From Planctomycetota bacterium (GTDB lineage: Bacteria; Planctomycetota; Phycisphaerae; UBA1845), in the NCBI GenBank assembly GCA_024276605.1, contig JAJRWX010000050.1:5695-69694 (forward strand): a DNA stretch of 64,000 nucleotides, written 5' to 3'. The translations under genes were made by a program, and so were the position numbers. The notes below the pieces were generated by a model. The model was not told the DNA's origin. It did no database searches and saw only the letters and a program-made list of their open reading frames with translations. Shown here one piece after another: positions 1 through 64,000 of this stretch. Position 1 is the stretch's first letter. Each line of letters begins with the position of its first letter.

Positions 1-468
1 GCCAATCAGGATCATCCATTGGATGGCCATGTCATCATCGTTGGCTATGGTCTGGTTGGTCGTGCCGTAGCGGAGTTACTGGACAGTGCCTCCATCCCCT
101 TTACATTGTTGGAGCAAAATCCTCAGACGGTTAAGACCCAACGTGCCCTAGGCCGCAACATAATCCACGGTGACGCCGTAGACACGAACACACTCGTAAC
201 CGCCGGTCTTCACACTGCCGCTGTTCTGGCACTAACCATACCTAACGAGTCAGCCGTCCTCAAGGCCATCACCATAGCCCGTCGATTGCGACCCAATATG
301 TATATCATTGCACGCACCAATTATTCTTCGATGGGCATGAAAGCAACACAACTCGGCGCCGATGATGTCATCAAAGCGGAACAAGCCGTCGCTATACATT
401 TCTACCAGATGTTAGCTGGCAGACTGCAATCATCTACCAATATACCCGACAGCAATCCCACCCCCTAA
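1..468 (+). CDS. C-terminal KTN/TrkA-N NAD-binding domain of a Kef/CPA2-type cation:proton antiporter (5' end lies outside the window)
   Basis: The frame is open from base 1 (ANQDHPLDGH...). Rossmann motif IIVGYGLVGRAV is followed by TrkA-N-like sequence. TAA stop at 466-468. Confidence 0.6.
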   Translation, partial: ANQDHPLDGHVIIVGYGLVGRAVAELLDSASIPFTLLEQNPQTVKTQRALGRNIIHGDAVDTNTLVTAGLHTAAVLALTIPNESAVLKAITIARRLRPNMYIIARTNYSSMGMKATQLGADDVIKAEQAVAIHFYQMLAGRLQSSTNIPDSNPTP

Positions 469-489
469 TGCTGTGTCACAGTATACATT

Positions 490-898
490 TAGGTGGCGCG
501 AAGACCTCTCCCTCACAGTCGCGGCTCTGATTGAACATACGTAACCCTAAGATTTAGCTGTGACGCCGCAATAGACTCACACCATCCCAGATATCGTTTG
601 AACACAAAAAAGAGCCTTTCCCAAAGAGGTAACCGTCCAAAGGCTTGCGACCCCGTAAAACAAGGTATTTCGTAACGCAACATGTGCTAAACAGCTAGTC
701 GTGGGTACGCTCCACCGAAAAAACGTCGTTTCTATCGTGTGAAGGCCTTTTTATCCTGTAAACGGTAACCAGTATCGTGCGTGTCAACTATTGTTTGACA
801 ACGTCTATTAAGAGGTGCGAAATAGGGATTGTCCCGTAAGGAGTTTGGCTTATTATAACAGCGATACAATCGGAACCGATCGGTCTTGGCGCCACCTA
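490..898. repeat. ~409-bp noncoding segment bounded by 17-nt inverted repeats
   Basis: TAGGTGGCGCGAAGACC (490-506) matches the reverse complement of GGTCTTGGCGCCACCTA (882-898) at 16/17 positions. No convincing ORF lies inside. An internal TGTCAA/TTGACA hairpin sits near 781-800. Confidence 0.3.
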
Positions 899-1162
899 GA
901 TCACGGATCGGTCACGAACCCGACCCGTCCTGGTGACATCGAAAACGCAGGTTGGTTTTCTATCTAGCGAATCATATTCATAGCTATTGGGAGGTGATCC
1001 ACCAAGGCTAGAGAATACCTTCACCACAAATAAAAAGAGGATTAGCCGCTTGGTCATCAGCGCATATTTCATCCCGTATGGCAGCGTTTATACCTACGGA
1101 TCAAGTATAGAAGCGTATTCTGTCGATTTTGATTTTCCGGAATTTAATAGGAGAACCACATC

Positions 1163-2737
1163 ATGCAAAGTATCCACAAAAAACATTTGGTCGGACTATC
1201 TTTTGTAACCTGTTATTTGCCAATTGTCGCACTAGCGTTGATTGTTGGCATGACTGCACGAGTAAATGCTCAACCTGCTTCACCGGTAGCGTTAACCGGT
1301 GAAGCAGGTTTTACTAAGGATCGGTACATCTCATTTGATCCAAGCACGAATGGAGCGTTGCTGGTCGGCTTTCGTGTCACACGTGTCGGTAACGCGGCGC
1401 CTTGGTATGTTAGTTGTTCTTTGCGCAATGACAGAGGCCCTGATGGTTATATATCCCGCTTGATTCCCATTCCCTAATACTGTGACTGGAGTGCTATCAC
1501 GGAACTCCACGTTCACGGCTGTCAAGTCGTGCCAGGTAATTTGTACGACATCGAGGCGACGGAGGATAATGTAGATTTTTCTCTTACCTTACGCGTATCT
1601 ACGACGTCGCCGACGCCCCTTCGGGAATTCGGTGATCTTGTAGGTGGTTACATTGCTGGTTTTTGGACAGCTCCAGATGGGATGGTAACTACCGACGATA
1701 GCATCGCCGTAACTAAAAAGTTAGCCCAATCACCCGATGCCCCACTGTTGGCACGTGTTGACATAGATGGACATGACGTGGACGAACGCGTTACTACGCA
1801 AGATGTCTACCGAGCAGTGGACGCTTTTAATGATGCTTCGTTTGGATTTGGTGTGACCGGATGCAGCACTGGTACATGTATCCCGGATTGCAGCCTGAAT
1901 GCCCCAGCCATGGTTTTCGATGAGGCTGGTTTTACCAAGGATAGTTATGTATCCATCGATCCCAATACCAACAGTACTGCAGCTGTGGCGATACGTGTCA
2001 CACGTGATGCTACTAATCTACCTTTGGTGGATAGGTATGTGGATTGCACCTCGTTGGAGGATAAAGGTGCGGATGGTTGGTATGCGTCGTTGATCGACGG
2101 TCCGTTGCCAGCCCCTGGTGATGCGACCTACTACTGCGATTGGAGTGGTGTAACCACCGGATTGCATATACGAGGTTGCAGTGTGGTTCCGGGGAACGAT
2201 TATCTAGTGGCTATGACTATCGATGGTGTCGAGTTTTCGTATGATGTAGTTATTCCGACAACACCAATACCATTACCACGTGAATTCGGTGATTTGGTGG
2301 GGGCATTTGTTGCCGATGCCTGGACGGCGCCGGATGGTCTTGTGACAACCAACGATATTGTGGCACCGTTGAGGAAGTTTGGGTTGGCCGCTAATGCAGC
2401 GATTTTGGCGCGAGTAGATACTGATGGTGCCGTCCCGAATGCTATCATAGCGTCGAGTGATATCCTTAGGGCGGTTCGTGCTTTCGCCGGTGACCCATTT
2501 GGCTACGATGTGACGGATTGCGTGCTGGGGCAATGTGTTCCTCCGCGGCCCGGTATCATGATATGCAGCAATGGCGGTAGATCCTGTGGGCATACTACTA
2601 TTGCTGCTGATTGCTGCCCAGGTGTGACCTGTGACCTTGTTCTGGGTGAATGCAGTAATAATGCCAATATGGCGTGTATGTCTGATGCTGATTGCTGTCC
2701 AGCATCATGTGACGCAGTTACGCAGTTTTGTGAGTAA
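1163..2737 (+). pseudogene. Secreted two-module repeat protein with a Cys-rich C-terminus, interrupted by an in-frame TAA at 1475-1477 (or a read-through gene)
   Basis: ORFs 1163-1477 and 1529-2737 share one frame. Sequence after the stop (YCDWSAITELHVHGCQVVPGNLY) aligns with module 2 (YYCDWSGVTTGLHIRGCSVVPGNDY). The TAA sits where module 2 has Tyr TAC. There is an N-terminal signal peptide, and dockerin-like FGDLVG...WTAPDG...D.DG segments occur twice. Confidence 0.6.
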
Positions 2738-2987
2738 GTTTTGATTCTCGCTTGCAGGAGAGGGCGAGTTTGACTCGCTCTCCCTGTGTAGGAACTGTGT
2801 TGTAGACAATGGCATCCATCAGACAGCGTTCGTGTTAAACCAACAACGATTTGGCTTTAGCGTTACGGATGGATGACAAGACAGCTGTATACAAGGCGTC
2901 GTATAGCCAAACGATTGTGCCGGTCCCTGTATGTTACATGCATATATGGCAGGTGAGCATCTGAAGTGCATGGCATGCGATTTTCAA

Positions 2988-3512
2988 TTACAACGAGGCC
3001 ATGTAAGCGACTAAATCGACAAGCTCCTGGTCTGAAAAATTAAATTTCCCACCTGGGTGGGGATCGCCACCTCGCAATACCGCGTCGGTTTCTTGTGTAG
3101 AATCTCCAATAATCGATGGCGCCTCGAGTGCGCAGCCGCCGGTCCCGTCAGCGCAGTGGCAGGCGCCGCAGTTGTTGGCCGTATAAATATCCTGCCCGGC
3201 TTGGACATCACCGACTAGGCTATCTAAATCGCCTCCGTCCCCGCCGTCACTATCAGGTGAACCACCGTCATTATCCGCATCATCGACATTGTCAACTTCG
3301 TCATCAACTTGGTTTTCGACTTCCCCACTGCCGGCTATTGCATTCGCAATGTCGGTCACAAAAGAATCAACCGCCGTTCGACCCGCCGCTGAAGCTAGCT
3401 GGAATAAAACTTCCTGGTAATTCGTTCCACATCCCACTAGAAATAGAAAACCAAACGGAAGGCATAACATCGTTTCGCGTATACGTTTTGAATTCGTAGA
3501 TAGGCTCTTCAT
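2988..3512 (-). CDS. Monohaem class-I c-type cytochrome lipoprotein with an acidic low-complexity linker
   Basis: Single CGACH haem motif and lipobox FLVGCG. The C-terminus (ELVDLVAYMASL) is typical of small cytochromes c. Start is uncertain: ATG at 3512, or TTG at 3542 overlapping the upstream stop. Confidence 0.7.
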   Translation of the reverse strand: MKSLSTNSKRIRETMLCLPFGFLFLVGCGTNYQEVLFQLASAAGRTAVDSFVTDIANAIAGSGEVENQVDDEVDNVDDADNDGGSPDSDGGDGGDLDSLVGDVQAGQDIYTANNCGACHCADGTGGCALEAPSIIGDSTQETDAVLRGGDPHPGGKFNFSDQELVDLVAYMASL

Positions 3513-3538
3513 CAACCATTTTCTCCACACATATGATG

Positions 3539-4111
3539 TCAATCGTCGCCGGATAAAAGTTTTCGCAGTAATACACCTTCACCAAAATGAGGATCGTGGC
3601 AGCGAGTACAGTTTTCCACTTGGTCGCCGCTATGTGCCTCTTCACTCAAATCTTCCGGCTCATCATGACATTCCACGCACGTTTCAAAGACGGTAAGTTT
3701 AAGTAGTGTGGGGTGAATGCTACGGTGCATCTCGTGGCATGTTACGCATTCGCCTGCGATAACCGGCGCATGGCCAACTTCCTTTGAAAAATACTTCGCG
3801 TGGCAATCTCGACAGGCCTCGAGCAAGGCGTCGTCTTCACGCGGCTTCATCTGATTTTCCTGAGAATGGCAGCGCAAACATTGATGCATGCGGAATGGCG
3901 GGTGGATGGATAGGTAATCACTGACCGCAACAGTCATACCGTGGGGGGGCATGGCGACAGGTATACCATCGATAGCACCGACCGGCTGTTGCTCGTCCGG
4001 GATTTCGAAGAACCAATGAGCCAGCTTATCGCGGGTATCGGTTGAACAACCCCACAAGACAAGCATGCCCACCGCACAGGTCCACGCAACCTTGCGCATA
4101 GCTGATTCCAC
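3539..4111 (-). CDS. Pentahaem c-type cytochrome lipoprotein (cytochrome c3/c7-like)
   Basis: Five CxxCH motifs (CLRCH, CRDCH, CVTCH, CVECH, CTRCH). Signal peptide with lipobox LWGCS. Confidence 0.8.
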
Positions 4112-4358
4112 CTTTTTCTTGTCGCAGTGCGTCTGCCACGCCTTGGCACCAGTCGCTACAGTACACTTTCGTCATCATAATACAAGAGTCTTCAGTCTCG
4201 GCATTCTCTGATCCGAGAAAAAATATTTACTGATCCATGTCCGACTCCTTCGCCGACGGTAAGAAAAATGCTTTTTTTTCTTGCGACCTTGGATGCAATC
4301 GTCTATAGAACTACCGGCTTAGCTAGGCAAAGACTGTGGAAGCAATGAGAGACGTGCG

Positions 4359-6413
4359 ATGAACGGCGCGACCATCACACGAGTACCACCCCTGTTACTT
4401 ATCGCAGTTTTCGCGTTAACAGGGTCTCCGGCAGATGCTTTAGCCGAGGAAGGCAAGACCAAGCCACAAGCAACCAGCGGTTTTCTTACGCTCGATTATG
4501 GCGATGTCTATCTCGAGCTGGAAACCGAATATGCCTATACCGACATTCGGTCCCGCAGCCAACGTTTTCCCTTCGACCGCAAGCAAACGAACCGTGAATG
4601 GCGTTTCGAGGAGCGATTCGGCTTAACGCTTGGCGGCACGGTGATTGACGCTAAATTTCTGACCTATCGCGCTGACGTTAATTTCGGCCTAGTTCAGGAT
4701 CGATTTAAGTAAAGCACGAATGTTGATCACCAATCGGAAATCGATCGAGGCTACCTGCTCGAATTTGATGCCCGAGTGAATATTTTGCCCGGCGGCATAT
4801 TTTCCGGGTCAGTCTACGGCCTACGCCGCGACGATCGTATCAATCGCCGTTTCCAAACCACCTTAACCGAGCGCCGTACGAGTTTTGGGACCAGTTGGGT
4901 CTTTGCACACGATACCATGCCTATGGAACTAACCTATGATTTTACCCGCACCAGCCGCCGTGGGAATCGTGATCGTCGAGATGATGAAGAGTTCACTGAT
5001 AACGCACTGCGCTATAACGTGGATTGGCGCATTAACGAGCATCAAATTCTAAAATTTTCCTATGAACACGTGGAAAGCGAGCAACGCTATCAAGGAACCA
5101 GCCTGCGCTTTGAGACCACGCGAGACTTGATGATTACGGATCACGAATTGGCCTTCGGTGAGCAGTATCAGCACGCGCTACGCACCCGATTTCGCTGGCA
5201 AGAGGAAAGCGGCGACTTCGCGCGAGATTTATTCGAGATAGGCCCGCAACTGACGCTGTCGCATTCCGATACGTTTCAAACGATCTATAAATACCAATTT
5301 AACCGAGAACGATACGCCGGGCTGGACGTCGAAACCCAGCGATTGGACTTCCAAGCCGTGCATCAACTGTATAGTAATTTAACGACGACTTTTGATGCCT
5401 TTGCGCTGTATGAAGATATAGAAAATGACATTAACACGACACAATATGGCGCTTCGGTCGACTGGCAATACAATCGCAAGAATCGTTTCGGTCGATTTCG
5501 CGCGAATCTAGCCCTTGCGTATGACACGGAAGAAGTGGAAAGTGATGAGGGGCAACGGTTGGTGCTCGACGAGTCAGGTACTTTTCGTGACCCCATCCCC
5601 ATCACGCTGCGAAACCGCAACGTTGATGCAAGCAGTGTGATTGTCACCGATACGGGCAATCGACGTGTTTTTTCAGCCGGCATTGACTACATCGTTTTTC
5701 GACAGGATAACGTCACGCGCATCTCGCGTATACGAACCGGCCTAATCGCCGACGGCGATACGGTCTTGGTTGATTATCTGTTCAACACCCCCGCACGTGG
5801 GCAACTTGATACGGTCCGTGTGGACTTCAGCTTGGAGCAAAGATTCACCAATGGGTTAACCCCGTATTACCGCCTATCCTATCGCAATCAGGAAGATGAT
5901 GTGACGACGGGCTTCGGGCGTAGAGCCGATCGTACCGATCACCATCGCTTGGGGGTGAAATACGAAAAACAGAAATATACCTTGGATGTGGAACTCGAAA
6001 TTTTTGACGATACCATCGAGCCTTATGACGCGTTTCATATCAACGGCCTGTATCATGTCCTGCAATCTACGGATCGCACCATAGACCTATCAAGTCTATT
6101 CTCCAGGTTGTTGTTTGAAGGCGGATTTGACAATCGCAACGTGACTTTGGTTGATGTGCAGCTTGATCACCAGCGTAGAATCAGCAACACCGTATCGCTT
6201 ATGCAGCGGCTCGTCTATCGCTATGAAAGAGATTCCAGCCGGGGCATCACCCACGCCTGGGATGTATCTGCCGGGTTGGACTTTGTCGTCGGTGAGTTGT
6301 CGGGCGAACTCGTATTAGAGTACGATCGCTTGGGCTTGCCCGAATCACAGGAAGACGACTACGGGGTATTTTTCAGAGTGCGAAGAGAGTTTCCTGATGC
6401 TTTGGTGCGCTAA
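4359..6413 (+). pseudogene. Putative outer-membrane beta-barrel (porin-like, ~684 codons) split by an in-frame TAA at 4710-4712 (or a read-through gene)
   Basis: ORFs 4359-4712 and 4776-6413 share one frame, with a 21-codon stop-free linker between them. There is a signal peptide (LTGSPADALA). The sequence is rich in alternating Y/R/D/F/T residues and has no hydrophobic helices. An aromatic-rich C-terminus (GVFFRVRREF) sits close to the end. Confidence 0.5.
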
Positions 6414-6420
6414 CCAATCT

Positions 6421-7443
6421 ATGGCTACGCGGCTTTTTTGGTGCCTTTTAGTTGGCACCATAGCCAGCGGTTGTGCGCGCCCTGAAGGCACCTTATTCCC
6501 CGCACTCCAATCACCCCGCGTTTGGCCCGCGCCACCCCAGCAGTCGCGCATCGCTTATATTGGAGCCATATCCGACAGCAACGATTTACATGCTTCACAG
6601 AGTGGATGGGAAATGTTCCAAGCCGGCCTGCGCGGACCGCTACCACCCATTCGCTTTTCCGGCCCGCACGCCTTGGCGATGGGGCCTGATGGCTGGCTTG
6701 CAGTAGCAGATACATCAGCCGCAGCCGTCCACCTAATTAATATTAACACGCGCGATCATCGTATCATCGCGGGATGGCATGATGAGCGATTCGCTTCGCC
6801 GGTTGGCGTAACCTGGGTCAACCATAGACTGTTTGTAACTGATGCCCAACGGCATGAAGTCATTGAAATGGACACGACCGGCACCGTACATCGTCATTTC
6901 GGTACCGAAGATTTGCAGCGCCCCGTCGGCATCACCTTCGCCCACGCCAATCAACGCTTATATGTGGTTGACGGCGATGCACACCGAATAGCTGTGTTTA
7001 ACATGGAAGGCAAGTTGGAAAAATTCGTCGGTCAGCGTGGCACGGCACCTGGGGAGTTTAATTACCCTTCACATATCACCTCAACGGCTGATAAGCTCCT
7101 CATAGCTGACAGCGGAAACTTCCGTGTGCAGTTAATCGATTTAGATGGAAACGGCCTGCGCGTGTTCGGACAAAAAGGCGACGGTGCGGGAGATTTTTCC
7201 CTGCCCAAGGGTGTAGCCGTAGATAGCGACGGGCATATCTATGTGGTCGATGCCCATTTTGAAAACGTACAGATATTTAACCAGCAGGGTCAATTGTTAC
7301 TTTCATGGGGACAGGAAGGTAGCGGTATTGGTGCATTTATCTTGCCAGCTGGGATCGCGATCGATAGCCTAGACCGTATATGGATCGCCGATGCAGGCAA
7401 CCGCCGTATACAGGTGTTTCAATATATGAAGGCAAAATCATGA
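6421..7443 (+). CDS. NHL-repeat six-blade beta-propeller lipoprotein
   Basis: Lipobox IASGCA. Six repeats of the NHL pattern, e.g. PKGVAVDSDGHIYVVDAHFENVQIFN and PAGIAIDSLDRIWIADAGNRRIQVFQ. The gene starts 7 nt after the barrel stop. Confidence 0.8.
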   Translation: MATRLFWCLLVGTIASGCARPEGTLFPALQSPRVWPAPPQQSRIAYIGAISDSNDLHASQSGWEMFQAGLRGPLPPIRFSGPHALAMGPDGWLAVADTSAAAVHLININTRDHRIIAGWHDERFASPVGVTWVNHRLFVTDAQRHEVIEMDTTGTVHRHFGTEDLQRPVGITFAHANQRLYVVDGDAHRIAVFNMEGKLEKFVGQRGTAPGEFNYPSHITSTADKLLIADSGNFRVQLIDLDGNGLRVFGQKGDGAGDFSLPKGVAVDSDGHIYVVDAHFENVQIFNQQGQLLLSWGQEGSGIGAFILPAGIAIDSLDRIWIADAGNRRIQVFQYMKAKS

Positions 7444-9236
7444 CACGACAGGTTTCAAAACTATGCGGCATGGTGATGCTCGGCTTATTGGCTACCCTAT
7501 CGCAGGCCGACGAGTCCGTTGTAAACTCCTTGCATGACTTATCCGTGCGCGGACCGGGACCAATTAGGGCTATCCACGAAAACGAAATTTGTATTTTCTG
7601 CCATACACCGCATAACGGTGCCCCGCAAACACCACTATGGAATCGTGAAAATCCACGAACGCATTACCGCATCTACCGCAGTTCGACAACCGACGCCCGT
7701 ATCGATCAGCCGTCCGGACCATCCAAGATGTGCCTTAGTTGCCATGACGGATCGATGGCCCTGGGCAATGTGCTCTCCCGGCCCCAAACACATCCCATCG
7801 TTATGACCGCCCGCACCATTCCTCCGGGGACAGCCGACCTGAGTAACGATCTGTCCGACGATCATCCGATTGGCTTTCGTTACGACCGCGCATTATCAAA
7901 TGCCGATCCACAGATTCGGGCACCGGAACTCATCAGCAGCAAGTTGCCGCTTGGCACGCACGATGAAATGCACTGCACGACGTGTCACGATCCACACAAC
8001 AATCAGCTCGGTGATTTTTTACGCATCTCGGATCAAATGTCTGTCATGTGCATCACCTGTCACGACCTTCAAGGCTGGCCCCACGCCTCACATGCTACCA
8101 GCGGAAAACGTACCTCCGGACGGACCGTAGATCCGGTCGAGCGACTAAAATACGCCACTGTTGCCGACAACGGCTGCATCAATTGCCACAAAATTCATTC
8201 CGCCAATGAGCGAGAGAGATTGCTTCGTTTTCGCCGCGAAGAGGATGGTTGTCTGAACTGCCATAGCGGTACGATTGCCAATTTCAACATAGCCTCCGAG
8301 ATTCGTAAACGTTCCAGCCATGATCCTACGAGACGCACAGGTGTGCATGACCCTACGGAAAATACGTTGACCATGCGCCGTCATAGCGAATGCACCGATT
8401 GCCACAATCCACACGCCGCAGCCCCCAACCCCATTGGCCTGGTGCGGGGCACGCTCGGACCGCTCGTCAAAGGGCCTAATCTGCGCGTATCCGGTATCTC
8501 CATCAGCGGGCGGGAAGTCGATCACATCAGTTATAGTTATGAGATGTGCCTGAAGTGTCACGCTGACGGCGTAGCCAGACCACGATTGGTCACGTCACGA
8601 CAAGTTAGCCAGACAAACACACGACTCGAATTCCAAACGTCCAATCCATCCTTCCATCCTATCGCCGGACCACGACGAAACGCTGACGTGGTGAGTTTGC
8701 TATCACCTCTACGCGTGGGTAGTGTCATCACTTGCATCGATTGTCATAATAGTGACACGGCAAGATCCTTTGGCGGGTCTGGACCTAACGGACCGCACGG
8801 ATCTATCTATGAACCGCTGTTGGTACGCAACTACAACACAGACGATTTTACATCCGAAAGTGCACAGGCATACGCACTCTGTTATGGCTGTCACAATCGA
8901 GATAGCATTCTTGGCGATGACAGCTTCTCCCGACACCGCCGTCACATCGTCGATATACGAACGCCGTGCAGCGCCTGCCACGATGCCCACGGTATTTACC
9001 GAGGCCAGGGCAACAGCGTCAATCACGGCAGCTTGATTAACTTTGATTTATCCATCGTGCAGCCGGCCGATTCGCCGGCAGGAAGACGCATCGCCTACGA
9101 AGACACCGGACGACTATCGGGAAACTGCACGCTGACTTGTCATGGTTTTACGCATGTGACCATGCCCTATTCCAACGCCGGGCCGAGGAAATCCGCTTTG
9201 AGACCCGGTAAATTGTCACGAGGAGGCAGGCGATGA
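7440..9236 (+). CDS. Multihaem c-type cytochrome, 11 CxxCH plus 1 CX3CH (doubled-CXXCH / Geobacter-type family)
   Basis: ATGA overlap with the NHL gene stop (7440-7443). Signal peptide MTRQVSKLCGMVMLGLLATLSQA. Motifs are CIFCH, CLSCH, CTTCH, CITCH, CINCH, CLNCH, CTDCH, CLKCH, CIDCH, CYGCH, CSACH and CTLTCH. Confidence 0.85.
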   Translation: MTRQVSKLCGMVMLGLLATLSQADESVVNSLHDLSVRGPGPIRAIHENEICIFCHTPHNGAPQTPLWNRENPRTHYRIYRSSTTDARIDQPSGPSKMCLSCHDGSMALGNVLSRPQTHPIVMTARTIPPGTADLSNDLSDDHPIGFRYDRALSNADPQIRAPELISSKLPLGTHDEMHCTTCHDPHNNQLGDFLRISDQMSVMCITCHDLQGWPHASHATSGKRTSGRTVDPVERLKYATVADNGCINCHKIHSANERERLLRFRREEDGCLNCHSGTIANFNIASEIRKRSSHDPTRRTGVHDPTENTLTMRRHSECTDCHNPHAAAPNPIGLVRGTLGPLVKGPNLRVSGISISGREVDHISYSYEMCLKCHADGVARPRLVTSRQVSQTNTRLEFQTSNPSFHPIAGPRRNADVVSLLSPLRVGSVITCIDCHNSDTARSFGGSGPNGPHGSIYEPLLVRNYNTDDFTSESAQAYALCYGCHNRDSILGDDSFSRHRRHIVDIRTPCSACHDAHGIYRGQGNSVNHGSLINFDLSIVQPADSPAGRRIAYEDTGRLSGNCTLTCHGFTHVTMPYSNAGPRKSALRPGKLSRGGRR

Positions 9237-9817
9237 TCGGCGCAAAATTTCTTCTGATTAGTGTAGCCGCTGTTTGCTGCGCGATCACAGGACTCGCTTC
9301 TTCCGGCATCGAAGGGTCCAAACATGATTTCAGCGGTCAAACCGGCTCGGATGTCGATAAGTGTACGGCTTGCCACATACCGAAAAAAGATGACGCCCCA
9401 AAGGCTGCCCCACTATGGAATCAAAGAGCAGACCTTAAGAGAAGATTCAACGGCCAAGACAAACGGGTCAGCAGACCGGGAGACGGCACACGCATCTGTC
9501 TGCAATGTCACGACGGTACGATTGCCAAACCCGTCGCAGGTGGCGTCAAAACGGAACGATTTGTATACACGAAACACCCACGATTATTCACCGCTGGACA
9601 TGGCCGAAGTGACCACCCCGTGGGTGTCCTCTATCCGACCTTTAGCGATGATTTTCACCCTATCGCCACGGTGTTGTCCAAAGGGACGGTCCTATTACCT
9701 CATGGCCGGGTCGAATGCACCTCCTGCCACGACCCGCATAACCAAACTGATGCCCCGTTCATGCTCGTCCGAAGCAACGCCCGCAGCGCGCTATGTCTCA
9801 CATGCCACAAGAAGTAG
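9233..9817 (+). CDS. Tetrahaem c-type cytochrome (doubled-CXXCH type)
   Basis: ATGA overlap with the upstream stop, and AGGAGG 7 nt upstream. Signal peptide present. Motifs CTACH, CLQCH, CTSCH, CLTCH. SKHDF...C..CH.P resembles the N-terminus of the 7440 gene product. Confidence 0.8.
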   Translation: MIGAKFLLISVAAVCCAITGLASSGIEGSKHDFSGQTGSDVDKCTACHIPKKDDAPKAAPLWNQRADLKRRFNGQDKRVSRPGDGTRICLQCHDGTIAKPVAGGVKTERFVYTKHPRLFTAGHGRSDHPVGVLYPTFSDDFHPIATVLSKGTVLLPHGRVECTSCHDPHNQTDAPFMLVRSNARSALCLTCHKK

Positions 9818-9908
9818 TCATGAATGCTGCGTACTTTGGTTCCGCGCATAGACGCTTACAGCATCCTTCTTTTTTGCGTATGGCTTTTTTGAAGCCATCT
9901 TCCGGGAA

Positions 9909-11015
9909 ATGATGAGTATTGACCGCTACACAATAAAAGAGCTTGCTCTAACACGGCGTATACTCGTTTTACTGTATGTGACAACGTACTGTATGTTTTC
10001 GATGTGTGGGGGCTGTATCACTCACTCCCCCAATAAGGAACTGGTGTACTTCCCCGCCCCGCCGGCGGAACCGCATGTAGTGCATTTGAAATCGTTTAAT
10101 CGTCTTCACGATTTAGTCTCACCAAAGCTATCCTGGGTTGATCATATTCGTGGTGGGTTTGCCAGCCCCTTTGTCGCCACACCAGCCGGTATCGCCTATC
10201 ACAATCCACTTCTATATATCTGTGATACAGGCCAAGGCTATGTGCATCGTTGGAATCTACTAACGGGGCAAGCAACCCGCATTGGTGATACCGGCAATGT
10301 CACACTAGGGACACCCGTCGCCGTAGCGGTGGACGATAACCAGGATGTCTATGTGGCGGATACCAGCCGAGGCGAGGTCGTCGTCTTTGATCAAACCGGC
10401 GACATGATACATCAACTCAAACCCAAACAAGGCGAATCGATGAAGCCCGTAGCACTAGCCGTCCAAGCGGGAAAAGTGTATGTAGCCGACATCGCCCAGC
10501 ATCGCATCCTCGTATTCTCAGCGGCATCAGGCTCGTTAATCACCAGTTTCGGTGGCCCAGGCCATGCGCTCGGCGCGTTCTATTTCCCCATGGGACTAGC
10601 CACCGACCAGCATGGCCGACTATGGGTAGCCGACTCGATGAATGGCCGTGTGCAACAATTCGATCATGCCTTCAAGCCATTATCCTCTATCGGTAGTCTG
10701 GGCAATCGCTACGGTGACATGGGCAGACCTCGACACCTTGATGTCGGTCCGGACGGTGTCATCTTCGTGGCTGATACTGAATTCGCACACGTACACATGT
10801 TCGATCAAGATGGCCGATTGCTCATGCTCTTAGGAGGCCCCGAAGATCAACCTGCCGGCACACCCATGCCATTAGGCATTGCTATAGCCCGGGATGTACC
10901 TCCTCTCATTCGTGAACTGGCTCCCGCAACATTTGATCCAAAATATTACCTCTTCATCTCAAACACCGTGGGTTCACAACGCCTGAGCATCTTTGCCGTC
11001 GGAGTGAAGAAATAG
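9909..11015 (+). CDS. NHL-repeat six-blade beta-propeller (probable lipoprotein)
   Basis: Six NHL-like blades, e.g. PVAVAVDDNQDVYVADTSRGEVVVFD and FYFPMGLATDQHGRLWVADSMNGRVQQFD. The N-terminus is hydrophobic with FSMCGGC. Confidence 0.8.
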   Translation: MMSIDRYTIKELALTRRILVLLYVTTYCMFSMCGGCITHSPNKELVYFPAPPAEPHVVHLKSFNRLHDLVSPKLSWVDHIRGGFASPFVATPAGIAYHNPLLYICDTGQGYVHRWNLLTGQATRIGDTGNVTLGTPVAVAVDDNQDVYVADTSRGEVVVFDQTGDMIHQLKPKQGESMKPVALAVQAGKVYVADIAQHRILVFSAASGSLITSFGGPGHALGAFYFPMGLATDQHGRLWVADSMNGRVQQFDHAFKPLSSIGSLGNRYGDMGRPRHLDVGPDGVIFVADTEFAHVHMFDQDGRLLMLLGGPEDQPAGTPMPLGIAIARDVPPLIRELAPATFDPKYYLFISNTVGSQRLSIFAVGVKK

Positions 11016-11460
11016 AAAGAATTGAATGCTTGGTAGAGCGACAGTGTATTCACATTATCTCAATAATGGGAAATAGGCGTATTAGGCATGTCATAGATAT
11101 GTCCTTTTTGGGGGTACACAATTTCAAATCCTTTTCTCACCTTTGAGTCGGTTCAAGTCGTAACAGCTATTGTTACGATACTCCTACGTGGCAACGGCTA
11201 ATATTTTTTGTTAATCTACTACATCATCCAGATAATCACAAAGCTATACGGATGATAAAAAGCAATATAATGTGATTATGCAATGGCCTGCGGCACTTAT
11301 TGCATTTTCGCATATTGCATTGCGGCGTATTCACGAAGAATGTAATTACCATGCGAGTCTCATCGCACATGGGCAATAGCTATTCAATCGTAGATGATCT
11401 CAAGACAGTAACCTACCAGGATGATGAGTTACCTCAAAGGTTTATAGGAGGCTGAAAACC

Positions 11461-12807
11461 ATGAACAAAAAATTGAAATGTATTTCATCCGTTGGCCTAT
11501 TTGCAGTGGTTGTTACGATGTCCAGCGTTTTCATGGTACTTATCGTTGGCTGCCCTACAGTCAGCGTGGGCGGAGGCACAACCAACGGTAATAGCGGTGT
11601 CACAGGCAAATTCGTCGGCGCCGAAACATGCCTAGCCTGTCACGCAGATGATCACGCGAATTGGTCCAACACAGGGCATGCCGGCGCATTAGAAACCCTG
11701 GAAGCTATCGGCCAAGGCGAGAATGCTAGTTGCTTGGGCTGTCATACAGTAGGCTTTGGTGAAGATGGCGGCTTCGTAGACCGTGCGACCACCAACGCCC
11801 TTGTTGGGGTACAATGCGAAAACTGTCACGGCAGCGGTCGCGACCATGTAGATAATGCCATCGCAGCACGTGATGAAGGGGCAACCTTTGACGAAAGCCT
11901 GAAGCCGGTGGTTAATCTGTCTGCGCAAATGTGTGGCACCTGTCATACCGATGCCCATCATCCAACCTTCGACGAGTGGAAACTATCCAAACATTCGACG
12001 GCCCTTGAAGGTCTTCGATCCAATCCGTTTGCCAACGACAGTTGCCTGGAATGTCACTCCCAGGACTTCCGTTACCAAACAGAACTGGCCACCGAAACGG
12101 GTGATCTGAGTAACATCCCGACGTTAGATTCCGCCCTGTTTTCTATCGAATGTGTCTCTTGCCATGCCCCGCATGGCGGCGTGGCACAGAACCATCAGTT
12201 ACGTATGCCCGTGGCTGATTTGTGCGGCGAATGTCATACGCAAGAAGAGGCAACGCTAGGTAGTACGCCTCATCATCCGCAAATTGAGATGGTAACTGGT
12301 ACTGGAGGCTTCGCAGCCGACGGAACAAGCTTGGTTCAAGCCGGTCCGCATTCGAGCTTGTTTGCCAGTGATGGCGAGGCTTGCGCACAATGTCATGTGG
12401 TTACGCACGATGTGGACGAACCCAATGATGGAAATCCCAATATCACAGGACACACATTCAACCCCTTCGATGAAGATATCACGACAATATCCCCTGAGCA
12501 TCAGGCTGAACAGTTCGGTGGGTGTCTGATTTGTCACACGGCTGAAGGTGCTCAGGAACGTTTTGATCGAGTACAAACGGACATTGCAGCCAAACTCGAT
12601 GCACTAAGCCCATTCTTTGATGCAGATAACCCGTCCTTTATTGATAAGAACACACTTACAATCGAGGATCAACTGCGTTACGAGACTGCCCAGTTCAACT
12701 TTAAGTATGTCGAGGCGGATGGTAGTCAAGGCGTGCATAATGCTTCATATGCCCGGGCTTTGTTAGATATTGCAGAGACTATTTTGAATGACTTAGCCGC
12801 AACATAA
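11461..12807 (+). CDS. Nonahaem c-type cytochrome lipoprotein
   Basis: AGGAGG sits 9 nt upstream of the start. Lipobox LIVGCP. Nine CxxCH motifs (CLACH, CLGCH, CENCH, CGTCH, CLECH, CVSCH, CGECH, CAQCH, CLICH). Confidence 0.85.
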   Translation: MNKKLKCISSVGLFAVVVTMSSVFMVLIVGCPTVSVGGGTTNGNSGVTGKFVGAETCLACHADDHANWSNTGHAGALETLEAIGQGENASCLGCHTVGFGEDGGFVDRATTNALVGVQCENCHGSGRDHVDNAIAARDEGATFDESLKPVVNLSAQMCGTCHTDAHHPTFDEWKLSKHSTALEGLRSNPFANDSCLECHSQDFRYQTELATETGDLSNIPTLDSALFSIECVSCHAPHGGVAQNHQLRMPVADLCGECHTQEEATLGSTPHHPQIEMVTGTGGFAADGTSLVQAGPHSSLFASDGEACAQCHVVTHDVDEPNDGNPNITGHTFNPFDEDITTISPEHQAEQFGGCLICHTAEGAQERFDRVQTDIAAKLDALSPFFDADNPSFIDKNTLTIEDQLRYETAQFNFKYVEADGSQGVHNASYARALLDIAETILNDLAAT

Positions 12808-13127
12808 CCAAATGCCGGTCAAGCGAATACACGCATCGGTCTGATCGGTCTGGTAGCTTGAAATGACTACCGGTATGACCATTTTATTCCCTTGACTCTA
12901 GCAAAAAAAATGTACGCTCGCGCAAGAGTTGCGCGTTAACTGTGTAGCCTGTGATTGTTAGTCAATTTTTTATATTCTGGCATGGATCATGCGAGGCAGT
13001 TGTTATTGTTGAGAAATGTGAGGGTTGACCGACTTTGTAACAATAGAAACTACTTGCCCCCTGTCATAACGCTAGGCGGGGGTTGTTGGAATTACAGTAG
13101 TAGAACAACGCATGAGGAGATCAGATT

Positions 13128-14756
13128 ATGCTCAGAAAACAAACCCCGAGTTGGAAGCCGCTCATGGCCGTTGGTGTGACGGTCTCGTTATTTAGTTTGT
13201 CACTTTTGATGGTAGGTTGTCCAGGGGGCACGATCCCTCCACCTGGCAACCCCTGTGACAATGTGGACTGCCAGGATGGTCAAACCTGTATCGACGGCAC
13301 ATGCGTAGCTGATGATACGGGCAATGCCCCAACCTTACAGGGGTTAGATGCGAACAAGGCCATGATCCTACCGTTTGCGGTACAAGTCGCATACAACGAT
13401 GACACTATGTTTTTTCACATGAGCTGGGAAGGCGACCGCGGGGATACGCACGATTATTTCCGATACACCAACGGCGCTTGGCAGCGTGAAGGCGGTGTCC
13501 GACGAGATGCCCAAGCAACGATCGATAACGATCCTCTGCGTGGTTCTACCAGTATAAACTCGACAATTTACGAATCCCGCGTCACATTTATGTTGGACGA
13601 CCCCACCGGTCCTAATGCCGTCGCAGGCTTCGCCCAGTATGGCTGCATGTTAACTTGCCATGACAATAGCCGAGCTATGCCACAATGGATTCATGACGAC
13701 GGTGAGGTTCATAAGTATCTACCGGATGATAAGCCCGGTCGCTTAGACCTATGGCACCACCGCCTGGGCCGGGCTAACCCCATTGGCCTATCTGACGATC
13801 AGTGGGTAGGTCTACGACAAGGTAAGGGTGATGATGGCGTCACCGACGAAGATGGCGGTTCCCGCCAGGGCGATGCAGGCACCGGACCATACGCCACGGG
13901 AAAGACCGATGGCGATGGCAATCCGCAGTGGGTATTCGACCCCAGTACGACCGGTGGCCTTTATGCCTTTGCCTTTGGGGACTTATTTACCAGCCCGATT
14001 CGTTATTTTGCGGATGACACCGCACTCAATATAGGCCCGAATGCACCGAACCCCATCGGTATCGATTACGCCGAAGCGATAGCCATGGGCTATGTGCCAA
14101 GTGAAGGCGATACCGTGCCTCGTCGTCGACTTCGACAAACAGAAGGTAGCCGGGGAGACATCACAGCAGCCGGTACGACTTTCACACCATCAGCCAACGA
14201 TCCGCTCTTTGGCCGATGGAATTCGAATATTCAGCGTGCCATGGATACTGGCAATGATGATGACACTGCATTGGTTGACGGTAACATTTACAACATCGCT
14301 TTCGCTGTCCATGTAGGCATGGTTACCGTGCGGGATCATTATGTATCCTTCGCCTACACCCTTTCGCTAGGCGGCGGTGATGCCGACATTCAAGCTGTGA
14401 AGATTTCAGGTAGTGGCAGCGCTACGCTTCCAGACTTCTCAGATACCGCGCAGTTCCCGGTAACTAACTTGAATACCTTCTTGCCAGGCATTACCAGCTA
14501 TGAATTTCTCAATGGTGATAACGCCGGGTTGGAATACATTGATCCTGCTACGGGCACAGCCGTTGACCAGAATCACGCAGGCGCTACCGGTTTAATGACG
14601 GGAGGCTTACGTTGCCAATCGTGCCATGCCGTTAGCGATGCTGACGTAGCATCCTTTACTGCATCGGGTACTGGTGCGTTCCCCGCTGGATCTATGGAAT
14701 CGCTGGCACCACAACGCGGCGGGGTGACCTCGCCAACGCCGCTTCCCCCGCCATAG
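13128..14756 (+). CDS. Lipoprotein with a small 4-Cys module, an EB_dh/DOMON-like putative haem-binding domain and one C-terminal CxxCH
   Basis: Lipobox LMVGCP, then PCDNVDCQDGQTCIDGTCV. MFFHMSWEGD and LDLWHHRLGRANPIGLSDDQW resemble ethylbenzene-dehydrogenase-type haem domains; this rests on my memory of the family and is not verified. Also CMLTCH (CX3CH) and CQSCH. Confidence 0.5.
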   Translation: MLRKQTPSWKPLMAVGVTVSLFSLSLLMVGCPGGTIPPPGNPCDNVDCQDGQTCIDGTCVADDTGNAPTLQGLDANKAMILPFAVQVAYNDDTMFFHMSWEGDRGDTHDYFRYTNGAWQREGGVRRDAQATIDNDPLRGSTSINSTIYESRVTFMLDDPTGPNAVAGFAQYGCMLTCHDNSRAMPQWIHDDGEVHKYLPDDKPGRLDLWHHRLGRANPIGLSDDQWVGLRQGKGDDGVTDEDGGSRQGDAGTGPYATGKTDGDGNPQWVFDPSTTGGLYAFAFGDLFTSPIRYFADDTALNIGPNAPNPIGIDYAEAIAMGYVPSEGDTVPRRRLRQTEGSRGDITAAGTTFTPSANDPLFGRWNSNIQRAMDTGNDDDTALVDGNIYNIAFAVHVGMVTVRDHYVSFAYTLSLGGGDADIQAVKISGSGSATLPDFSDTAQFPVTNLNTFLPGITSYEFLNGDNAGLEYIDPATGTAVDQNHAGATGLMTGGLRCQSCHAVSDADVASFTASGTGAFPAGSMESLAPQRGGVTSPTPLPPP

Positions 14757-14823
14757 TTTTTCGCATAACAGCCTGTTTCATATAACGATATGATCGTGGC
14801 TGTGACATTTTGCATTCATCATT

Positions 14824-14860
14824 GACCCCGGCTCAGTAACCGTGCCGGGGTCTTTTTATT
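14824..14860 (+). terminator. Rho-independent terminator
   Basis: GACCCCGGC (14824-14832) pairs with GCCGGGGTC (14844-14852) and is followed by TTTTTATT. Confidence 0.7.
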
Positions 14861-15319
14861 GCATATCCAGGCGCTAATCATCAACCCTGTACGCATTGTT
14901 TAGTAAATCGACTTGCTACCGCTCAACGGCATCGGCATCCGAACGTAAGTATCTACCAATACGCTACTTACGTCATTACCAATCCTGGGCATACTTAGCC
15001 ACAAGCTCGGCCCGTATCCCGCTCAATCGATCATAGCCCACACGCTCCGCTCGAACAGGGTGAGCAACAATCCATGTGGTACCGCAAGCTAAGGCCGAAC
15101 AAATAAAATTAACTTGGAGACGAGGCGTAATTGTTACGACTCCGCCTACTTTCTCTTGACTAATATGATTTTTTCTCAATTATGGAATGACTTGCATGAG
15201 ACAGGTTGGCAATTACTAACTTTGAGAACCTATAGATCACAGGATTAAAAATGCCCTGGCGCGGGGCGTTGGTGTAGCACCTATTTCGATTCTAGTAAAA
15301 AGTATTAGGAGATCAGTCA

Positions 15320-16291
15320 ATGTTAAGAAAACGGATGATAAGTTGGCAACCGCTCATAGCCATCGGGGTAACAATGTTTATCGTAGGATGTCCTACCATC
15401 ACGACACCGCCGGACGATCCATGTGCCGGTGTGGACTGCACGGACGGCGAAACTTGCGTTGACGGTGTATGTGTCGCAGCACCAGTCGATACTACCGACC
15501 CTGTAGAGTTCACCAATGCAGACGGTATCAAAGGAGGCGCGCTGTACGACAAGTTTTACGACACACCGGATTTTGATAAAAATACTGATGACGCTGCGCA
15601 GATTATGGCATTTGGTGATTTCTTCCGCTGCAAACAGTGTCATGCTTGGGATCACCTCGGCAACATGGCCTCCTATATAGACCGTGCGCCAAAAACCACG
15701 CGGCCTAATGTGACTGCGATCAACCTGGCTGAACATGCCATGGACGAGTCTGCACAAGAATTGTTCGACGCCATAAAAACGGGAAATGGCGGACGACGAT
15801 CTGTGTCCGCTGATTTGTCCACTTACGATCCCGCTGATCCAACAACAACAGCTGTGGGCGATCAGATGCCCAATTTCGGCGAAATTCTCACGGACGCCCA
15901 GATATGGGATCTCGTCAAATATCTCAAAGAGGACTTTTTAGATACAACCCAGCTGTACGACATCGACATCACAGGAACGTATCCGGATGGAACACGGACA
16001 TTTTCAAATATCGGTAAAGACGGCGATCCGGTAAATGGGGATGCCCTATACGCAGCAAAATGTGCTGGATGTCACGGTGCAGACGGCCTTCTGATTCTCT
16101 TTGACAACGGTGAATTATCCATTGGCTCTTTCGCCCGTACTAAACCATATGAACTCTCTCACAAATCCAAGTTTGGTCAGCCCGGTTCAGCAATGGGGCC
16201 ACAAGGCATTAATACAATCGAGGATATGAAAGACCTATTCGCTGCGCTAGTTGATTCAACGAACTTTCCTGATCCCGCACCGGCCCCATAG
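15320..16291 (+). CDS. Dihaem c-type cytochrome lipoprotein with the same N-terminal leader and 4-Cys module as the 13128 gene product
   Basis: Lipobox FIVGCP, then PCAGVDCTDGETCVDGVCV. Motifs CKQCH and CAGCH. Confidence 0.75.
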   Translation: MLRKRMISWQPLIAIGVTMFIVGCPTITTPPDDPCAGVDCTDGETCVDGVCVAAPVDTTDPVEFTNADGIKGGALYDKFYDTPDFDKNTDDAAQIMAFGDFFRCKQCHAWDHLGNMASYIDRAPKTTRPNVTAINLAEHAMDESAQELFDAIKTGNGGRRSVSADLSTYDPADPTTTAVGDQMPNFGEILTDAQIWDLVKYLKEDFLDTTQLYDIDITGTYPDGTRTFSNIGKDGDPVNGDALYAAKCAGCHGADGLLILFDNGELSIGSFARTKPYELSHKSKFGQPGSAMGPQGINTIEDMKDLFAALVDSTNFPDPAPAP

Positions 16292-16318
16292 GCCTGTCCT
16301 TAATCTTTAGTCATTTTG

Positions 16319-16353
16319 AAACCCGCGATCACTCGACGATCGCGGGTTTTTTA
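16319..16353 (+). terminator. Rho-independent terminator
   Basis: AAACCCGCGATC (16319-16330) pairs with GATCGCGGGTTT (16338-16349), extended by a T-run. Confidence 0.7.
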
Positions 16354-16704
16354 ACGCGCATTGACTGGCGTGGATGCTGTATTCATATTGCGCATGGTTA
16401 TACCTGTAGCGTACTGGATCCCCAGCCTGTTTGATGGAATTGCCGAAGTCGCAACGTGAAGGCATAAACATGCCAACGACGCTCCTTCCACACTCATCGC
16501 ATTTGACAAAAGCGTACAACACGCGGTAACACAAATGTAGCTCATGCCTCGATAGCGTTCACCAACCGCAGTGCAGCCGCATCTGGGCTTTTCTTCACGT
16601 ACTGACATCACGGACTTCTCAATACCGGCGGTTGGTGTTTCGTGAATTTGCTGATCGAAATTCACCGTTCGGCACGGAAATTGCGTGTAAATTACCGTAG
16701 AGCT

Positions 16705-16800
16705 AGCTCTATTAAACTGTAGTGTCCGGTAGCAGATTTTGGGGGAGGTTATCGATGTTTGACCGCTACACGCTATAGGAATGCTAGTGATGGTTTCATG
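16705..16800 (+). promoter_or_regulatory. Conserved leader-like element, copy 1, with GGAGG plus mini-ORF MFDRYTL (16755-16778)
   Basis: A 30-nt block (25 identical positions) and a 28-nt block (24 identical) are shared with 21149-21251. GGAGG lies 6 nt before the ATG. The element sits 40-130 nt upstream of the membrane cytochrome gene. Confidence 0.35.
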
Positions 16801-16841
16801 ATGTCATGCGTCTTCTGCCTATAAAGTTGGAATAATTGAAA

Positions 16842-19160
16842 ATGTCAGTTCATAGGATGCGTAAGTTATTGACCGCTATCGGGGCTATCCTGGCCATCGT
16901 GTCACTGATGACAATCATAACCTCCACCATTTTGAGCATATTGACTCAATCTGAGCCTATTGGCCTAGTCCTGGCCGAAGTTTTTACGCCGGCCATTTTG
17001 CTTCTCATCGGATTAGCCGGCATGCTCGGCAGCGCGCTCCTAGCTCGCAGACAAGGCTTAACTGTTCGTTTGTGGATGTTAGGTCTTGATGGGCTGCGCT
17101 CGCGCCACCTTGCCCAAGCAGGCTATACGATGCCAAGTGAGTTGTTGCAGGCGAACACCGAGCAGGATAACCCGTCGGCTTCAGATAATACGCCGACGAA
17201 ACCACACAACAAAATAAAGGATGATATGCCGTTCGACCAGCGCAAGCCATATCAACCAAAGTTTCCTCCAATGTGGAACAATTTCATTTCCTACACGGGA
17301 TTTTTTGTTTCACTAATGAGCATGCTGCTCATGCTGACATTTGGTTTGTTCAGCATGATATCTACCCACTCGAATCCCTATGTAGATATCATTGGCTACC
17401 TCGTACTACCGAGCGTATTGATCGCGGGTCTTGCATTTATACTTTGCGGTATTTTCATCAAGAGTTGGCGACTTAAGCGTACAGACCCTACCCAGAAATT
17501 AATCTTTCGCTTTCCACGCGTGGATTTCAATGATCCCATCCAGCGCAGGGCAGCGAAAGTTGTATTGGCCAGCTGTTTCATCTTGTTACCGGTGGTTGGT
17601 GTCAGTTCTTATCACGGGTATCACTACACCGATTCTGCCGACTTTTGCGCTAAAGCTTGCCATGCGGCCATGGAACCGCAAGCCACGGCTTATGAGTATT
17701 CCGCACATGCTCGTGTATCCTGCGCGGAATGTCATATCGGTTCCGGCGCAAGTTGGTTTGTGAAGTCAAAACTTTCCGGCACGCGGCAAGTCTTAGCCAT
17801 GTGGCAAGATTCGTTTTCCCGACCCATACCGCCGGCCATTACCGAACTTCGTCCAGCGCGAGAGACATGCGAAAAGTGTCATTGGCCAAAGAAATTTTTT
17901 GGTCAACAACTACGTCGCATTGTGCATTATAGATCTGACGAAGATAACACACGGCTTGAATTCGACATGCTACTCAAGACCGGCGGAGGCGATGAATCGA
18001 TGGGACGAGCTGAAGGCATCCACATGCATATGGCACTGGAAGGGAAAATTGAATATGTAGCCAACGACGACAAATTGCAGGATATTTCGTGGGTTCGTTA
18101 TGTGGATCGTACCGGCGTGGCATCAATCTACCGAAACGATGGAAATCCAAGCTCCGACCCCAGGCCAAAAGGTGTCATTCGCCGGCTTGATTGTATGGAT
18201 TGTCACAATCGCCCCGCACATAAATTTAAATCGCCCAAAGCTGCGATCGACATTTTTCTCGAAGTAGGTCGCATCGACACCACCTTACCTTTTATCAAGC
18301 GAGAAGCACTTGCTGCTTTAGTCGAACCATATCCTGATCGCGAAACGGCTGAGCGTGAAATAGGACGCCGTATGTTAGATTTCTATAAGAACCAATACCC
18401 CAATGTTTGGGATACTAGAAAAGCATCCGTCAAACAAGCGATCGATATGACACGACTAGCCTACCGTAAGAATTTTTTCCCGGATATGAAAGTCGATTGG
18501 CGCACCTATCCCGACAACATCGGCCATAAGATTTCCCCCGGCTGTTTCCGTTGTCATGATGGCTTGCACATCAACCAGAGAGGCGAACGACTGAGTCACG
18601 AGTGCAGCACGTGTCACACTTTCCTTAATCCGATCGACGAAAATGGGAGGAACTTGACCCAAGAAGGAGAATTTCAACACCCCTACGAGCTTGAGGGTTC
18701 ACACATATCTCTACGTTGCGACAAGTGTCATACCGGAGGCATTACACCGTCTACATCATGCCAAGGGTGTCACACAACGGTCGTCAACTTTCGTGCCGGT
18801 ACGCTGGCGGAATTTGAACTGGCCGCTCTCGAACCGGATGCCATGGTTGATGTTGATTGCGAGTCCTGCCATGATTTATCCGAACCCACTTCGATCGAAT
18901 CGATTGACGTGATGTGCATGGATTGTCATGACGGCGAAGAAGGCTTCGAAGGTATGTTAGCCTCCTGGGCGAAGGAGGCGGAAACATTACTATCGCATGC
19001 TCAAGAGAAAACCAAGGGCGATACGGTCAAACAAAACATCTTGCACGCGCTGCGCAAAGCAGGCCCGATGCATAATATGAAAGCCACACGATCCATCGTA
19101 CGAGAACTATTGTCATCAGAAAACGCGGCAACCAATCAAACAACAACAACAACAGATTGA
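16842..19160 (+). CDS. Membrane-anchored multihaem cytochrome (about 5 TM helices; 9 CxxCH plus 1 CX3CH), NapC/NirT-like candidate quinol dehydrogenase
   Basis: Hydrophobic helices occupy the first ~260 aa. Motifs follow in order: CAKACH, CAECH, CEKCH, CMDCH, CFRCH, CSTCH, CDKCH, CQGCH, CESCH, CMDCH. Start is ATG 16842 or TTG 16836. Confidence 0.8.
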   Translation: MSVHRMRKLLTAIGAILAIVSLMTIITSTILSILTQSEPIGLVLAEVFTPAILLLIGLAGMLGSALLARRQGLTVRLWMLGLDGLRSRHLAQAGYTMPSELLQANTEQDNPSASDNTPTKPHNKIKDDMPFDQRKPYQPKFPPMWNNFISYTGFFVSLMSMLLMLTFGLFSMISTHSNPYVDIIGYLVLPSVLIAGLAFILCGIFIKSWRLKRTDPTQKLIFRFPRVDFNDPIQRRAAKVVLASCFILLPVVGVSSYHGYHYTDSADFCAKACHAAMEPQATAYEYSAHARVSCAECHIGSGASWFVKSKLSGTRQVLAMWQDSFSRPIPPAITELRPARETCEKCHWPKKFFGQQLRRIVHYRSDEDNTRLEFDMLLKTGGGDESMGRAEGIHMHMALEGKIEYVANDDKLQDISWVRYVDRTGVASIYRNDGNPSSDPRPKGVIRRLDCMDCHNRPAHKFKSPKAAIDIFLEVGRIDTTLPFIKREALAALVEPYPDRETAEREIGRRMLDFYKNQYPNVWDTRKASVKQAIDMTRLAYRKNFFPDMKVDWRTYPDNIGHKISPGCFRCHDGLHINQRGERLSHECSTCHTFLNPIDENGRNLTQEGEFQHPYELEGSHISLRCDKCHTGGITPSTSCQGCHTTVVNFRAGTLAEFELAALEPDAMVDVDCESCHDLSEPTSIESIDVMCMDCHDGEEGFEGMLASWAKEAETLLSHAQEKTKGDTVKQNILHALRKAGPMHNMKATRSIVRELLSSENAATNQTTTTTD

Positions 19161-19165
19161 AACGG

Positions 19166-19445
19166 GTGGCCCATGTCCTTTCTTTTGGACATGGGGGAAT
19201 CGATGATAAACATACAGCGTCAAGATGACGTCACTACGTCTGGGTGCCCCATCCTTCGGGTACTCCCGAAGGGTGGGGAATGGATCTTGTTTCCGGCAAC
19301 GCAAGTGTCACTATCATAGCACGCAACATCCGTCCCCCACCCTTTGCCAGTAGGCAAAGGATGGGGCACCCATGCATAGCACGCAACATTCTCACCCATG
19401 CGATCATCGACTCCCCCACCTCGAAAACGAGATGGGCCACCCACT
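19166..19445 (+). repeat. Composite hairpin-repeat cluster: family-4 hairpin, family-1 double-hairpin element at 19243-19373, inverted family-4 hairpin
   Basis: CCCATGTCC/GGACATGGG hairpin at 19170-19195, 10 nt after the stop. CCCATCCTTCGGG-TACT-CCCGAAGGGTGGG and CCCCACCCTTTGCC-AGTA-GGCAAAGGATGGGG stems follow. Near-identical copies occur at 28378, 37519 and 38356. Confidence 0.75.
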
Positions 19446-19455
19446 ACCGTAGCTA

Positions 19456-19866
19456 TCACGCCTTCAATAACCATTCGACCACAGGTTGGGAGGGCACATC
19501 AAAGTCGTATTCGCGTAAGTGAGCTTTAGGTATCCAGCGTAAATGGTTATCCGTCGTTTCCTTGACCTCGCCACTAATCACGCCGCAAAAGAAATAACGA
19601 AGCTCGGTTGCCTGACCATCAATGTTTTCCATCAATGGCGGCTGACCAGCGACCACTTCAATGGTTAGCCCAAGCTGCTCTACAGCCATGCGGCGTATGG
19701 CTTGTTCCGGCGTTTCATGCTCATTAGCCAAGTCACGCGGAAATGTCCACAGGCCGGTCCCTTCCATCGCATCGCGACCGGCGCCAACGCGTTCAATGAG
19801 CATGTGATTATCCGAACGTTCAATTAACCCGGCCACACAGATCCTTCGAGATTGCCGATGACTCAT
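19456..19866 (-). CDS. NUDIX-family (MutT-like) protein with a degenerate Nudix box
   Basis: GLWTFPRDLANEHETPEQAIRRMAVEQLGL resembles GxWxFPGGxxExGETPEQAxxRELxEExG. The RE and EE positions are replaced by RM and EQ. Confidence 0.6.
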   Translation of the reverse strand: MSHRQSRRICVAGLIERSDNHMLIERVGAGRDAMEGTGLWTFPRDLANEHETPEQAIRRMAVEQLGLTIEVVAGQPPLMENIDGQATELRYFFCGVISGEVKETTDNHLRWIPKAHLREYDFDVPSQPVVEWLLKA

Positions 19867-19921
19867 ACACTACCCCATGTGCGCTTAGCGCTCACTCGTA
19901 CCTACCTACCCGATTGACAGT

Positions 19922-20671
19922 CTACGACGCGACAATCACAGGTGCCGCGGGCGAACGTAAGATAAGTGTTTGTGAACCAATCCCGAAAGCGAGCAGTCCG
20001 ACGGACAGCGCTACGCGAATCAGCCACCATTTACCCTGTTGTGGCGCATGGATAGGTCGAAGTAATCCGGGCACAACTTGCCGCGATATAACACCATTGG
20101 TTGATACCCAGCGAACATATCCAAGCATACCGCCCGGTGGATACGACTGCCGCAAAAACTGTCTCGCTTGCTCTGCTACGGATGCCCGATACGCTTCAAT
20201 GGTTTGATCTTTTAGCTTTAATCTTGGGTTTCGAGAAGCATGAGCGGCTACCCATACCGGCATACCCCTGGCTTCTATCTCCAGTGACAACAACCAACAA
20301 AACAAAACGACAATCGTAGTGCCCACCAGCAAAGGCCACGTACCATAGGGACGTGCCCGGTGTAAAACCCGGTGCATCACAGCACCAATCATTAAGCCAA
20401 AAAGCGGAAAGAAAAACAAGCCAAGAAAAAAGGGAAGCTGCGCCGCATTTGAAAGTAACCAACCCAAAGGTACTGATGCGAGCAACCCGGCCAAGGTAGC
20501 CACGATCAGATGCCATCGGTTTTCATGTGAAGTCGAATGATCTTCAGAAGGCATCCTTTCATCTTCAACTTGACTCCGGCCTGTCGGTTGTATCGGAGAC
20601 GCGATTTCTTGAACATTGTTTACAGGTGTAGAGGTTACATCCTGTTCATGATCTATGTTCGTCGAATTCAT
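19922..20671 (-). CDS. Hypothetical polytopic membrane protein, translationally coupled to crcB
   Basis: ATGA overlap with the crcB stop (20668-20671). The central and C-terminal regions contain several hydrophobic helices. Confidence 0.5.
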   Translation of the reverse strand: MNSTNIDHEQDVTSTPVNNVQEIASPIQPTGRSQVEDERMPSEDHSTSHENRWHLIVATLAGLLASVPLGWLLSNAAQLPFFLGLFFFPLFGLMIGAVMHRVLHRARPYGTWPLLVGTTIVVLFCWLLSLEIEARGMPVWVAAHASRNPRLKLKDQTIEAYRASVAEQARQFLRQSYPPGGMLGYVRWVSTNGVISRQVVPGLLRPIHAPQQGKWWLIRVALSVGLLAFGIGSQTLILRSPAAPVIVAS

Positions 20672-21036
20672 ATACTGATCCACCACTTCGCCAGGCGATA
20701 ACCAACCCCTGCAGCTACAACACACGTCACTACGCTACCGATGATGTTCAACATCGCCAAGTAGTAATCCCGCGACTCCACTAATTTGAGCGTATCTAAT
20801 GAAAATGTACTGAAAGTTGTAAACCCGCCGAGCAAGCCGACCAGAATAGCGGAGCGCACGCGCGGGTCCAGCGATGAACCTTCCAGATGTTCGCTTAGAA
20901 AACCTATGGCCAAGCAACCCACCACGTTGACCGTGAACGTACCTATGGGAAAAGCAACATCATGGCGTTGTACGAACGTAGCCATCGCGTGCCGGAGCAT
21001 ACTCCCCACCGCACCGCCGAACCCCACGTACATCAT
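20668..21036 (-). CDS. crcB: Fluoride ion channel CrcB
   Basis: MMYVGFGGAVGSMLRH...GTFTVNVVGCLAIGF...GLLGGFTTFSTFS matches CrcB family hallmarks. At ~122 aa the length is typical when the start is placed at 21036. Confidence 0.85.
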   Translation of the reverse strand: MMYVGFGGAVGSMLRHAMATFVQRHDVAFPIGTFTVNVVGCLAIGFLSEHLEGSSLDPRVRSAILVGLLGGFTTFSTFSLDTLKLVESRDYYLAMLNIIGSVVTCVVAAGVGYRLAKWWISI

Positions 21037-21148
21037 ATGTGTCAAAAGATCTCTCCTCCTAAACGTCACCCTGCGAACTTGGCAAACGTCACAGCCACCA
21101 TATCTTGACGCATTGATCTGTCCCATGCAACTAGGCTTAATTAGAACA

Positions 21149-21251
21149 AGCTCTATTTAACTGTAACATCCCGTAGCATGTTGTTCACGGAGGTTTTCGA
21201 TGTTTCCACGCTACACTTGATTGTTAAACGCGCTAGTCACAGTTTGGTTTG
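21149..21251 (+). promoter_or_regulatory. Conserved leader-like element, copy 2, with GGAGG plus mini-ORF MFPRYT (21200-21220)
   Basis: Aligns with 16705-16800. It has the same SD-to-ATG spacing of 6 nt. No plus-strand gene follows it. Confidence 0.3.
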
Positions 21252-21321
21252 TAGGAAATAACTACAAGTCGGCAAAACATGGAAATCGCAGGCTATTGTT
21301 TGGGTGCAAGACCAACTAGGC

Positions 21322-21503
21322 GGGCTTGAGTGGGGTGGCATGGACAAGCGTCGCGTTTAAGGGATCGCAGATGAAAAGAGGCGTAGGAGCGACGCTTGCC
21401 CGTGCTTTTCATCGGTTGCGCTCGCACGGGCAAACGCAGCGAGCAGCATCCATTGGACATTCGACAGCCCGATTCCGCGGCGTTTGTCCATGCCACCCTC
21501 ACG
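21322..21503 (+). repeat. MITE-like element (family 5, copy a) with ~27-bp terminal inverted repeats
   Basis: GAGTGGGGTGGCATGGACAAGCGTCGC (21328-21354) is nearly the reverse complement of GCGGCGTTTGTCCATGCCACCCTCACG (21477-21503). An internal GCCCGTGC/GCACGGGC hairpin is present. It is homologous to 24075-24222. Confidence 0.55.
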
Positions 21504-21523
21504 CCAATTTTGTCATGCATCCC

Positions 21524-23191
21524 CTATTGTTTGGGCTGATCGCCTTTGGTCGACTTAGCCTTTACGTTTTCACGGGGCTTAGTCGAAGTAGGTCTAGCCC
21601 GGCGGGAAGTCGTACCAGTTGCCGGCTTGATCATCGGTCGCCTGTCTTTGGATGGCGCTACGAATTCAACGACTAGCGTGATAAACTGTTGATCTATCGT
21701 TTTGGCATGAGATACCGACGCTTTCGCGGTTGGATGAACTTTATCGGCTAAAGCACGCCCTACGCTTTTATTTTTCTCTCGTTTACTAGCTACGTTTTGT
21801 CGCAAGGCTGCTTCGCGTCTTTCAACCAACGGGCTATGACTAACACCTGACTCATCCGCGTCTTTGCGGTTACTATCATTCGGCGATGTGGAAACTACAT
21901 GAGCATCGTCACGGCGTTTGCTTGGACTACGCTGTCCCGAGGCCTCACGTTCGGTCGAAAGTTTTTTTGACTGGGTATCATCACTACTTATGGTATCTGT
22001 AAATGTGAACACGTCCTCCGGTAGCCCTATAGCCTTGATGATTTCAGCGAGAATATCATCTTCGGATTCTTTGACTTCAACTGACTTTTTAGTTTTTTCG
22101 TCCACACGCACGGTTGGTTCCATCGCTTCGTTTCGGGAATCCCCGAGGACCGGGGTCGGTGTTTGCTGAAAATGCGTAAGGCTCGTTTGGGCTTGCGCCA
22201 GACCGCGAACGACCAATGGGCCGGCAGATAGTGTGACATCCTTGTCCCTTACTCCATCGACGGCTATATGGTCCAGCAGTGTTTGCATGTCATCAATGGG
22301 AATACGCACCAACATTTGACTTTGATTGTCGCCGCGAAAATTTTGTCCCGTCCGTCCTTCATAATAAAACGATTGACGGCGCAACTTTGTAGGCTTAGTC
22401 AATGTCGTCCGCGCGCCGGCATCCACCAACCCCTGCGAATCCAATTGCTTCTTGAATGCCTCTCGGACCTGTTCAAGTTGACTGACGTCGCGCATGACTA
22501 ATCGCAGACGAACAGGTTCATTCCTAAAAGCATGGGAGGGTAGAAAATCAAGTTTCTCGCCGGTAGCCAGACGCTGCTCAGTGTGGGCCTGATCGAGAAT
22601 AGCCGGTGTAGATGCGACCCCTGTTCGAGCCATCGGACGATCAGATGCAGACTTCTCAACCGCATTGGGGACTATTGTAGCTACCGAACCGGGAGCTTTG
22701 CGGCTTCTGCTGCGTGCCATTCGGGTCATGTCCGTCGATCGTTTAGCCGTCGATTTACGTGTTTCCAAGCCCTCGGCATGCGCCTCGTTTTCTTCCATGA
22801 CCATAGCCACTTGGTCGAGTTTCAAATCATGAGATTGACCGGTCGGACGCATATACCACCAACCGCCCGTGATCACGATGGCCAACGCCGCAGCCATAGA
22901 TAGCATGGCACGCCACGGTCGCCATGAACCGGTGGCTTGATACGGTGTCACATTCGCGTCACCGAGAAGGGCCTGCCGTTCGAGCAATCGAATAACATCC
23001 CCAGCCATCGCTTCCGGCGCACGTTGGCGAGGCAGTGACGCCGTCAACTCCCGCGTGCTTCGTAAATCAGCCAACAGCGCCCGTGCAGATTCATCCCGGG
23101 CTAACTCACGCTCGATATATTCACGCTCGCGGGCATTCACTTCCCCATCCAGGTAGGCGCTCAATAGTTGGGCTAGCTGTTCGTGACTCAT
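21524..23191 (-). CDS. Anti-sigma factor (zf-HC2-like N-terminus, one TM helix, long low-complexity periplasmic region)
   Basis: LSAYLDGEVNAREREYIERELARDESARALLADL is typical of ECF anti-sigma N-termini. TM helix AMLSMAAALAIVITGGWWY. The gene lies downstream of an ECF sigma gene. Confidence 0.65.
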   Translation of the reverse strand: MSHEQLAQLLSAYLDGEVNAREREYIERELARDESARALLADLRSTRELTASLPRQRAPEAMAGDVIRLLERQALLGDANVTPYQATGSWRPWRAMLSMAAALAIVITGGWWYMRPTGQSHDLKLDQVAMVMEENEAHAEGLETRKSTAKRSTDMTRMARSRSRKAPGSVATIVPNAVEKSASDRPMARTGVASTPAILDQAHTEQRLATGEKLDFLPSHAFRNEPVRLRLVMRDVSQLEQVREAFKKQLDSQGLVDAGARTTLTKPTKLRRQSFYYEGRTGQNFRGDNQSQMLVRIPIDDMQTLLDHIAVDGVRDKDVTLSAGPLVVRGLAQAQTSLTHFQQTPTPVLGDSRNEAMEPTVRVDEKTKKSVEVKESEDDILAEIIKAIGLPEDVFTFTDTISSDDTQSKKLSTEREASGQRSPSKRRDDAHVVSTSPNDSNRKDADESGVSHSPLVERREAALRQNVASKREKNKSVGRALADKVHPTAKASVSHAKTIDQQFITLVVEFVAPSKDRRPMIKPATGTTSRRARPTSTKPRENVKAKSTKGDQPKQ

Positions 23192-23286
23192 CGGTTATAG
23201 CATCCGTAGGTTTTGATGTTTCGCATTGTTGTAGAAATCTTTCGATCAAACCGGGTATTGATGGCTACATAAACATAGCGCTTGTT

Positions 23287-23937
23287 TTAGTCACCCTCCA
23301 GACGAGTCTCATCTCGCAACCAAGGTTTCAATGTTTCTCGCAAGGCCATACGCGCTCGATGAAGACGGGACTTGACCGTACCAATCGGCAGTTCAAGAAT
23401 GTCACTGATGGTCTGATAGTCCATATCCTCGACATCGCGCAATACAACGACAGCACGTTGATCGTCATCCAGCGCCTGCATCGCTTCGAGCAGTTGATGC
23501 TGCAAAGTTTGATCTCGCATCGCATCCGAAGCGTCGTCGGTGTAACGCATCAGACCCAACGCTTGTGATGAAGCCAAGTCCTGCGTCTCGTCCAATTCGA
23601 CCGTTCTTCGCACACGGCTCGATCGACGATCGGATAGCGCTAAATTGACGGCAATCCGAAATATCCATGTATAAAATCCGCTCTCCTGGCGGAAGGACGT
23701 GATACGCTGAAAGGCTTTGAGAAACGCTTCCTGTGTCAAGTCACGAGCATCTTCAGCGTTTCCCGCAATGCGCCAGACCGCGTTATACACACGATCCTGA
23801 TACTTCACGATTAGCGCACCAAAGGCTTCGGATTTCCCAGCTTTCGCGCCCTTGATCAGTTCGGCATCCTCCAACGGAACCGGTTCCATTGGCCGACTCT
23901 CAGCCACCCGATTCCAATCCTTTGGACGCTCTACCAC
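23287..23937 (-). CDS. ECF-subfamily RNA polymerase sigma-70 factor
   Basis: Region 2 (DLTQEAFLKAFQRITSFRQESGFYTWIFRIAVNLALS) and region 4 (YQTISDILELPIGTVKSRLHRAR). Start is uncertain: GTG 23937 or ATG 23889. Confidence 0.85.
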   Translation of the reverse strand: MVERPKDWNRVAESRPMEPVPLEDAELIKGAKAGKSEAFGALIVKYQDRVYNAVWRIAGNAEDARDLTQEAFLKAFQRITSFRQESGFYTWIFRIAVNLALSDRRSSRVRRTVELDETQDLASSQALGLMRYTDDASDAMRDQTLQHQLLEAMQALDDDQRAVVVLRDVEDMDYQTISDILELPIGTVKSRLHRARMALRETLKPWLRDETRLEGD

Positions 23938-24074
23938 CGCCTCAAGTTCCCAAGGGTTGTCATATTTACAACCATCCAGCGACTGATCAACTACTCCCGA
24001 TAACCTATCTTGCCGCTACGCGATACTATGGTCAATGAGCTGGTCCCCCCGAAAAGGCTGTATGACGGTTTGAG

Positions 24075-24222
24075 TGGGCTTGAGTGGGGTGGCATAGACA
24101 TGCGTCGCGGGCAAAGTGTCGCAGATTCTGAAAAGGCGTCTGTGGCGACGATGGCCTGCCTCGGCAGTAAAAATGGGGTGGAGCTACAACGCAGCGGGTT
24201 TCAGATTCCGCAGCCACCACTT
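24075..24222 (+). repeat. Family-5 repeat, copy b (diverged, right end truncated)
   Basis: GGGCTTGAGTGGGGTGGCATAGACATGCGTCGCG plus internal blocks TCGCAGAT, GAAAAGGCGT, ACGCAGCG and GATTCCGC are shared with 21322-21503 in the same orientation. Confidence 0.5.
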
Positions 24223-24241
24223 GTTATTCGCATCTGGTTCC

Positions 24242-25714
24242 TCAACCTTCCTCGCCGACAGCCTTATCATGCTCCAACTGCGACAGCCAATAGCACGCCA
24301 GTGGCGCGGGAATCTTCAGGATGTTCGTACCGCCGACGGCGTTATTGGCAGATTGCGATTTCGCCTGGATCGTGCAAGCCTCGAAATCGGCCATGTCGCG
24401 CGTGACGACGTAGGCGTGTGAGATGTGCTTCTGGTCGCACAGCATCCGAAGACCCTTGAGGTCGTCCATTCTGACGATGCTTCCGCTGTATTTGACCTCG
24501 AACGGGATCAGCTTGCCGCCGACCTCGGCCACGATGTCCACCTCATGGTCTTTCTTGCCCCGCCAGTAGGAGAAGCCGACGCTGATCTGGTAGTAGTGAC
24601 TAAACACATGCTTGAAGAACGCCGTCTCAACAGCCGCGCCCAAGCGCGTTCTGTCTTCAAGAAGCGCCTTGCCCTTAAGCAGTACACTTCCGGCGATGGC
24701 GGCGTCGGCCAGGTATATCTTGTATCGCGCACGAAGGATTTCCTTACCGTACCCGTATGGCGGCAGCTTGTAGATCAGGTGCGCTGCTTCTAGTAGAGCA
24801 AGGAAGTTGTTGACGGTCGGCTTCTTCAAGTCCAAGTTGTTGCATAGCTGCGGCATGTCGAGAATGCCGCCGTCGTGCAAGCACAGGTACAGGAAGGTCT
24901 TTTCGAGTTCCAGCACTCGGCGCACGCCGAACAGCGCCGTCATGTCGCGCTTGAGAACCTTGTCAACGATGTCTTCTCGGAGCAGGCGCTGTGCCGTCCC
25001 GATGTTCTCCACCTGTGCCGTCTGCGGAAACCCGCCGCGCAAAAGATACTCGTGGAAGTGCGCGACCAGAGGCCGGGCAGTTTCTCCTACGCGAATGCGG
25101 TCGGGTTGCGACCAGTCGAATACCTCGGTGAGTGACGAAACCGCCGGGAGCTTGGGCAGTTCAATCTTCTTGATTTGCAGATACTCGAAGAAGGACAGGG
25201 TTGGTAGTTTGATTGTGTGCCAGCGTCCGACACCAGACTCCAGTCCTTCCGTGTTGATCGGTATGGCCGAGCCGGTGACGGCGATACGCCGTTTCTTCTG
25301 GAAGTCGGTCTGGAGTTTGAGCCAAGTCGGCCACTCGCCCGTGTTCTGGATTTCATCGAGTAGCAGGTACTCCAACCCTTCGGGTGGTGGCTGTAGCTCG
25401 CGCCAGAGGTCTAGCACGCCTTCGAGCCCGATCAGCTTCATCAGCGGGTGGTCGAAGGTGACATAGAGAATTTGCTCAGGGCGGATGCCCGTGCAGAGCA
25501 ACTCCTCGATGGATTGAAGAAGCAGTGTCGTCTTGCCGACTTGCCTTGCCCCGCTGAGTTGGACGGCACGAGGAGCCGGGGGATCGGTCAGCCACTCCAT
25601 CAACTGCGGAAAGACCGCCCGCCGCCATGGTGGAAGATCTGGAACCTCCCCGCCATCCCACCAAGGGTTGTATTGGCGGAGAACCGCGAAAAGCTCATTC
25701 TTGGACACTATCAC
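24242..25714 (-). CDS. AAA-type ATPase of the AAA_14/DUF4143 family
   Basis: Walker A GARQVGKTTLL. N-terminal LRQYNPWW, and LLDEIQ as Walker B. The probable GTG start at 25714 is preceded by TATAAT. The ORF-track N-terminal extension looks spurious. Confidence 0.7.
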   Translation of the reverse strand: MIVSKNELFAVLRQYNPWWDGGEVPDLPPWRRAVFPQLMEWLTDPPAPRAVQLSGARQVGKTTLLLQSIEELLCTGIRPEQILYVTFDHPLMKLIGLEGVLDLWRELQPPPEGLEYLLLDEIQNTGEWPTWLKLQTDFQKKRRIAVTGSAIPINTEGLESGVGRWHTIKLPTLSFFEYLQIKKIELPKLPAVSSLTEVFDWSQPDRIRVGETARPLVAHFHEYLLRGGFPQTAQVENIGTAQRLLREDIVDKVLKRDMTALFGVRRVLELEKTFLYLCLHDGGILDMPQLCNNLDLKKPTVNNFLALLEAAHLIYKLPPYGYGKEILRARYKIYLADAAIAGSVLLKGKALLEDRTRLGAAVETAFFKHVFSHYYQISVGFSYWRGKKDHEVDIVAEVGGKLIPFEVKYSGSIVRMDDLKGLRMLCDQKHISHAYVVTRDMADFEACTIQAKSQSANNAVGGTNILKIPAPLACYWLSQLEHDKAVGEEG

Positions 25715-25835
25715 GGTTGAATTATACCACGAAAAGGAAAATAGGACAAGTATACTTAACCTAAACAAGAATAATAAGCAGATTCTGACGGAACCAAACC
25801 TGTTTCTGGCGTCCACCTGATAACTCAATGCTCGC

Positions 25836-25873
25836 TTGACATCGGGTCGATATATCCTATTATCCGGATATAT
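25836..25873 (+). promoter_or_regulatory. Sigma-70-like promoter (TTGACA-16 nt-TATTAT) overlapped by palindrome ATATATCC-N8-GGATATAT
   Basis: TTGACA at 25836-25841 and TATTAT at 25858-25863. Palindrome arms lie at 25850-25857 and 25866-25873, immediately upstream of the ArsR-methyltransferase gene. Confidence 0.45.
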
Positions 25874-25881
25874 GGAATTAC

Positions 25882-26874
25882 GTGATGGTGATGCACCTGA
25901 CTATTGAACCGGAAAATGTATTCAAAGCCATGGCCGATGGCACGCGGCAGCGAACCCTGACGGTGCTGGCGCGGCATGAGTTGAGCGTTTCGGAGTTGGT
26001 AGATATCCTTCGCCAGCCTCAATCCACCGTGTCGCGACACCTACGCGTGCTGCGCGAAGCCGGCTTGATTCAGGATCGACGTGAGGGCAACATGGTGCTG
26101 TACTCACTACCCCTATTACATAGCCCATCAACGGAGGGCGATGCAGGTTCGTTATCGGGCGATTTGCTAAATTGGGTGGCTCGTCAACCGATGGTTGAGC
26201 CACTGGCATCACGATTGGAATCCGTGCTACAGCGGCGTAAGGAATTGAGCGACAAATTCTTTGGGCGGGTAGGACATGAATGGGACGATTTGCGTGAGCA
26301 GAGCTTTGGAAGCCAGTTTCACCTTGAAGCGTTTCTAGCCCTGCTGCCCCGATCGTGGCGCGTGGCGGATGTAGGTACGGGTACGGGATCATTGCTACCT
26401 ACGTTGGCCCGTCACTTTCAGACCGTTGTGGGTATTGATCCCGTCGATGCGATGCTCGACATTGCACGGCGTCGCATAGACGAAGCGGGATGCAACAATG
26501 TTGAGCTTCATCGCGGTGATTTGTCTGCGCTGCCGTTACCTTCCCATGCGGTAGACTTAGTCGTTGCAGCGCTGGTCTTGCATCATGTGCCGTCGCCGCA
26601 AGATGCGATGACGCAGCTACACCGCATTGCCAAACATGCCGGTCGTGTGATGATTATTGAGCAAGGGCCGCACCTGGAACAGTCTTTTTACGATCGGATG
26701 CAAGACCATTGGTGGGGTTTTGAACGTGATTGGCTTTGTCAGCAATTACGTCAAGTTGGCTTTGTTGATGTCGACGCACACGCGTTGGTCACGGTCGATC
26801 GTGCCAAGGATGCACCGGAATTATATGTAATCACAGCGACGAAGCACGCGCTGCGTAAGATAGAACCAGAGTAA
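25882..26874 (+). CDS. sahR: ArsR-family HTH fused to a SAM-dependent methyltransferase-like domain (SahR-type regulator of the SAM cycle)
   Basis: LSVSELVDILRQPQSTVSRHLRVLREAGLI is an ArsR-type HTH. VADVGTGTGSLL is methyltransferase motif I. The gene lies 54 nt upstream of ahcY, the context described for SahR. Confidence 0.55.
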   Translation: MMVMHLTIEPENVFKAMADGTRQRTLTVLARHELSVSELVDILRQPQSTVSRHLRVLREAGLIQDRREGNMVLYSLPLLHSPSTEGDAGSLSGDLLNWVARQPMVEPLASRLESVLQRRKELSDKFFGRVGHEWDDLREQSFGSQFHLEAFLALLPRSWRVADVGTGTGSLLPTLARHFQTVVGIDPVDAMLDIARRRIDEAGCNNVELHRGDLSALPLPSHAVDLVVAALVLHHVPSPQDAMTQLHRIAKHAGRVMIIEQGPHLEQSFYDRMQDHWWGFERDWLCQQLRQVGFVDVDAHALVTVDRAKDAPELYVITATKHALRKIEPE

Positions 26875-26928
26875 AAACAGCGTATACGCATCAGAAGATG
26901 ATACGCGATAACCATGTAGGAGAAGACG

Positions 26929-28356
<1,428 letters not shown>

Positions 28357-28377
28357 TGCGCCGCATGCATAGAATAT

Positions 28378-28711
28378 GTGCCCCATCCTTCGGGTACTCC
28401 CGAAGGGTGGGGGACGGATCTTGCGTCGAAAGGCATCGCAAGTGACACTATTATGTCACGAAACGTCCTTCCCCCCACCCGCTGATCCGAGCCGGTAGCG
28501 CCAGCGCCCGGTGTTTTCGGATAGTCACGCGCTGCGCATGTTCTACGTGATTGCGGCGTGTATGGCGTTTTGAAGACACGGGTCGCTTGCGCTCGCCGCT
28601 CGGATTAGTGGGGGATATATCTTGTTTAGCATGGTATTACAAGTGTCACTACTATTGCTCATGGCATCCTTCCCCCATCCTTTGCCGGTAGGCAAAGGAT
28701 GGGGCACCCGC
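28378..28711 (+). repeat. Nested repeat cluster: family-1 5' part (28378-28480), family-2 element (28484-28612), family-1 3' part (28639-28711)
   Basis: The first hairpin and middle of family 1 are followed by a ~130-bp element homologous in inverted orientation to 38619-38757. The middle and second hairpin of family 1 then follow. Confidence 0.7.
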
Positions 28712-29815
28712 ATGCCACCCACTGTCATGCGTATGGCATTCACATGCTTGGTTATCACTGCTATGGCGTCACCTGTGATGGCACAAACAGATGCATCGCG
28801 ACATGCTCATAAGGTGCTGCGTAGTACCCTCGCATCGCAACAACTCGACTTTACCATGTATCCAAGTGAACATTTCGTCTTGGCTACGGATGCTGACAAA
28901 ACGATCGCGAACTCGACGCTGCACGAACTGGAAGCTACATACCAACATATTCAGCGTTGGGCTGATTCGCTTGAATTATCCATTGATACGGCTCACGAAG
29001 CCTGGCCTGTTATCTATTTCATGCACCAACTTGATTATGAGCGAAATAGTTATCACGTCGGCACGGCGGCAACACAAGAATTTGGGTTCTACTTGCCATC
29101 GCAACACTTAGCTATTTTTCTCGATATCACCAACCATACACAAATGCGCAACGCCGATGAACGCATCGCTCAACTACAAGCCTCTATTCGTACGCTTGCC
29201 GAGTTATCCACCGATGACAACGAGGCCCAGCGACGAAAGATGCGCGAGCAATTGGATGCGCTTTTAACTAACAAGAGTCATATTCATCAGCGCTTCCAGC
29301 AACTCGTCGTTCGCCATGAAGCGGCCCATATGATCCTTAACGGCCTGGGGATTCTAAATCCAAATACAACCAACCCTGACTGGCTGACCGAAGGGATTGC
29401 TTGCCTCTTTGAAACCCAATCTCCCAACAACGATCGTCCCAACTCAAACCCCATGCGCTTAGCGGATTTACAACGTGCCTTGTCGCAACCGCCCGACAGC
29501 GTACCTCACCAACGCCAAGCGATTGTCCCGCTTGCCACCTTTGTAGATGAAACAACTTTCTCCACACGATCAACCCATGAAACGGCATGGCGTTATGCGC
29601 AGGCCTGGGCTTTGGTACAATATATGCAAGCGAATCATCCAACACTATTTACCTCTTTTCTTACCTGCCAGGCTAGGACCACCATTTTGCCTAAAAGTCA
29701 AAAGGTGTCGCCGTGTTTCAAAACGACCTTTTTGACCAACGACAGCCAATTTGAGTCACAGTGGGACAATTGGCTTTCCTCCCTAAAGCTCGACCACGCC
29801 CAGGGACGACGATAA
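28712..29815 (+). CDS. Secreted hypothetical protein with an HExxH motif (DUF1570-like putative metallopeptidase)
   Basis: Signal peptide MRMAFTCLVITAMASPVMAQ. HEAAH motif in VVRHEAAHMILNG. The ORF-track N-terminus (28622) lies inside the repeat, so the start is moved to 28712. Confidence 0.5.
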   Translation: MPPTVMRMAFTCLVITAMASPVMAQTDASRHAHKVLRSTLASQQLDFTMYPSEHFVLATDADKTIANSTLHELEATYQHIQRWADSLELSIDTAHEAWPVIYFMHQLDYERNSYHVGTAATQEFGFYLPSQHLAIFLDITNHTQMRNADERIAQLQASIRTLAELSTDDNEAQRRKMREQLDALLTNKSHIHQRFQQLVVRHEAAHMILNGLGILNPNTTNPDWLTEGIACLFETQSPNNDRPNSNPMRLADLQRALSQPPDSVPHQRQAIVPLATFVDETTFSTRSTHETAWRYAQAWALVQYMQANHPTLFTSFLTCQARTTILPKSQKVSPCFKTTFLTNDSQFESQWDNWLSSLKLDHAQGRR

Positions 29816-29886
29816 AGTACGCAGCGTTGATCTTCGACAGGATCAACGACGTTTGAATTGAGTTTGTCGAGGCGCGGCGCGTAACT

Positions 29887-31227
29887 ATGGAAATTATCAT
29901 CGCGGGCACCGGCGAGGTGGGGGGGCATGCCGCAGACGTGCTATCTAAGGCCGGGCATAACGTCACGGTCATAGACCTTAACCAAGAACGACTTCAACTA
30001 CTCAACAATTCTCTCGACCTGAGTACGTTAACCGGACATTGCGCGCATTACAGCGTACTCGAAGAAGCAGGCGTAGGCGATTGCGATTTGTTCATTGCGG
30101 CTACGCAGTCTGATGAAGTCAACATGCTTTCTTCGTTTCTGGCTAAAGCAGCTGGGGCCAAGAAAACGATCTCGCGCGTTCATCACACCGCCAACTTCTC
30201 GTTAAGCAAAACAGCCATCGCTGCCAAGCTCGGGATCGACGACCTCATCTGCCCGGAGCACGCCACCGCGATGGCTATCGCTCGACAGTTACGCAATCCC
30301 GGCACTATTGCCTTAGAAGAGTTTGGTAAAGGGAAAATCTTCATGCAGCGATTCCCGGTATCCAAAGGTGCGCAAGCGATTGGAAAAAACCTAGCTGACG
30401 TCGAGCTACCGCACAATACGCGCCTGGCTATCGCAGAATGTGGGGATGAAGTATCGCTGGCCACCGCGCAAACGCGCGTGGCCGAAGGGGATGTCGTCAC
30501 GCTCATCGGCGAGGTAAAGACTTTTGACACAGCACGAAAATTATTCAACAAAGACAAAGAAAAGCGAATGACGGTAGCCATTATGGGGCAATCCTCAACG
30601 GCGGTTTGGTTGGGGCGCGCACTCAAGAGCCGATTGTTTTCCGTCCGTGTTTTCGTCGATGAATACGAACGCGCCGAACAACTTGCTGAAAAATTACCCC
30701 ACGCGACAATCATCGAATCCGACCCCACCGACACAGCCGTGTTCGCGGAAGAACATCTCGAAGCCCTTGATACATTCATCGCGGTCACCGAAGATGACGA
30801 GCACAACATTTTAGGTTGCGCACAAGCCAAAACACTCGGCGTGGGCAAGAGCATTGCCGTCGTCCAACGTACCAAATACTTACATTTGTTTGAGCACGTG
30901 GGTATCGATCATGCCTTTAGCCCGCGACAAGTTGCCGTCAACGCTATCGAACATCTCATCGATGTCGGACCGGTTCGATCCGTCGCTAAGTTCGAGGGTG
31001 GCGTCGCCGAAGTCTACGAAGTTAGACCATCCCCCAAAGCGGCTATCCTGGGGCGCGAGTTGCGCACGCTCGAACTGCCTTCACAATCGATGATCGCGGC
31101 GATTCGTCGCGGTGACCGGGTCTACGTACCGGGTGCGGAGGACCAAATTGCTCCCGGCGATACCGTACTGATCATCGGTCCGTATGGCATTAACGAGAAA
31201 CTTCTCAAACTGTTCACAACATCATGA
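29887..31227 (+). CDS. trkA: Trk potassium uptake system NAD-binding subunit TrkA
   Basis: Two TrkA-N plus TrkA-C units (MEIIIAGTGEVGGH..., VAIMGQSSTAVWLG...). The gene overlaps trkH. Confidence 0.9.
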   Translation: MEIIIAGTGEVGGHAADVLSKAGHNVTVIDLNQERLQLLNNSLDLSTLTGHCAHYSVLEEAGVGDCDLFIAATQSDEVNMLSSFLAKAAGAKKTISRVHHTANFSLSKTAIAAKLGIDDLICPEHATAMAIARQLRNPGTIALEEFGKGKIFMQRFPVSKGAQAIGKNLADVELPHNTRLAIAECGDEVSLATAQTRVAEGDVVTLIGEVKTFDTARKLFNKDKEKRMTVAIMGQSSTAVWLGRALKSRLFSVRVFVDEYERAEQLAEKLPHATIIESDPTDTAVFAEEHLEALDTFIAVTEDDEHNILGCAQAKTLGVGKSIAVVQRTKYLHLFEHVGIDHAFSPRQVAVNAIEHLIDVGPVRSVAKFEGGVAEVYEVRPSPKAAILGRELRTLELPSQSMIAAIRRGDRVYVPGAEDQIAPGDTVLIIGPYGINEKLLKLFTTS

Positions 31228-32771
31228 CCATCGATTTCCGCGTCATCGCCAGACAGCTAGGCCTGCTTCTATTCGTACTTAGTGCGATCGTCTTGGGCAT
31301 GGCGGGCTTTGCGATTGTAGAGCAGGGTATTAGCGCTCTATGGCGTAGTCCCGATGCCCACGCCATGCTGCTCACCGCCGTTGTCGGCTCGGTGATCGCG
31401 ACGGCGCTTGTATGCATGGGAAAACGAACCACATCCATCCTGGGTTTTCGTGAAGCGTTACTACTGGTCGCCCTGAGTTGGATCATTGGTGGATTCATCG
31501 CCGCACTACCTTTTAGATTTTGGGCAGCACTGCGACCGGACGCCGGCATGATCGCCCACGATTTCGACACCCTGGTCAATTGCTACTTCGAGTCCGTCAG
31601 TGGGCTAACCACCACCGGATCCACCATTGTTCAAGCCATCGGCACGCTACCGCGAAGCATCCTGCTTTGGCGCTCACTCATACAATGGCTCGGTGGACTT
31701 GGTATCGTTGTTTTGTTTGTCGCCGTGCTACCCATGCTCGGCGTAGGCGGTCGCCGCATCTACCGCATTGAAGCGCCCGGCCCTACACCCGACGGCGTTC
31801 GGCCACGCATCGCCGAAGCCGCTCGCGCACTCTGGTACATCTATCTAGGCCTGACCGTGGCTGAGATCATCGCACTTCGCATCGCAGGTATGGGCTGGTT
31901 CGATGCCACTTGTCATACACTCACGACCCTCGCCACCGGCGGTTTTAGTACGCAAGATGCCAGTGCCGCCGGTTTTTCATCGCCGGCTATTCAATACATC
32001 CTCATGTTCTTCATGTTGTTAGCCGGGATTAATTTTGGCTTATACCATTTCGTCCTGCGCGGTGAATGGCGCAAAGCCATTAAAGACCATGAACTTCGTT
32101 GCTACCTCGCATTAGTGGCGATCGCTACGGTTATCATCACGGTTTCGGTTTTCCGAAACAGTTCGCTCCCACCATCCGACGAAGGTCAACCCGCAGGCAT
32201 CACCCAGGCATTTCAACATAGTCTTTTCCAAGTGCTGGCCATACAGACTACGACGGGTTTTTGTAGCGCCGACTTCGACACCTGGACTTTTGTGCCCAAG
32301 GCGATTTTATGCGTGCTCATGTTCGTCGGCGGATGTGCCGGCTCTACCGGTGGCGGTATCAAAGTTATCCGCATTATGATCGTTGCCAAGGTGATGATGG
32401 CGGAAATCGAACATGTCTACCGGCCTAAAGTCGTACGAACGGTTAAAATCGGCCAAACCACTATCGACGCAGATCTCAAGCGCAGTATCTTGGTGTACGT
32501 GCTTGGGATTCTATTACTCTTCGCGCTGGGTACGGGCGGACTGATGTTTTTCGACGCCCATAACGGGATAGATATTACCACCGCAGCCACCGCCTCCGCC
32601 TCCACACTCAACAACATCGGCCCCGGCTTAGCCCGCGTCGGCGCGACGCAAAACTATGCATGGTTTTCAGCACCAAGTAAAATTGTTATGTGTATGCTTA
32701 TGATTTTGGGGCGACTTGAAATGTTTACCATCATCGTGCTATTTACGCCGCGATACTGGCGCGGAGAATAG
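31224..32771 (+). CDS. trkH: Trk potassium uptake transporter membrane subunit TrkH
   Basis: Polytopic membrane protein with TrkH signatures (SGLTTTGST, TLATGGFS, QTTTGF, GGCAGSTGGGIKV). Confidence 0.9.
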   Translation: MTIDFRVIARQLGLLLFVLSAIVLGMAGFAIVEQGISALWRSPDAHAMLLTAVVGSVIATALVCMGKRTTSILGFREALLLVALSWIIGGFIAALPFRFWAALRPDAGMIAHDFDTLVNCYFESVSGLTTTGSTIVQAIGTLPRSILLWRSLIQWLGGLGIVVLFVAVLPMLGVGGRRIYRIEAPGPTPDGVRPRIAEAARALWYIYLGLTVAEIIALRIAGMGWFDATCHTLTTLATGGFSTQDASAAGFSSPAIQYILMFFMLLAGINFGLYHFVLRGEWRKAIKDHELRCYLALVAIATVIITVSVFRNSSLPPSDEGQPAGITQAFQHSLFQVLAIQTTTGFCSADFDTWTFVPKAILCVLMFVGGCAGSTGGGIKVIRIMIVAKVMMAEIEHVYRPKVVRTVKIGQTTIDADLKRSILVYVLGILLLFALGTGGLMFFDAHNGIDITTAATASASTLNNIGPGLARVGATQNYAWFSAPSKIVMCMLMILGRLEMFTIIVLFTPRYWRGE

Positions 32772-32841
32772 CTAAAAAGTCAGATGTTGGTGTCCGACAA
32801 AAGCGACCGATTGTCTGATGATTTTCTAAACCAAGTAGGAG

Positions 32842-33207
32842 ATGTTCGTGGGACTTTCCAACCTTCGACGATTCGACGTTCAGGCTCGATACGCCGCCAT
32901 GATGTCCATCGCATCCGTCATACCTCTCATGGCTGCGATCTATCTGATCTGGCGTAACTACAACCATCAACTTGGACAAATCGTATACGGGGCTAAAGGC
33001 ACCTACATTGTGATGCTTCTAGCCTGTGTAGGTGCCTCATCGCTGCCAGGTCTCATCGGTTTTGTGCTGGGCTGGAGCAGTTCCGGTCAACGCCGCAACG
33101 ACCAACCCACAAAATCCTGGATCGGCTTCATACTCGGTGCGGGGGTACTGACAGCCAACTTCATTATTTTATTGGCCTTCTGGATGCTCAGACTCAAACA
33201 AGGATAA
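32842..33207 (+). CDS. Small hypothetical membrane protein (3-4 TM helices)
   Basis: The ORF contains hydrophobic helices. Start is ambiguous: ATG 32842 or GTG 32848. Confidence 0.4.
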   Translation: MFVGLSNLRRFDVQARYAAMMSIASVIPLMAAIYLIWRNYNHQLGQIVYGAKGTYIVMLLACVGASSLPGLIGFVLGWSSSGQRRNDQPTKSWIGFILGAGVLTANFIILLAFWMLRLKQG

Positions 33208-33286
33208 TGATGCTTCTATCGCGACCATCCATAGATATAAGAAACATACTTTTTTCCTTCGACTTAAGCCATAAGGAGCGTTTCAA

Positions 33287-34402
33287 ATGAACCGAACGAT
33301 CTTGTCTAGAATGCTGGCCATACCTACGGCCCCGTTCGCTGAACATCGCGTGATCGACTACATCAAAACGTTTAGCCAACGTCGACCCGGCGTAAGTTTC
33401 AAACAAGATCAAGTTGGCAATCTGCTCATCCATATCCGTCGTCGAAACAGAAAAGTAGCCAGACCGGTTTGCATCACCGCCCATCTGGATCACCCGGGCT
33501 TCGTGGTTGAAAAAATGATCTCAAAAACGCGCCTACGCGCTCACTGGCGCGGCGGTGTTCCCCAACCATATTTCGCCGGCAGTAAAGTAAGATTATTCGA
33601 CGGCGACCGCATCATCAAAGGTAAAGTCCGCGCCACGACTTCCGTCACATATAGCGGCAAAAAACGTGTGGACTCAGCCACGATAGACGTGCCCGAAAGC
33701 GTTTCCCCCGGGTCGATTGGCATGTGGGATTTTCCCGACGTTACCTTTCGAGGTTCGAAAATCTATGCCCGTGATTGCGACGACATCGCCGGCGCCTCAG
33801 CGATGCTGTGCGCCATAGATCAATTGTCGAAACAAAACCAGACCTGCGATGCCTACTTCCTCTTCACACGTGCAGAAGAGGTTGGCTTTGTCGGGGCTAT
33901 CGCTGCATGTCGGTTAGGCACCATCCCCAAAAAATGTTTCGTCGTTGCCATGGAGACCAGCTCACAATTGCCCAACGCCCGCATGGGTGATGGCCCTATC
34001 CTGCGCGTGGGCGATCGAACCAGTGCCTTTACGCCGGCTGCGACTTCGCATTGTTATCGTATCGCTAGAGAATTAGCCCGCGACGATTCTTCGTTTCAAT
34101 ACCAACGCAAACTCATGGACGGGGGAACCTGCGAATCCTCCGCATATTGCTCATTAGGATATGAAGCCACCGGACTCTGCGTCGCGCTGGGGAATTACCA
34201 TAACATCAACGCCAAGCGCGGCACGCTAGGCCCGGAGTATATTGACCTCCGTGATTTTGACAGCGTCGTCAAATGGTTCGTCTCATTAGCCCAAGCACCG
34301 TTTCCCTACACCGGCGCCGACCAACAACTCGCATCGCAAATTAAAGACCTTGAAAAGACCTACAAAAAACTATTGCGCGCTTCCATCAAAAAACCTTGCT
34401 GA
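33287..34402 (+). CDS. M42-family (FrvX/glutamyl aminopeptidase-like) metallopeptidase
   Basis: ITAHLDHPGFVV, ARDCDDIAGASAM and FTRAEEVGFVGA resemble the M42 metal-ligand motifs HMDEIG, DDRxG and QEEVGxRGA. Confidence 0.6.
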   Translation: MNRTILSRMLAIPTAPFAEHRVIDYIKTFSQRRPGVSFKQDQVGNLLIHIRRRNRKVARPVCITAHLDHPGFVVEKMISKTRLRAHWRGGVPQPYFAGSKVRLFDGDRIIKGKVRATTSVTYSGKKRVDSATIDVPESVSPGSIGMWDFPDVTFRGSKIYARDCDDIAGASAMLCAIDQLSKQNQTCDAYFLFTRAEEVGFVGAIAACRLGTIPKKCFVVAMETSSQLPNARMGDGPILRVGDRTSAFTPAATSHCYRIARELARDDSSFQYQRKLMDGGTCESSAYCSLGYEATGLCVALGNYHNINAKRGTLGPEYIDLRDFDSVVKWFVSLAQAPFPYTGADQQLASQIKDLEKTYKKLLRASIKKPC

Positions 34403-34533
34403 GAATCCATCGCAACTGACCGAGACGCGCCCGTGAGGAAGTGGTTTCTGCGCGATTAACATTGGCCGCTTCCTGACGGGCGCAGTTCGGATAGAGGGGC
34501 CGTTTCTTCACAGGCGCGGTTCGGGTTAGCCCG

Positions 34534-35652
34534 TCAACCCGCCATGGCTGCGTCCACGATGTCGTTCCCCGCACGCACGCCACGGGCCATATTCTCACTC
34601 AACTGAGCTATTTGACTTGCATAGCGCCGCACGGAAAAACATTCGTACGCATGACCCCGTGCCACTTCGCGCCCCTTCAACTGTGACGTGCGATCGATTA
34701 AACACCGCGCCAACGGAATAGCAATTGACTTATAAGGCACGGGCTTAACCAACAAGCCATTTAATTTATTGGCTATTAATTCCGCATGAGCACGGGTGGC
34801 TGTCGCAATCACAGCCGTATTCGCCGCCATGGCCCAGGCCAGCGCCGTCGTATCTGAGTCATCACGATCCGGCGCCAGGTATATATCTGCTATGCAAATC
34901 ATTTGTTCAATGGACGTCTGACGTGGTGGCACCATCAAGTCATCTTGCCGGTGCAACATGGCCTGCATCTGTTTCCCATGCATCGATTGTGGTGAAACAC
35001 CGTGAACACACAACCGCATCGACTCCATTTGGTAACTAGCCAGGTTTATGGCCAACGCCGATTCAAACGGACTACCCGCACGTATCGACTCATCACCAAC
35101 GACCACCAACAAATTATCCCGCGACAACCCCATCGCCGCCCGCGTGCCACCTTTTTGCCATTGGTGTATCTGAGAAAAATCGACCCCCACGCGAATGACC
35201 ACACACAACTCCGGTTGTATTCCGCCTTCGATCAAATGGCGCCGTACGGTCTCCGTCGAACAAGCCACCGCAAAACGCTTTAACCTAGCCAAGGTACGCA
35301 TCCATCTTAACTGCGAAGCCGTCATCGCCGGGTCAGACACATGTAACACCAACGGTACCTCCGTCGCTATCGGTGCCTTCGCTGATAGTCCTGCACGTAA
35401 ACCCCAAGCATGAATCACATCAATACGATACTCACTGACCATGCGACGCATCAACGGCATGGTAAGCAGCCCCGCCAACGGCATGCGCGGTAGTGGAATC
35501 ATTTTCGCCGTTAATTTTTGATCTATCAAACCGGAAGGTGAGGCGATATATTGTTGATAACGATCCACTTCCCAACGATCAACAAGCTGTCGCAAGGCGA
35601 TAAGCCCCTGCCAACCTACGCTATCATCCAAGACATGCAGCACGCGCATCAT
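34534..35652 (-). CDS. GT-B fold glycosyltransferase (family 1/4-like)
   Basis: The N-terminus MRVLHVLDD and overall length are typical of GT4 enzymes. The C-terminal half carries an LAWAMAANTAVIAT-type segment. Confidence 0.5.
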   Translation of the reverse strand: MMRVLHVLDDSVGWQGLIALRQLVDRWEVDRYQQYIASPSGLIDQKLTAKMIPLPRMPLAGLLTMPLMRRMVSEYRIDVIHAWGLRAGLSAKAPIATEVPLVLHVSDPAMTASQLRWMRTLARLKRFAVACSTETVRRHLIEGGIQPELCVVIRVGVDFSQIHQWQKGGTRAAMGLSRDNLLVVVGDESIRAGSPFESALAINLASYQMESMRLCVHGVSPQSMHGKQMQAMLHRQDDLMVPPRQTSIEQMICIADIYLAPDRDDSDTTALAWAMAANTAVIATATRAHAELIANKLNGLLVKPVPYKSIAIPLARCLIDRTSQLKGREVARGHAYECFSVRRYASQIAQLSENMARGVRAGNDIVDAAMAG

Positions 35653-36326
35653 GAGGGACCGTCGAATTCGTCAGCTTCATAATCATAAAACAATTTAGCA
35701 ATCCGATCCGTCAACAAAGCCGACAGCTCTTTGCTAATCGCATCCTTAGTGCGCAATCGAGCTACATCACTGCCCGACAATCGCGCACTCACCACATGAC
35801 CGGACGGACTGGTCGGCCAAACGCGTACCCGTGACCGCTTCTCACCGTGGGCATCAATCACCTTGACCGTCACCATGATATAAGCCGCATTATTGGCATC
35901 GTGAATGTCTTCCTGCGCAAGAAAATCTTTAATCTCTACCCAAAGCACCTGAGAAGCCCCGGCTAATTGTCCTATTTCTCGACAACCGCGCTTGGCAAAA
36001 TCCAGATGCGTGCGGCGGAGATTCTCTATCGTAGCCCGAGCCACGACCCTTTTAGCTGCTTCGTGTTTAACCAACGCCTGACTTAAATCATCCGTAATAT
36101 ATTTCCACGCCGGCGGCCAATCCATCGCCTGCCCCGGGTCATCTACCAATACCAGGATTGGCTCATCAGCTAACCTGAACTGCGCTTCAATCGTCGCAGC
36201 CTGCCCCACACCCATCATGTACAGAAGCTGCCCGCCGGAAAATCCGCATCCCGCCAAAATCGGCAAAGCCATACAAAACACGCAACCAACGACATAACGT
36301 CTGATATCACGTGAATCATTAAACAT
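35649..36326 (-). CDS. Hypothetical lipoprotein (paralogue-like of the 36514 gene product)
   Basis: The start is moved to MFNDSRD (36326). Lipobox ILAGCG. The C-terminus DRIAKLFYDYE parallels DRVARKFYEH of the upstream gene. The ORF-track N-terminal extension runs through a perfect hairpin. Confidence 0.5.
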   Translation of the reverse strand: MFNDSRDIRRYVVGCVFCMALPILAGCGFSGGQLLYMMGVGQAATIEAQFRLADEPILVLVDDPGQAMDWPPAWKYITDDLSQALVKHEAAKRVVARATIENLRRTHLDFAKRGCREIGQLAGASQVLWVEIKDFLAQEDIHDANNAAYIMVTVKVIDAHGEKRSRVRVWPTSPSGHVVSARLSGSDVARLRTKDAISKELSALLTDRIAKLFYDYEADEFDGPS

Positions 36327-36358
36327 GGTTACTAGTGCTTTGTCACAGCTAAGAATTC

Positions 36359-36425
36359 GGGTGGCATGGGTAAGTCCCGATGTATCCCGACGTAAAGTCG
36401 GGATACATCGGGACTTACCCGTGTA
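36359..36425. repeat. GGGTGGCATG box followed by a perfect 24-bp-stem hairpin
   Basis: GGGTAAGTCCCGATGTATCCCGAC (36368-36391), loop GTAAA, then GTCGGGATACATCGGGACTTACCC (36397-36420). It lies between two co-oriented lipoprotein genes. Confidence 0.85.
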
Positions 36426-36513
36426 GTTCCGGAGGCCGACACGGGCAAAAAAAACGTTGCCCATACCACCCTCGATGACTCCGAAAAATAAGCGGTGACA
36501 CAGCACAAGCACG

Positions 36514-37152
36514 TTACATATCCAACGTGTGCTCATAAAATTTTCTCGCTACACGATCGGCGAACATTCGATAGACAGCCTCACGAACCATGGGAGAGTT
36601 CGTCGCACTAAAAAGTACCGGCGCTGTTTCCGGGTAGGTGCAATCCACCTCGGTCAATTCATAGCGATCTACTGCATCTACACCCGCACGCAGATCGTAT
36701 ACCGTCACCGAGGCACGAATGCGGCCTCGTAAAAATTGTGCCTGCATGGGATCGCGTATCTGAAAATCCAAAATCTCCAGAAAAATCACATAGTCCGCGT
36801 TCACATGCTTACCCACAACTTTCGGATCAACTTGCGCGCTCAAATTGCGCTGCACGAAATCCTCTATATCGCGCGAATCCACAACCTCCACATCCAAGTT
36901 GCGCTGACCCGTCTGCGAACCCAGCTTCTCCGAAACATACGTCGCTAACTCAAACCGCGCAAAGGGATAATCAAACAAGGTCGCGGGGTCCGTCCAAACA
37001 TGAACAGCTACACGATGACCAGCTAACTTATCAAACTCCGGCGCGATCATCTTCTTATGCTCACCTATGAAGATAAGGGGTGTGAGTAAATTACACCCAC
37101 CCACCGCCGCCAGCGTAGCCATACCCACCCACGTCCATAATGCGTGCTTCAT
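36514..37152 (-). CDS. Hypothetical lipoprotein
   Basis: MKHALWTWVGMATLAAVGGCN provides a signal peptide and lipobox. Start is uncertain (37152, 37170 or 37218). Confidence 0.5.
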   Translation of the reverse strand: MKHALWTWVGMATLAAVGGCNLLTPLIFIGEHKKMIAPEFDKLAGHRVAVHVWTDPATLFDYPFARFELATYVSEKLGSQTGQRNLDVEVVDSRDIEDFVQRNLSAQVDPKVVGKHVNADYVIFLEILDFQIRDPMQAQFLRGRIRASVTVYDLRAGVDAVDRYELTEVDCTYPETAPVLFSATNSPMVREAVYRMFADRVARKFYEHTLDM

Positions 37153-37319
37153 CGTTTGCCCGCGCTCCATTATACGATCTTCGAACGTATCTAACTCTAC
37201 TGAACCTAACAGCAGCATACACCACTTCCCCCCAAAACACGAGACATCGCTAATGCCTCGTCGTGCATCATGGGACCGATCTTACGATCCGCAACCATCT
37301 GGGACTGACAAATCCGGGT

Positions 37320-37770
37320 AGGGCAGATCGTTCTTTCGCTAATGCAATAAGCATTTGCGAAAGGTTGACCTGCCTGAAATCATCAAGCTTCGGACTTCTG
37401 CACCATCAAGCGCACGTCGGCATGAGGTTTAGGTTAGACGTAGGTCAGCGCCGGGTGGCCCATCTCCTTTGGAGGTGGGAGAGACGATGATTGCGGGTTA
37501 CATCACATCATGCACAGGGTGCCCCATCCATTGGGTACTCCCAAAGGGTGGGGGACGGATCATGTGTCGAAAGGTACCACAAGTGTCACTGTCATTGCAC
37601 GGACTATCCTTCCCCCACCCTTTGCCAGTAGGCAAAAGATGGGGCACCCGCTTGTCCGCAGGCTGGCGCCGTGCGGCTCTGATTTGACATTCCACCGGTT
37701 GCAAGTATCTATGGCTACAGGCAGGTCAACCTTTCGCCAATTTTGGATTGGCGAAAGAACGACCCGCCCT
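37320..37770. repeat. Mosaic of hairpin repeats: family 3 inverted (37320-37374), family 4 (about 37457-37490), family 1 (37519-37651), family 3 (37655-37770)
   Basis: Each block has near-identical counterparts at 19166-19445, 28378-28711 and 38356-38960. Family 3 forms GGCAGGTCAACCTTTCGC...GCGAAAGAACGACCYGCC. Confidence 0.7.
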
Positions 37771-37797
37771 AAAGTTATCCCACATCACGAGTGTTGA

Positions 37798-38310
37798 TTA
37801 ACGCAACAGCACCATCGCGACGACTTTGTATCCCCATCCCGCCAGCACGAGCGCTACGCACACCAACCCCAATTGAAATGGCGACACACGAAACCAGTTG
37901 ATCCGCCACATCCGCCCGGTCAGCGCCGCCGTCATCGCAACGACGCCCACCACAAACACCATCAAAGCCGCAAGTAACCCGGTTGGCTGAGCATAAAACG
38001 CTAGGATCACCTCACCCCGCACCGCATGAGAAAAAGCCGTCGTCATCCCACAGGTCGGACAAGGATACCCCGTCATCATGACCAAACTACACGGGGCTAA
38101 GCCAAGCTGACGATGCGTCCCCAATCCGCGTGCATCCGGACTCAAAGTCCACGCGACGGCAAGCAGACCAAAGCAGATTAGCCCCAAAACCAACGCCCAT
38201 AATCGGGTATATGACGTAGCTTTATGCTCAAGACGCATCATCACCGGCCCAAGCGGATGCCCACGCGTGGCTTGATGTTCGCTAGAGGTTGACTGATCCA
38301 TGTGTGGCAT
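37798..38310 (-). CDS. DUF2752-like membrane protein
   Basis: GYPCPTCGMTTAF motif with four hydrophobic helices. Confidence 0.6.
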   Translation of the reverse strand: MPHMDQSTSSEHQATRGHPLGPVMMRLEHKATSYTRLWALVLGLICFGLLAVAWTLSPDARGLGTHRQLGLAPCSLVMMTGYPCPTCGMTTAFSHAVRGEVILAFYAQPTGLLAALMVFVVGVVAMTAALTGRMWRINWFRVSPFQLGLVCVALVLAGWGYKVVAMVLLR

Positions 38311-38355
38311 GAGTTGACCAATACATTATGCAACGTTCACGGTAATGCCGCATGG

Positions 38356-38960
38356 GTGCCCCATTCTTCGGGTACTCCCGAAGGGTGGGGGACGGATCTT
38401 GTGTCAAAAGACGTCTCACATGTCACTGTAATGGCACTTCTCATCCTTCCCCCATCCTTTGCCAGTAGGCAAAGGATGGGCACCCGCAGCTGTAGAGCAG
38501 GTCGTTCTCTCGCCCCAAAGCGAAAGGTTGATCTGCTTTTATTATAACACATCGATCTTTCTTTGGGGTGCGATGTCCGGTCGTGCGACGGACTTGGTGG
38601 TCAATCTCGTTTTGAGGTGGGGGAGACCAAATCCGAGCGGCGAGCGCGAGCGACCCGTGTCTTTAACACGCCATACACACCGCAATCGCCTAGAACATTC
38701 ACAGCGTGGGTGATCATCCGAAGACACTAGGCGTTGGCGACTCAGGTGCTCATTCGGTTACGAACCAAGAGTCGACGTGCGGAGGTCCGCAGGCTGGCGC
38801 CGTGCGGCTCTGATTCGGTATTCCCGTTGGTTGCGCGTGCCGATGGTTACGGCAGGTCAACCTTTCGCAAATTGGCATTGGCGAAAGAACGACCTGCCCT
38901 ACCGACTTGGCACTTGCTGCATATCATCGTCTTCCCCATGTCCAAAAGGAAGGATATGGG
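38356..38960. repeat. Mosaic of hairpin repeats: family 1 (38356-38487), family 3 inverted (38497-38536), family 4 (about 38598-38628), family 2 (38619-38757), family 3 (38786-38900), family 4 inverted (38925-38957)
   Basis: Blocks were aligned by eye to the other loci. The ORFs called here on both strands (PHPSGVPEEWG, PILCLLAKDGG) are mirror translations of the hairpins. Confidence 0.7.
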
Positions 38961-39162
38961 CCACTCACCGAGTTAGCGAGGCAGGAAAATCATTTTCAGC
39001 TATGTGATTGCCAACCACGCACAAGGTACTATACTCCACCCTGTTTGACATTTGGGCGTGCGGTGCCTGAGCTTGTCAAGCTAGCTTGTCAAACTGGTAC
39101 GGATATTGCTCGCTGTTTTTTGAGTATATTACATTCTCCATACTACGTGGAAGGAGTCGGCT

Positions 39163-39918
39163 GTGGCGCATCCGACGGAATCGGTATCCTTACAAGACAA
39201 ACATTACTTTTTAATACGACGCTTGCATTCGCTGCTGGGCTTGGTGCCCGTCGGGGCGTTCTTGTGCGTCCACCTGCTGGCCAACGCCACCGTGCTCGCC
39301 CCGGGTGAGCCGGGCGGGGAATTTCAAAAATCAATCGAGCGTATCCATGCACTGGGGCCGTTTCTCGTACCGGTGGAAATTGTGTTCATCTTTCTGCCGC
39401 TCCTATTCCATTCGCTGCTCGGGTTTCAAATTGTGTTTAACAGCGAATCCAACGCCCAGCAATATCGCTACGGGAGTAACATTCGGTTTATGTTACAGCG
39501 CGTGACCGGCATTCTGGCGTTCGTCTTTATTTTCTATCATGTATGGCAGATGCACTGGTTCGGTAAACCCGTGGGTGGCGGTGCGTTCGAGTTACATAGT
39601 GAATCAGGCGCTGCCACAGGGGCCATCACTACGGCTCAGGCCATTCAACACGCCTGGTGGATTGCCCCGGTATACGGGGTCGGTGTACTCTCGTGCGTGT
39701 TCCACCTAGCCAATGGTCTATGGACATCCCTGATTACTTGGGGCATTACGATTCGTCCCCAGTCACAGCGCATTGCGGGATACGTCTGTGCGACCTTTGG
39801 TGTGATACTTGGCCTTATCGGCATGGGCGCACTTAGCGGATTTCGAACGTTTGACCTGAAATCACCTCCGCCGGTTGTTGGTGATGCCCACGCAAACATA
39901 GCGGACCACGAACACTGA
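39163..39918 (+). CDS. sdhC: Succinate dehydrogenase/fumarate reductase cytochrome b subunit (Bacillus-type, 5 TM)
   Basis: YFLIRRLHSLLGLVPVGAFLCVHLLANA closely resembles b558-type SdhC. GGAAGGAG precedes the GTG start. Confidence 0.85.
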   Translation: MAHPTESVSLQDKHYFLIRRLHSLLGLVPVGAFLCVHLLANATVLAPGEPGGEFQKSIERIHALGPFLVPVEIVFIFLPLLFHSLLGFQIVFNSESNAQQYRYGSNIRFMLQRVTGILAFVFIFYHVWQMHWFGKPVGGGAFELHSESGAATGAITTAQAIQHAWWIAPVYGVGVLSCVFHLANGLWTSLITWGITIRPQSQRIAGYVCATFGVILGLIGMGALSGFRTFDLKSPPPVVGDAHANIADHEH

Positions 39919-39992
39919 GCCACGGGCTGAAGCACGCGGCTCGGAAGAATTGATAAAAAGTAGTTCATAGCAGTAGATAGCGGAATCAACTT

Positions 39993-41969
39993 ATGGCTCA
40001 TCAAAATGTCGTCGTTGTCGGTGGCGGGTTAGCAGGATTAGCCGCGGCTATGCGTCTTGCAGAAGCCGGGCTTCATGTTGACCTCATCAGTATGGTCCCC
40101 GTCAAACGCTCACACAGCGTCTGTGCCCAGGGTGGCATTAACTCAGTCAACGAATACACCCGGCAACAAGGCGACAACGAATGGCTTCACTTGGACGATA
40201 CGGTCTACGGCGGCGACTTCTTACAACATCAGCCACCGGTCAAGGAAATGTGCGACTGGGCACCGAGGGTGATCGATCTGCTCGATCGTCTGGGTGTGAC
40301 CTTTAATCGCACCAACGAAGGCCTGCGCGATCAACGACGATTCGGCGGTACGCTCTATAAAAGAACCGCTTTCGCCGGCGCCACCACGGGGCAGCAGCTC
40401 ATCTACGCTTTAGACGAACAGGTTCGCCGCTGGGAAGCCGATGGGCTGGTCGACAAATACGAGTACTGGGAGTTCCTCGGCCCCATTCTCGACGACCAAG
40501 GCCAGTGTCGCGGTGTGGTAGCGCAAGATATGTTTAGCATGGAGATTCGCTCTTTCCGTGCTGATGCCGTGGTCTTAGCTACCGGTGGCTGCGGGTTGGT
40601 ATATGGCCGAAGCACCATGTCGATGATCTGTACCGGCGGCGCTGCGGCTCGTGCATTCAGAGCCGGCGTCAATTACGCCAACGGCGAATTTATTCAGGTT
40701 CACCCCACAGCTATTCCCGGTACCGATAAGCTTCGTCTCATGAGCGAGAGCGCTCGCGGCGAAGGAGGCCGGGTCTGGGTTCCGAAAAAACCACAAGACG
40801 ATCGAGACCCGATGTCCATCCCCGCCTCCGAACGCTATTATTTCCTCGAAGAAAGATATCCCGAATATGGGAATCTGGTTCCGCGCGATATAGCTACGCG
40901 AGAAATTTTCGACGTGTGCGTCAACCTCAATCTCAGTGTCGAGCAGGATCGACTTTGTGTGTATCTCGATGTGACCGAATTACCCGCAACGACGCTAAAA
41001 AAGCTGGACGGCATTCTCGAAATTTATGAGAAGTTCCAAGGTGACAACCCGCGCGTCGTCCCTATGAAAATTTTCCCAGCGGTACACTATTCTATGGGTG
41101 GTCTATGGGCGGATTTTGAGCGTGATGACAAGACCGGCGGCATGGTCATCGGCTCACCCCGCAATCATCTCAGCAACGTACCGGGTTTGTATGTCATTGG
41201 CGAAGCTGATTACCAATACCACGGTGGGAACCGTCTCGGGGCTAACTCGCTACTGAGTTGCATCTTTACCGGCTTATTCGTGGCACCAACTATCGAAAAT
41301 CAACTAACATCGCTGAAAAACGGCTCTTCAAACGATGCCCCGGCGTCGTTGTTTGACGGGGCAGTAGCCGAGCATAAACAGCAGATGGCTGATTTGATCG
41401 CTCGAAACGGTGATGAGAATCCTTATCAATTGCACCTGGAACTCGGCGATTCGATGACCCGCAACGTGACTGTCGTTCGCAGAAACAAAGATATCGAATC
41501 CACGCTGAGCAAAATCGCAGAATTGACCGCTCGCTATAAGCATATCTCATTAGCGGATAAGGGTAACTGGACCAATCAAAATTTCAGCTTTACGCGGGCA
41601 CTCGGCGATATGCTACTCATGGCCAGGGTTATTGCCCAAGGGGCATTGCAACGAGATGAATGTCGCGGCGCTCATTTTGAGCCCGATTTCCAGATCACCG
41701 CTCCCGATGCGGATGATCCGGCTACATTGCGAAAGCAAGCGACAACCTGGTGTCAGTCGTTCAAGAAGAAAAACGAACAGTGGCTTAAGTCGACCATCGC
41801 CAAGTATACGCCCGACGGTGTGGAATTTAGTTACGAAGATGTTGATACGAGTTTGATCCCACCTCGGCCTCGGACCTATGGCCTAAAAGGTGCGGAGATT
41901 ATTGGGGAAGTCTGGAGCGAGATGCTCGCCGCAGCCGACAGTGATAAAGAAGCTAAAGTCGGTACGTAG
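39993..41969 (+). CDS. sdhA: Succinate dehydrogenase/fumarate reductase flavoprotein subunit
   Basis: VVVGGGLAGLAAA FAD motif. HSVCAQGGI marks the covalent-FAD His region. RGEGG and HYSMGG motifs are present. Confidence 0.95.
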   Translation: MAHQNVVVVGGGLAGLAAAMRLAEAGLHVDLISMVPVKRSHSVCAQGGINSVNEYTRQQGDNEWLHLDDTVYGGDFLQHQPPVKEMCDWAPRVIDLLDRLGVTFNRTNEGLRDQRRFGGTLYKRTAFAGATTGQQLIYALDEQVRRWEADGLVDKYEYWEFLGPILDDQGQCRGVVAQDMFSMEIRSFRADAVVLATGGCGLVYGRSTMSMICTGGAAARAFRAGVNYANGEFIQVHPTAIPGTDKLRLMSESARGEGGRVWVPKKPQDDRDPMSIPASERYYFLEERYPEYGNLVPRDIATREIFDVCVNLNLSVEQDRLCVYLDVTELPATTLKKLDGILEIYEKFQGDNPRVVPMKIFPAVHYSMGGLWADFERDDKTGGMVIGSPRNHLSNVPGLYVIGEADYQYHGGNRLGANSLLSCIFTGLFVAPTIENQLTSLKNGSSNDAPASLFDGAVAEHKQQMADLIARNGDENPYQLHLELGDSMTRNVTVVRRNKDIESTLSKIAELTARYKHISLADKGNWTNQNFSFTRALGDMLLMARVIAQGALQRDECRGAHFEPDFQITAPDADDPATLRKQATTWCQSFKKKNEQWLKSTIAKYTPDGVEFSYEDVDTSLIPPRPRTYGLKGAEIIGEVWSEMLAAADSDKEAKVGT

Positions 41970-42013
41970 CATGGACTTGATGTTTCGGACCCTGGGTCAC
42001 ATAGGCGGGTGTC

Positions 42014-42084
42014 GGGTGGCATGAGTGAGTAAGCAGGTGATGACGGGTGGGTAGCATGGGTAAGCAGCAGCTTACCCGTGTTGT
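42014..42084 (+). repeat. GGGTGGCATG-box hairpin element inside the sdhA-sdhB spacer
   Basis: GGGTGGCATG at 42014-42023. GGGTAAGC-AGCA-GCTTACCC hairpin at 42058-42077, followed by GTGT. The flanks match those of the 36359 element. Confidence 0.6.
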
Positions 42085-42146
42085 GTAAAAATAGACGGCA
42101 GTATGATGCAAAAGAACTGGAGGCGGCCAGCGCCGCAATAATCGCC

Positions 42147-42905
42147 ATGGCTAAGACCTTTACGGTAACCGTCCAACGGCAAGATAATCCGCACGGTGGT
42201 AAGTACAGCGAATCTTTCGAGCTGCCTTACGAGCCGGGCATGAATATGACGACGGTGTTGCAGCGCATCGCCGCTAACCCTGTCACCTCAGATCATCAAA
42301 CATCTGCGCCGGTAGCCTATGACGCCTGTTGCCTGGAAGAGATTTGCGGTGCCTGCACCATGGTCATCAACGGGTGTGTACGTCAAGCATGTTCAGCCCT
42401 CATTGATAACCTGCTACAAGAATCGACCGGCCCGATCGATGTTAAGCCGATGTCCAAGTTTCCCGTCGTGCGAGATTTGGTGGTTAATCGCAAGCCGATG
42501 TTTGAGTCACTCAAGCGTGTGAAAGCCTGGATCGCGGTCGATGGCTATCATGATCTAGGCGCCGGACCTCGTGTTTCCGTCCCCCAGCAGGAAGAGGCTT
42601 ATCCGTTGTCTCGTTGCATGACCTGTGGCTGTTGCGTCGAGGCGTGCCCACAGTTTAACGATAAATCTTCATTCATCGGCCCGGCGGCCATCTCTCAGGC
42701 CATTTTATTCAATGTACACCCCACGGGGAGCATTGACCGAGAGCATCGTCTGGAAGTTCTAACCAGTCCCGGTGGCATTGCCGATTGCGGCAATAGCCAA
42801 AACTGTGTCAAAGTGTGTCCGAAAGAAATCCCCCTGACCGATTCCATCGCTAAAGCAGGCCGAGACACGACTTTGTACAAATTACGCCAATTCTTCGGGC
42901 GATAG
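42147..42905 (+). CDS. sdhB: Succinate dehydrogenase/fumarate reductase iron-sulfur subunit
   Basis: Three Cys clusters: CLEEICGAC, CMTCGCCVEACP and CGNSQNCVKVCP. The start is placed at MAKTFTV (42147). Confidence 0.9.
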   Translation: MAKTFTVTVQRQDNPHGGKYSESFELPYEPGMNMTTVLQRIAANPVTSDHQTSAPVAYDACCLEEICGACTMVINGCVRQACSALIDNLLQESTGPIDVKPMSKFPVVRDLVVNRKPMFESLKRVKAWIAVDGYHDLGAGPRVSVPQQEEAYPLSRCMTCGCCVEACPQFNDKSSFIGPAAISQAILFNVHPTGSIDREHRLEVLTSPGGIADCGNSQNCVKVCPKEIPLTDSIAKAGRDTTLYKLRQFFGR

Positions 42906-42994
42906 TGGCTATATCATTTCTGCGATAGCCTCTGACTGTCGATACAACCAGCAAGGCTGATGGGACGCTATTCAAACAAGTTATAGAGGTTTGT

Positions 42995-44518
42995 ATGTGC
43001 AATCGTTTATTCAAGATCATCTGTCTATTTGCTTTAACCACGACCGCATCAGCCAAACCCATTGACCCCAACAATCCAACCGACGGTCGCTTCGCAGACG
43101 ACTGGGGCGTGATCTATCTCGCCGGTCAAAAAGTCGGATATATGGACGCCACCATGACCCGCCAAGGCGACCACATACTTTCGGATACCACCACCGTCAT
43201 GCGCCTCGGTCGCGTCGATCAACCGATCAAAATTAAGCTTATAGAAAAATCCACGGAAACCATAGCCGGTAAACCTATTTCATTCGAGTCCATACAAGAT
43301 TTATCCACGCACCAATCCACCGTCAAAGGCCGCATCAAAGATGGCAAGGTATATATCACCAACTCTCAATTCGGCGTTGACCTCAAAGACGAATACGACT
43401 TCCCGGAAGGAGCCGTCCTGAAATCGTGGGCCATGTTCCGTGAGAGTCTGTTACGCGGACTAAAACCCGGTACAACATACGAGAATAATCTTTACGAACC
43501 ATCCATGCGCGTCGATGGCATCATCAAAGCCAAAACGACCATCGGCCAGGTCGAATCCATCGACATCCTCGGCGTCAAAACCCAAGGCCAACGCGTCACC
43601 GTCGAAATGATTACACCGCTTGGTTCTATGGCTATGCACTCTTGGGTCGACCCGGATGGATGGATGATTAAAGCCTCCATCCCAGCCCCCGGCATGGGCA
43701 ACATGGACATCATCATCACCACCGCAGCCAAAGCCCTAGCCGATTTCATCCCGCCGGAAATCTTTATGACCTCCAGTATCAAGGCTGGGCGACGCATCGA
43801 CACCAATGCAGCCGGACAGATTACCTATCGCATCAAGCGGAAAAATAAAGACATAGACCTCGGTGAACTGCCATCCACTGCCATGCAGCGTGTCATCTCC
43901 GCGACACCCGATGCCATCGAGCTAACGGTCACGCGCCAATCTCACACGCGACAATCCGCCAAGGCCGTAAAACTAGACAAGACCCAACTGCGCGATTACC
44001 TCTCCAGCAACCTGATGATTAACAGCCAAGACCCGCAAATCATTGCCTTAGCGACCAAAGCCGCCGCTGGTGAATCCGACCCGTTCATACTCGGCGATAA
44101 ACTCCGCATATTTGTGACCGACTATATCGAAGAAAAAAATCTCAGCGTCGGCTTCGCCACCGCCAGCGAAGTCTGTCGCACCAAGGAAGGCGATTGCAGC
44201 GAACACGCCGTCCTGCTCGCCGCGCTGGGCCGCGTCCATAACATTCCCTCCCGCGTCGCCGTGGGATTAGCCTACGTCCCACTCTTTGGTCAACAAGACG
44301 ACATCTTCGGCTATCACATGTGGACGCAGTTCTACATTGACGGTCGATGGATCGACTTCGACGCCGCCCTACGAGAAACCGATTGCAGCCCCACACGCAT
44401 CACCTTCGCCACCTCATCCCTAAAAACCGCCGGCGGCGCCGACCTGAGCCTACCCCTCATCGCCAAAATAGGCGGTATCGACATCGACATCCTCAACATA
44501 AAACCCCGCACGAAATAA
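42995..44518 (+). CDS. Secreted transglutaminase-like domain protein
   Basis: Signal peptide present. The C-terminal core KEGDCSEHAVLLAALGR ... GYHMWTQFYIDGRWIDFDA is consistent with a transglutaminase Cys-His-Asp core. Confidence 0.7.
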   Translation: MCNRLFKIICLFALTTTASAKPIDPNNPTDGRFADDWGVIYLAGQKVGYMDATMTRQGDHILSDTTTVMRLGRVDQPIKIKLIEKSTETIAGKPISFESIQDLSTHQSTVKGRIKDGKVYITNSQFGVDLKDEYDFPEGAVLKSWAMFRESLLRGLKPGTTYENNLYEPSMRVDGIIKAKTTIGQVESIDILGVKTQGQRVTVEMITPLGSMAMHSWVDPDGWMIKASIPAPGMGNMDIIITTAAKALADFIPPEIFMTSSIKAGRRIDTNAAGQITYRIKRKNKDIDLGELPSTAMQRVISATPDAIELTVTRQSHTRQSAKAVKLDKTQLRDYLSSNLMINSQDPQIIALATKAAAGESDPFILGDKLRIFVTDYIEEKNLSVGFATASEVCRTKEGDCSEHAVLLAALGRVHNIPSRVAVGLAYVPLFGQQDDIFGYHMWTQFYIDGRWIDFDAALRETDCSPTRITFATSSLKTAGGADLSLPLIAKIGGIDIDILNIKPRTK

Positions 44519-44562
44519 TAGAGCATAATGATCGCCCAATCGGGTGTTGGGTGACGTATGTT

Positions 44563-44599
44563 GGGTGGCATGCCCAAGCCGAAGGCGCGGGCATGTGTT
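44563..44599 (+). repeat. GGGTGGCATG-box hairpin
   Basis: GGGTGGCATG at 44563-44572. CATGCCC pairs with GGGCATG (44589-44595), followed by TGTT. Confidence 0.55.
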
Positions 44600-44668
44600 A
44601 ACCGCATATCCAGTGCGAACTCGCTATGATAACATCGTGCGCTGAACAACAATCTTGAGAGAGAAACT

Positions 44669-45181
44669 ATGATTCGTATCACTTGCTTATGCGTAGTAAC
44701 ACTACTGGCTGTATTGGTCTTCCAATCCTCTTCGCGATCGGAACAGTTTCAAGAGACATCTGCCAACAAGCGCGTTGATATTAACCAGCTATCCTGGATG
44801 AAAGGTATGTGGACCCGTCAAAAAAACAATCGCCATATGCAGGAGTTTTGGACGGAACCTGCCGGTCATACCATGATGGGTATCGCTAGAACCATCGTGG
44901 ACGATCAAACGGTTGAATTCGAGTTCCTCAGAATCGTACAGACCAAACCCGGCACCATCGTTTACTTCGCAAGCCCCGGTGGCCGATGCCCGCCAACCTC
45001 GTTCGAACTCAAGATAATCAAGGGTGAACACGTCGTCTTTGAAAACCTCAAGCATGACTTCCCCCAACGTATCATCTACCGACGTGACACCGATGGCGCG
45101 CTCCACGCCAGCATCGAAGGCGAAAGTAACGGTCAAACGCGTAAGCTCGAATGGTCTTGGCAACCACAACAGTCAAACTAA
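44669..45181 (+). CDS. Secreted hypothetical protein (DUF6265-like)
   Basis: Signal peptide present. WMKGMW...FEFLRI...VYFASPGG...FENLKHDFPQRIIYRR is a pattern I associate with that family; not verified. Confidence 0.45.
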   Translation: MIRITCLCVVTLLAVLVFQSSSRSEQFQETSANKRVDINQLSWMKGMWTRQKNNRHMQEFWTEPAGHTMMGIARTIVDDQTVEFEFLRIVQTKPGTIVYFASPGGRCPPTSFELKIIKGEHVVFENLKHDFPQRIIYRRDTDGALHASIEGESNGQTRKLEWSWQPQQSN

Positions 45182-45227
45182 CCCCGCTTAGGAACAAGCG
45201 TTTAGCTATCCCTAAATTATAGCGAAA

Positions 45228-45275
45228 CACCCGCCACAAGAGCGGGTGATCGGGCCTGGAGATGCTATCTCCAGG
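45228..45275 (+). terminator. Two tandem hairpins downstream of the 44669 gene (terminator candidates, no U-tract)
   Basis: CACCCGC/GCGGGTG at 45228-45248 and CCTGGAGAT/ATCTCCAGG at 45255-45275. Confidence 0.4.
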
Positions 45276-45576
45276 GAGGTACGCCTTATTATATATCGGC
45301 TATTAGGTCCAATGCAACTTGGCAAAACGCCTAATCGCGTACATGAGACTTTATGCCCGTGTGAACCCGGCTAGGCACCCAGACCCACCCTGTACAGCCC
45401 TCACGCGGGAGATTACAATTCACACCGCTGGATCATAGGGGAAAGCGGGCTATCCGAGGTCCGAAATCGGGCGGTAGATTCGCCACGGTTGGTTTTTAGC
45501 CAACACTGGCAAGTCGGATGCTCAACGGGGAGTTGGTCGTTTCATTAAGCTTGGCTTAGCGGAGGTTCACAACGAC

Positions 45577-46662
45577 GTGTCAAAAAATACTACGCCTGCA
45601 GTCGTAGCCATTCTGGCTTCTCTTGTATGTGTTTTGGGCTGGGTGTCTCTGCCTAGCCTGCAAAGTGCCCAGCGCCGTGTTGATACGCAAGCAGCGGAGC
45701 ATCTCGAACGCGCCCGACGCATACTCCAGCAATACAGTTTCGGTCTTTCGCACAAAGCCGTTCTTCTGGATCAGGCCTACGAACTCGGTATGGACGTTGA
45801 GCAGGAAGATAGCGCTTGGATCGCCGATGAAGAAGCGGATAACTATCAAGCGGATCACGAAAGACTCTGGGAAGGGTATAAGCCAACCGACTGGCCCACT
45901 GACCAAGAGGGTCGACCCAGACCAGCCAGGGCGAATTACGGCAATCTGTCCGGTCAAATCCGTACCGGTCTAACTTCGCGTACAAAAATCCTGCAAGAAA
46001 ACGAGCAGCTACTCGCCGACGCCTTACGCGAAATCAACGAAGCCTTAGCTATCACCGACGGATCCGCTGACACACGTTCTTACGCGGAAGCCAATCGCCT
46101 CAAGGCTGTCGCACTCTACCACCAAGGCTTATCCCATTCGATCCGCGCAAAACTCAAGCGCAACGAATCCCAGCCCCTTCGCGGACAATTGGTCGAGTTA
46201 CGAACCAAAGTCGACATATTGAAGAATGTCGAGTCTGACAATCGCATTGCGCTAACCAATGAGAAAATCGACGAACTGCAGATGATAGCCCACAAGGCAA
46301 AAACCGAAGCTGACACATTAAACGCAAAGCTGTCTAAACTCGATGACACCATCGCGGATTTCAAGCGTCGTATCGATCAAGCCACAAAAACACGTGACGC
46401 TCGATTGGCAGATATGCAATCGCTACGCAAGACCGGCCTCGACTTTAGCAACCCTAACGGCGCCGAAGATTTCACCCAACGCTACCAGCAAATAGCCACA
46501 GCCTATCGATCAGCCGATCGTCTGGTGCAAACCCTGATAGGGGGGGACTTACCCCACGCCCAAATCGATGCCAGTACCGATTACATCCAAGGTAAGTACC
46601 TCGAAAATGGCACCGACAGCAACTTGACCGTCTCCCTAGGCCATACACATTACCTGAAATAA
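45577..46662 (+). CDS. Membrane-anchored coiled-coil protein, part 1 (ends at TAA 46660-46662)
   Basis: GTG start and an N-terminal TM helix (AVVAILASLVCVLGWV). The remainder is Q/A/L/E/R-rich helical sequence. Confidence 0.5.
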   Translation: MSKNTTPAVVAILASLVCVLGWVSLPSLQSAQRRVDTQAAEHLERARRILQQYSFGLSHKAVLLDQAYELGMDVEQEDSAWIADEEADNYQADHERLWEGYKPTDWPTDQEGRPRPARANYGNLSGQIRTGLTSRTKILQENEQLLADALREINEALAITDGSADTRSYAEANRLKAVALYHQGLSHSIRAKLKRNESQPLRGQLVELRTKVDILKNVESDNRIALTNEKIDELQMIAHKAKTEADTLNAKLSKLDDTIADFKRRIDQATKTRDARLADMQSLRKTGLDFSNPNGAEDFTQRYQQIATAYRSADRLVQTLIGGDLPHAQIDASTDYIQGKYLENGTDSNLTVSLGHTHYLK

Positions 46663-46743
46663 CGTGACATACTTTCAGAGCAATTATCCGCTGCCCAATC
46701 TTCCGTCACAGCATTCGAAGAAGGCATCCAAGTACTTGAGGGT

Positions 46744-47445
46744 ATGCTGGCGATGTTTGAGCAACAACGCTCCAAAGCACAGCAGGCATTGCCCACCTTA
46801 GCCAAGACTGCCCGCGACCTATATGATGAACTTTCTCGCCTCGACGCCGAGGCCTTCTCCTTCGAGGATGACGCCCTATCGGCACTAAAAAAATCCGCCT
46901 CATCCGCCAGGCAAGCGGCTACCAACGCCCAGAATTGGGTATCGCAGGCCCGCGCCCAAATACAATCGCTTGCTCCGGAAGCTAAGAACCTTTCCCCCTT
47001 TCACACGCGCACCCAGGATGGATGGATGGCCGGTCACATAGCCTCCCAGGAAGCTGATGCACTGTTGGAGCAGGCTCGCATCTACCTACGCCGCTATCGT
47101 ACGCAACAACTGGATGCAGCGATCCTCGCTGAATTAGCCAAACCACTAAACCTGCGCGAAGCCGATCCCCAGGCATTACAAGAAGCAGCATTACAAGCTC
47201 AGACTGCCGGAGTCGATGCTGTTAGGACAGCTATGATGCGCCTCCAGAAAGCTCATCGCGAGGCCAACCGCCACTGGACGATTGTCGCCCAACAGGCATC
47301 GGCCAACGAATTGCTCACTCTGCTAGGCCAACCAGGCTATGATAAAGACGCTCTCACGGCCTACCGAAATGCCATCAAAGGACGCGAGTCTGAATCATTC
47401 TCTCAGCCCTTCCTGGCGAGAATTCATCAGCTCGAAAATAATTAA
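46744..47445 (+). CDS. Coiled-coil protein, part 2 (same frame as 45577-46662; possibly one interrupted gene)
   Basis: Same reading frame as part 1, with a 27-codon stop-free linker between them. Composition is the same. Confidence 0.45.
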   Translation: MLAMFEQQRSKAQQALPTLAKTARDLYDELSRLDAEAFSFEDDALSALKKSASSARQAATNAQNWVSQARAQIQSLAPEAKNLSPFHTRTQDGWMAGHIASQEADALLEQARIYLRRYRTQQLDAAILAELAKPLNLREADPQALQEAALQAQTAGVDAVRTAMMRLQKAHREANRHWTIVAQQASANELLTLLGQPGYDKDALTAYRNAIKGRESESFSQPFLARIHQLENN

Positions 47446-47900
47446 CGTCTTGCCTCGACTGAAGATCAGAAAGTACCCAACCGTCCGTACCCTTCTGGAA
47501 GTGGATTCTATACACACCGGTGGTGACCAATTATCCCCACCCATCCCCGGATTTCCCTGTATGATCCTGAACGCAAGTGGTTGGATGCACCAGGATAAAT
47601 AATGTGACAACACATAATTGACATCAACACTTTCAATTTGACGCTTTTCACATGCTCTCTGTTGACCTGACCCAATTGGAGGGCGATAATCACTTGGTGA
47701 GGTGAAGGCAGGGGTACACCTTTACAAGCCTTGTTGAGACGGACGTAGTTAGTTGGAAGATCGACTTCCGATAGTTGTCTGCCGCATTCATCGAACATGG
47801 GGAAGTTATAGCTGGTAGTATATGGTGTCGCATCCAGGTTTCGCGGTCCGATGATAAGACCACTAGGCCAATAACAGGCGACTTAATCGAAAATAGACCG

Positions 47901-49568
47901 ATGCCCAAGTTTCTCAACCGTGATCTGTCAGAGTTAGCCCACCAGCTAACCATCTCCCCGCGCCGACTACGTATAAAGCAATTGCGCGGGATCGAAACGC
48001 TGCTTGATCTCATTGAGTCGAACCGAGCATACCCTTATGAGTTGATCTGCTTTCACATTACCGGCTATCACAAGCGCGGTCCGTCCACCAGCGATTTAGT
48101 CCCGGCAGCCGCCCTGATTCCTGATTTAGTCACCATGGCTGAGTCCATCAGTCGTCGCGCTAACCTCACCGTCTCGGAGCTGGGTGAATCCTTCCAGACA
48201 CAACAAGAGCTTGCCGAACAATTGGATGTCAGCACCAAGACCCTCAGACGTTGGCGCAATCGAGGGCTGATGGGTGTGCGCGTCGTTTATGAAGACGGCG
48301 TCAATCGCTTAGCGTTCCTCAAGCGCACCGTGGCCCGCTTTGTTCGCCAAAACAAAGCGCTCGTGGAAAAAGGCGCTTCGTTCAAACAACTAACGGATGT
48401 GGAACGTGACGGCATTGTAGAATCCGCTCGGGCTATTCTCGTGCGTCGCAAAGTCAAGCTGCACGCAGCCGCCCGCATCGTCGCCGAACAAACCGGGCGA
48501 GCCATCGAAACGGTTCGTTATACCTTGCGTCGATACGACGAAGCGAATCCCAAGACCTCGCTATTCGCCAACAACATTGACCATTTGTTCACCGAACAAC
48601 AGTCTGCTATCTGGCGCAGCCATCAAGCCGGTGAAACTGCGGAATCCCTGGCCCGGGCCTACGAAACCAACGCCAGTGACATCAACCAGACGCTACGTAC
48701 CGTACAGCTGCGCATGTGGCAACAAAGTCCACCGGAATGTATTTATCACGAATTGTTTGATGCGCCCCAGGCGGATCAAATGTTTCTACAAACAGCGGAG
48801 CCGGTCTCTACGGATCAACCTTCGCCGCGCGTACCGAGGGATTTACCATCCTACTTACAGTCACTCTACCGTACCCCACTGCTATCACCGGACCAGGAGC
48901 AGTATTTATTCCGTCGGTATAATTATATCAAACACAAAACCGCGACACACCTCAAGGCTGTTGATTCCGATACCGTAACCGCTGATCAGTTACATAGCAT
49001 CCGTGGTCTATTTGCCGATATCGAAGCGACCAAACAGCGCATTGTCAAAGCCAATCTTCGCCTGGTCGTTAGTATCGCTAAGAAACATGTGGGCGTTTCC
49101 CGCGACCTCTTTGAAGTTGTTAGCGACGGAAACGTGTCACTCATGCGGGCCGTCGAAAAATTCGATGTCTGGCGGGGTAACAAGTTCAGCACCTATGCTT
49201 CCTGGGCAATCATCAAGAATTTCGCCCGCTCGATACCGGAAAGTTATTACCACTCCGCGCGTTACGTCACCGGGCAGGATGCCCTCATCGATACAGCCGC
49301 CGATCATCACGAATTGCCTGAGTCCGCCAGTGATCAAAACCGCGTGCGCGATCTCATTGCTTCAGGCCTGAAGCAGCTTCCGCTACGCGATCAGGAAATT
49401 ATCGCCGGTCACTTCGGCTTAGCAGGCATAGGCGGATCGCTGACACTCGAACAACTTGGCCAGCGCTTCGGCGTTACCAAAGAACGCGTCCGTCAAATCG
49501 AACAGCGCGCCTTGTCCCGACTACGCGAGGTGCTTTCACCATCACTAGCCGATATGATTTCTACGTAG
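47901..49568 (+). CDS. Sigma-70 family RNA polymerase sigma factor with an N-terminal extension carrying an extra HTH
   Basis: Region 2 (ANLRLVVSIAKKH...NVSLMRAVEKFDVWRGNKFSTYASWAIIKNFAR) and region 4 (LTLEQLGQRFGVTKERVRQIEQRAL). The N-terminal QQELAEQLDVSTKTLRRWRNRGL resembles a MerR/excisionase-type HTH. The start is placed at ATG 47901. Confidence 0.8.
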   Translation: MPKFLNRDLSELAHQLTISPRRLRIKQLRGIETLLDLIESNRAYPYELICFHITGYHKRGPSTSDLVPAAALIPDLVTMAESISRRANLTVSELGESFQTQQELAEQLDVSTKTLRRWRNRGLMGVRVVYEDGVNRLAFLKRTVARFVRQNKALVEKGASFKQLTDVERDGIVESARAILVRRKVKLHAAARIVAEQTGRAIETVRYTLRRYDEANPKTSLFANNIDHLFTEQQSAIWRSHQAGETAESLARAYETNASDINQTLRTVQLRMWQQSPPECIYHELFDAPQADQMFLQTAEPVSTDQPSPRVPRDLPSYLQSLYRTPLLSPDQEQYLFRRYNYIKHKTATHLKAVDSDTVTADQLHSIRGLFADIEATKQRIVKANLRLVVSIAKKHVGVSRDLFEVVSDGNVSLMRAVEKFDVWRGNKFSTYASWAIIKNFARSIPESYYHSARYVTGQDALIDTAADHHELPESASDQNRVRDLIASGLKQLPLRDQEIIAGHFGLAGIGGSLTLEQLGQRFGVTKERVRQIEQRALSRLREVLSPSLADMIST

Positions 49569-49881
49569 ATCGCATTCTCAACTAAGCTATAAATACCTCA
49601 ATCGTGCCGTGCGGTGGCACTTATTCTGCAGGGCCTTTGTCGATAACAAATAAGCTAATATTCAATCCAAATCCCTTATGACACAGTCTCCCCCCTGTTT
49701 CGACCCAGGTCAGGTGAGCGCCCATCGTACCCTGAAACTCAGTAACCATGCCCCGATGTAAATCATCGCCGATGTACTAAAAACCTACTTGACTACCTGC
49801 CGATTATTATCGCTACCAGTATCATTCGTTGCAAACGACTGAAGAGTTATGTTTGGACAAGGCGTGTCGTTTGGGTGTGTA

Positions 49882-50319
49882 TTACATAAGCTCAGGATGC
49901 TCACGTTGAAACCAGGCTTCCACGTTCCGACGAAGTTCATGTGCCAACTGAATCATCTCCTTCGCCTCTTGCTCGGAAACCATGCCGGCCCGTTCGTAAT
50001 CCGCCATGTTGCGTTTTTTGCGAAAAGCATCCAACTGTGTCACAATAGTGGCATCCGAGCCAATCGTGTAGGTGAGGGATTGAATAACGCGGTAATGGTG
50101 AGCTTGGCGTGAGGCACGGAAGCCACAGGCCGCCAGCGCGACCGTGGCGGTCTGCAATGCGGCGTTGTGGGCAATGTTGAGCTTCCAGTCGGGGCTTAGG
50201 CCTGCAGTTTGGCAATCATCAAGATCACGCTTGGCTACGCCGAACAGGTCGGCGATCTCTTGGCGGTTTGGTTTGTGCTCGACGAGCCAGCCCCTTTTCA
50301 GCCAATCGCTTAAGCTCAT
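49882..50319 (-). CDS. HEPN-like helical protein, putative partner or toxin of the upstream nucleotidyltransferase
   Basis: All-helical, ~145 aa, with the conserved-looking motif FRKKRNMADYE. It lies directly downstream of an NTase gene. Start is uncertain. Confidence 0.4.
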   Translation of the reverse strand: MSLSDWLKRGWLVEHKPNRQEIADLFGVAKRDLDDCQTAGLSPDWKLNIAHNAALQTATVALAACGFRASRQAHHYRVIQSLTYTIGSDATIVTQLDAFRKKRNMADYERAGMVSEQEAKEMIQLAHELRRNVEAWFQREHPELM

Positions 50320-50920
50320 TTTCAGACCCAATGAGGAAGACCTTGGGGCCATCGTACACCGCACGAACAAAATGATGCCCCGAAACTAGCTTACGACAAA
50401 ACTCCGCGGATGGGTACACCGTAGGATTGATCTCGCGAGCGAGCAATTCCTGAGCGGGCTGGAGGGTCTCAACCACGTCCCCAAAGGAGACCTTGCCGAT
50501 GACCATGACATCCACATCGCTCTCGGCACACTCTTGACCGGTAGCTAGAGAACCATACAGAAATGCTACGTCAATCTGCTCGGAAAGCGTCTCCAAATGT
50601 TGCCGGAGGACGCCTACCGCACCTGCAGTCTTAAGCAGGAGGCCTTTGAGTTCGGCAAACACAGGGCAATCCCGGTTCACCTGGTAGTAAACTTGGTGAC
50701 CGTTGGCGTCTCGGGTCAAGATGCCCACGTCGACGAGCCGACCGAGTTCGCGTTGAACGGCTCCGTGACCGACACCCACAAGTCTGACGATCTGTCGAAG
50801 GTAGAAGGCCTGATCGGTATGGGCAAAGAGAAACGCCAGGACTGTCTGTCTGGTCCTGCCGAGCAAGGCCGTCGCTAGTGGATCAAGGTCCGGCTTAATG
50901 ATGTTGGATTGTGTACTCAT
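50225..50920 (-). CDS. Winged-HTH plus minimal nucleotidyltransferase (MNT-type) fusion protein
   Basis: The N-terminal region FYLRQIVRLVGVGHGAVQRELGRLVDVGIL looks like a wHTH. NTase motif LYGSLATGQECAESDVDVMVIG is present. Confidence 0.65.
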   Translation of the reverse strand: MSTQSNIIKPDLDPLATALLGRTRQTVLAFLFAHTDQAFYLRQIVRLVGVGHGAVQRELGRLVDVGILTRDANGHQVYYQVNRDCPVFAELKGLLLKTAGAVGVLRQHLETLSEQIDVAFLYGSLATGQECAESDVDVMVIGKVSFGDVVETLQPAQELLAREINPTVYPSAEFCRKLVSGHHFVRAVYDGPKVFLIGSENELKRLAEKGLARRAQTKPPRDRRPVRRSQA

Positions 50921-51533
50921 ATCTGTTACAATTGTACCCTATTTGGGTACACTGGTCAAATGGCAGAACGGCTTCACGCCCTATTCCAGTATACTTGGCA
51001 AGACCGATTACCGGGGTCGAGCCACGCCCCGTTTCGTGACCTCGGCGGGAGGGCCACTAAGTCGGGTAGCCCTGGAAACAATTCTGCCACATATCATGAT
51101 CTAAACAATCAACCGTTTGATCACCATTTAGATCGCCGTCACACGTACAACACTGATTATGTATAGTCCCCGTGAGACTGACCTGAAAACCCATAACGAT
51201 AGCCAAGTATCATTTTGTCATAGTCATGACATCTCCACTATATTGATCAAAGTACTATTTCCCTGAAACACGACCCGATAGAATCGTGCCGGCATAAATG
51301 CTCCATTATCTGTGCAGTGAAGATGTACCGGCATGTTGACAGTTGGTAGACCATCATTTTGCGTATCGAAAAGGCCCCTAATGAATACCTCTCGGCTACA
51401 TCCGTCGATGGTTTACCCCTCGCATACATCTTGCCAAATTCCCCCAAAAAGGTAACGTCAACGTCTTGTTTGTCAGCAAAGTGTACAAGGTGTCCATTGC
51501 GGCGCGAGAAATCAGACATGGTGGGGTGATGAT

Positions 51534-52652
51534 ATGAAAGATCCACGGATAACGAAGTTAGCTAAGGTGCTCATTAACTACTCAACGGAGCTTAAGCCCG
51601 GCGAGAAAATACTGATCGAAGCCATCGATATCCCCTATGAGATGACCTGCGAATTGGTGCGCCTGGCCAGGGCGGCTGGCGGTGATCCGCTTGTTACGCT
51701 CAAAAGTCAGTCTGTCCACCGGGCACTGTTAATGAATGCCTCCGAATCACAGATGAATCTTATCGCGGAAGTCGAAGCGTTGCGTATGAGCAAGGTCGAT
51801 GCCTACATCGGTTTACGCGGTAGCCATAACATAGCCGAGTCGTCCGACGTGCCGGAATCGTCCCACAAGCTCTATCAAGACACTATCTGGCAGCGCGTCC
51901 ACCAAGAAATTCGCGTACCCAAGACACGTTGGGTTGTCCTTCGTTGGCCCCACCCCGCAATGGCTCAGCAAGCGAACCGTAGCACGGAAAGCTTTGAAGA
52001 CTTCTATTTTGATGTTTGTACGATGGACTACGCCCGCATGTCAGCAGCCATGCAACCCTTAGCCCAGCGCATGAACAACACGGATCAGGTGCATATCGTG
52101 GGGCCTGGCACCGATCTCAAGATGTCTATCAAAAACATCCCAGCTGTGCCCTGCGATGGTAAGCTCAATATCCCTGACGGCGAAGTTTTCACCGCTCCGG
52201 TACGCAACAGTGTCAATGGAACGCTTCAATATAACGCACGAACCATCTACCAAGGTGTAGTACACGATCAAGTACGGTTTGAATTCGCCGAGGGGAAAAT
52301 CGTTAAGGCGACAAGCACCAATACCGAGCACCTCAACAAGGTGCTGGACTCCGACGAGGGAGGGCGATACATCGGCGAATTTGCCATTGGCTTTAATCCG
52401 TTCGTTACTGAACCCATGCTGGATATTCTCTTTGATGAGAAAATAGCCGGGTCATTCCACTTTACCCCGGGTCAGGCTTACGAAGAGGCTGACAACGGCA
52501 ATAAAAGTGCGATTCACTGGGATATCGTATGCCTCCAGGATGCGGAACACGGTGGTGGGGAAATTTGGTTCGACAACGAAATGATACGCAAGGATGGTTT
52601 ATTCGTGGTTGACGACCTGAAGGGGTTAAATCCGGAGAATCTTAAAGGCTAA
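51534..52652 (+). CDS. M29-family aminopeptidase (AmpS/PepS-like)
   Basis: MKDPRITKLAKVLINYSTELKPGEKILIEA, the C-terminal EFAIGFNP...HWDIV, and the ~370-aa length are typical of thermophilic-metalloprotease M29 members. Confidence 0.7.
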   Translation: MKDPRITKLAKVLINYSTELKPGEKILIEAIDIPYEMTCELVRLARAAGGDPLVTLKSQSVHRALLMNASESQMNLIAEVEALRMSKVDAYIGLRGSHNIAESSDVPESSHKLYQDTIWQRVHQEIRVPKTRWVVLRWPHPAMAQQANRSTESFEDFYFDVCTMDYARMSAAMQPLAQRMNNTDQVHIVGPGTDLKMSIKNIPAVPCDGKLNIPDGEVFTAPVRNSVNGTLQYNARTIYQGVVHDQVRFEFAEGKIVKATSTNTEHLNKVLDSDEGGRYIGEFAIGFNPFVTEPMLDILFDEKIAGSFHFTPGQAYEEADNGNKSAIHWDIVCLQDAEHGGGEIWFDNEMIRKDGLFVVDDLKGLNPENLKG

Positions 52653-53022
52653 AGAATATCATACTCGCGGTATAACTTCCAAGCACGATGATGAACAAGT
52701 TGTGGTGAGGGCTGGTAATTCAAGTGTCATCATCATGCCCCTCATGTCTCATGATGAAGGCCACACGGCCTATAATACGAGGGCGACAAGGCCGTCTCTG
52801 ACGTTTTGCCTATATAATGATGAAATGATCGAGCTAACAGGGGCACCACTCAACTTTTTTCAACACCCCCAGAACCCTTAGAAGCTTGATCTGACCATCT
52901 GATTTTGGTATGATAGCTATCGCGGGCCGGGTAGTTGGCATATCTTTAGACTGTACAGCAGTCGGGTCGGCCGCTTCTCTTGGAATGATTTCTGAACGCA
53001 CAAAATCATATAGGGGATTGTT

Positions 53023-56000
53023 ATGTCAAGTCGCTGTTGTCTGCCTATAGTGTTCGCGGCTGTTTATTTTCTACCGACGCAGGCCGTCGCGGTTATATCT
53101 ATTAGTCCCCAGCCGGGCTTTGGTATTGTTGAGATTGGCACTGAGGGGGAATTCTCTAACAGTCCCGTACCCGATAATGTGGCTCGGGCCTCGCGCGGCG
53201 CCGTGCCTTTTGGCGATTTCGAAGAGGGCGTCACATTCCTGATCCAAAACATCAACGATGGGCAATATGGGAATCTTAGCTCATGGCAAAGCAATTCTGC
53301 TGCTGGCGCGTATGTGGGCGTTGTATTTGCTGACCCGGTCGTCATTTGTTCGATCGCCTGGGGGCGAGACAACAATAGTCCTCAGAATATCGACGTGGGC
53401 CGCTGGCAAGATTCATATACACTCGAGATATCCTCCGACCCCAATGTTGCTTCTGACCCCGCAAATGCATCATGGACAACGGTTGGTACTGTTACATACT
53501 CTTTACCGCTAAATGGTCGAAAGTTATGGCTTCGCCATGAATATCGAATGTCTGAACTTGGTAACCCCATCGAGGCACGCGCGTTTCGTATTAAAGTCAC
53601 CAATGCGTTTATACGCATTGACGAAATCGAAGTTTATGCTGCTGCTCCAGCAAAAACTTTGTTTGTTGACGCCGATGTACCCGGTCCGGGAGACGGGCTG
53701 ACGTGGTCCACAGCGTTTAACAGTCTGCCAGACGCACTTGCCTTGGCGAGCTGTAATGTTGAAACCATTCGCGTGGCGCAGGGAACGTACATGCCCGACG
53801 GTGCCCGTATTGGCGACTCCGGATATCGGGCTGGCTCTGGTGATAAGACGGCTACAATTCAATTGATAGATGGTGTCAGGCTTGAGGGTGGGTACGCTGG
53901 TTTTGGCGAAGTGGACCCGGACCTGCGAGATGTGGTCGCGTTCCCGACGATATTAAGCGGCGACCTGAGCGGCGATGACGCGTCGGTTGCGAATCCCGTT
54001 GATTTATTGACGGAGGCTACGCGGGTAGAGAATAGCGATCATGTGGTGACGGGCAGCAACACGGATGCGACGGCTGTCATTGATGGGTTTACCATCGCAT
54101 ATGCAAATGCCATGAATGCACCCAACACCGCAGGCGGCGGTATGCTCATTGAGTTGGGTAGCCCTACGGTAAGCAACTGCACCTTCCTCGAAAACATCGC
54201 CGCGGGCGCTTCCGGCATGTGGATCGACCAAGGCGATCCGGTTGTGACAGACTGCGCGTTTACCAGAAACGCGGCAACCTCTTCCGCCGGGTTGGGCATG
54301 ACTCGCTCCAACAACCCGAGCGTGACGAATTGTGCATTTACAGATAATGCGTCCACCTTTAGCAACGGCGGTGGGATGTTCATTGATCAATCCAGTCCCA
54401 CAGTGACCAACTGCACATTCACTGGAAACTCTACGGACGCTAATGGCGGCGGCTTATACGCTGTAGGTAGCCATCCGGTCATTACCGACTGTACGTTTAC
54501 TCAAAATATGGCGGGCGTAGGCGGTGGTGGTCTTTATGTCACAACACTTGGTCAGGTAGACATCCACTCGATTGTGACCAATTGCCGTTTTATCGATAAC
54601 TCCGCTATGACCGGGGGCGGGATATATGCTTTTACTGCTGATGTTACACACAACAATTTAACAATTAATAATAGTAGCTTTAGCGGAAATACGTCGGCCA
54701 GCGGGGGCGGTGTAGCGATTCGTGACAGCAACTTGACAGCGATCAACTGTGCGTTCGATGGGAATCATTCCAGTGGGGACGGCGGCGCGATAAATTTCAA
54801 GCGTGTTAACCCCATTCAAACAGTTGGCATGGTGTCGGCAGCGGTGACGAACTGCGTGTTCCATATGAATACGGCAGCCGGTAATGGGGGCGCGCTGAAC
54901 GGTGTCATTGGCGCCAGCAACTCAGCCGGAGCGATCGTATCGGTAGAGGCGGAGATAGCTGTGACAAACAGCACGTTCAATGGGAATTCCGCGATCGGTA
55001 ACGGCGGCGCGATGGGCTATGCCGTCGGGAACGTGACTACCACAGGCGCGACACCAACCGTTTCTTTGGCGGTAACGGTATCAAACTGCATTATATGGGG
55101 TAACGCCTCTGCAGATAGCAAGCAGATAACCAATTCGATGGTTTCTCCGACACCTGTTATCCAATACTGCGATGTTGATGGTTCTGGTGGCAGTGGCACA
55201 GGGTGGGATACTACCCTTGGCATCGATGGGGGTGGCAACATCGACGCTGATCCGCTTTTTGTGGGCGTTAATGACCTCCAATTATCACCTGGTTCTCCAT
55301 GTATTGACAGTGCTCATTCCGGATTTTACGGCGCTGGCCCTTCAGTGGATATTACTGGTCATGACCGCATCTTTGATGATCCGGCGACGCTTAATACGGG
55401 TGGCGGCGGAGCATCTTTTCTTGATATGGGCGCGTATGAATTTTCGAGCAATAGCGGCCCGGGGTTTGCGGCTGCGGACCTCGACGCTGACGGCGACGTT
55501 GATGCGGATGATTACTTTATCTTTCATGGCGACTTTAACAGCGCAGCACGTTCGTCGGGTCGAACTTTTACTATGTCTAGGCGCGATGTCGGAATAACCT
55601 GGTTTGTTGACGCCGATGCTACCGGCCTGGCTGATGGCTTGAATTGGACCAATGCGTTCACTCATCCGCAAGATGCCCTCGCAACGGCACTCACCGGCGA
55701 CACGATTCGCGTGGCGCAAGGCACTTACATGCCAGACGGCGGGCGCATTGGTGATGCCGGCTTTGTGGCAGGTACGGGCGATCGGACGGCTACATTTCAA
55801 CTGATCGACGATGTAAGGATTGAAGGCGGGTACGCGGGCTTTGGCGAGGTAAACCCAGACCTGCGAGATGTGGTAGCGAACCTAACTATCCTTAGCGGCG
55901 ACTTAGGCAACGATGACATCGCAGTGGCAGACCCCGCAGATTTGGTCACCGAGCCTACGCGCGTTGAGAATAGCCATCATGTGGTGACGGGAAGCAATAC

Positions 56001-57417
56001 GATGGCGACGGCAGTCATTGACGGGTTTACGATCCGCGCCGGAAATACAACCGGGGCATCGTTCATATTTGGTGGCGGGATGACGATCGAACCAGGCAGT
56101 CCGACGATAAGTAATTGCCACTTCCTTGAAAACTTCGCGTCATTCGCTGGTGGTGGCATGTGGGTTAATCAAGGCGATCCTGTTGTTTCCAACTGCACTT
56201 TTACCCGAAACTCGTCCACTGCTGGCGCCGGGATGGTTATTCGAAATACCAACAATACGGTCTTGACGAATTGCATGTTTATCGGGAACACGGCTATTAC
56301 AGCCGGTGGATTTGGTGGTGGGTTGTTTAACTCAGCAAGCAGCCCCACGGTGACCGGCTGCACGTTCGTAGGAAATACGGCTGAGCGCGGTGCTGGGATG
56401 AGTAATGAGTTAGCCAATCCGAATGTGATCGACTGCATGTTTAACGGGAACGTAGCTGTGAGTACGGGTGGAGGCGTTAACAATAATATTTCCGGCGATC
56501 CGATATTCACAAACTGCGTTTTTTTAGAAAACACAGCCATCTCTGGAGGCGCTATATACAGCACTGGAGGGAATGGCGAGTTCATCAATTTAACCGTCTC
56601 AAATTGCTCCTTTACAGGAAACGCCTCGACATTTAGCGGCAGTGCAGTCTTTGGCAGTAACGGCCAGTTATCCATGAGCAACAGCACCTTCGATGCCAAT
56701 ACCGCAGGCGGTAGTGGTACCTTAGGTTACGCTGATGACTATAACGTGGTGGTGACAAACTGCGTGTTCAATGGGAATGATGTAGGAAGCGAAGGTGGTG
56801 CGATGGAATTCAGGGACGGAGCTAATTCAACGTCCACCTCTGAAATTAATAACTGCACGATTTTTGGGAATAATGCCCTTAGTGGTGGCGCATTGAGCTA
56901 TTTTATCAATGCAGGCTCTACGGGTACGGTGTCGAACAGTATTATTGGTAACAATACGGCTAAGGATGGTAAGCAGATTGCGATTGGCGGTACTTCTCTG
57001 CCGCCGGTTTTCCAATACAGCAACATCGCAGGGTCCGGGGGTAGCGGCGCGGGATGGGATGTCACACTTGGGATCGACGGTGGTCATAACATCGATGATG
57101 ACCCGCTGTTTGCAGGCATCAACGATTTTCGGTTGACGGCTGGCTCGCCGTGTATCGACAATGCTCATTTGGGATTCTACGGCGAAGGACCATCTGTTGA
57201 CCTTGATGGCAACGACCGCTTGAGAGACGACCCAGCTACGCCTAATACGGGTGTTGGTGCAGCGACATATCTCGATATGGGTGCCTATGAATTCCTGAGT
57301 GGCAGCCCAAAACTTGCCCGGGCAGACCTCGACCAAGACGGCGATGTGGATATGAAGGACTACTCAATTTTCATAAACTGCTATAGCGGCACATCAATCC
57401 CGACAAACTGCCCCTGA
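53023..57417 (+). CDS. Giant secreted protein (1464 aa): discoidin-like N-terminal domain plus two ~640-aa parallel beta-helix (PbH1) modules, each ending in a dockerin-like segment
   Basis: Signal peptide present. Repeated NCTFTGNSA..GGG turns occur throughout. Modules begin with FVDAD at 53662 and at 55603. ADLDADGDVDADDY and ADLDQDGDVDMKDY mark the module ends. Confidence 0.75.
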   Translation: MSSRCCLPIVFAAVYFLPTQAVAVISISPQPGFGIVEIGTEGEFSNSPVPDNVARASRGAVPFGDFEEGVTFLIQNINDGQYGNLSSWQSNSAAGAYVGVVFADPVVICSIAWGRDNNSPQNIDVGRWQDSYTLEISSDPNVASDPANASWTTVGTVTYSLPLNGRKLWLRHEYRMSELGNPIEARAFRIKVTNAFIRIDEIEVYAAAPAKTLFVDADVPGPGDGLTWSTAFNSLPDALALASCNVETIRVAQGTYMPDGARIGDSGYRAGSGDKTATIQLIDGVRLEGGYAGFGEVDPDLRDVVAFPTILSGDLSGDDASVANPVDLLTEATRVENSDHVVTGSNTDATAVIDGFTIAYANAMNAPNTAGGGMLIELGSPTVSNCTFLENIAAGASGMWIDQGDPVVTDCAFTRNAATSSAGLGMTRSNNPSVTNCAFTDNASTFSNGGGMFIDQSSPTVTNCTFTGNSTDANGGGLYAVGSHPVITDCTFTQNMAGVGGGGLYVTTLGQVDIHSIVTNCRFIDNSAMTGGGIYAFTADVTHNNLTINNSSFSGNTSASGGGVAIRDSNLTAINCAFDGNHSSGDGGAINFKRVNPIQTVGMVSAAVTNCVFHMNTAAGNGGALNGVIGASNSAGAIVSVEAEIAVTNSTFNGNSAIGNGGAMGYAVGNVTTTGATPTVSLAVTVSNCIIWGNASADSKQITNSMVSPTPVIQYCDVDGSGGSGTGWDTTLGIDGGGNIDADPLFVGVNDLQLSPGSPCIDSAHSGFYGAGPSVDITGHDRIFDDPATLNTGGGGASFLDMGAYEFSSNSGPGFAAADLDADGDVDADDYFIFHGDFNSAARSSGRTFTMSRRDVGITWFVDADATGLADGLNWTNAFTHPQDALATALTGDTIRVAQGTYMPDGGRIGDAGFVAGTGDRTATFQLIDDVRIEGGYAGFGEVNPDLRDVVANLTILSGDLGNDDIAVADPADLVTEPTRVENSHHVVTGSNTMATAVIDGFTIRAGNTTGASFIFGGGMTIEPGSPTISNCHFLENFASFAGGGMWVNQGDPVVSNCTFTRNSSTAGAGMVIRNTNNTVLTNCMFIGNTAITAGGFGGGLFNSASSPTVTGCTFVGNTAERGAGMSNELANPNVIDCMFNGNVAVSTGGGVNNNISGDPIFTNCVFLENTAISGGAIYSTGGNGEFINLTVSNCSFTGNASTFSGSAVFGSNGQLSMSNSTFDANTAGGSGTLGYADDYNVVVTNCVFNGNDVGSEGGAMEFRDGANSTSTSEINNCTIFGNNALSGGALSYFINAGSTGTVSNSIIGNNTAKDGKQIAIGGTSLPPVFQYSNIAGSGGSGAGWDVTLGIDGGHNIDDDPLFAGINDFRLTAGSPCIDNAHLGFYGEGPSVDLDGNDRLRDDPATPNTGVGAATYLDMGAYEFLSGSPKLARADLDQDGDVDMKDYSIFINCYSGTSIPTNCP

Positions 57418-57871
57418 CTCCATAGCCACGACCGGACTGTAGACAGCCCCCGGTATGGCAAACCTGACCTGCCCGACCTTATTGGCGCGCGTTCAACCCG
57501 CGTTGCGGAATGTCCACAGTTCCCAACACAACCATACGAGTGACCGGGAAGCCAAGCCCTTTCTGCTGGGTACGTGCTTGCGCATGTGCCTCTTGATTTT
57601 ACGGGGTGTCGGGCATGCTTACGGTCGGGTCGTCGACCTTATAGATATGACGACCGTGCCACAACAACTGTTTATCAAGCATGTCTTCGCAGCCTGTGCC
57701 TACGTTGACGGTTATTTAGAGCTGTTTTCATATCGTACCCGCCATTGAGCTGATAAAGGCTGAGAACGGTTATATGGTGGTTTTCTGTTGCAACATGCAA
57801 TCAAAGTCAGTTAGCGTTACGGCGCTGTTACCTCGTGGTGTTGACCCGAAGATGCTACAAGATTAGGATTC

Positions 57872-58240
57872 ATGTACATGATGCGCGTTATCACTATCGT
57901 AGCTGTTTCCAGTTCGCTCCTAATCGTTCCGGTGTTGTGCCTGAGCGGTGTCGTTATGCATACGTGTGATTGCACAACGGCCACTGTGTGCAATATGGGA
58001 GCCGACTGCGGGCACGAATACGGTTGTGGGCATGAGAGTAGTTGCGCCGACGACCCATGTAGCTTCTGCGTTGTTCGAATTGAGCGCCAGGGTGATGATG
58101 TCGTTTCGGTATCTCCGTCGACGATTATTCTTAGCGCTGTCACGCAAGCGTCGATTCAGACGGCGCGTGCCGGTGTACACGAATGGATAGGTGGTAGATA
58201 TTTACCGTTCCCCTCCAGCGACCTTCCTCTTCTCATCTGA
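57872..58240 (+). CDS. Small signal-anchored Cys/His-rich hypothetical protein upstream of the metal-efflux operon
   Basis: Hydrophobic N-terminus, then HTCDCTTATVCNMGADCGHEYGCGHESSCADDPCSFC. No strong SD sequence. Confidence 0.35.
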   Translation: MYMMRVITIVAVSSSLLIVPVLCLSGVVMHTCDCTTATVCNMGADCGHEYGCGHESSCADDPCSFCVVRIERQGDDVVSVSPSTIILSAVTQASIQTARAGVHEWIGGRYLPFPSSDLPLLI

Positions 58241-58634
58241 TTCCTCGTACTCGTTTCACGGGATACTGTGTGAGTCGCGTTCGTGCTTTTCATTCAGTAT
58301 GTTCGGCAACGCTATCCTTGCGATGCACGTCAAATTCATTGAATCCGATTGAGGCATCGTATACATGCTTTAGACAATCTTAATGTTCGAAAGGTTTTTC
58401 GGGCTCCATTAGCAGTAACGGGTCTATCGGTCCGAAGACGATATGCTTGTTGTGGGACTGGCACGAGAAGGAATAAGTATCGATGAGACAGTTGGCTTTG
58501 AAGAAATATCTTCCTGGTGAAATCGTCCTCAACGAAAAACGAGGCGTGCGTGTTCTTACCCGTATGAAAGATATCGTTGGAGAAGCCGGCGAGCGTGTGG
58601 TTGACACCGAACGCAACGGCGAAGGAACATTCTG

Positions 58635-59879
58635 ATGAACAAGCAGATGATGGTTGTGATGGTCGTTTGTCTGGTCGCAGGTCTTAGTGTCGGTGGTGCC
58701 GCCACTTACTTCTGGCTTGAGGCGGCTCCTGATATCGATCGGTCTGTTCAGCATGAAGAGCATGAAGGTGGTCATGCTGACCACGATGAGGAAGGCGAAG
58801 ATAACCACGAGGAACAAGGTGATACCGTTCGGCTCACGCAGGCGGTGATGGACGAGTATGGCGTGAAAGTCGCGACGGCTGGGCCGGGTGGCGTTCAGCT
58901 TAATCTTGTACTTCCCGGCGAGGTCGTGGTGAATCCTGACGAGATGATTCATATTGTGCCGCGCGTCTCCGGCATCGCTCTTAAGGTTACCAAATCGATC
59001 GGTGACATCGTGGAGACCGGCGAATTGCTTGCTGTGATTGAGAGCGCCGAACTGTCACAAGCCAAAGCGAGATATCTTGCTTCCGCTCAGCGACTTACCT
59101 TGGCACAAGCAAACGTAGCTGCTAATGAGGAGCTTAAAGCCAAGGGTATTGTGGCCGAACTTGAATTCCTGACTGCACTGCGTGAGTTGGCTGAAGCGGA
59201 GATCGAGCGACGAGCGTCTGAATTTAAGCTCTTCGCACTCGGACTTCAACAGGCGAATTTACCTACCATTGCGGAAGAACAAGGCGCGAAATTTTCCACT
59301 TACGAGTTGATGGCTCCGATGGCCGGTACGATTATCGGGCGGCATATAAGCCTGGGTGAAATTGTCACGCCGGAGACCGCGGTCTTCGCACTCGCAGACC
59401 TGAATACGGTGTGGGTTCATCTGACAGTGTATCAGAAGGACTTGGCGATGGTTCGTGCCGGTCAGCCGGTGGTGCTGAAGTTCGGACACGATATTCCGAA
59501 TGCCCAGGGTGTCATTGACTATATCAGCCCCATCGTCGAGGAAACGACGCGTACCGCGACCGCCCGCGTCGTGCTGAAAAACTTGGAACGGGTTTGGCGT
59601 CCGGGTTTGTTCGTCCACGCGTCGGTCCAGGTGGGTGAAGCTAGCGTGGAACTACGCGTGCCGGCGACGGCGCTTCAGACCGTCGGTGGAGAGACCGTCG
59701 TGTTTGTTGAAACAGCGGAGGGATTTCTCCCGAAACCTGTTACCGTCGGTCGCACGAACAGAACGCACGTTGAGATCACATCCGGGTTGGTCCCCGGAGA
59801 CCGGTATGTGGCGACAGGTGCATTCAATCTCAAAGCGCAACTGATGAAAGCCAGTTTCTCAGGTGGGCACTCTCACTAA
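58635..59879 (+). CDS. Efflux RND periplasmic adaptor (CzcB/CusB-like) with a His/Glu/Asp-rich N-terminal segment
   Basis: TM anchor, then HEEHEGGHADHDEEGEDNHEEQGD. Membrane-fusion-protein sequence follows (LPGEVVVNPDEMIHIVPRVSG..., LMAPMAGTIIGRHISLGE). Confidence 0.85.
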   Translation: MNKQMMVVMVVCLVAGLSVGGAATYFWLEAAPDIDRSVQHEEHEGGHADHDEEGEDNHEEQGDTVRLTQAVMDEYGVKVATAGPGGVQLNLVLPGEVVVNPDEMIHIVPRVSGIALKVTKSIGDIVETGELLAVIESAELSQAKARYLASAQRLTLAQANVAANEELKAKGIVAELEFLTALRELAEAEIERRASEFKLFALGLQQANLPTIAEEQGAKFSTYELMAPMAGTIIGRHISLGEIVTPETAVFALADLNTVWVHLTVYQKDLAMVRAGQPVVLKFGHDIPNAQGVIDYISPIVEETTRTATARVVLKNLERVWRPGLFVHASVQVGEASVELRVPATALQTVGGETVVFVETAEGFLPKPVTVGRTNRTHVEITSGLVPGDRYVATGAFNLKAQLMKASFSGGHSH

Positions 59880-59903
59880 CCGACGCGCGGAGGCGAGTCT
59901 ACC

Positions 59904-62900
59904 ATGATTGATCGAGTATTTGAGTTCAGCCTGAAGAACCGTCCCCTGGTGGCGGTGCTCTCGGTTCTCGTCATGGCGTCAGGGTATTACGCCTATCGCG
60001 AACTACCCGTAGATGCTTTTCCCGACGTATCGCCGAACCTAGTGCAGATCTTCACTTTGACTGAAGGGCTTGCCCCGGAGGAAGTCGAGAAATACGTCAC
60101 ATATCCGGTCGAAGTAGCCATGATGGGCTTACCGGGGATAGAAAAGGTCCGTTCCGTTTCCAATTTCGGTCTTCCGTGGTCAATGTGTACTTCGAAGACG
60201 GCATGGACATTTACTTCTGTCGCCAGGTAGTCAACGAACGGCTTCAGGAGGCCCGCGAGCAAATCCCCGAGGGGTTCGGTGACCCTGCGATGGGGCCTAT
60301 CTCCACGGGGATGGGGCTTGTGTTGTTCTATTACCTCCAGGATACGACGGGGCAGTATTCGCTGGAGGAGTTGCGGACGATCCAGGACTGGGTGGTCAAG
60401 TTCCATCTCCAGACCGTCCCGGGCGTGACCGAGGTGTTGGGGATCGGCGGGTGGGAAAAGCAGTTTCACGTAGTCGTCGATCCCGATGGACTGTTGCAAT
60501 ACGACGTGACCCTTAGTGAGTTGATCGCGCGGGTTCGGGCGAACAACCTCAACGTCGGGGCACAATTTATCGAAAAGGACGCTGAGGAGTTTATCGTCCG
60601 CTCGCTGGGGTTGGCCCGTGGTATCGACGACCTTGAGTCCATTATCGTTAAGACCGAGGATGGTCGACCGGTCTACCTGCGCGAACTGGCGGAAGTGAAA
60701 ATCGGTGGCGCTATCCGGCGCGGCGTGCAGACGCGCAATGGCGTGGAAGAGGTCGTAGCCGGCATGGTTATCAAGCTGTTCGGCACGAACTCCTCGACGG
60801 TGATCGCCGATGTTGAGCAGAAACTGGAAGAGATCAACAAGATTCTGCCGGACGGTATTCACATCGTCCCGTATTACGAACAGAAGAGCATTGTCCAGGC
60901 GGCGGTTCACACGGTCACGAGTGCACTGCTCCAGGGGATTGCGTTGGTCGTGCTGGTTCTGCTTGTCTTTATGGGAGCGTTGCGTCCTAGCATCGTCGTT
61001 GCGTTCTCGGTTCCCTTCTCCATACTCTTCGCCTTCATCCTGATGGATTACTTCGGTATTTCAGCCAATCTGATGTCGTTCGGGGGGCTGGCGATTGCCA
61101 TTGGTATGATGGTGGACGGGACGATTGTGATGGTTGAAAACGCGGATCGGATGCTGCGTGATGCGGCTCCCAATGAACCGCGTTTGATGGTCGTGAGCCG
61201 TGCATCACAAGAGGTCGGTCGGCCAATCGCTTTTGCCATCGTGATTATCATCGTTGTCTTTCTACCGTTGTTCACGCTTCAGGGCGTTGAAGGCAAAACG
61301 TTTCGTCCACTGGCCTACACCGTCGCCCTGGCCATGCTCGGTTCGCTGATTTTCGCTCTTGTCCAGGCGCCGATGCTGAGCACGTTACTGATGCGCGCAC
61401 CCCAGTCGCGGAATAACAACGACACACGCAGGGAATCGTTTGTCGTGCATTTGCTGCTTATTCCGTACCGGCCTCTGGTACGCTTCTTCGTTCGACAGCG
61501 CTGGGCAGCCGTGATGATGGCGCTGCTCATGCTAGGTGCCGGTATCGTCGTCTTTCCGCTGTTGGGATCGGAGTTTACGCCGAAGTTGAACGAGGGAACC
61601 ATCGTACTTCGTTTGACGATGGCACCCTCGATCTCGCTGGTGCATAGTACCGAAACAACGCTTATCGCCGAACGGCGCGTGCTTCAAGTTCCGGAAGTGC
61701 GCGAGGTTGTGACACGCATCGGTCGCGGCGAGGTCGGTGCACACACGGATCCGGTCAACAGCGCCGAGATGTACGTCCTACTCAAGCCGGAATCCGAATG
61801 GCCACCGGGTGTGGGGCAAAGCGAGATCGAGTCAGCGATTCGTGAGGTTGTCGCTGATATGCCCGGGGTACTAGCCAATATTACGCAACCTATTGAGATG
61901 ACCGTCGATGAGCTTTTGGAGGGTGTTCGCGCCGAACTGGCCATCAAGCTATTTGGTGACGACCTCGATGTGCTCAAGCGCAAAGCCGACGAGATTGCGG
62001 CTGTGGTTCGTTCGGTACGCGGGGCGGCGGACATGCAGGTGGATCAGGTGAGTGGGACACCACAACTGCTGATCCGTGTTAATCGCCAAGCCATTGCCCG
62101 ATATGGGTTCAATATCACCGATGTGCAGGACGTCATCCGTGCGGCTGTAGGTGGTGAGGTGGCGGGGCAGGTATTCGAAGGGATTCGGCGTTTTGATATT
62201 TTGGTTCGCTACGAGCCTAAGGCGCGTAGTTCCGCCGATGCCATACGGGGCATCATCATTGCTACGCCGGGCGGCATGAAAGTTCCATTGGAGCAACTGG
62301 CTTCGATCCAAGAGATCACCGGTCCTCGCCAGATCACACGCGAAAACAATCAGCGTTTTATTACGGCCCAGTGTAATGTGGTGGGACGCGACATTGGTTC
62401 GTTTGTAGAGGAGGCAAAGAAGAAGATCGACGAGAAGGTGGATTTGCCGGCAGGTTATCTGGTGACATGGGGAGGGCAGTTTCGATTACAACAAGAGGCT
62501 AATCGCCGCCTGCTCGTCGTGGTGCCCGTGACGCTGCTGATTATTTTTCTTATGCTGTTCAGCAATTTCCATTCTTTGAAAAATGCGTTGCTGATTCTCA
62601 TGAATATTCCACTTGCGTTGGTTGGCGGTGTAGTTGCGCTGTGGCTTTCGGGACAAAACCTCTCCGTCCCTTCGTCCGTTGGTTTTATTGCCCTGTTCGG
62701 TATTGCCGTGGAGAACGGTATGGTGCTGGTCACTTATTTCAACCAGCTCGTTAGGGAGGGTGTTTCGGTAGATGAAGCCTCGCAGCGCGGTGCGTGCCTG
62801 CGTTTGCGTCCCGTGTTGATGACCGCCGTAACTACCGCATTGGGTTTAATTCCGCTACTGATATCAAGCGGTACGGGTAGTGAGGTTCAACGTCCCTTGG

Positions 62901-63007
62901 CTACGGTTGTCATCGGAGGTTTGGTGACATCGACCGCACTGACCTTATTGGTCATCCCGGCATTGTATAAGTGGTTCGCACCTGCCGAAAAAGAAGTAGT
63001 GATCTGA
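59904..63007 (+). pseudogene. CzcA/CusA-family heavy-metal efflux RND pump with a -1 frameshift near 60171-60175
   Basis: The N-terminal 90 aa (59904 frame) end ...VRSVSNFGL. The remainder continues in another frame as VVNVYFEDGMDIYF. Restoring one T in CTTCC (to CTTTCC) gives GLSVVNVYFEDG, the family-typical sequence. Confidence 0.85.
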
Positions 63008-63035
63008 GTTTCCTCGTAAATTAGAGAGACGTAAC

Positions 63036-63377
63036 ATGAAAGAAATAAAAGCATTAATTCGCCCGAACCAATTCGGCGCCGTGCTCGACGCCTTGCATGA
63101 ACACCCGGAGCTGCCGGGTGTGACTGTCTCCGAGGTTCGTGGATTCGGTCGCACGGTGGGTCGCTCGAGCAGGCGCGAAGGGACGCGCGTACGCTACGGG
63201 ACCACCAAGATGTTCAAAGTGGAGTGCGTGGTCAACGACGATGATGTCGACCAAGTTGTCGAGCTAATACAGCAAGCGGCACACACGGGCCATGTGGGAG
63301 ATGGAAAAATCTTCGTGCACAACGTCGAACGAACGGTCAAGATCCGAACCGGTGCACAATTAGAGCGACTCGAATAG
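63036..63377 (+). CDS. P-II (GlnB-like) signal-transduction family protein linked to the RND operon
   Basis: MKEIKALIRPNQFGAVLDAL...VTVSEVRGFGR...GDGKIFVHNVERTVKIRTG aligns well with the P-II consensus. The T-loop region is divergent. Confidence 0.8.
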   Translation: MKEIKALIRPNQFGAVLDALHEHPELPGVTVSEVRGFGRTVGRSSRREGTRVRYGTTKMFKVECVVNDDDVDQVVELIQQAAHTGHVGDGKIFVHNVERTVKIRTGAQLERLE

Positions 63378-63469
63378 GTGGGCCTACCAGACTTAGAGGA
63401 CGGAGCCGCGCTTGTGCTTCACTGCCCAATAGTCAATATGGCAACTGCTAATTGATAAGTAAAATGAGT

Positions 63470-63503
63470 GGCCTACCTCACTAACGAAGATATGAGGTAG
63501 GCC
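63470..63503. terminator. Hairpin between convergent genes (bidirectional terminator candidate)
   Basis: GGCCTACCTCA (63470-63480) pairs with TGAGGTAGGCC (63493-63503) around a 12-nt loop. Confidence 0.5.
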
Positions 63504-63821
63504 ATGTTAGCACCATCAGCATACTGATACGGCTGCGGTTATCAATTATTGTTGTTCACATGTGGATGCTACCTGTTGCTCATGTGTAAGCACAGGATTT
63601 ATTACTATGGTACTACTACCTTAGTGCAGGTTAGATGTATCCCAATCGGACTGGTACTGAAACATCCCAGGCAAACAAATGCATCTTCTCCAATATTCCC
63701 TGAGATAATGCAACAACAGGTAGGCATTTTGCATAGGGCCGGCGGACACTCAATATCTGTTTCAGGGACGTCACCATCATTATCGTCCTTGTAATCGGAA
63801 TATTGAGCGACTGATTGCCTA

Positions 63822-64000
63822 CTAACCAGAAACAAACTGCGTAAGGAGATCGTCGTCGAGTTGTATGATCTCAACGCCATCCTGAGTAATGGCAAGGTTA
63901 AGCGCAAACCCACCCTCGTCCGCGTTCAGTGTTTCATGGTCGATAGCATTAACGATCAAATGAACAGCACCATCACCTCTGTCGATCACAGAGAGCACGC
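63822..64000 (-). CDS. C-terminal end of a hypothetical protein whose 5' part lies outside the window
   Basis: Open frame from the window edge: VLSVIDRGDGAVHLIVNAIDHETLNADEGGFALNLAITQDGVEIIQLDDDLLTQFVSG, ending at TAG (63822-63824). Confidence 0.3.
   Translation of the reverse strand, partial: VLSVIDRGDGAVHLIVNAIDHETLNADEGGFALNLAITQDGVEIIQLDDDLLTQFVSG

Follow-up and report, generated by a model that had tools for sequence, protein, structure and literature searches.

The 64-kb stretch of DNA analyzed here (hereafter, the window) is ordinary chromosome, carrying genes for cytochromes, a NUDIX protein, adenosylhomocysteinase (SAHH), Trk, and succinate dehydrogenase. Among these genes lie three complete elements of ~130 bp, which we designate family A (positions ~19241–19372, 37517–37651, and 38354–38487), and a composite family A region at 28376–28711. 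The original prediction described an intergenic family of double hairpins sharing one orientation, and this description stands: all family A elements of the window are intergenic and all nhmmer matches fall on the + strand, with E-values of 1e-42 to 1e-44 for the complete copies and 1e-30 to 1e-32 for two partial ones. The copies that it listed are all present, with a 22-nt core motif occurring four times and a 31-nt core motif three times in the window (0 expected in shuffles of either), and its consensus and stem lengths were likewise correct. A profile built from the family A copies and run over the whole window found no copies beyond the three complete and two partial ones. The features of the locus and the repeats surrounding the elements are listed in the table.

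Table. Family A elements and neighboring repeats in the 64-kb window
Feature	Position	Strand	Basis or remark
Family B unit (GGGTGGCCCATGTCC…GGACATGGGGGA)	19162–19202	+	Repeat search and family alignment
Family A unit, copy 1, left: GGGTG foot, stem CCCCATCCTTCGGG, loop TACT, stem CCCGAAGGGTGGGG	19241–19288	+	Covariance model R1, 71.3 bits
Spacer, copy 1; the other copies have homologous spacers, mean identity 66%	19284–19329	+	
Family A unit, copy 1, right, inverted; apex TTTGCC-TACT-GGCAAA	19325–19372	−	R1, 71.9 bits
15-nt CATAGCACGCAACAT, second copy (first copy at 19315–19329)	19376–19390	+	Perfect direct repeat around the right unit of copy 1 only
Family B unit, inverted partner of 19162–19202	19408–19444	−	Repeat search and family alignment
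Truncated A element: full left unit (28375–28422), spacer, inner arm only of the right unit	28376–28481	+	nhmmer, model positions 2–107, E = 6e-32; R1, 73 bits
Family C repeat, ~130 bp, amid the two truncated A elements	28482–28607	−	31-nt core twice in the window, 0 expected; alignment
Truncated A element: inner arm of the left unit, spacer, full right unit (28663–28710, −)	28608–28711	+	nhmmer, model positions 33–136, E = 2e-30; R1, 61.4 bits
Family E unit, classical GTAG-footed REP (GTAG-GGCAGATCGTTCTTTCGC…GCGAAAGGTTGACCTGCC)	37318–37380	+	
Family B unit adjoining copy 3	37451–37492	+	Weak R1 match, 12.1 bits
Family A element, copy 3; units 37516–37563 (+) and 37603–37650 (−)	37517–37649	+	Sequence, nhmmer, R1
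Family F hairpin (GTCCGCAGGCTGGCGCCGTGCGG…)	37654–37693	+	Second copy at 38785–38824; F+E module after copy 3
Family E unit, foot TTAG	37715–37778	−	
Family A element, copy 4; units 38353–38400 (+) and 38440–38486 (−)	38354–38486	+	Sequence, nhmmer, R1
Family E unit, GTAG foot, immediately after copy 4	38490–38545	+	
Degenerate family B unit, directly adjoining the second C copy	38594–38630	+	
Family C repeat, second copy	38626–38760	+	Core motif and alignment
Family E unit, GTAG foot	38846–38908	−	
Family B unit	38926–38968	−	

Inverted doublets within mosaics of intergenic repeats

The complete family A copies are 81% to 84% identical to one another, with a mean pairwise identity of 90% to 91% in the hairpins versus 66% in the spacer. 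Apart from the apical 4 bp (CGGG/CCCG versus TGCC/GGCA), hairpin 2 corresponds to hairpin 1 in reverse complement, and a repeat finder returned the left 44 to 56 nt as the reverse complement of the right 44 to 56 nt (79% to 84% complementary). The element is therefore an inverted pair of a single unit of ~40 nt, with a terminal inverted repeat (TIR) of 44 to 56 nt; in this doublet, the two units have their feet outward, with a spacer of ~48 nt between them. When the window was searched with R1, a covariance model of the unit, exactly 8 units emerged, with 4 on either strand, and all 8 are intergenic and arranged in inverted pairs. The composite region had been taken for one interrupted copy split across 28378–28711. 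It instead comprises two truncated copies, each with a spacer of its own, around a family C repeat. The junction of the C end, the inner arm, and the spacer is also found in a metagenome contig (L026), indicating that the mosaic is recurrent rather than a one-off.

Family A elements sit in mosaics resembling bacterial interspersed mosaic elements (BIMEs), in the company of hairpins from four further families (B, C, E, and F). Family B (GGGTGGCCCATSTC…GGGGGA) has its foot and basal stem in common with family A, and an inverted pair of B units brackets copy 1. Family E is represented in the window by four classical GTAG-type REPs (GTAG-GGCAGRTCGTTCTTTCGC…). The segment at 37219–39160 consists almost wholly of such repeats, arranged around one small gene.

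The four elements of the window occupy four different gene contexts, namely, convergent, co-directional on the + strand, co-directional on the − strand, and divergent. One family A unit is located 19 nt past the stop codon of the SAHH gene, several units lie just 3′ of stop codons, and two elements in direct orientation bracket a 513-bp DUF2752 gene. The bracketed gene brings to mind integron attC sites, or other site-specific recombination sites marking gene cassettes, and the uniform orientation of these ~130-bp imperfect palindromes would fit such an arrangement. We nevertheless regard this explanation as exceedingly improbable: by inspection, the ends carry no core sites (RYYYAAC…GTTRRRY); the other intervals between copies span 9 kb and carry housekeeping genes on either strand; the intervening genes, including the DUF2752 gene, are syntenic in relatives free of the repeats; and a Pfam scan of 17 of the ~55 long open reading frames (ORFs) of the window identified no integrase. 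The elements themselves give rise to spurious ORFs with PHPSGTPEGWG and PLPVGKGWG peptides, confirming an earlier observation. When nine of these ORFs from across the elements were compared to Pfam, the only match was a chance one (E = 0.35), and with no meaningful match among the nine, the element does not correspond to a catalogued family of spurious proteins.

Structure, polarity, and folding of the 40-nt unit

The family A unit combines the unpaired foot GGGTG on its 5′ side with an imperfect stem of 14 bp, extended by another 2 bp, and a TACT loop. A T·G wobble is conserved within the 14-bp stem, which is bounded by a conserved G·G mismatch (18 of 20 units) that sets the foot apart. To one orientation, we brought and aligned 19 units from the window and other sources (consensus, nGGGTGCCCCATCCTTCGGGTACTCCCGAAGGGTGGGGGACGG). 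The (G)GGTG foot, which differs from the canonical GTAG, is conserved, with alignment columns 4 to 6 nearly invariant, and the loop is TACT in all but one of the 19 units, the exception having TACC. Across the alignment, 96.4% of the cells of the named stem are paired, versus 49% to 65% with slid partners. The apical stem carries compensatory changes, three of its pairs having changed on both sides (CG→UA, GC→CG, and GC→CG).

R1 scores were 52 to 76 bits in the top orientation versus 13 to 29 bits in the reversed one; each unit is thus polar, and the two units of one element point in opposite ways. One particular strand of each unit is the folding strand. On the top strand of a set of 20 units, we counted 29 G·T cells versus 2 A·C cells; with the fixed columns excluded, the ratio is 11 to 2 (binomial p = 0.02, with relatedness among the units ignored). 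As RNA, the complete elements fold with −68 to −83 kcal/mol (z-scores of −6.9 to −9.4), equally on either strand, and DNA folding parameters yield the same picture, with both strands alike. The minimum-energy fold is usually a four-way junction with an outer stem (GGGTGCCCCATCC/GGATGGGGCACCC), a central stem (GGGTGGGGGACGGAT/ATCCTTCCCCCACCC), and two small apical hairpins; the other predicted fold comprises two 14-bp hairpins.

The original prediction hinted at a function at the RNA level, because the T:G pair of stem 1 would form a G:U wobble only in plus-strand RNA. This is true of hairpin 1, but not of the whole element: the wobble of stem 1 has as its mirror image, in stem 2 of copies 1 and 3, a C:A mismatch, which would be a G:U pair on the minus strand only, so that the element has no net strand bias. 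More broadly, the hairpins could act as terminators, 3′-end stabilizers, or a small RNA and could have spread through selection for that role. The folds are indeed very stable, well beyond those of shuffled sequences, the stems show compensatory changes, G·U-compatible changes prevail on one strand per unit, and some units directly follow stop codons, as at the SAHH gene. However, the units have opposite polarities within each doublet, the position relative to genes is inconsistent for both the window elements and the solo units found elsewhere, and close relatives keep the same genes and the same intergenic regions without the elements. G·T wobbles are tolerated in folded single-stranded DNA too, and the wobble asymmetry therefore does not single out RNA.

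Annotation of regulatory signals points the same way. No T/U tract follows the stems, and no family A unit was called as a terminator; terminator-like sites in the window numbered 12, versus 20.9 expected. Promoter-like sites were not enriched, and the spacer yielded one weak sigma-70 promoter match (9/12) in one copy, not above background. Rfam models gave no match over the window at the gathering score, and at a permissive threshold only miRNA-hairpin noise emerged (19 to 24 bits versus thresholds of 72 to 78 bits). Because the two strands fold equally, the orientation relative to genes is inconsistent, and neither an Rfam match nor a U-tract accompanies the hairpins, a primary role in RNA is a weak proposition for the element as a whole, and we consider it quite improbable, although family A may have a secondary effect on transcripts.

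Occurrence in other genomes and signs of mobility

The first scans, which used a 22-mer reaching into the spacer, returned 1 real match among genomes and 0 among metagenomes, and a later scan with a degenerate pattern restricted to the hairpins returned 12 real metagenome loci. The family is represented by one unit in the Planctomycetota metagenome-assembled genome (MAG) Dive96_bin1.127 and by units in 12 metagenome contigs, although two pairs of these contigs (L010/L012 and L013/L017) each seem to represent a single locus that was assembled twice. Most of the metagenomic units are solo, with unrelated flanks and differing G+C content, and a nearly identical 40-nt unit can be found in unrelated flanks. 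The presence of the element in other assemblies and in metagenomes shows that it is not an artifact, a concern raised when the family was first described. Searches of viral contigs and plasmids yielded no family A match.

Doublets with a homologous spacer are present in contigs L009, L016, L026, and L027, and contig L011 contains two units in direct orientation. Solo units outside the window lie sense, antisense, and upstream of genes, as judged from ORF maps. Translations of the element, used as queries, retrieved three spurious database proteins, P0121, P0122, and P0123. The first has the repeat order B-A-B-C, whereas the other two led to the doublets in L026 and L027, respectively. Spurious ORFs derived from the repeats have thus already entered protein databases. 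A unit is located at or close to the end of many related contigs, and family A repeats therefore probably also break MAG assemblies.

To place the elements in an evolutionary context, we compared the window with syntenic regions of three relatives (L003, L005, and L006) whose SAHH proteins share 92% to 94% identity with that of the window. The best matches belong to Planctomycetota. In all three, the intergenic region downstream of the SAHH gene and both those flanking the DUF2752 gene are present, without a family A element; one such region measures 35 bp in L005 versus 580 bp in the window. The DUF2752 gene occupies the same place in the relatives, free of repeats. The comparison loci, which amount to 117 kb (~69 kb from the three close relatives plus loci of other genomes bearing genes for REP-associated tyrosine transposases [RAYTs]), contain one unit, a solo in L005, versus 8 units in the 64-kb window, which shows a lineage-specific expansion of family A.

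Contig L026 captures an insertion: a complete doublet interrupts a family C repeat, as seen in an alignment with the two intact C copies, and 12 to 13 nt of C (GCAATCGCCCAGG) occur twice, once at either end of the doublet, the two occurrences differing at 2 positions. A flanking repeat of this length has a frequency of ~0.004 in random flank pairs from the window. A doublet inserted so cleanly into a different repeat, and with duplication of its target, is notable for the biology of REPs and REPINs. A solo unit in L010 has an 11-nt flanking repeat, and the right unit of copy 1 is flanked by the 15-nt direct repeat listed in the table. No flanking duplication was found at the three complete elements of the window or at the composite, and the three repeats just described are of unequal length (11, 13, and 15 nt).

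These duplications bring a different kind of element into consideration, a miniature inverted-repeat transposable element (MITE) of the DDE type, that is, an internally deleted insertion sequence (IS) whose 44- to 56-nt TIRs would be bound in trans by a DDE transposase, with duplication of the target. The long TIRs, the insertion of the L026 doublet as one piece with a 13-nt duplication, and the direct repeats at the L010 unit and at copy 1 are in line with this possibility, as is the presence of IS elements next to units in two contigs: in L001, an IS110-family element abuts a half-degraded family A unit, and in L020, an ISAs1-family insertion lies next to a solo unit. However, the ends of the L001 element appear to differ from the A arms, the ISAs1 insertion has its own unrelated TIR, and no IS bounded by A arms was encountered in ~200 kb of loci. 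The absence of duplications around the window elements and the variable length of those observed elsewhere also speak against a DDE transposase. Furthermore, solo 40-nt units are common and well conserved, as expected of REPs rather than MITEs, and the arms are hairpins with a conserved foot matching that of published REPs. Of the TIR and target-duplication signatures of a known MITE family, named at the outset as an outcome that would refute the original prediction, the TIR is present, the element being itself a long TIR; its affiliation is nevertheless with the REP/REPIN class and not with any known DDE-type MITE, and its duplications have no fixed length. On balance, an origin as a DDE-type MITE appears unlikely.

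Transposition by HUH enzymes leaves no target duplication. The 13-nt repeat in L026, the 11-nt repeat in L010, and the 15-nt repeat at the right unit of copy 1 run counter to such duplication-free transposition. A more speculative scenario, to which we give little credence, is that the GGTG-footed A and B units belong to a REP class unusually conserved over uncultured marine Planctomycetota, in which the doublet moves by a route duplicating 11 to 15 nt or the four-way junction serves as a recombination substrate. If true, movement of doublets that leaves duplications would differ in mechanism from the canonical HUH "peel-and-paste" by which REPINs are assumed to spread.

Affinity to REP systems and comparison with known repeats

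In our assessment, family A elements are likely REPIN-like inverted doublets of a REP-type (repetitive extragenic palindrome) unit, non-coding and non-autonomous, which spread in the genome of an uncultured marine planctomycete and whose units would be cut and joined in trans by a TnpA-REP enzyme. As inverted pairs of a selfish REP/REPIN-type palindrome, they are an ordinary bacterial repeat and do not constitute a new RNA gene. In the proposed mechanism, the units would be recognized as folded single-stranded DNA, with the doublet adopting either two hairpins or a four-way junction, and the cutting and joining in trans would fall to a cognate REP-associated tyrosine transposase of the HUH-Y1 type (TnpA-REP/RAYT), probably of subclass 2.1 or 2.2, whose gene would lie elsewhere in the genome. 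Effects on transcripts, such as 3′-end protection or termination, would be a by-product, if any. We infer this mobilization of folded single-stranded units from the homology of the foot and stem to published REPs.

The search for the partner transposase covered the window and the loci retrieved from other assemblies. The Pfam scan of 17 of the ~55 long window ORFs detected no transposase, including none of the Y1 type, and none of the loci examined contained a tnpA(REP) gene flanked by family A units. In L020, the ISAs1-family insertion separates the solo unit from a Y1_Tnp gene (PF01797, 25.6 bits), for which we identified 75 homologues, proteins of 184 aa that include one annotated as RayT by JGI. 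In four homologue loci (L022–L025), the gene is flanked by GTGTGCCACTGCTCTTGAGCAGTG and its inverse, with no A units. This REP, which is absent from the window, resembles the PbraA01 REPs of Table S1 in PMC6006769. Since a different REP flanks the gene in all four loci, we rejected this RAYT clade as the family A partner. In L008, the unit directly adjoins what may be a truncated Y1 transposase (…GGAFDHVHALV…), but this candidate received no support from Pfam even at E = 10 and was dropped as well.

The closest published counterparts of the family A unit come from the classification of TnpA-Y1 proteins by Quentin et al. (2018; PMC6006769), who listed the REPs found beside tnpA(REP) genes in their Table S1. 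Comparison with REP and BIME sequences, an avenue already indicated in the original prediction, shows that the foot and basal stem of family A, GGTG-CCCCATYC…GGGTGGGG, match REPs of subclasses 2.1 and 2.2 in that collection. These include the subclass 2.2 REPs AcapA01 (ACO33629.1; GGGTG-CCCCATTCAAGCC-TGGTTTT-GGCTTGAGTGGGG) and AbacA01 (ABF42478.1; GGTG-CCCCATTCTAAG…CTTAGGGTGGGG) and the subclass 2.1 REP GmalA01 (AEU35143.1; GGTG-CCCCATCC…GGGTGGGG) (PMC6006769). Another subclass 2.2 REP, PlimA01 (ADG66729.1; GGTGG-CCCAGACGTC…GACGTCTGGG; PMC6006769), resembles family B of the window. As in these REPs, which are multi-copy imperfect palindromes of 30 to 53 nt, the family A foot is GGTG or GGGTG, the stem opens with CCCCAT(T/C)C and closes with (G/A)GTGGGG, and the T·G wobble occupies the same place. 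The codes AcapA01, AbacA01, and GmalA01 presumably denote strains of Acidobacteria. The similarity is confined to the foot and basal stem, about 20 of the 40 nt; the apical stem and TACT loop of family A are unrelated to those of the published REPs, the organisms differ, and no flanked tnpA(REP) gene was seen in the loci covered here. Nevertheless, the shared foot, first eight stem bases, closing GTGGGG, and wobble position place family A in the published REP type, and what is new in family A is the apical stem, the loop, and the host lineage. Family A opens no new class of system; with it, the GGTG-footed REP type, until now documented from cultured strains, where it accompanies tnpA(REP) genes, also includes uncultured marine Planctomycetota. 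A literature search on family A motif strings returned only unrelated primer matches.

Other REP groups show more distant likenesses. Di Nocera et al. (2013; PMC3733652) described GTAG- and CGTC-tagged REPs, as well as TIR repeats around tyrosine transposases, some of which are "double palindromic" (self-complementary), and the planctomycete R. baltica has several REP families and many tyrosine transposases (PMC3733652). Like the TIRtrons/TIRYT repeats, family A consists of self-complementary TIR repeats occurring as dimers and in clusters, and family E is a classical GTAG-footed REP; unlike the GTAG superfamily, family A units lack GTAG. CGTC-tagged REPs (families 1–4) have an unpaired CGTC tag, a stem of 8 to 9 bp, a 4- to 5-nt loop, and a CCA tail (PMC3733652). 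Assignment of family A to this group was rejected: the CGTC present on the opposite strand of most units overlaps the paired extension, the stem is 14 bp long, and there is no CCA tail.

Among elements of similar size, family A resembles Correia/NEMIS and ERIC in being intergenic, with inverted ends and folding into long hairpins. The latter are intergenic MITEs of ~100 to 150 bp with inverted ends and long hairpins, whose target duplications are short and of fixed length and whose halves are not known to occur on their own. Family A, by contrast, is mostly without duplications and occurs as solo halves.

REPINs are reportedly REP doublets that form hairpins, as described by Bertels and Rainey in 2011. 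Like REPINs and the BIMEs of E. coli, family A comprises two inverted units and a less conserved spacer that behave as one replicating unit, occurs also as singlets, and is found in intergenic, mosaic clusters with other REP types. It differs from them in that its units are longer (40 nt with a 14-bp stem, compared with 20 to 35 nt for typical REPs), its foot is GGTG rather than GTAG, a four-way-junction fold is possible, and one doublet is accompanied by a 13-nt target duplication.

Sequences around A units

In a JGI 3300002231 contig (L026), a repeat of family C, a ~130-bp family mosaic with A, is interrupted by a complete A doublet (an inverted pair of A units, the ~40-nt GGGTG-footed REP-type hairpins, with a ~48-nt spacer). 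On either side of the doublet, 12–13 nt of family C are present (GCGATTGCCCAGG and GCAATCGCCCAGG), a target duplication that would not be expected of HUH-type REP mobilisation. In copy 1, a full A doublet of the window, a perfect 15-nt direct repeat (CATAGCACGCAACAT) brackets the right-hand unit alone; the inner copy of this repeat lies within the conserved spacer.

Insertion sequences were found beside A units at 2 other loci. At L001, an A unit with its outer arm replaced lies ~90 bp from the start of a transposase gene of the IS110 family, and a GGTGCCCCATGGA fragment lies ~220 bp beyond the end of the gene; the arrangement may represent an IS110/IS1111-type insertion into the A unit. At L020, an ISAs1-family IS with the TIR CAGGGCCAGCGC is inserted between a gene for a REP-associated tyrosine transposase (RAYT) and a solo A unit.

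The adenosylhomocysteinase neighborhood and other features of the window

In one close relative (GCA_029260115.1; L006 and L007), genes of a Mu-like prophage (Mu-like_gpT, Mu-like_Pro_N, rve transposase, and AAA_22) immediately precede the methyltransferase–adenosylhomocysteinase (SAHH) pair; the window lacks these prophage genes. On the downstream side of SAHH, a small ORF is conserved between 2 relatives (L003 and L005), and an A/C mosaic takes its place in the window; the ORF may be a real small gene, lost or replaced in the window lineage.

Other repeats were also observed. The start of family D, GGGCTTGAGTGGGGTGGCATGGACAAGCGTCGCG, is found again where L026 ends, and in L003 and L005 hairpins of a similar kind (GGGTGGCATGGG) lie 3′ of SAHH. 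A near-perfect palindrome of the GGCATGGGTAAG type is probably situated between two minus-strand genes, if the start of the downstream gene matches that of its L005 orthologue; a hairpin resembling this palindrome lies 3′ of the SAHH gene in L006. Elsewhere in the window, a 1464-aa ORF with long internal DNA repeats (300-nt blocks spaced 1.85–1.94 kb at 70–75% identity, and periodic 47-nt repeats) looks like a repeat-rich surface protein.

Coordinates of features in the window and compared loci
Feature	Location	Strand	Details
15-nt direct repeat at right-hand unit of copy 1	window 19315-19329, 19376-19390
Family D repeat, first copy	window 21322-21498		inverted ends of 23 nt, 120 nt between
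Family D repeat, second copy	window 24076-24126
Palindrome	window 36365-36423		arms 27 nt, 96% complementary; loop 5 nt
Repeat-rich ORF	window 53023-57417
IS110-family transposase gene	L001:2817-4270
Small ORF	L003:11477-11728	-	83 aa
Small ORF	L005:11500-11712	-	70 aa
Mu-like prophage genes	L006:1-8700
ISAs1-family IS	L020:468-1765
RAYT gene with REPs	L022:9700-10650
RAYT gene with REPs	L023:8760-9400
A doublet within family C	L026:1170-1500

RAYT genes and their REPs

At 4 loci from assemblies and metagenome contigs (L022–L025), genes for a 184-aa RAYT carry inverted GTGTGCCACTGCTCTTGAGCAGTG REPs on both sides, close to the start and stop codons with only a few bases between. Many homologues reside on contigs shorter than 1.5 kb, which would be expected if REPs cause breaks in assemblies. 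Judged by named homologues, the 4 loci probably derive from Planctomycetota, and their arrangements are textbook REPtrons, that is, RAYT genes flanked by their REPs.
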